Part shown: one piece after another, positions 1-25,167 of the stretch
Layout: every line of letters starts with the position of its first letter
Numbering within the stretch: position 1 is the first letter of the stretch
Virus record (IMG/VR): IMGVR_UViG_3300032295_001751
Location: 1-25,167 of that record
DNA: 25,167 nt
Source: a virus
Taxonomy: Duplodnaviria; Caudoviricetes
Strand: one strand, 5' to 3'
Program-made: the position numbers and the translations under genes
Notes under the pieces: model-generated
Told to the model about the DNA's origin: nothing
Seen by the model: only the letters and a program-made list of their open reading frames with translations
Database searches by the model: none

Positions 1-254
1 CGACGGTGGTCAGCGTCCTTGACGTTGAGCATCGCGATTGCCACGGCGGAATGCAGGGTGGGGTCCGCCTTGCATGCAGCCTGCAAGAGTTCGTTAGCCA
101 CCTCTGCGGGATCGAGCAAGCTCGCCGCCACGATGGCGGACTGAGACTCCGGCATCAGGAGCTTGCCGTTCTCGAAGCGCGGCAACTGGCCAACGGCTCG
201 TTCCACCTTGTTGACCAAGGTAAGCACCGTCTCCAGCCAAGCGAGAGCGTTCAT
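1..254 (-). CDS. Hypothetical protein, 3'-truncated by window edge (MNALAWLETVLTLVNKVERAVGQLPRFENGK...)
   Basis: Not in the ORF track. ATG at 254 overlaps the upstream stop (ATGA, 251-254). The frame stays open to the window edge. Confidence 0.75.
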   Translation of the reverse strand, partial: MNALAWLETVLTLVNKVERAVGQLPRFENGKLLMPESQSAIVAASLLDPAEVANELLQAACKADPTLHSAVAIAMLNVKDADHR

Positions 255-481
255 CGCGTCCCCACTTCCGCTGCACAGGAGCCAGTGGTGAGCCCGCGCT
301 TCACATAGCCATAGGCGCTCGCGCACGCCGCAGCAAGCTGACCGTCCCCTTTGTCGAGGGCTACCTTTGCGCAGTCTTTGTCGAGAGCAATCGCCTCAGA
401 CGCAACCCTCTGGCACGGAGTGATACACCCCATAATCGCAGAAGGAGCCACCAGAAGCGCCAACCATTTCGCATACTTCAT
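251..481 (-). CDS. Small Cys-rich lipoprotein (76 aa), possible outer-membrane spanin component
   Basis: Start reassigned to ATG 481 (ATGA overlap with the upstream gene). MKYAKWLALLVAPSAIMG-C19 gives a basic N-region, hydrophobic H-region and lipobox-like IMGC. Four further Cys follow. Confidence 0.7.
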   Translation of the reverse strand: MKYAKWLALLVAPSAIMGCITPCQRVASEAIALDKDCAKVALDKGDGQLAAACASAYGYVKRGLTTGSCAAEVGTR

Positions 482-696
482 ACTTTGCCTCCCGCAGCCA
501 TCTCGGCAATCGACGACACCATCTTCACCGGATCGAGCCCTGTCGCACGGAGGAACCTCGTAAACGCCGCGAGGCGTGGGTGGCGCTCGCAGCGCTCGAC
601 CCACTCCTCTGGCGTACGGGTGCGAAGGATGATGTTCAAGAGGCCGGTGATGGCCGGCCAGATGAACACGGCCCAGAGTTCGACTTTGTCGTTCAT
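478..696 (-). CDS. Small membrane protein (72 aa), holin-like candidate
   Basis: N-terminal hydrophobic helix LWAVFIWPAITGLLNIIL followed by a charged domain. ATGA overlaps on both sides. Lies after the tail fibre genes. The holin call is positional. Confidence 0.6.
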   Translation of the reverse strand: MNDKVELWAVFIWPAITGLLNIILRTRTPEEWVERCERHPRLAAFTRFLRATGLDPVKMVSSIAEMAAGGKV

Positions 697-947
697 GGCG
701 GCGGCGTCAGGTGAAAGTATCGGGCAACAGCGCTGACGATAGCACCAGCGACGGCCAGGAACACCAGCTTGAACAGCGCGTCCACGCCTTGGTCCGCCCG
801 CTTTCGCAGGCTGCGACCAAAGCGCAGATCCTCGCGGAACTCCTCAACAGAGGCGGTGTCGTCGACATCGACGCCCAGGAGCGCAAAGCACTCCCGGACG
901 GCTTTGTCAGCGGCCTCCTCTGCAATGGATTTCTGCGAGGGAGCCAT
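693..947 (-). CDS. Phage membrane protein with C-terminal TM helix (84 aa), lysis-module associated
   Basis: Helical N-part with LGVDVDD..EFREDLRFGR and a C-terminal hydrophobic helix LFKLVFLAVAGAIVSAVA. TGATG coupling at 947. Confidence 0.7.
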   Translation of the reverse strand: MAPSQKSIAEEAADKAVRECFALLGVDVDDTASVEEFREDLRFGRSLRKRADQGVDALFKLVFLAVAGAIVSAVARYFHLTPPP

Positions 948-1219
948 CAGGGTGCGCTCATGTCTGGGAGCGGAGGAGCGGGGTTGTTGAAGTCAACCGC
1001 CGCCTTCAGCTCTGCCTCGTTCGTCGCCGCATCGATGGCCGTCTGCACCGCCGCGTACTTGTCGCGGATGGCCTGACGAGCGGCCTCGGCTTCCGCCTCC
1101 GCTGCACCGGGGATGCGCAGCGCGATCACCTCGTCGTGCGGAGCAAACTCCGCAGCGCGTGCGGCGCGGCGCATGTCGTGGGCAAGCCCCTTGGCCTTTG
1201 GCATGTTCAGACTGATCAT
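947..1219 (-). CDS. Tail-fibre-associated (assembly/chaperone-type) protein, 90 aa
   Basis: KAK..AHD.RR.AR..EFAP.D...RQAIRDKY...Q.AIDAA pattern, recalled as common downstream of phage tail fibres. ATGA/TGATG coupling. Confidence 0.7.
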   Translation of the reverse strand: MISLNMPKAKGLAHDMRRAARAAEFAPHDEVIALRIPGAAEAEAEAARQAIRDKYAAVQTAIDAATNEAELKAAVDFNNPAPPLPDMSAP

Positions 1220-1497
1220 GGCGTCACCTCGTCATCATGCTTCACCAGTTCCGGCTTCGGGAACTCGTTGGAGTCAGCGCCCACGCCATCGGTAAGAAGC
1301 GCCGCGTCCACTTCCCAGGCATTGCGGAATGTGCGGTCCAACGGGATGTCCTCTACGCCCACAATCTTGAACGGCTTCCCCGCAGGAACATCTTTTGCCG
1401 CGATGGCCTCGATGCTCCAATCTGCGAGGACTTCAGGGGTCGGAGTGAGGATGACGATGCCACCCTCGTCGTTTTGATAGATGATTCGCTGTGTCAT
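1216..1497 (-). CDS. Tail-fibre-associated protein, 93 aa (MTQRIIYQNDEGG...IAAKDVPAGKPFKIV..DIPLDRTFRNAW)
   Basis: Start reassigned to ATG 1497, 4 nt after the fibre stop, with SD-like GGTGAT upstream. The KDVP.G.P..IV...D.P.DR.FR.AW motif is typical of post-fibre genes. Confidence 0.75.
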   Translation of the reverse strand: MTQRIIYQNDEGGIVILTPTPEVLADWSIEAIAAKDVPAGKPFKIVGVEDIPLDRTFRNAWEVDAALLTDGVGADSNEFPKPELVKHDDEVTP

Positions 1498-1501
1498 GTG
1501 A

Positions 1502-2845
1502 TCACCGGAAAACAGCAACGTTAACGTTCGCAGGGTCCACGAACGTCGCATTTTCGAGAGTGTAGAGCAGCAGGCTTGCCGTGCCACGCGAAGCAATAAC
1601 ATCGTACGTCACGCAGTTCGTGTTCACCGTGTTCGACTGCTTTGTGGCCTGCACGCAAAAGTTGGTGTCCGGCATGGCGTTCGTGAGGTTGATCACGTAG
1701 ACGCCAGCGCCGCCGTCGCCAATCGTGGAGACGTTACCGGAACCCCTGATGGAGCCAGGGCCAAGCACGTTGATTGTGGCGGGGGTTGCTGCAATCGAGC
1801 CGCTCGCTGCCGTGGTGAACTCGAACCGCGTCGAGCTGACAAACGTGACAACATAGGAGCCAGTCGTGATTCCGGCTGCTGCCACGTACACAGATTGACC
1901 CGTGGTGAGTCCGTGCGCCGTAGTGCTATCGACGGTGCACAGCGTACTGGTTCGGCTCAGCGTAAAGGGAGCGCCTTGCGCTGGCGTTGCTGCTGGAGCA
2001 CCGCTGAAGTTGACCCACGCTCTGCAACCGTAGGCCGTGGCCGACGAGCCAAATCCAGAGTTCATCTGGAAGTTGCCGCTGGTCGTCATGCCGCAGGCAT
2101 ACGCACCTGCGCTAGAGAACCACGCCCAATTGCCAGTAGCCACCTGGAGAAAGTCAAAATAGTCTCCGCTCAACCCCATACGGAGCGGAGTGTTTGAGAC
2201 AATATCGACCTTACGCGCCGCGGTCGTCGTGCCGAAGCCAGTGTTCCGCGAGGCCGTTACGTAGACGGCATGGTTGCCGTTGATCGTGAGGCCGATCTCG
2301 TTGACGCCCGGGAAATAAATACCGGTGTTCGTCGCGTCGTGCCGCATAAACGCCGGAGTCGTCTGCGACGTTCCGGTTGCGCGGATTGCGCCGGTTGATG
2401 TCAATCGGCTGCTAGACGTGTCGAAGTTGAGCAGCCCGCTTGCGATGTTGAGCGCGTTGGCGCTGGCGGCGGCAAGCGTCCACGTCTGAGCAGCCGTCGA
2501 GTTGAGGTTGCCTGCGAACGTCGTGGTGCCGACGACGTGCAACGGGCTTGCGGGGTTTTGCGTGCCGATGCCGACGCCTACGAGCGGGTCGATGGCAAAT
2601 CGCGTGTTGGCGCTGGTGTCCTTGAAGTTGAGCGTGTTGCTCAACGTCCACACCGCACCGCTCACCGCCGTAGAGGCGAACGCGCCGCCGGTAAATGTCA
2701 GCGTGGTTCCGTCGTCGGTAACGCTGGAGTTTCCAACGGCACTAGAGCTGGTCCACTTGGTGAGCGTGTTGGCCGTACCGCTGCCGCTGATACCGCCTCC
2801 ACCTCCACCGCTGGAGTACGGGAAGTTCAAACGTGGTGCGCTCAT
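1502..2845 (-). CDS. Tail fibre / receptor-binding protein, 447 aa
   Basis: Start reassigned to ATG 2845 (SD GGAGGTG). Rich in Gly/Ser/Thr/Asn, with fibre motifs GSGTANTLTKWT, VGIGTQNPASPLHVVG, and C-terminal YGCRAWVNF...IRGSGNVS.I.D.G.G.Y.IN.T.AMPD.N. Confidence 0.85.
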   Translation of the reverse strand: MSAPRLNFPYSSGGGGGGISGSGTANTLTKWTSSSAVGNSSVTDDGTTLTFTGGAFASTAVSGAVWTLSNTLNFKDTSANTRFAIDPLVGVGIGTQNPASPLHVVGTTTFAGNLNSTAAQTWTLAAASANALNIASGLLNFDTSSSRLTSTGAIRATGTSQTTPAFMRHDATNTGIYFPGVNEIGLTINGNHAVYVTASRNTGFGTTTAARKVDIVSNTPLRMGLSGDYFDFLQVATGNWAWFSSAGAYACGMTTSGNFQMNSGFGSSATAYGCRAWVNFSGAPAATPAQGAPFTLSRTSTLCTVDSTTAHGLTTGQSVYVAAAGITTGSYVVTFVSSTRFEFTTAASGSIAATPATINVLGPGSIRGSGNVSTIGDGGAGVYVINLTNAMPDTNFCVQATKQSNTVNTNCVTYDVIASRGTASLLLYTLENATFVDPANVNVAVFR

Positions 2846-2846
2846 C

Positions 2847-3209
2847 TCACACCTCCCACACGGCGATGGTCGTGCCAGCCGGAGAGACGAGGTAGATGCC
2901 CATGCCGTCGCGGATGTCGACCGGGACCGCTTCGTTCGCCTTGACCGGGTAGCCGGACGCCGAGGTCGCATCCGACGACGACAAGACGAGCAAGTCGTTC
3001 GAGCCGATGTTGCGGATGTTCAGGCCTTGGGCGCACGAGGACGCACCAGATGGCTGCCCCATGTCCGTGGACAAGAGGATGGGCAGAGTCGTGAGACCCG
3101 ATGGGTTTCGCGCGTTGCCGTTGATCGATGCAAGCTGCACCACCGTGGCTCCAACGGATGCCTGGTAGATGCGCGTCTTGCTGCTGAGACCGGTTCCAAC
3201 TCTGCTCAT
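2847..3209 (-). CDS. Putative virion structural protein (beta-rich, 120 aa)
   Basis: Start reassigned to ATG 3209 (SD AAAGGA). The I.NIG...L.V......GYPVK pattern suggests a small beta-sandwich. Lies directly upstream of the fibre. Confidence 0.65.
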   Translation of the reverse strand: MSRVGTGLSSKTRIYQASVGATVVQLASINGNARNPSGLTTLPILLSTDMGQPSGASSCAQGLNIRNIGSNDLLVLSSSDATSASGYPVKANEAVPVDIRDGMGIYLVSPAGTTIAVWEV

Positions 3210-3272
3210 GTTCTTGTCCTTTCGTGCCCGTCGTATCCTCCGCCTCAAGGGCGGCAAAGTCTTTCGCTGAGT

Positions 3273-6200
3273 CTACAGCTTCGTGTTCTCGACCAGAGAA
3301 CTTTCTTTGCCAGGTCGCGCACGGGCCGCTGCCGTCTCCGCACCCGGGACCATCGGCCCCTGGCTCGAAGGCGCAGAGCCGATGAGCATCTGGGCCATGC
3401 CGAGCGAAAGCCCGCCACCGCCGCTGCGCATCGACATCTTGGTCTTGCTCATCAGCTTGAAGAGCGGGGCTAGGTTCATCGCCATCTCCGGCTTCTTCTC
3501 CTGGAGAAGCTGCACCGCTACCTTGAGCTGGTCGTAGGCTTCGGGCGAGACGAGCTGCAGCACGTCAACGTCTTGCTGACGCAGTGAGCCGTCGTGGACG
3601 AACTTCGCCAGCAGGTCAGGGTTCCGCAGTACGGCCACCGAGCGAGCAAATGCTTGGGCGTCCGCGCCGTTCGAGGTCGCTGGGCGCTTGCGTTCGAGGT
3701 AGTCCACCGCCGCATTGAAACGCTGACGAGCGTTTTGAATCTCGGCTGGGTTGATCCCACCAGTGCGAGCAAGTTTGTCGAACGTTTCGTTGGCAGCCTG
3801 GCGGTCTTTAAGGATGCCGTCGACATACGCGTTCGCCGCAGGGACCGAGAACGTGTAGCCCTTGTTGACAGCCATGGCTCGGCCCGCAGGCAGCGACCCG
3901 CGCTCCATCATGTCCATGACCTTGCCAACGCCGCCCCAGAACGCCACCGGGTTGAGCACGGTCGATGCGGCTTTGGCCATGCCAGCCTTGCCACTCTTGG
4001 CTGCGAGAACTCCGCCAATAAGCGTCGGGATCCAGCCGCCACCAAAGACGCCGTGCATGATCTCGACCGCCCCGAGAGCTCCCATGACCTTGTTCGGGTC
4101 ACCGAAGATCTTGGCCGCAGCCTTCGACTGAGCATCCATGGCCTTGCGCATCGCGCGGCCTTCCGCCGTGTTGAGGAACGTAGCCCAGTCCTTCTGGAAC
4201 GTGCCTTCTGCATCAAGGGCAAACGGGCCAGAGCGCAGCTTGGACTTGCCGATGGCCGTTCCGCCGCCGGCAGCCTCGAACGATTCGAGCACTTCGGCGA
4301 ACTGGCGCTCGCGGTCGCGAAGAGCTTCGAGCCCCGAGACAAGCTGACGCTGTCCGCTGAGCTTGCTCGTGCCGCGCTCGATGTCCATCTCCAAGGCCGA
4401 AGCCTTGAGCGTGCGCTCGGCTTGCTGCTTGAGCGACTTGGCCATTGCCAAGTTCTCGGCGCCCTGCGCTGCAGCTTCGCCACTGAACACGCGATTCATG
4501 CGGAGATCGGCAGCGTCTTGAGCAAGCGTCTGCCTTGCGGAAGCGTTCTTTGCCGAGGCTTGCTCGTACGCCGTCTTCTGCGCCACGAGAGCGTCTCGCT
4601 TTGTCTCTAGGGCCTTGCGAACGTTGGCCTTCTTCTCGGCGGCGATCTGGCTGTCGAGCGACGAGATCTCTGCGTTGTTCTTGATCCGCTTTTCAGCCAA
4701 CTCCTTGCCGGTTTGCTCAAGGTCAGACAGCGCCTTTTCTTGGGCGTCGAGCGTCGTACGAAGCGCGGCGGTCTCCTCGGGAGATGCGGCCACAATGGTC
4801 TTCGCAGCAACGGGAGCCGTCTTTTGAACAGCCGCCTCGGTTAGCTCCTTTGCGGGCGGAAGCATGGCATTGTACCGCGCCTGCGCCTCAAGGCCGATAG
4901 AGTGGTTAGCCTTTGCGTTCGGGTAAAACTGCTGAGCATCTTCGAGAGCCTGAGCCTCGATGCCCGAGCGAACGTCCGGCGCAAGACCACCAGCCGCTCC
5001 TTCGAGACCGCCGACGGCGCTCTTCACTCGCTTGCCGCCAGCTCGCTTCAGGAAGCCGTTTTCCACGCCAAACTTGGCAAACTGGTTGGCGTATGCCGTC
5101 GCTTCGGGGTTGGCAAACAAGGCGTCACGAACGCCCTCTCGGCCAATCGCAGCCTTGAACAAGCTGCCGCTACCGCCATGGGCGATGTCTGCCGCAGCCA
5201 GGTCGCGGATGACGCCCTTGACCTTTTCGGTGTCGCCAGCCACCTCGATGAGGCGCTGAGCAAACGGCTCGGACTTTGCCGCCGTAGACGTTGGGATTGC
5301 AGCGCCGTCGTTGGGCCCAAGGCTCGACTGCTGCACGCGGTTCACAAGATCCTCGGCAGAGGAACGTGCGGCGCCCGCCTCGGATCCGGCAACTTCAAGG
5401 CTGCTCTCGCCGAGCGAGTTGAGCTTGCGCATCGTCCGGGCGATGTCCTTCTTGCCCAGTCCCTGCGCAGCGTAGTTGGTCGCTGCTTCCTGGCCAAGGG
5501 TCGCGCCTTCGTGCTGGAGCGTCCCGACCTTGGACAGGAGATCGTCCATCTTTTTGAGGTTGCCAAGATTCGCGTTGATAACGTCAACGCGATTCTGGAG
5601 GCCCTGCAGCACAGACTCGTTCCGGCCTGCTTCACGCGCGAGTTGAAGCTCTTCGAGGCTCTTGTTGTAGAGCCCAGTCAGCTCCACGCGCTGCGAGGCA
5701 AGCGTCGTCCTGGCTGAGAGCGCATCGACGTTGGCCTGCGACAGCGCATTCACGAAGTCGTCGGTCTTGTCGATCATCGAGAACGCGTCGCCCGACTTTG
5801 TGATCGCGCCAAGCGTACGATCCATGGCCTTGTTGACGTTGCCGATGGCCGACTCAATCGCGCCGCCAAGGTTCCCGCCAGCCTTCGCCACGGCCCCCGG
5901 CGCAAGCGAATGCACCGCCTCGCGAATGGCGTCGTGCTCTTCGAGAAGAGACTGCGCCATCGCCGCCTTGTTCTCGGCCAACGTGCGGATCTCCGCAGCC
6001 TTGCCGCTCAACTGAGCTGCCGCGTCGCCAGTAGGCGTACCGCCGGCTGCCTTCGCCGCCAACGCATCTGCTTCTGCCGCAGCCTTGCGTTCCGTCGCAC
6101 GGCCAGCCGCCGCGCCAAACGCCGGAGCAATAGCGCCAAGCGTTCCGCCGACGCCGGCACCAGTGGCCGCTGCCTGGCCAAGGTTCGCCTCGCGGTTCTC

Positions 6201-6776
6201 GATGCCGGCCTGAGTCAACTCGGAGCCAGCACCGTAGCCGGCACCGATAAGCGCCTCGCGTCCTGCCGATTCGGCGACACGACGACCAAGAGTCTTGGCT
6301 GCCGCAACGCCAGCCCCTTCCGCCACCGCAGAGCCACCGCCAGTGAGCGCGGCGAGGCCAAGGCCACCAGCCAACTCACCACCGAAGATCGCCCCGCCTT
6401 GAGCCTCCTGGAGCTTCGCAAGGTCTTCAGGTGAGGCAAGGCCTGCGGCCATGAGCCCCTTGCCGCCAAGACCAAGCGTGGCGCCCTGGAGCGCGCCGTA
6501 GCCGACGCCCTTGGCCAAGCCCGAAAGTCCGCCGTATTGCTGGCCAGCCTCGCGCTTGAAGCGCCCCTCGGAGGACTCGATGAACGGGTCAATGTTGTCT
6601 TCGCTCAGACTTGCGGCGAGTCGCTCAATGGGGATTTCGGTGTGCTTTTCATCACCCAGCGTGATTTTTTGGCCGCGCTTGGCGCTGAAACCAGAGCGCA
6701 TGAGCGGGACAACCCGCTCCTGCGGGACGTCGACAGACTGGCCTTGCGGGTCGAAGAGGGTGACTAGCTTGTTCAT
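3273..6776 (-). CDS. Large internal virion (ejection) protein, 1167 aa
   Basis: Ala-rich and helical/coiled-coil, with Gly-zipper hydrophobic segments (GLAKGVGYGALQGATLGLG; GVFGGGWIPTLIGGVLAA). Third of three such genes after the nozzle gene. ATGA overlap. Confidence 0.75.
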   Translation of the reverse strand: MNKLVTLFDPQGQSVDVPQERVVPLMRSGFSAKRGQKITLGDEKHTEIPIERLAASLSEDNIDPFIESSEGRFKREAGQQYGGLSGLAKGVGYGALQGATLGLGGKGLMAAGLASPEDLAKLQEAQGGAIFGGELAGGLGLAALTGGGSAVAEGAGVAAAKTLGRRVAESAGREALIGAGYGAGSELTQAGIENREANLGQAAATGAGVGGTLGAIAPAFGAAAGRATERKAAAEADALAAKAAGGTPTGDAAAQLSGKAAEIRTLAENKAAMAQSLLEEHDAIREAVHSLAPGAVAKAGGNLGGAIESAIGNVNKAMDRTLGAITKSGDAFSMIDKTDDFVNALSQANVDALSARTTLASQRVELTGLYNKSLEELQLAREAGRNESVLQGLQNRVDVINANLGNLKKMDDLLSKVGTLQHEGATLGQEAATNYAAQGLGKKDIARTMRKLNSLGESSLEVAGSEAGAARSSAEDLVNRVQQSSLGPNDGAAIPTSTAAKSEPFAQRLIEVAGDTEKVKGVIRDLAAADIAHGGSGSLFKAAIGREGVRDALFANPEATAYANQFAKFGVENGFLKRAGGKRVKSAVGGLEGAAGGLAPDVRSGIEAQALEDAQQFYPNAKANHSIGLEAQARYNAMLPPAKELTEAAVQKTAPVAAKTIVAASPEETAALRTTLDAQEKALSDLEQTGKELAEKRIKNNAEISSLDSQIAAEKKANVRKALETKRDALVAQKTAYEQASAKNASARQTLAQDAADLRMNRVFSGEAAAQGAENLAMAKSLKQQAERTLKASALEMDIERGTSKLSGQRQLVSGLEALRDRERQFAEVLESFEAAGGGTAIGKSKLRSGPFALDAEGTFQKDWATFLNTAEGRAMRKAMDAQSKAAAKIFGDPNKVMGALGAVEIMHGVFGGGWIPTLIGGVLAAKSGKAGMAKAASTVLNPVAFWGGVGKVMDMMERGSLPAGRAMAVNKGYTFSVPAANAYVDGILKDRQAANETFDKLARTGGINPAEIQNARQRFNAAVDYLERKRPATSNGADAQAFARSVAVLRNPDLLAKFVHDGSLRQQDVDVLQLVSPEAYDQLKVAVQLLQEKKPEMAMNLAPLFKLMSKTKMSMRSGGGGLSLGMAQMLIGSAPSSQGPMVPGAETAAARARPGKESSLVENTKL

Positions 6777-8629
6777 TCGGTCGTGCTCGCAAGGCGCTGG
6801 GTCTTCATGCTCATCTTACTGTCGCCTTCGATGTCGGAGATGGACGGAAGCAGGAGAAGGTCCAGACCGCTTTGGACGGCCTTGCCGGTGGGACCGAACG
6901 ACGTCGCGCCGAAGTTGCGGTATGGGCTGATGCCCGCAAGCGCGTCGTTCTTCTGGCCATCGAACCAGCGACGGACGCCAGCCGGGGACGAGAAGTCCGT
7001 CTCAAGGACGTTGCGGACCTGCTCGCCGTTGGTGACGCTGCCGCCCGAATTGAACTTCATGTTTGCGTTGACGAGCTTCTGAATGCGCGCGCGGATGGCG
7101 TTCACCGCAGGGTCGTTCGTGCCCTTAAGGTTCTGAGCCATGTAGGTGTCGAACGCTTCAAAGACGGCGCTGCCCTTGTTGTTGGCCGCCGCCTGCTCAA
7201 GGCCACGGATGAGCGTGTTCTTGAAATCGGGCGTGATTGCCTGCTCAAGCAAGCGCGGGTCCGCGTTCTTGAATTCTTTGACCACCGACGCCACCGCGTC
7301 CAGTTTGCCTTTTGCTTCGACAAACGGACCGGATCCAATGACGCCCTGGTAATGGTTCATGGCTTCGCCAGCAGTCTTTGGATCAAGGCCACGCAGCGCC
7401 TGACGAGCCTGCATCAACTGCATGATCGTGTCGGCTCGCTGCCTGTTTGCCGCAATCCAGTTGGCTGCGTTGCGAGCAGCGAGGTTCATCTCGATGCCGC
7501 CCATGTGTTCTTGCAGCTTGCCGATGCCGTCCTTCAAGGCAGCCTTGGTCTTTGCATCGGTGACGCGTTGCTCGGCGAATTCCAGCGCACGCTTGTACTG
7601 GTCCATCGAGGCAACCGTGGCCGTAGCAAGCGCCTGCTGCTCATCCACGCCCATCTGACGTGCATCGAGGTAGTTCGAGCGAGAGACGCTTTGCCCGTAC
7701 TTCATGCGCTCGTACTGTTCGCGCTGGTTTGTCACGTCGCGCTCGACAGCCTTGTCGACCTCGCTCATGACTTGGTTCGGCGACATGTCGCCAGCGGCTC
7801 CCTTGAGAGCGCCAACAAGACCAGCCGCAAAACTCATGGCTCCAGTCGAGACAGTGTTTTGCCCAAGCTGACGCGACAGCCGCATTGAATCAAACGCGTT
7901 CTCGGCAGCTCGGGTTTGAGCGGCCTCGCGGTCCATCTCAGCGCGACGCTGGTTAAAAAGACCAGACTGCTGCCCTTGCAGTATCCTGAGCTTGTCGATG
8001 TACGACTGCCCGGTAGCCTGCTGACCTGCGCGAGCCGCCTCTTTTACGCCTTCCTGCTCTTCCGCCACAGGCAGTACGCCGCGCAAAGCCTCTTGCTGAG
8101 CAAGAATGCCTTCACGGACGTTCTTGTTCATGCTGAGAGTCGGCACCTGCACCGGACGCTGCGCTTGTGCAAGAAGCGCATCGAGCTGCATCTCTTCCGG
8201 GCTCTTCTGCTGCGGCTGCGCAGACGCGTTGGCCGGAACGTTCGAGCTGACGGTGTCGGCACCGCTAGAGACAGCGCCCTTGTTGTCGGCGTACGGCGTG
8301 GCGCTGCTGGGCGAGTAGCCTGGAACCAGGTAGTTGACGCCAGGCGTTGCGCGCAAGACCTCCTGAACTGGCTCGTTTACAAAACGCTGAAGCGAAGACG
8401 ACTTCTCGCCCTCGATCTCACGCTTCTGACGAGCTTCATCCTGAGCCGCCTCCAATGCTTGGCGAGCGCCTTGGTTGTAGTCGACGCCCGTAGGCGCGGC
8501 GCCCACGTTGACTGGCACGTTGGTTCCACGACGAGCATCGTACTCACGGAGGCTCTGCTGCTTGCGCAGCTCCTCGGCAAGAGCTGCTTCCTGTTCAGCC
8601 TTCGCGATGGCTTCTTCTTGTGGAGTCAT
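6773..8629 (-). CDS. Internal virion (ejection) protein, 618 aa
   Basis: Gln/Ala/Glu-rich helical protein with one hydrophobic segment (GAMSFAAGLVGALKG). Middle position in the ejection-gene trio. Confidence 0.7.
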   Translation of the reverse strand: MTPQEEAIAKAEQEAALAEELRKQQSLREYDARRGTNVPVNVGAAPTGVDYNQGARQALEAAQDEARQKREIEGEKSSSLQRFVNEPVQEVLRATPGVNYLVPGYSPSSATPYADNKGAVSSGADTVSSNVPANASAQPQQKSPEEMQLDALLAQAQRPVQVPTLSMNKNVREGILAQQEALRGVLPVAEEQEGVKEAARAGQQATGQSYIDKLRILQGQQSGLFNQRRAEMDREAAQTRAAENAFDSMRLSRQLGQNTVSTGAMSFAAGLVGALKGAAGDMSPNQVMSEVDKAVERDVTNQREQYERMKYGQSVSRSNYLDARQMGVDEQQALATATVASMDQYKRALEFAEQRVTDAKTKAALKDGIGKLQEHMGGIEMNLAARNAANWIAANRQRADTIMQLMQARQALRGLDPKTAGEAMNHYQGVIGSGPFVEAKGKLDAVASVVKEFKNADPRLLEQAITPDFKNTLIRGLEQAAANNKGSAVFEAFDTYMAQNLKGTNDPAVNAIRARIQKLVNANMKFNSGGSVTNGEQVRNVLETDFSSPAGVRRWFDGQKNDALAGISPYRNFGATSFGPTGKAVQSGLDLLLLPSISDIEGDSKMSMKTQRLASTTE

Positions 8630-8640
8630 TGTTCATATCC

Positions 8641-10005
8641 TCAGCGAGAACCTTGGCGGGCTCTGCGACGCCGCGCTGCTTCAGCAAGTTGAGACTCGAT
8701 GCTGATAGGTCCGACCTGACCCTCAAGGCTCTTGCGCATGCGGTCCTGGCTGGCCATCTGGGTGTTGTTCATCGTCTCACGCGGCGGCTCGTACGATGCA
8801 CCAGCGTAGCTGCTACGAGTCATGTCCGGTGCTGGGAACGACGCCGCCGAGGTCGGCGTAGATTCCGCAGGCTGGGTCTTGAGCATGTTGGCCAGACCCG
8901 GATCGATGCGATCTTCTTGCAGGTTCTTGCTGATCGCACCCACGTTCTTTGGCGTAGCGGTTGGCGTAAAGTTGGCGGGAGCCGTTGCAGGTAGCCCACT
9001 GACCAAACCAGACCGTTGACCGGCAAGGTTGTCAAACATATCGCCACGCATGGCTTGCTCAGATGCGGTCACGCCCGGGAGCGGAGTGCGGACCTTAGTC
9101 CCCGGCGTCCGCGCAAGCGCCGCGTACTGCTGCGCCATCTTCTCTTCTGCCGCAAGATCGCCTGCGTCCTTCACCGCGCCGCGCATCTGGAAGCTGTACT
9201 CAGGGGCGCCCATCACCTTTGCCCAGTCGTCAGACGTCGCCGGGCCGGCAAGCGCACCACCCTTCACAACACCAGGCGCAGCGGCCAAAGCTGAGCCAAT
9301 AGCGCGACCAGCCGCAGGAGCAGCAGCAGCTCCACCAGCAGCGCCAGCCGCCGCAGGGGTACCAAACAGCGCAGCGCCAGCTTCCGCAGAGCTGATTCCA
9401 CCAGGAGCTTCCGGAGCGCCGATGCCAAGTGCCTTCTTCAAGGCTTCATCATCAGCCGCGCTGGGCGATCCGGCAGCCATGCCGAGCTTCGTGCCCATGC
9501 TGACGCCGCTCTCAATAGCCCCCGACAACGCAGCGCGTTTGCGAGCAGCGTCCTGGCGCGCACGTTCGCCCTCGTAGTACGCGAGTTGGCTTTGCGCCCG
9601 GGACTGTTCCATGGCGCGAAGGTCCGCAAGCTGCGAGGCGTACTTGGCCTGCACCTCGGGAGCCTGCTGCATCGCCTGGCGCTGAAGCCCCGCCTGCTGC
9701 TGAGCAGTGCCACGGTTGGCCAGCGCCTGGAGGTTCTGGAGCGTGTTGGCTCGGGCATACGCTGCGCCGGCTTGCGCCTGCGTCGTGCCGCCTTGAGCCA
9801 CTCGTTGGATGCCAGCGTAGGCTCGCTTCTGCGCCTCCTCGGCTTCATCGACGCCGAACAAGCCACCGAGAGCCTTCGAGATGAATGGCGTCGCCGCCCC
9901 TGCAACGCCACCGATGACGGCGCCCCAAGGCCCAGCAATGGAAGCTCCGGTTGCTGCACCAGAGGCGCCACTCTTCAACGCATCGTACCCATCCGGATCT
10001 GCCAT
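8641..10005 (-). CDS. Internal virion (ejection/pilot-type) protein, 454 aa
   Basis: N-terminal glycine zipper GASGAATGASIAGPWGAVIGGVAGAA, a Q/A-rich coiled coil and a low-complexity C-terminus. SD GAGGA. Confidence 0.75.
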   Translation of the reverse strand: MADPDGYDALKSGASGAATGASIAGPWGAVIGGVAGAATPFISKALGGLFGVDEAEEAQKRAYAGIQRVAQGGTTQAQAGAAYARANTLQNLQALANRGTAQQQAGLQRQAMQQAPEVQAKYASQLADLRAMEQSRAQSQLAYYEGERARQDAARKRAALSGAIESGVSMGTKLGMAAGSPSAADDEALKKALGIGAPEAPGGISSAEAGAALFGTPAAAGAAGGAAAAPAAGRAIGSALAAAPGVVKGGALAGPATSDDWAKVMGAPEYSFQMRGAVKDAGDLAAEEKMAQQYAALARTPGTKVRTPLPGVTASEQAMRGDMFDNLAGQRSGLVSGLPATAPANFTPTATPKNVGAISKNLQEDRIDPGLANMLKTQPAESTPTSAASFPAPDMTRSSYAGASYEPPRETMNNTQMASQDRMRKSLEGQVGPISIESQLAEAARRRRARQGSR

Positions 10006-10012
10006 GACTTCC

Positions 10013-13000
10013 TCAGTGCTTCGCTTCAGAGGTAATACGCTTGTCGAGACCGCTCTTCAAGCCAACAACGAGAGCCAAGTTGGAGAGCGCCATGCCGAAG
10101 CCCGTGGTCAGCGGAGTGGTCGTCTCACCCTCCACATAGCCCACGGTGATCTTCTGGCCCTTCTGCTCTCGAACGTGGACTTCGAGCTGCGCACGGCCTT
10201 GGGCCGCAACAACTGAGTCCACCTGCGACTGCGTCCAGTCGATGAGCTGGTAGTTCTCCAGGCTGGGCTTGTAGTCCGTAGACGTCACCAGCCGGACCGC
10301 GCAGTACTCGGCGTTGCCCTGCGGAGGAGTGAACGTTCCAAGGATCCGAACGCGCTTCACGCGCTGCATGCCCTGGACTTCGTTGAGCGAGATGGGAGCC
10401 GTAACCACCGTCATCTTGACGTAGTTCTTCTCCTCCAGTCGCTTGGTGTCGTAATACACAGACGGGTCGTAGTAATACGCAAACGCCTGGTTCGAGTAGT
10501 CGGAGGTGTTGGAGCACGCCATCCAAACATCGGAGCCAATCAGCGCGATGCTGAACATGCCCCGACCAAGGTAGTCCGAGGTCGCAATGTTGAACTTGGA
10601 CCAGGTCTGGGTCTGGTAGTTGAACACGATGACCTTGCCCTCGGGATGCGTCGTGACCGCATCGATGGTCGAGTCGTGGCACACAAACCAGACCTCGCGG
10701 TTTGCCGGGTAGTGCGCCGCGCTGGTGATGTGCGGGTAGTCGAGCAAGGTCTCGCGGACCTTGGGCACGGGGACAACGTCGAGCGCAGGCGTCAGGAGTT
10801 CAAGGCCGCGAGCGGACTGGAAGAACACACCAACCGGCGTCTCCACAACCGAACGATGGTCGATGCATCCAACGCCAGCAGGCAGGTTGAACGGCTCGCC
10901 CATCGACGGGCCGTAGCCCGTTGCATCGGGGAACGTGCCCGGCACGACGTAGACGTCCTGGTCCTTGAAGATGATCAGGTTGCCGTTGAGGCTGGCCAGA
11001 CCCGTCACCGGACCACCGTCGCCAATGGTGATGGTCAGCTGGTCGTTGAACCCAGGGCCGTCCGTGGGCGTGATTGGCTTCGAGAACCACACGACGGTGG
11101 GGTCGTCCGCGCCGCCGATGACGATGCGGTTCTGGTGAACGCACATCGCCTTGCACGCCGGAGGCGGCACGTTGTCGAGCACGTTGCCCGTCGTGTACAG
11201 GTACGGCTCAGACAGGATGCCGTTGTAGTTGCGCGACGGTCCGTCGAAGCACTTCAGGTTCGTCGAGACGAGCCCCAGCGGGTAGTCCCCCGTGCCGTCA
11301 AACGTCTGGCCCGACCACGGGACGACGCCACGCGTTGCGTTGCGGCTGATGACGAAGTCCGACGAGTCGTTCTCGAAGTTGGAGAACGGCATGCGGTACA
11401 GCACCGTCGAGTACGGCTCCGCCGTGGTGTACGGCTGCAGCACGACGCGACGGGCATCCGCCGCCGCCGTCTTGAGACGGTTGGTCAGCTCCAACCGCGG
11501 CACGAAGAAGCCGTACTGGAACACGCTGACGGTGCCGCCCATGTACGTAGGAACGCCAGACGTTGGGCTGGTCCAAGGAGCGCCCTGGATCTCCGCGCAC
11601 ACGGTGAATTGCGTCGCGTTCGAGGGCGCCGAGCGCACCATACGGCCAGTGCCGTCAGAGTACTCGTAGCACCAGCGCATCAAGAAGTCGCCGCCAGCGT
11701 CAGCCGGGTTGTAGTTGCTCTGCTCAGGCTGATCCCAGCCCGGTGCCGACCTTGGAGCCCACACCCACAGCGCGGTGTTTCTCAGGTCAAAGGCTTCGCC
11801 GTCAGCGTCCGTTCCAGACCCGTTGTTCTGGTAGCGCCCGTAGTAGTGGGTCAGATCCTTGGAGTTGTTCAGACGGAACGAGTAGTTGCCGCTGTTCGCA
11901 CGCCCGAACTGGGTGAGGCGCGGGTCCGAGTAGACGATCTCGTAGTTCTTCGACGGGTCGCCGCCCCAGTTGGTCGTGATTAGACGCCACGCGCAGCCCA
12001 ACGACGGGTCCGCAAACCCGTTCTTGTCGAGGAGCCCAGCTTCGTACTTGAAGTACGGCTTCGTCACGTTGAGCAGAAACCAGCCGTCCGCGCCGGAGTT
12101 GCCGCCTCGGTTCCAGAACGCGTTCGCCTGCCGGCCAAAAGCCGTGGCCGTGTTGGTCGTGTTCTGGTCGGCGATGTAGACGTCTTGACCTTGCCACGGC
12201 CAGTTGATGCTGGTCAGGTCCTTCTGCGGCCAGACGAGCGACGTGATCTCGTTGCAGCCAACGCCGTCGAACACCGACGGGACGCCGCCGTTGACGAACG
12301 TGTAGTCGCTGAAGAGCTGCATCCGGCGCCAGTTCTGTGCCGTGTCCTCGTAGTCGATGGCGAAGACGCTCTCGGTGCCCTTCGAGCTGCCGTCGCGGAG
12401 CGCGCCAAGCGTGGCCACCGTCGCGGTCTTGGTCAGACGCGGCGTGTTCAGCGTAACCGCCGTGACGCGCATCATGTTGCACGACTCGACGAAGACGCCG
12501 ACGCTGCCCGAGTACGTGAACGACTCGGCAGACCCGCTCGACAGCTCGATGTCCGCGTTCTTGCCAGGCTGCGTGACCGACATCACCGCCGCGCCAGTGC
12601 CGATGTTGATCAAAAACGTATTACGCTGGCTGTCATCGCCAGACGGCGTGATGGCGCACAGAAACTTGCCGTTACTGCGAACCAGGCTGCCCACGAGGCG
12701 CCACGGTCCACCAAGTGCCGTAGCTCCGTACGACGTCGTACCTCCCGTATCGGAGATCGACAGCAGGTTGATGTTGGTGCCTGGATCCCAGCGGTAAACC
12801 TCGAAGAAGTTGTTCTTCGCGTGCGGGTCCGCTGCTCCAAACGGCTCATCGCCATTCGGAGACGTGACCAGGTTCGCGCTGGTGGACGTCACCGCCAGAA
12901 TCACCTGCAGGTCAGCGGTCTGGCTGATGGACCAGCGGTGAACGCAGTGCTCAAGACCCGTGCGGCACGAGTAGCTCGTCGTCACGGAGGGAAGGTTTAC

Positions 13001-14890
13001 ACGGTCAGGAATGTCGGTGACGGTGACGCCAGCAACGACGGAGCCGATGAGCAGCTGGTGCGCGTGCGCGCCCGTCAGCGTACCGGGTCCGGCGCCAGTG
13101 ATGGACGTGATGGGAATCGGCGTCGCTGGGCTGCCAGACGAGACGGTCGAAGTTCCGTCCACAATGGCCACCTGAGTAATCTTGCCGGCGGCAACCCATA
13201 CGGTGCAGTTGGTCACCGCGATGTTCGCACCCGCGTAGATCGTGCAGTCGTAGTGAATGCCGTTCGCGAAGCCGTTGTTGGTGCCGCCGGACAAGTCCAC
13301 CCAGTTGACCTGCTGGGCGCTGATCGTGCCGGAAATGGGCGAGTCTTTAATGTAGGTATGCACCTGCAGCGGGTAGCCCGCCGCCGCGATCTGATCCGTG
13401 TATAGCTCAAGCGCCTTGTACGGAACCAGGTTTTCCACAGTAAATTGCGACAGGCTGAGGGTCGAAGACCACGCCTGACCAATCGTTGCCGCGTACGGCT
13501 GCTTGGTTCCGTCGCTCAGCGCAACGGTCACCACCGGGGTTTGACCAATAGCGGTGATCGGGAACGAGGTCGCAAGCACCGTGTCGATGCGCGACGACAT
13601 GCTTGCCGCGCCCGAGTAGTACTTGCCGCCGACGGCAGACCCGATAACCTGGGAATGGTCGTCCGCCGTCTGGAAGCCGATGAACGGAAGGCGCGCGTAG
13701 TTCGCGTGAACGCTGGCGCTGCTCGCCGTCAGCAGGATCTTGCCCGCGACAAGTTGGCCGTCGAGCAGGTTCGTCGCCGTGACTGCATCAGAGTAATACC
13801 GAGACACTACGCGAACAGCAAATGGTACGTTATCCGTCTGAACCCCGGCTACCGACGAGGTCACAGGGTCGTTCTCGAAGACGATGCCGCGAGATGCCCA
13901 CGGGCAGTACCACTCTCCGCCAGGACTGACGGTCGGCAGGATGTTGGCCAGCGTCTGCAGAGTCGTAACCACCGCTCCCGTGGACGGGTTGATGGTCACG
14001 AACTTGGCCGCAACCTTTGACGGGGTTGTGCTGCTGGCGGTGTCTGCCAAGCAAAACGCGAACAAGGCGTTGGCGTACGTCGGGCTGATGTAGCTCGCGA
14101 CCACGTCGAACGACCGGTAGCAATTCTGCGTGAGGTAAACGAACGGGCTTTGGGTCGCCGTCACGGTGCCCGCCGACGGGTTCACCACGCAGTACTCGAC
14201 GTCTCCGCCGCTCTTGCGCCAAGCAATCAGCGGGTACTCGACGCCGTTCTGCTTAAGAACGGTCATCTTCAGGTTGGTCGCCGACGTCGTGTAGTTGCCA
14301 ACGGCGTTCGTCAGGCGCGTGGGCTGCACGATGAAGGCGCCCGTTGCTGCGTCCTGGATGGCGTAATAAACGGAGTTGCCGTCGCCACTGGTCTGCGAGG
14401 TGTACGCGAGGTCGCTGGACAGTTCCTGCCCCGTTCTCGTGCCACTAACCCACGCCGTGACGCGACGCGCGTTGTCGAGCACGAGCACCGTCTCCGTCTC
14501 GATGACGCTGCCGCCGGACGCAGTGACGCCGTGGAGCGTGCCGACGTAGCTCGACAAGCTGTTGACCTTGCGCCACCCGTGCTGCGCGTCGCTGCCGACG
14601 TACTCGTAGAACGTGTTGCCCGCTGCCATGACCGCGCGGGTGCCGTTCTCGCCGTAGTACGATTCGAGGGCCTCGACCGCCGCCGCTGGGGCTGCATCGC
14701 CATCGAACGCCGTAGCGGGCACCCCAGTCGCACCCGTCACGAGCGTCATGCCGTGGCGCTTCTCGATGCGCCCAGGCTGACGGATGACCGCGTTGTCGCA
14801 CTGCGCCAGTTCTGGAGGCGGAAGCTGGTCAGGGTCATTGAACTCGTTGATGCCACCAACGAACGGGATGTTGACGACCCTCTGTTCCAT
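10013..14890 (-). CDS. Tail nozzle / tail tubular protein B-like virion protein, 1625 aa
   Basis: N-terminal FVGGI...DP...L...DNA....G.IEKRHG. C-terminal beta-propeller-like blocks (HQNRIVIGG..VWFSK; VTGLASLNGNLIIFK; GCIDHRSVVETPVGVFFQS; VIVFNY...WS). Lies between the adaptor and ejection genes. Confidence 0.8.
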   Translation of the reverse strand: MEQRVVNIPFVGGINEFNDPDQLPPPELAQCDNAVIRQPGRIEKRHGMTLVTGATGVPATAFDGDAAPAAAVEALESYYGENGTRAVMAAGNTFYEYVGSDAQHGWRKVNSLSSYVGTLHGVTASGGSVIETETVLVLDNARRVTAWVSGTRTGQELSSDLAYTSQTSGDGNSVYYAIQDAATGAFIVQPTRLTNAVGNYTTSATNLKMTVLKQNGVEYPLIAWRKSGGDVEYCVVNPSAGTVTATQSPFVYLTQNCYRSFDVVASYISPTYANALFAFCLADTASSTTPSKVAAKFVTINPSTGAVVTTLQTLANILPTVSPGGEWYCPWASRGIVFENDPVTSSVAGVQTDNVPFAVRVVSRYYSDAVTATNLLDGQLVAGKILLTASSASVHANYARLPFIGFQTADDHSQVIGSAVGGKYYSGAASMSSRIDTVLATSFPITAIGQTPVVTVALSDGTKQPYAATIGQAWSSTLSLSQFTVENLVPYKALELYTDQIAAAGYPLQVHTYIKDSPISGTISAQQVNWVDLSGGTNNGFANGIHYDCTIYAGANIAVTNCTVWVAAGKITQVAIVDGTSTVSSGSPATPIPITSITGAGPGTLTGAHAHQLLIGSVVAGVTVTDIPDRVNLPSVTTSYSCRTGLEHCVHRWSISQTADLQVILAVTSTSANLVTSPNGDEPFGAADPHAKNNFFEVYRWDPGTNINLLSISDTGGTTSYGATALGGPWRLVGSLVRSNGKFLCAITPSGDDSQRNTFLINIGTGAAVMSVTQPGKNADIELSSGSAESFTYSGSVGVFVESCNMMRVTAVTLNTPRLTKTATVATLGALRDGSSKGTESVFAIDYEDTAQNWRRMQLFSDYTFVNGGVPSVFDGVGCNEITSLVWPQKDLTSINWPWQGQDVYIADQNTTNTATAFGRQANAFWNRGGNSGADGWFLLNVTKPYFKYEAGLLDKNGFADPSLGCAWRLITTNWGGDPSKNYEIVYSDPRLTQFGRANSGNYSFRLNNSKDLTHYYGRYQNNGSGTDADGEAFDLRNTALWVWAPRSAPGWDQPEQSNYNPADAGGDFLMRWCYEYSDGTGRMVRSAPSNATQFTVCAEIQGAPWTSPTSGVPTYMGGTVSVFQYGFFVPRLELTNRLKTAAADARRVVLQPYTTAEPYSTVLYRMPFSNFENDSSDFVISRNATRGVVPWSGQTFDGTGDYPLGLVSTNLKCFDGPSRNYNGILSEPYLYTTGNVLDNVPPPACKAMCVHQNRIVIGGADDPTVVWFSKPITPTDGPGFNDQLTITIGDGGPVTGLASLNGNLIIFKDQDVYVVPGTFPDATGYGPSMGEPFNLPAGVGCIDHRSVVETPVGVFFQSARGLELLTPALDVVPVPKVRETLLDYPHITSAAHYPANREVWFVCHDSTIDAVTTHPEGKVIVFNYQTQTWSKFNIATSDYLGRGMFSIALIGSDVWMACSNTSDYSNQAFAYYYDPSVYYDTKRLEEKNYVKMTVVTAPISLNEVQGMQRVKRVRILGTFTPPQGNAEYCAVRLVTSTDYKPSLENYQLIDWTQSQVDSVVAAQGRAQLEVHVREQKGQKITVGYVEGETTTPLTTGFGMALSNLALVVGLKSGLDKRITSEAKH

Positions 14891-15336
14891 CAGAAAAGCT
14901 CCAGGTGCAGTCGCACGGGATCCGTAGACGTGGACGTCTCGTTCTTCCCAGTCGTCGGATTGTAAACGGTCGTGGTCGGAGCCACATACTTCAGGCGCAT
15001 GATCTTTTGCCCAAGCTCACCCGAGACGGGGATGAGCTGCAAGTTTGGCGACGCCGAAGGCATAGCCGAAGACGAATTGCCGTTGGTCAGAATCTTGGCA
15101 ATGTTGAAGCCTGCCGGTATCCGCCCAAGCTGATGGGGAATGTCGATGGTTTGGCCAGGCCTGAACCGCACGCCTTGATCAGGCGCGTTCTTGTTGAGGC
15201 CGGTCACCGTCTGACGCGGAGGCGGGGCAGCACGAGCCGCTTGCGTGGCCTGCTTTACCGCATCTTGGATGTCGTCGACTTTGGTGTCGCCCGTCGGGGT
15301 CGGGGCGTACGCTTGCGGTTTCGTTGGTGCAGCCAT
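14890..15336 (-). CDS. Small virion structural protein, 148 aa
   Basis: IPHQLGRIPAG motif. SD GGAGG. TGATG coupling to the nozzle gene. Confidence 0.7.
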   Translation of the reverse strand: MAAPTKPQAYAPTPTGDTKVDDIQDAVKQATQAARAAPPPRQTVTGLNKNAPDQGVRFRPGQTIDIPHQLGRIPAGFNIAKILTNGNSSSAMPSASPNLQLIPVSGELGQKIMRLKYVAPTTTVYNPTTGKNETSTSTDPVRLHLELF

Positions 15337-15339
15337 GGA

Positions 15340-16302
15340 TCACCTCCAGTAGCCGTAACGCCTGCTCAAGAGTCGAGTATTCCTGATGCGCTCAGGTTGC
15401 GATGCGTCGCGGTCAGCAGCATGAAGCTGGATGCGCTCCCACATCTCGTCGCGGATGGTCTTGAGAGCTGCGGCCTGCTCGATGCTCTCCTCCTTGAGGA
15501 GGCACTTGATGGCCACATCCTTGATGACCCAGTCGTCCCATCCAGCGCGCCCGTCAACGCGGTCATCCATGTTGAGCATGATCGGAGGTGCCGGGTAGTA
15601 CCAAAGACGCAGGGAGCCGCTCAGGCGGTCCGGGGCAATGTAGAGCTTCTCGCGCCCGTTGACCGAGATTACTCGGTACAGCGCAAGCTGCGAGGTGCCG
15701 GCGTAGATGCCAGCTTGGGTGAACATGTTGAGTTCATCCCACTGGAAACGCTTGAGCGGGTTCCAGAACATACCACTGGCAGCGCCAGCGGTGCCGAACC
15801 ACACGCCCTTAACCTTGTAGAAGTCCGACTCGATGGTCGCCGTCACCGACGCCGTCGTGTTCGCGCCCTGAACCACCGTCAGCGTGTTGAAGTTGCTGGT
15901 GTCCGAGGCGGTAAAGTAGCCCGAGCCCTCTTCGAGAAGAGAGATGCTTGTGATGACGCCAGCCGTCACGGTGACCGTGGCCGTCGCGGTGTTCACCGAG
16001 CTAAGCTGGAGCGTAACAAGCCCCGCTGAATAACCGGAGCCGCCCGACGCAAGGGTGATTGCGCGGACGACACCGGTAGGTCCAGCATTGAGGATGTCGT
16101 ACGTTCCTGCGCCCGTGCTTTGGATATCCACGTAGCGCAGGAAGTACTCTTGATCGAAGAGGCAGATACGGTCGTAGAGCTGCGCCCACGACTCGTTGAT
16201 GTAGTCGCGAATCTCCGTCGAACTCACGAACGCAGAGTTCACCATGTCCGCCTCGCGGCGGATGAAGGTTTCAAGCTCTGAGAGACTTCGCGACCTAGCC
16301 AT
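15340..16302 (-). CDS. Head-tail adaptor (tail tubular protein A-like), 320 aa, with internal insertion
   Basis: N-terminal LSEL...IRREADM...FVS..EI.DYINES...LYD, core DFYKVKGV, L.LWYYP.P, and C-terminal W..WVI..VAIKCLLKEE pattern. Downstream of the capsid genes. Confidence 0.8.
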   Translation of the reverse strand: MARSRSLSELETFIRREADMVNSAFVSSTEIRDYINESWAQLYDRICLFDQEYFLRYVDIQSTGAGTYDILNAGPTGVVRAITLASGGSGYSAGLVTLQLSSVNTATATVTVTAGVITSISLLEEGSGYFTASDTSNFNTLTVVQGANTTASVTATIESDFYKVKGVWFGTAGAASGMFWNPLKRFQWDELNMFTQAGIYAGTSQLALYRVISVNGREKLYIAPDRLSGSLRLWYYPAPPIMLNMDDRVDGRAGWDDWVIKDVAIKCLLKEESIEQAAALKTIRDEMWERIQLHAADRDASQPERIRNTRLLSRRYGYWR

Positions 16303-16571
16303 CAGTACTTCTCCTCGTCCTCGTCTTCTTCGTGCTCTTCGCCTTCTTCGTCATCCATGTAGGAATCGCAGACGCGATGCATCTCGGCTTGGAGCTTAGC
16401 AGCCTTCTTGAAATCACCCGACTGAAGAGCGGCCCATTGAGCCTTCAACATGGGGATGAGTTCCTCAGAAGCGCCTGCCGACTCGCGCTTAGAAGAAGGC
16501 GGAGCCTCCTCCTCGTCGTCATCCATGGGCTTCTTGCCCGACAGGATGATGGCCAGTCCCTTGCCCTTCAT
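16302..16571 (-). CDS. Small acidic hypothetical protein, 89 aa
   Basis: TGATG coupling at both ends. Very acidic C-terminus DDEEGEEHEEDEDEEKY. Confidence 0.75.
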   Translation of the reverse strand: MKGKGLAIILSGKKPMDDDEEEAPPSSKRESAGASEELIPMLKAQWAALQSGDFKKAAKLQAEMHRVCDSYMDDEEGEEHEEDEDEEKY

Positions 16572-16969
16572 CAGGCAATCACCGAGCTGTTGGAGCAGGT
16601 GAGCGTGACGCAGAGCGTTCCGGCAAGGTCAATCGGACCAACGGTCCCAGTGCCCTGGTCGTACGCCTGAAGCACGCACCCAGCCGTGGTGACTTCCTTG
16701 ACGTTGATGCAGGTCTTCTTGGTCTTGTCGAACGCAGAGACGTAGACCGCCTCGACGTTCAGGACCGCGTTGACGCTGCCGCTGTCAAAGGTGACCGTGT
16801 AGATCGTGCTCGTGGTCGTTCCACTCTGCACAATCGTGAGACCACGACCAGCGGAGAGCGTAAGGACGTTGGCCGCACCAGCACCGTCAACGGACCACTT
16901 GGTCGAGAGCTTGACCTCTTTGACCACGTTGGTCCCCTCCGGGGGATACAAGAATCGGGTAATCGCCAT
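16571..16969 (-). CDS. Putative capsid decoration/minor head protein, 132 aa
   Basis: Beta-rich Thr/Val/Ser composition. Immediately follows the major capsid gene. SD AAGGAG 7 nt upstream of ATG. Function is positional inference. Confidence 0.65.
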   Translation of the reverse strand: MAITRFLYPPEGTNVVKEVKLSTKWSVDGAGAANVLTLSAGRGLTIVQSGTTTSTIYTVTFDSGSVNAVLNVEAVYVSAFDKTKKTCINVKEVTTAGCVLQAYDQGTGTVGPIDLAGTLCVTLTCSNSSVIA

Positions 16970-16972
16970 GTG

Positions 16973-16994
16973 TAGGCTCCTTTCTTAAAGCCTA
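16973..16994 (-). promoter_or_regulatory. RNA hairpin occluding the SD of the gene after the major capsid gene
   Basis: Minus strand reads TAGGCTTT-AAGAAA-GGAGCCTA, an 8-bp stem (2 G-U pairs). The 3' arm contains the GGAG of the SD. Confidence 0.55.
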
Positions 16995-16998
16995 TGGC

Positions 16999-18309
16999 TC
17001 AGAGGCCGAAGCTGTCGATGACGATGTTCGCGCCAGGGTTGTTGCAGATGAACTGGCCGTAGTGGCCGAAGCGCACCTCGTACTGGTCGTTGTTCGACAC
17101 GCGGAGGTAGTCGTTGTTGTCCCAGTCGAGCATCTGCGGTGCCGGGCCGAGGGTCGCGAGCTCCCAGCTCTGAAGCTGGAGCATCATGGCCTTGTTGCGG
17201 GGGCAGAAGGGCGCCGGGATGATCTTGATCGGGCCGTGCATGCCATCATACTCGATGGCCTTGAACGACACGCCAGCGATGTTGCTCGCGACGCGGTCGT
17301 AGCGGATGTCGACGCCGAGAGCCTTCTTGAGGTTCTGGAGGTCGAGGGGGTTCGCGAGAATGGTGTCGGGGTGACCCACGCCCTGAATCGCGACCTGAGC
17401 CTCGGCTTCCATGAGGGCTTCGTTCATCGGGAGGCCCGACGCGTTGAGACGCTGGCCAGCGAGACGAACCGGGTCGCTGGTGCGGTCGAGGCCCCAGTAC
17501 GCAGTCGACGTCACCGTGGAAGGGATCCAAGCCTGAACGCCGCACACCGGACCAGCCGCCGCGCCGCTCGTGGCAGTGCCGACAGACGCCGCCGCCTGGT
17601 AGTCGCCAGCGCGGACGATCACGTCGGTGCTCGTCGGGTTGGTGCCGAACGTCGGGACCACGCCCGCTCCGCCGGTCGTCGGGACGGCCACGATGGTAAC
17701 CGTGCCCGCCTTACGGTCGATGGCGCTGACGTAGAAGTAGTAGCCCGACTGGGTGCGCTCGGTTCCACCGGACGAGTAGATCTGAACGCGCATGTTCAGG
17801 TTGAAGTAGACGGCGTTCGCGGAGGTCGCGAGCGTGATGATGCCCGTACCCGATGCGTACGAGCTGACCACGCCACGCGTGCCCGTACCGTCGCCGAAGA
17901 GCTGGAACTCAAGGTCCGCCATCTCGTTCTTCGAGATACCGTCCGTCTCTTGGTTCCAAAGGTCAACGAGCGCGCCCGCCGACCTGACGGCAGCCTTCAT
18001 CGTTTCGCCGTCCATGCGAAGGATGCCGTAGTGGCGCGTACGGTAGACCTGGAAGCGGTTGTAGGTACCGCCGCCGCCCTTGAGACCGTTCGTCGCGACG
18101 CCTTGCGCAACGGTGAAGTCCGACGACGAGCCCTGCGGACGCTCGTTCTGGAGCGCCACAACGCGGAAGTCACCGTCGAAGTTCGTCGTCTTCTTGACGA
18201 GCGAGAGGAACGGGAAGTCCTTGTAGAGCGCCTGGGGGATCGCGCCGTCCGGGTACTTGGTCTTGAGGATTGCCTGAACAGCGCCGTACGTTGGATTCGA
18301 GTATGCCAT
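16999..18309 (-). CDS. Major capsid protein, 436 aa
   Basis: Follows portal and scaffold. SD AAAGGTGA. Strongly C/G-ending codons. Motif layout (LKTKY..., FLSLVKK, LFGDGTG, ANPLDL..L.K, PFCP, NPGAN..I at the end) fits an HK97-fold capsid protein. Confidence 0.88.
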   Translation of the reverse strand: MAYSNPTYGAVQAILKTKYPDGAIPQALYKDFPFLSLVKKTTNFDGDFRVVALQNERPQGSSSDFTVAQGVATNGLKGGGGTYNRFQVYRTRHYGILRMDGETMKAAVRSAGALVDLWNQETDGISKNEMADLEFQLFGDGTGTRGVVSSYASGTGIITLATSANAVYFNLNMRVQIYSSGGTERTQSGYYFYVSAIDRKAGTVTIVAVPTTGGAGVVPTFGTNPTSTDVIVRAGDYQAAASVGTATSGAAAGPVCGVQAWIPSTVTSTAYWGLDRTSDPVRLAGQRLNASGLPMNEALMEAEAQVAIQGVGHPDTILANPLDLQNLKKALGVDIRYDRVASNIAGVSFKAIEYDGMHGPIKIIPAPFCPRNKAMMLQLQSWELATLGPAPQMLDWDNNDYLRVSNNDQYEVRFGHYGQFICNNPGANIVIDSFGL

Positions 18310-18322
18310 TTGAGATCACCTT

Positions 18323-19285
18323 TCAGTTGGATGCGGAGGGCTGACGTGCCTTTTTTGCTGCGGCTAGAAGAACATCTCGCTGCTCATCGGCAGAGAGCTG
18401 CCCAAAAGGCTTGCCAGACGTCCGCGTCTCGCTGGCTGCCTTCGTGCTGAGCGACTTCGCCATCGGCTTCTTTGCCGCTGGAGTTGCCGTCCCACCACCA
18501 AGACGCGCGATGCGCGCCTTGTACTTTTCCTCAAGGTGCTTGATCACCTCTCGGTCCTCGGGAGGAGTGCCGTAACGGCGCTGGTGCTCCCGGCCTACCG
18601 CAACGGCCTCACGCCAAAGCGCATCACGGTCGTCGTAGAACATGTTGAACAGCGTCGGAAACTCGTTCTTCTCGACCTGCGAGAGGAACTCGTTGCGCGC
18701 AGCATGGAGCTGCTGCTGCTGTTGCTGGACTGCTTGCTGACGGCGGGCTTCCTCGCGCTCGGCTTTGAGCGCCTGGATCTCCTGCTTCAGCTCGTCGAGG
18801 CCCTCGGCCATGGGGCTATCGCGCCCATCGCCTTCGCGGATACCGGCATCGATCAGGTCTTGGAAGTTGAATCCGTATTCCTGAAACGTCTTGGCCGGAG
18901 CGCGGCGGAGCTTGCGAAACAGCTCGTCGACAAGCTGTTTCTTCGTGTTTTCGACCGTCTGGCCAACTTTCTCAAGTTGGGCTTCGAGGGCCGCAGCACG
19001 CTTCTCGGCCTGACGAACCTTGCGTTCCGCTGATGCACGAACGGCCAGAATTTCGTCAGCGAAGTCTGCCGTCGGGGCTTCTTCTGCGCTGGCGTGGGTT
19101 TCGTTTTCGGCTTCGGGTTCTTCGGCGGAGACGTCCTCTTCGGTGTCGTCGCCAGCGGGAACTTCGGGCTCGGCTTCCTCGGGAGCCGCCTGAGCGGTCT
19201 CTTCCGTGGTTTCGGCCTCGGGTGGGGTGGCTTCCTTGATTGCCGTCTCAGCGGCAGCAACCAGTTTGCTGGTCAGATCATCCAT
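18323..19285 (-). CDS. Capsid scaffolding protein, 320 aa
   Basis: Acidic disordered N-terminus, coiled coils and a basic C-terminal tail. Lies between portal and capsid, with an 8-nt overlap with portal. Confidence 0.8.
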   Translation of the reverse strand: MDDLTSKLVAAAETAIKEATPPEAETTEETAQAAPEEAEPEVPAGDDTEEDVSAEEPEAENETHASAEEAPTADFADEILAVRASAERKVRQAEKRAAALEAQLEKVGQTVENTKKQLVDELFRKLRRAPAKTFQEYGFNFQDLIDAGIREGDGRDSPMAEGLDELKQEIQALKAEREEARRQQAVQQQQQQLHAARNEFLSQVEKNEFPTLFNMFYDDRDALWREAVAVGREHQRRYGTPPEDREVIKHLEEKYKARIARLGGGTATPAAKKPMAKSLSTKAASETRTSGKPFGQLSADEQRDVLLAAAKKARQPSASN

Positions 19286-21155
19286 TGGTTTCCTCCGGTG
19301 CTGGCCCAGGTTGTTCCTGGGGCGGTGCTTCTTGTCCCGGCGGCGCAGGCGGCGGCTGTTGCGCGGCTTGCTGCTCGGCCTGGGCGGCAGCCAAAAGCTG
19401 CTCGATCTTGGTCAGGTAGTCGTCGAGGACGTTGAGGCGCTTGTCAGGGACGCCGTCAATACGCGCCTTGAGGTAGTGCTTGCGCGTCCGGTCGTAGGCC
19501 ATCGGCAGGTTCATGCGACGGTCTGGGTCCGGGTAGTCTTGGCCACGAAGGATGAGCGACACGGTCTTGTCGACGATGTCGATGTCCGCCGTCTCCAGGT
19601 CGCGCTCCTGCTCCACGTCCGGCAGGTTGAGCATGCGGGCCACGACGCCACGGTCGGTGATGACCTTGCGGTCCACCAGCTCAAGAACCTCGGAGAAGAG
19701 CGCAGCCTTGGTCTGAGACAGCGCGGAGATAGGCTCGGTGCGGAGCACGAACTCCTTGCGGTCCATCTGGATGTCCGACCAGTTGATGCGCTCCAGCGAG
19801 CCCTGACCAGGAGCCAGGATCTCGACGGACTCGCCAGCGGCGGACGCCTCTTCGCACGCGTCGACAATGAGCCAGCCAATGTCGATGTGGAACTGCTGCA
19901 CGGCCTCGTGGGCGACGCGGAAGCGCGAGTCTTCCATGTCGTCGTAGACGGTGAGCGCACGGCCCGACGCCTGACGAAGACCAGCAGGAAGCACCGACTG
20001 CGCTGCCATCTCCGAGATACCGAGGTATCGGAGCATGTTCTGCGCGATGGTGTCCTTGTACGTGTACGTGTCCGGGTGGACCGGCTGCGGATTGAACACG
20101 CGCGGCTCGGCGCCCGAGTACTCGATGAACGTACCGATGTCGTTGTCGATGTGGGTTTTGCCGAGCGTTCCGGCCTGCACCATGATGTGCGAGCCGCCCA
20201 TCAGGTTGTGAGCCATCTGGATCTTCTCGGACAGACGGTCGTACTCGTCCTGGGCCGAGGCAAGCTCCAGCGCCATCGATGGGCCGTAGACGCCCGAGAG
20301 GGTGGCGTTGAGCTTCAGGAACGCGAGGCCCGCGTTCTTGTGGCGCGTCCATGGGAGCGCGAGCATCGTGCCCGAGTGCGTGCCGCCGTTGACGGCCACG
20401 ACGCGCAGACCGTCCTCCGCACCCTCGCCCGAGGCCAAGTGCGTGGCTTCGTAGACCAGGATCTGGTCCGAGTGACGGGTGACGTTCAGGTAGACCGAGT
20501 CATCGTCCTGGGGGCGCGGAGCCGCCAGAATCGCTGCGCGACGCTCTTCTGCTGTACCATACAAGGAATCGTCGTCCTTGCCGAACATCTCCAGGACCAC
20601 AGAGCGGTCCATGTAGCAACGGTGGTAAAAGCAACGGGGCGTGCCATAGCGTGCCTCGACCTCGCTGATGAGGAGGTCAAAGATCGGGATGCGCTCGATG
20701 ACGGGCATGCCGTCTTGAACGTAGACCTTCACGGCAGCGGTGCCGAAGACGAGGACGTCGAGCACGAGCTGCGGGTAGATCTTGGCGTAGCTGTTCGCGG
20801 CAAAGGTGCCGGCAAGGAACTTGTCGAGCTGCTGCGCACGGAAGCGGCGAAGGAAGTCGGCGCCCACCGTCTGCGCGCTCGGGAGCGGCATCTGGCGGCA
20901 GAGCTTCGCCTGCATCGTATGGATGGCGTTGCGCGCGACGTTGAAGTTTACGCGCTCATCCCAGATGTTCTTCACGGGCATGCCGAACATCTTCAGGTCG
21001 GTTCCGTAGACCTGGGCTGCGCGCTGCCACATCTGGCGACGGTACGAGGACTCGTTGCGGATGTCGTTCACGGCGCCGATAACGGCTTCGGCGGGGCTCT
21101 CTTCCTGCTTATGGAGGAGCCACCACGCTTCCGTCGTATCGGAGACACTTGCCAT
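19278..21155 (-). CDS. Portal (head-tail connector) protein, about 625 aa
   Basis: Directly downstream of terL. Motifs NVARNAI.TMQAKL, DVLVFGTAAVKV, YG.SMA.EL...Q, GISE.AAQ...ASGRAL. Pro/Gln-rich C-tail. Start ATG 21155 is preferred; the in-frame TTG 21182 is the alternative. Confidence 0.88.
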   Translation of the reverse strand: MASVSDTTEAWWLLHKQEESPAEAVIGAVNDIRNESSYRRQMWQRAAQVYGTDLKMFGMPVKNIWDERVNFNVARNAIHTMQAKLCRQMPLPSAQTVGADFLRRFRAQQLDKFLAGTFAANSYAKIYPQLVLDVLVFGTAAVKVYVQDGMPVIERIPIFDLLISEVEARYGTPRCFYHRCYMDRSVVLEMFGKDDDSLYGTAEERRAAILAAPRPQDDDSVYLNVTRHSDQILVYEATHLASGEGAEDGLRVVAVNGGTHSGTMLALPWTRHKNAGLAFLKLNATLSGVYGPSMALELASAQDEYDRLSEKIQMAHNLMGGSHIMVQAGTLGKTHIDNDIGTFIEYSGAEPRVFNPQPVHPDTYTYKDTIAQNMLRYLGISEMAAQSVLPAGLRQASGRALTVYDDMEDSRFRVAHEAVQQFHIDIGWLIVDACEEASAAGESVEILAPGQGSLERINWSDIQMDRKEFVLRTEPISALSQTKAALFSEVLELVDRKVITDRGVVARMLNLPDVEQERDLETADIDIVDKTVSLILRGQDYPDPDRRMNLPMAYDRTRKHYLKARIDGVPDKRLNVLDDYLTKIEQLLAAAQAEQQAAQQPPPAPPGQEAPPQEQPGPAPEETNG

Positions 21156-21187
21156 GTTGGCCAAGTATCCAGAATTAGGCAATCACT

Positions 21188-22834
21188 TCAAGGACGAAAC
21201 AGCTTGAACCTGGCCGCGCGTTCATTTTTCTGGCGGATTTTCTTTTCCAGTGGCTCCCAGATTTCCTTCTCTTCGGGCGAGAGGCCTCGGTAGCCAGCCT
21301 CGAAGGAGTCCTGAGTCTGGCTCTGCTCCTGCTCGTGCCAGCGCGTGAGGGCCATGCAGATGGCTGGAGCGTAGTCGGCGTGGCGACCGTCGCCGCTCTT
21401 GGCGAGGTCGATGCTGACGCCGTTCTGGGTGTAGCGGCGCACGACGCGCTGGAGGTCTTGGCGCACGACGGGATCGGGCGGAAGCTCCACGTCGCCCAGC
21501 TCGAACATGGTGCGGAGCGTGAGGTAACGCTTGGTGCGCTCGGTCGCCGTCCAGGCGTGAGGCACGAGCACGAGGCCAACCTGGTTGGCGAGGTCGCGCA
21601 GAGCGTCGCCCATGTACTGGTCGGAGTCGAGGACGGTGACGCGATAGGCCTTCAGGATGTGCGAGATCTCCTGGAGCACCGCAGCGGGACGCAAGGGATT
21701 CACCGCGCTTCCGGTCCACTGGCGAGCCAAGCAAATCACTTTTTTCTTACGCCCGGAGCCGGTGGCGACGACCAGTGTGAAGCTGTTGCCACGGGTGGCG
21801 GGGTCGATGGCGGCTGTGTACGTCACTCCGGGCTGAGGCGCGGACGCCAGAGGAGCCTCGCGCGTGGCGGACTCGATCATACCGGTCGTGAACAGCGCCT
21901 CTTCGGGGTCGGCGAAGTCGGCCTCGATGTCGGTGCGGTAGATGCGCGGGTCTCGGCGCGCAATCTCCAGCTTGTCGTCGGTCCAGATGAGCGGGGCCAT
22001 GTCGTAGGCGGGCGCCTTGACGACGATGCAGTCCCGCGAGGGGCGCCCCCACTTCTCTTTGACGAGATCGTAGAGAAAGCCCATGGGAGCCCACGGCGAG
22101 GAGATGTAAACGAGCTGAGCGCCTGGGAGGATGCGCAAAAGCACGGCGTCGCGCAAATCATTGACCGAGACGGCGGCGTCATCGGAGCCCCAGCGCGCGA
22201 CTTCGTCGAGAATGACGCCTGCAGACCAGCGGGCCACGAGGGAGGAGCCTGCTTTGGACGAGGCGACGACCTTGATCTCGACGGGACGGCCTGAAGGATG
22301 GCGAATCATGAGCGTATCCGCCGTCGGAGTCTCCAGAATCAGCTTCGAGAGCAGCGGGGAGGCCATAGTTCGACCGACGATGTGGCCGAAGACGACGTCC
22401 GCGAGGTCTTTCGAGAGGGAGACGACGGAGATGCGTGGGATTTCACCGGGCCCAAGGCGCGAAACGTCGCACCGTTGGGACCAGTGGACGGCTAGTGCTG
22501 CAGCGGAGAGCGACTTGGCGGTTCGGATTCCCGAAACGATGGCGAACTCTGCTGGCTTAACAGCATCAGGTACGACACCTCCAAAAGCGCGCAGTACCGC
22601 TGGGTCATCAGCAAGCTCACCGAGAGGGCGACCATCGGCAACGCGAGCAATTGCGCGTTGTAGAGGGCTAGCAGTGGTGAGAGCAAAGCCCAGAGGAGAG
22701 GTGAGAAGGCCCTCGAAATGAACGAGAGACTTCTCCTCCAGGTTCTGCTTGACCCTGGCCTCGAAGGCTTGGAGGACGGCATCAGCCGACGGGGTTTTTG
22801 CGGGGGCGACCGCGACGACGGGGGGCTTCTTCAA
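21188..22834 (-). CDS. terL: Terminase large subunit, 548 aa
   Basis: Walker A-like SGIRTAKS, Walker B GVILDEVARW, coupling motif YISSPW, and RNase H-like nuclease motifs AIDPA, SDQY and HADYA. TTG start with GGAG 7 nt upstream. Confidence 0.9.
   Translation of the reverse strand: MKKPPVVAVAPAKTPSADAVLQAFEARVKQNLEEKSLVHFEGLLTSPLGFALTTASPLQRAIARVADGRPLGELADDPAVLRAFGGVVPDAVKPAEFAIVSGIRTAKSLSAAALAVHWSQRCDVSRLGPGEIPRISVVSLSKDLADVVFGHIVGRTMASPLLSKLILETPTADTLMIRHPSGRPVEIKVVASSKAGSSLVARWSAGVILDEVARWGSDDAAVSVNDLRDAVLLRILPGAQLVYISSPWAPMGFLYDLVKEKWGRPSRDCIVVKAPAYDMAPLIWTDDKLEIARRDPRIYRTDIEADFADPEEALFTTGMIESATREAPLASAPQPGVTYTAAIDPATRGNSFTLVVATGSGRKKKVICLARQWTGSAVNPLRPAAVLQEISHILKAYRVTVLDSDQYMGDALRDLANQVGLVLVPHAWTATERTKRYLTLRTMFELGDVELPPDPVVRQDLQRVVRRYTQNGVSIDLAKSGDGRHADYAPAICMALTRWHEQEQSQTQDSFEAGYRGLSPEEKEIWEPLEKKIRQKNERAARFKLFRP
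22492..22782 (-). CDS. Putative overprinted membrane protein (96 aa) inside terL, +1 frame
   Basis: ATG is coupled to the upstream stop by TGATG. Basic N-terminus then a ~55-aa Leu-rich hydrophobic stretch. 28 of 57 terL codons over 22559-22729 end in T. Confidence 0.5.
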   Translation of the reverse strand: MPSSKPSRPGSSRTWRRSLSFISRAFSPLLWALLSPLLALYNAQLLALPMVALSVSLLMTQRYCALLEVSYLMLLSQQSSPSFRESEPPSRSPLQH

Positions 22835-23084
22835 CGACGGTCTCCGGTGCAGCTTCGACTACTTCTTCGCCTTCGACGGGGGCTTCATCGGGAGTGGTGT
22901 CGGGCTTAATGGATCGAAGCTCCACGACGTTGTCGAGGGGGACGAGGACGTCGCCGGAGCGGACGAAGCCTTGCTCGAAGCGGAGGTCTTTGTGCTTGGG
23001 GCGGTAGAGCGTGGTCGTGATGCGGCCTGGGTCGGCGGGGTCGTTGACGCCACGGAGGAAGACGGCTTGTTGGAGCAGGAGCAT
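22782..23084 (-). CDS. Small protein with C-terminal AT-hook-like motif (100 aa), candidate terminase small subunit / DNA-binding protein
   Basis: C/G-ending codon bias in this frame. Small beta-like N-domain, acidic linker, then PRRRGRPRK. Directly upstream of terL. Confidence 0.7.
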   Translation of the reverse strand: MLLLQQAVFLRGVNDPADPGRITTTLYRPKHKDLRFEQGFVRSGDVLVPLDNVVELRSIKPDTTPDEAPVEGEEVVEAAPETVVEEAPRRRGRPRKNPVG

Positions 23085-23317
23085 TCGTGAGCCTTTCGGA
23101 TAGCGGGGAGCAGTAGCTCGATGAAGGTGAGTTCGATGTCTTGGGTGGACTGGTAGTCGGGCGACACGAGGCGCACCGAGTGAGGGCCGAAGGAGTGGAC
23201 GGCCCAGCCGAAGTACTCGGCGATGGGCTCGGCGTACTTACGCCACGCATCGCAGTAGGCCTTGGCCGAGGTGGTGACGCGCCCGCCCGGGACGCGGCGC
23301 TTGATGGAGTCGCTCAT
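22859..23317 (-). CDS. Hypothetical protein, 152 aa (C-terminal half overlaps next gene)
   Basis: ATG 23317 in ATGA overlap. The first ~77 aa look globular (YCDAWRKYAEPIAEYFGW). The rest is S/T/P-rich read-through across the next gene. Confidence 0.65.
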   Translation of the reverse strand: MSDSIKRRVPGGRVTTSAKAYCDAWRKYAEPIAEYFGWAVHSFGPHSVRLVSPDYQSTQDIELTFIELLLPAIRKAHECSCSNKPSSSVASTTPPTQAASRPRSTAPSTKTSASSKASSAPATSSSPSTTSWSFDPLSPTPLPMKPPSKAKK

Positions 23318-23703
23318 GGTGCTTCCGTTCTGCACTTCCAGCAGGTGAAACCATGCGACACCGATATCCACCCCGCAGGGCAGTGATTCGCCAGACACGC
23401 GTACTCACAGATGTGGCACTTGTACTTGAGAGTGGTGTCGGCATGAGTGCGCGGCGTCATGCTGTCTGCGGCTGGGTAGTCATCAAAGGAGGTCTTTTGG
23501 TCCCTCTTGTTGGCCGCGCGAGTCTTCAGCTCACCGACGACGAAGCTGGCGGCGTTCATGGCCTCGAAGGCTCTTCCGCTGCGTGCCAGCTCGATGAGGC
23601 TGACGAACACGGTGTGCATCTTCCGCAGCGTCTCTGGGTCTGGGGCCTGGACAGCAAGCTCGTCAATCAAGTCATTCGTTCGCTCGATCTGTTTGCGCTT
23701 CAT
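23314..23703 (-). CDS. Hypothetical protein with C-terminal Zn-ribbon (129 aa)
   Basis: ATG 23703 in ATGA overlap. Motif CHIC-x9-PAGW-x8-CWKC. Confidence 0.7.
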   Translation of the reverse strand: MKRKQIERTNDLIDELAVQAPDPETLRKMHTVFVSLIELARSGRAFEAMNAASFVVGELKTRAANKRDQKTSFDDYPAADSMTPRTHADTTLKYKCHICEYACLANHCPAGWISVSHGFTCWKCRTEAP

Positions 23704-23861
23704 GGCTGCTTCTCCGGCTTGAGATCCTTCTTGGACAGGGAAGGCGAGCACTTGGCGCAGATGGGGTTCACGCCTGGGATGAGGTTGACCATCCAGCCGA
23801 CAGGCACGCCGTCATCGGACCTGACCACGATGTTGCATACGTCACACGACCAGAGCTTCAT
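23700..23861 (-). CDS. Small Zn-ribbon protein (53 aa)
   Basis: Strong SD GGAGG 6 nt before ATG 23861. Motif CDVC-x10-PVGW-x11-CAKC. Confidence 0.7.
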   Translation of the reverse strand: MKLWSCDVCNIVVRSDDGVPVGWMVNLIPGVNPICAKCSPSLSKKDLKPEKQP

Positions 23862-24180
23862 GGGTTTCCTCCACGAAGCATCCAAGCACACTCCCACACT
23901 CAATCAACAAAGAAGTGAACGCGTGCAACATACACCGATGCACCGTCCAATTCCAGCCCACCAGCTACCCATGCTGCACAATACAAGCATCCATCACCAG
24001 CAAACCCAGCCTCCAGGACTACCAAGTACGAATCTGACTTCCAACTATCCTTCATCTGTGTCTAGTTTGGAACCGCAGGGGAGGTTCTCTGTGACCTTGC
24101 GGCAGCAAGCGTCACCCAGTACCCGCGCCCCTACGCACAAACCCGGCTCTCGAACTGTCCTGTGGTTCCGGATGGTTGCT

Positions 24181-24289
24181 GTAAGACCGCGTAAGACCGG
24201 AATGGTCGGCGCAGGAAAATTTTTGAGGAGGGTAACCCCCCCTAGGTCCCCCCTTAAAATAGTGCAGACAGGGGTCCAAGTCCTTGAAA
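24181..24289. other. Putative packaging-initiation / genome-terminus region
   Basis: Non-coding and upstream of the terminase arm. Contains tandem GTAAGACCG x2, AAAATTTTT, C7-TAGGT-C6, and an IHF-like site (minus strand TTTCAAGGACTTG, 24277-24289). Confidence 0.4.
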
Positions 24290-24698
24290 ACACAGGACAA
24301 ACACGTCCCTCCCGGCAAAGACGAGGGTCGGCGGGATGCGATATGGTTGGACGCGATAGAATCGTGGACGATTGAGTCGCGCGCGATGGTCCCAAGGGGT
24401 CCACGACGCCTCGTCACTCACGTCAGCGTCACGCACCGACCCAGCACGCGGACCGCGCCGTGACCCTGTAGGCTGGCACCATGTAGAGGGAGCGCGCAAC
24501 CATGAAAACGTTGCATAGCGCTATGACCCTCGAGTCACAGCGAGCTAAGTACTCGAGACTGCTAGCGTTGTCGGCGTTTTGATGCTTCGGACGCTTTCGG
24601 ACCATGACAAGCGTGTCCTGGTAGGCTTTCCTTCGCTGGCACGCCTTGCACGCTGGTTTCCTTGCGCTTTCCCTGGCGAAACGCTGATTAATCGTACT

Positions 24699-24714
24699 TG
24701 GCACGGGGTGTGCT
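24699..24714 (+). promoter_or_regulatory. Sigma54 (RpoN) -24/-12 promoter
   Basis: TGGCACG-GGGT-GTGCT vs consensus TGGCACG-N4-TTGCW. Exact GG-N10-GC spacing with one mismatch. Intergenic, at the head of the plus-strand arm. Confidence 0.7.
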
Positions 24715-24725
24715 GAATGTCTCGC

Positions 24726-24818
24726 ATGAAACGCAACACCGCGGAACTCGACATGCTCATGGCATGGATGGCCATCCCGACCATCGCGGCGATTGTGCTT
24801 AGCGCGCTGGGCTACTGA
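24726..24818 (+). CDS. Small single-TM peptide, 30 aa (MKRNTAELDMLMAWMAIPTIAAIVLSALGY), probably leaderless
   Basis: Below the ORF-track cutoff. ATG lies 13 nt after the -12 C, at the expected start site. No SD. Contains a ~20-aa hydrophobic segment. Confidence 0.55.
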   Translation: MKRNTAELDMLMAWMAIPTIAAIVLSALGY

Positions 24819-24835
24819 TACCCCCAACCTATACC

Positions 24836-24849
24836 GCGCCACGTGGCGC
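24836..24849. repeat. Perfect 14-bp palindrome GCGCCACGTGGCGC
   Basis: Read directly from the sequence. It ends 1 nt before the AAGGA SD of the next gene. Confidence 0.8.
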
Positions 24850-24860
24850 CAAGGAATACC

Positions 24861-25061
24861 ATGAACGGCTGGTGCACATCCCTTTTCGCTCTGCTCGATT
24901 CCTCCCACGCGACCGATACCGCGATTCGCGACGCTGTCGACGCGTATCTTGCGGACCGTCGCAAATCTCGCGAACGGGCGTGGACGCCCGATACCATCGA
25001 TGCGTCGTTTGATCCGGACGCCATCGAATCCGACTCATCCGAATGGGAAAGCGACTACTGA
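24861..25061 (+). CDS. Small acidic protein, 66 aa
   Basis: SD AAGGA 5 nt before ATG 24861. 15 D/E vs 6 K/R. TGATG-coupled to the next ORF. Confidence 0.7.
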   Translation: MNGWCTSLFALLDSSHATDTAIRDAVDAYLADRRKSRERAWTPDTIDASFDPDAIESDSSEWESDY

Positions 25062-25167
25062 TGACCCACATAACCTTCGTTTCTGTCGCGCGTCGGCTCG
25101 ACGCTGGCACGTACTCGCCGCTCATTGCCCGCATGGTCGCACCACCACCACCACCACCACCGAAGCC
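25061..25167 (+). CDS. Hypothetical protein, truncated (MTHITFVSVARRLDAGTYSPLIARMVAPPPPPPPK...)
   Basis: ATG overlaps the previous stop (TGATG). The frame stays open to the window end. Confidence 0.45.
   Translation, partial: MTHITFVSVARRLDAGTYSPLIARMVAPPPPPPPK
25140..25161 (+). repeat. Trinucleotide microsatellite (CAC/ACC)7
   Basis: Read directly from the sequence. Encodes the poly-Pro run in the coupled ORF frame. Confidence 0.85.

What the first reader, a model, noticed from the sequence alone, without database searches (positions are those of the whole stretch)
22492..22782. Overprinted membrane-protein gene hidden in the 5' end of terL
Seen: the upstream gene's stop overlaps an ATG (TGATG at 22780-22784), the same coupling used at 947, 14890, 16302, 16571 and 25061. 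Here that ATG opens the +1 frame rather than terL, which must start at a TTG 52 nt upstream. By my hand count, 28 of 57 terL codons over 22559-22729 end in T, versus about 1 of 39 in 21901-22020. Those Ts become second-position Ts, giving a basic N-terminus plus FISRAFSPLLWALLSPLLALYNAQLLALPMVALSVSLLMTQRYCALLEVSYLMLLS (1-2 TM helices). Known precedents: phiX174 lysis gene E nested in D, and T7 19.2/19.3 nested in the terminase gene. Inference: a real nested gene. It might be a holin/antiholin, a single-gene-lysis-like toxin, or a membrane anchor, linking packaging expression to lysis timing and diverting ribosomes away from terL.
Basis: partly seen in the sequence, partly recalled or inferred. 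Interest (0 to 1): 0.75.

Follow-up and report, generated by a model that had tools for sequence, protein, structure and literature searches.

The report
Membrane gene hidden inside phage terminase
In a group of uncultured freshwater phages, a second reading frame inside the DNA-packaging (terminase) gene is kept open and hydrophobic across many diverged relatives, so it very likely encodes a newly born small membrane protein, probably a helper in the timing of host-cell lysis.

Summary
T ends 28 of 57 terL codons in the patch against 50 of 434 downstream. In 27 lineages the +1 frame has no stop over terL codons 33-113; about 5 of 27 are expected, and only 4 of 35 outgroup lineages are open. 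Stop-making synonymous codons occur at 1 of 373 sites inside, 188 of 1622 outside. All 27 have a usable start: 18 at or just after the upstream stop, 3 behind their own Shine-Dalgarno, 6 in frame 12 nt behind the stop. TerL is ancestral; the nested gene arose de novo in one clade. It is not the main holin: a separate lysis cassette is shared with the sister clade that lacks it. 'Diverting ribosomes from terL' is poorly supported. Against: no translation data, no dip in synonymous variation, weaker hydrophobicity in 7 of 27, function untested. The scan earlier noted membrane genes nested in terL of marine phages, with no sequence look-alike.

The parts
22492..22782 (-). Nested +1-frame ORF X, 96 aa: Ser/Arg-rich basic N-terminus, two hydrophobic segments, polar tail; 9 K+R, 3 D+E
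   Evidence: no Pfam/PHROGs/phage-record hit
22660..22710 (-). Hydrophobic segment 1 of X (residues 25-41, terL codons 42-58); Leu30 invariant in 27 of 27
22606..22650 (-). Hydrophobic segment 2 of X (residues 45-59, terL codons 62-76); Leu53 in 26 of 27, next residue Trp in 21 of 27 (Ser in the window)
22780..22784 (-). TGATG: stop of upstream gene B overlapping the ATG of X (coupled restart, inferred)
22559..22729 (-). T3-rich patch of terL (28 of 57 codons), conserved in the clade, absent in the outgroup
21188..22834 (-). terL, terminase large subunit, 548 aa, TTG start; ancestral frame
   Evidence: phrog_9 E 1.3e-8; relatives; tree
22842..22845 (-). GGAG Shine-Dalgarno-like site 7 nt before the terL TTG, inside gene B
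22782..23084 (-). Upstream gene B, 100 aa: conserved 60-aa beta domain, acidic linker, basic C-terminal RRRGRPRK; clade-restricted like X
   Evidence: no significant fold match
3..947 (-). Separate lysis cassette at the far end of the same operon: 84-aa and 72-aa membrane proteins, a lipoprotein-like gene, a further gene; a glucosaminidase endolysin follows in complete relatives, beyond the window edge

Best explanation
A +1 frame inside the 5' end of terL is kept open, hydrophobic and supplied with a start codon across one phage clade, and it likely encodes a de novo inner-membrane protein that would act as a dispensable lysis accessory, tuning when the infected cell opens. Shown by sequence comparison: open frame, stop avoidance, start retention, hydrophobic core, clade restriction, TerL as the older frame. 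Inferred: ribosomes finishing gene B restart on X while TerL is made from its own weaker SD-TTG start, so X would appear at the head of the packaging and virion operon, ahead of the holin candidates and endolysin at its far end. Inferred: one or two helices insert in the inner membrane with basic ends in the cytoplasm. Guessed: it holds back or adjusts the separate holin/endolysin cassette. I put the gene being real and translated at about 0.87 and this particular role at about 0.35-0.4.
For: Open +1 frame over codons 33-113 in 49 of 49 loci examined plus the window, 27 of 27 lineages; 25 of 25 further loci, mostly re-finds of the same lineages. Null recoding expects 4.9 (outside codon usage) or 4.7 (the zone's own T-rich usage) of 27; longest stretch stop-free in all lineages is 81 codons, next 33. 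Outgroup 4 of 35 open, T3 0.10 in and out. Stop-making codons 1 of 373 vs 188 of 1622; Leu/Val before A: 0 of 115 vs 137 of 416, while G/A-ending Leu/Val codons are common in the zone where harmless (57 of 140 before C). T3 in codons 42-74 is 0.65 where C would give Pro, 0.36 where C gives Ala; no such difference outside (0.13, 0.15); site-level p 0.024. ATG-making synonym at 20 of 22 eligible sites in codons 14-22 vs 59 of 302 beyond codon 113. Lineages that lost the coupled start carry GAGGAG + 7 nt + TTG (L001, L026) or GTG (L049). KD19 >= 1.6 in 20 of 27, against 0.001 under outside-usage recoding. Lysis cassette shared with the sister clade, so X is an add-on. Precedent for T3-to-T2 membrane overprinting: phiX174 E in D (PMC8227390, passages).
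Against: No RNA, ribosome or peptide evidence. Pairwise synonymous difference in codons 31-80 (0.47-0.53) lies within the range for the rest of terL (0.42-0.68), so there is no Synplot-type dip. X is loosely conserved (mean column identity 47%, much of it imposed by TerL), which fits a specific antiholin poorly. 7 of 27 lineages have KD19 of only 1.23-1.59, and once the zone's T-rich usage is granted, 29% of random recodings reach 1.6. The 27 lineages are related (roughly 10-12 subclades), so counts overstate independence. The stop position wanders from codon 114 to 144. Nothing ties X to lysis except membrane character and position in the late operon.
Confidence: 0.38

Rival explanations
1. 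X is a real membrane protein, but it guards the infected cell: superinfection exclusion, receptor or pilus blocking, or inhibition of a host defence that is triggered when TerL or portal appear. Sitting inside terL would guarantee it is made together with the trigger.
For: All evidence for a real membrane gene applies. Clade-restricted, fast-changing, non-essential, and no change in the lysis cassette came with it. Small two-helix exclusion proteins (T4 Imm) and terminase-sensing Avs defence systems are known (recalled, no call).
Against: No homology to any exclusion or anti-defence protein. Exclusion genes are usually early or lysogen-expressed (recalled); X heads the late operon. Host defences were not examined.
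Confidence: 0.3
2. X is itself a holin or a single-gene-lysis-type toxin.
For: Size (90-123 aa), one or two hydrophobic segments, basic ends, +1 embedding as in phiX174 E and leviviral sgl genes (PMC8227390 and PMC7693330 passages).
Against: A cassette with two membrane proteins, a lipoprotein-like gene and an endolysin exists elsewhere; the 72-aa protein is in 5 of 5 ingroup records and 4 of 4 complete sister records, the endolysin in 4 of 4 sister records. A lytic protein made at the head of the late operon would kill before particles are finished (inference).
Confidence: 0.1
3. No functional protein: the T3 patch is a DNA- or RNA-level signal (pac site, terminase binding, unstructured mRNA) or a translation-only control element, and the open frame is a by-product.
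For: No synonymous dip; low protein conservation; a non-conserved T3 patch with a hydrophobic +1 frame exists elsewhere in the window; T-rich usage alone makes hydrophobic +1 peptides fairly often.
Against: T-rich usage does not explain stop avoidance (expected 4.7 of 27 open), the context-specific lack of G/A only where it makes a stop, the Pro-avoiding bias, or replacement starts with their own SD. A3 is not raised in codons 41-80 (0.10). No conserved RNA fold (consensus -13 kcal/mol, covariation -0.71; z -1.28); no promoter or terminator match.
Confidence: 0.12
4. X is a membrane anchor that tethers the packaging machine or gene B's product to the membrane, possibly as a gene B-X readthrough fusion where the two are in frame.
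For: X and gene B share the same clade restriction and are coupled; in 6 of 27 lineages they are in one frame, 12 nt apart.
Against: In 21 of 27 lineages they are in different frames with five different start geometries. The sister clade packages DNA without either gene.
Confidence: 0.08

Closest known systems
phiX174 lysis gene E nested in D
   Same: +1 frame inside an essential morphogenesis gene; T-ending codons of the old frame become Leu-rich membrane segment in the new frame (PMC8227390, passages); similar length
   Different: E is the phage's only lysis protein and blocks cell-wall synthesis; here a full lysis cassette exists elsewhere, the phage is tailed dsDNA, and there are two hydrophobic segments. 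No sequence match.
T7 genes 19.2 and 19.3 nested in terminase gene 19
   Same: Both lie in the +1 frame of terL (V01146 annotation)
   Different: They sit mid-gene (38016-38273, 38553-38726 within 37370-39130), are weakly hydrophobic (KD19 1.12 and 1.02 vs 1.76 here) and are not coupled to an upstream stop; no homology.
Leviviral sgl genes embedded in rep (+1 frame)
   Same: De novo membrane peptides in the +1 frame of the largest enzyme gene (PMC7693330, passages)
   Different: ssRNA phages without endolysin; sgl genes fall mostly in poorly conserved Rep regions, whereas X overlies a TerL motif conserved in the outgroup.
Lambda Rz1 / T7 18.7 embedded o-spanins
   Same: Envelope protein embedded in the +1 frame of another gene
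   Different: X has no conserved Cys after its hydrophobic region, its host gene is terL not an i-spanin, and a lipoprotein-like gene exists in the lysis cassette.
Membrane ORFs nested in terL of marine phages
   Same: +1 overprint on the terL ATPase region, membrane-targeted, basic loose tail
   Different: Those are noted as about 170-236 codons with lipoprotein-like leaders; X is about 100 codons without lipobox; a TerL of this clade found no look-alike among those windows, so probably an independent origin.

Membership tests
Overprinted (de novo) viral gene | Alternative frame kept open beyond chance in diverged relatives | tested here: met
   27 of 27 vs about 5 expected; 1 of 373 vs 188 of 1622
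Overprinted (de novo) viral gene | Narrower distribution than the host frame | tested here: met
   One clade, support 100; outgroup 4 of 35 open, no T3 bias
Overprinted (de novo) viral gene | Conserved initiation signal | tested here: met
   Start in 27 of 27, ATG-making synonym 20 of 22, replacement SD-led starts
Overprinted (de novo) viral gene | Reduced synonymous variation in the host frame | tested here: not met
   0.47-0.53 in codons 31-80 vs 0.42-0.68 elsewhere; bias is in composition, not invariance
Overprinted (de novo) viral gene | Translation shown | not testable with these tools
   needs ribosome profiling or proteomics
Holin / antiholin | Small protein with 1-3 transmembrane segments and charged ends | tested here: inconclusive
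   KD19 >= 1.6 in 20 of 27; no topology predictor run; model is one long helix, pTM 0.26
Holin / antiholin | Location in or beside the lysis cassette | tested here: not met
   cassette is at window 3-947 and beyond, about 21 kb downstream
Holin / antiholin | Homology to a holin family | tested here: not met
   no Pfam or PHROGs hit; best PHROG E 0.036, unnamed, among 27 members
Holin / antiholin | Timed membrane permeabilisation or holin inhibition | not testable with these tools
   bench test needed
Single-gene lysis protein (E, L, Sgl) | Sole lysis function; no endolysin in the genome | tested here: not met
   PF01832 / phrog_3513 endolysin in 2 of 2 complete ingroup genomes scanned
Embedded o-spanin (Rz1-like) | Lipobox with conserved Cys; embedded in an i-spanin gene | tested here: not met
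   no column has Cys in more than 10 of 27; host gene is terL; lipobox definition recalled
T7 gp19.2 / gp19.3 | Sequence homology and mid-terL position | tested here: not met
   tblastn no match in 50,697 phage records; different position and hydropathy

The most novel reading that the evidence does not exclude
The ATPase-coding 5' part of terL is a recurring cradle for new membrane genes in tailed phages, and X is an independently born one whose job is tied to terminase expression: made in step with TerL, it silences a membrane-level host response or holds lysis until packaging is done, and the clade has rebuilt its start signal several times rather than lose it.
Probability: 0.15. Interest if true: 0.85.

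Novelty: new variant of a known kind. Interest (0 to 1): 0.6.

Why it matters
It is a clean, datable case of gene birth by overprinting in a tailed dsDNA phage: the sister clade keeps the same TerL motif and lysis cassette but has stops in this frame, so before and after can be compared. It overlies a conserved part of an essential motor, has forced recoding of about 35 codons, and shows start-signal turnover (coupled ATG, overlapping TTG, new SD-led TTG or GTG). Annotation misses it: a profile search of 1.8 billion representatives found only 5 true hits. With T7 19.2/19.3 and the marine cases noted earlier by this scan, it suggests terL-nested genes are a recurring and unstudied class. A TerL-silent knockout is straightforward once a host is cultured, and the protein can be tested for membrane activity in a laboratory strain now.

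Tried and rejected
Homology of X: none in Pfam or PHROGs, word-indexed protein search (31 candidates, none at E <= 10), ESM Atlas (best 0.78, below use), phage records; the profile search gave 5 clade members and 1 repeat artefact. AlphaFold model of X: one long helix, pTM 0.26, not used for a fold search. Complex of X (residues 15-80) with the 72-aa holin candidate: no answer, score 0.00, counted neither for nor against. No RNA holder listed for the stretch, no evidence on expression. Conserved RNA structure, promoter, terminator: not found. Other frames: +2 and the three antisense frames carry stops across lineages in the zone. Indel putting ATG 22782 in the terL frame: not seen, and relatives share the layout. 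Tat signal: the Arg pair is a shadow of TerL codons and is left out by the codon-37 start. Gene B fold: weak Hfq/Sm or SH3-like rows only, Foldseek E >= 0.32 in PDB and >= 0.027 in BFVD, best Z 4.0. PDB sequence search with TerL gave nothing useful. First X alignment had one row in the wrong frame and was redone. Tree is the quick version; the careful search did not finish. Literature: no paper describing this clade or this ORF in searches; subscription journals are mostly not covered.

Full report
Observation. The window is a 25,167-base virus record holding, on the minus strand, terL (21188-22834, phrog_9), a portal-like gene, an SU10-type capsid gene and downstream virion genes. The 96-codon ORF at 22782-22492 is there, its ATG overlaps the stop of the upstream gene as TGATG, and the five other junctions cited are right. 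The T3 counts reproduce exactly, 28 of 57 and 1 of 39; the rest of terL has 50 of 434. TerL has no other standard start near its 5' end, and its TTG at 22834 has GGAG 7 nt upstream. One caution: another gene in the window has a 31-of-57 T3 patch with a hydrophobic +1 frame that is not kept in 3 of 3 relatives, so the single-genome picture could not have settled the matter.

Relatives. A scan of viral contigs gave 52 loci at 79-89% TerL identity. Two partial loci (L025, L052) were dropped; one lacking the 5' end (L011) and one with a broken terL (L012) were left out of the codon alignment. The other 48 plus the window fall into 27 lineages at under 95% nucleotide identity, 72-81% to the window. 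In 49 of 49 loci examined and the window, the +1 frame has no stop over terL codons 33-113; it ends at codon 114, 124, 127, 137, 140 or 144. A further 25 loci agree, 25 of 25, but nearly all are re-finds of the same lineages. Random synonymous recoding leaves this stretch open in 4.9 of 27 lineages with codon usage from the rest of terL and 4.7 of 27 with the zone's own T-rich usage; the longest stretch free of stops in all lineages is 81 codons, the next 33. Where a synonymous codon would make a +1 stop it is used at 1 of 373 sites in codons 22-113 and 188 of 1622 outside; for Leu/Val before A the figures are 0 of 115 and 137 of 416, although G/A-ending Leu/Val codons are frequent inside the zone where harmless (57 of 140 before C). 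The lineages are related, roughly 10-12 subclades, so these counts are not independent draws.

Outgroup and direction of birth. From 47 more distant loci chosen (one proved to be ingroup), 35 lineages at about 37-57% identity remained after removing near-copies; codon numbering there is approximate. Only 4 of 35 are open over the same stretch, and T3 is 0.10 inside and outside, against 0.33-0.55 inside for the ingroup. The same TerL motif often makes a +1 stop in the outgroup (codon 52 in 12 of 35) and in 0 of 27 ingroup lineages. The ingroup is one clade with support 100 in a quick tree. TerL is therefore the old frame and X arose once, de novo, on the long branch to this clade.

Is the protein what is selected? 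In codons 42-74, fourfold sites end in T at 0.65 where C would give Pro in X, 0.49 where C gives Ser and 0.36 where C gives Ala; outside the values are 0.13, 0.11, 0.15 (site-level p 0.024 for the Pro/Ala contrast). A3 is not raised in codons 41-80, which argues against plain AT-richness. X has a Ser/Arg-rich start, hydrophobic segments at codons 42-58 and 62-76 and a polar tail; the best 19-residue hydropathy is at least 1.6 in 20 of 27 and 1.23-1.59 in the other 7. Against: there is no dip in pairwise synonymous difference, mean column identity of X is only 47% with one invariant Leu, and the zone's T-rich usage alone gives hydropathy of 1.6 in 29% of recodings. No conserved RNA fold, promoter or terminator was found.

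Starts. Of 27 lineages, 14 have an ATG overlapping or within 2 nt of the upstream stop (TGATG 2, ATGA 4, TGA-nn-ATG 8); 3 have TTG overlapping it as TTGA with GGAG upstream; 1 has TTG 8 nt after it; 6 have the upstream gene in X's frame with ATG 12 nt after its stop, and there the stop overlaps the terL ATG; 3 have lost the coupled start and carry GAGGAG, 7 nt, then TTG at codon 37 (L001, L026, sister lineages) or GTG at codon 29 (L049). The ATG-making synonym is chosen at 20 of 22 eligible sites in codons 14-22, both exceptions being second sites in lineages that already have one, against 59 of 302 beyond codon 113. A database relative of a TTG lineage has Met at the same position (P0123). 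TerL itself has an SD-led TTG inside gene B in about 10 lineages, so it does not depend on the coupling that feeds X.

Context. Complete relatives carry a lysis cassette at the far end of the operon: 84-aa and 72-aa membrane proteins, a lipoprotein-like gene, one more gene, and a glucosaminidase endolysin (PF01832, phrog_3513); the first four lie at window 3-947. The 72-aa gene is in 5 of 5 ingroup records. The sister clade, which lacks X, has the endolysin in 4 of 4 complete records at 61-65%, the 72-aa gene beside it in all four, and the 84-aa gene in 3 of 4. It lacks gene B (0 of 4 complete records). X is thus an add-on, not the main holin. Gene B is a 60-residue beta domain with a basic tail and no significant fold match. 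The host is probably a myxobacterium: one ingroup locus lies in a deltaproteobacterial bin and several distant ones in Polyangiaceae/Myxococcota bins, though other bins are plainly unrelated and binning may be wrong.

Mechanism. Most likely ribosomes finishing gene B restart on X, so X is made at the head of the packaging and virion operon and enters the inner membrane by one or two helices (inferred). I commit to a lysis-tuning accessory as the single most likely role (about 0.38), with exclusion or anti-defence close behind (0.3); holin or single-gene lysis (0.1), no protein (0.12) and anchor (0.08) are less likely. The choice of role rests on membrane character, position and dispensability, not on a direct test. 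X has no homolog outside the clade.

Known systems. phiX174 E in D shows the same T3-to-T2 route to a membrane protein (PMC8227390, passages read). Leviviral sgl genes favour the +1 frame of rep (PMC7693330, passages). T7 19.2 and 19.3 are annotated in the +1 frame of gene 19 but are mid-gene and weakly hydrophobic; 19.2 is called conserved in T7-like phages (PMC4038870, one passage). Rz1-type embedding is described in PMC4283147 (passages) and bioRxiv 2022.06.14.493971 (passages). PMC4324244 (passages) reports expressed embedded ORFs in phage Patience that are not conserved, unlike X. T4 Imm, Avs sensing of terminase and the lipobox are recalled, not from a call. No supplements were read. Searches found no description of this ORF or clade. 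Earlier notes of this scan describe longer, lipoprotein-like genes nested in terL of marine phages; a TerL of this clade has no look-alike among them, so this looks like an independent case. Those notes are unchecked leads, not support.

Verdict. A real overprinted membrane-protein gene is very likely (about 0.87). It is a new variant of a known kind, with an unusually clear evolutionary record and an open function. Interest 0.6.

Noticed in passing
window 9428-9264 (-), inside gene 8641-10005: Second T3 patch (31 of 57 codons) giving a 54-codon Leu/Arg-rich hydrophobic +1 stretch from a TTG (KD19 2.32); not seen in 3 of 3 complete relatives, where this part of the gene is variable. Could be a young, lineage-specific overprint or chance.
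   Followed up: partly
window 22782-23084 (-): Gene B: clade-restricted 60-aa beta domain with weak, non-significant Hfq/Sm or SH3-like resemblance and an AT-hook-like RRRGRPRK tail (label recalled); sits where terS is expected but does not look like one.
   Followed up: partly
window 22859-23398 (-): The gene upstream of gene B runs about 75 codons over gene B and stops 24 nt before the terL TTG in the same frame; overlap length varies among relatives.
   Followed up: no
window 3-947 (-): Unannotated lysis cassette (two membrane proteins, lipoprotein-like gene, one more gene) next to a glucosaminidase endolysin in complete relatives; candidate new holin and spanin families.
   Followed up: partly
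P0125: A predicted protein joining the TerL N-terminus to the X frame, on one 897-nt contig; probably a sequencing or assembly error.
   Followed up: no
L012:1929-3155: terL frame ends after 409 codons in this locus, unlike its near-identical relative L010.
   Followed up: no
window 23900-24700: Apparently non-coding stretch at the switch between minus- and plus-strand genes, with skew changes; possible control region or origin.
   Followed up: no
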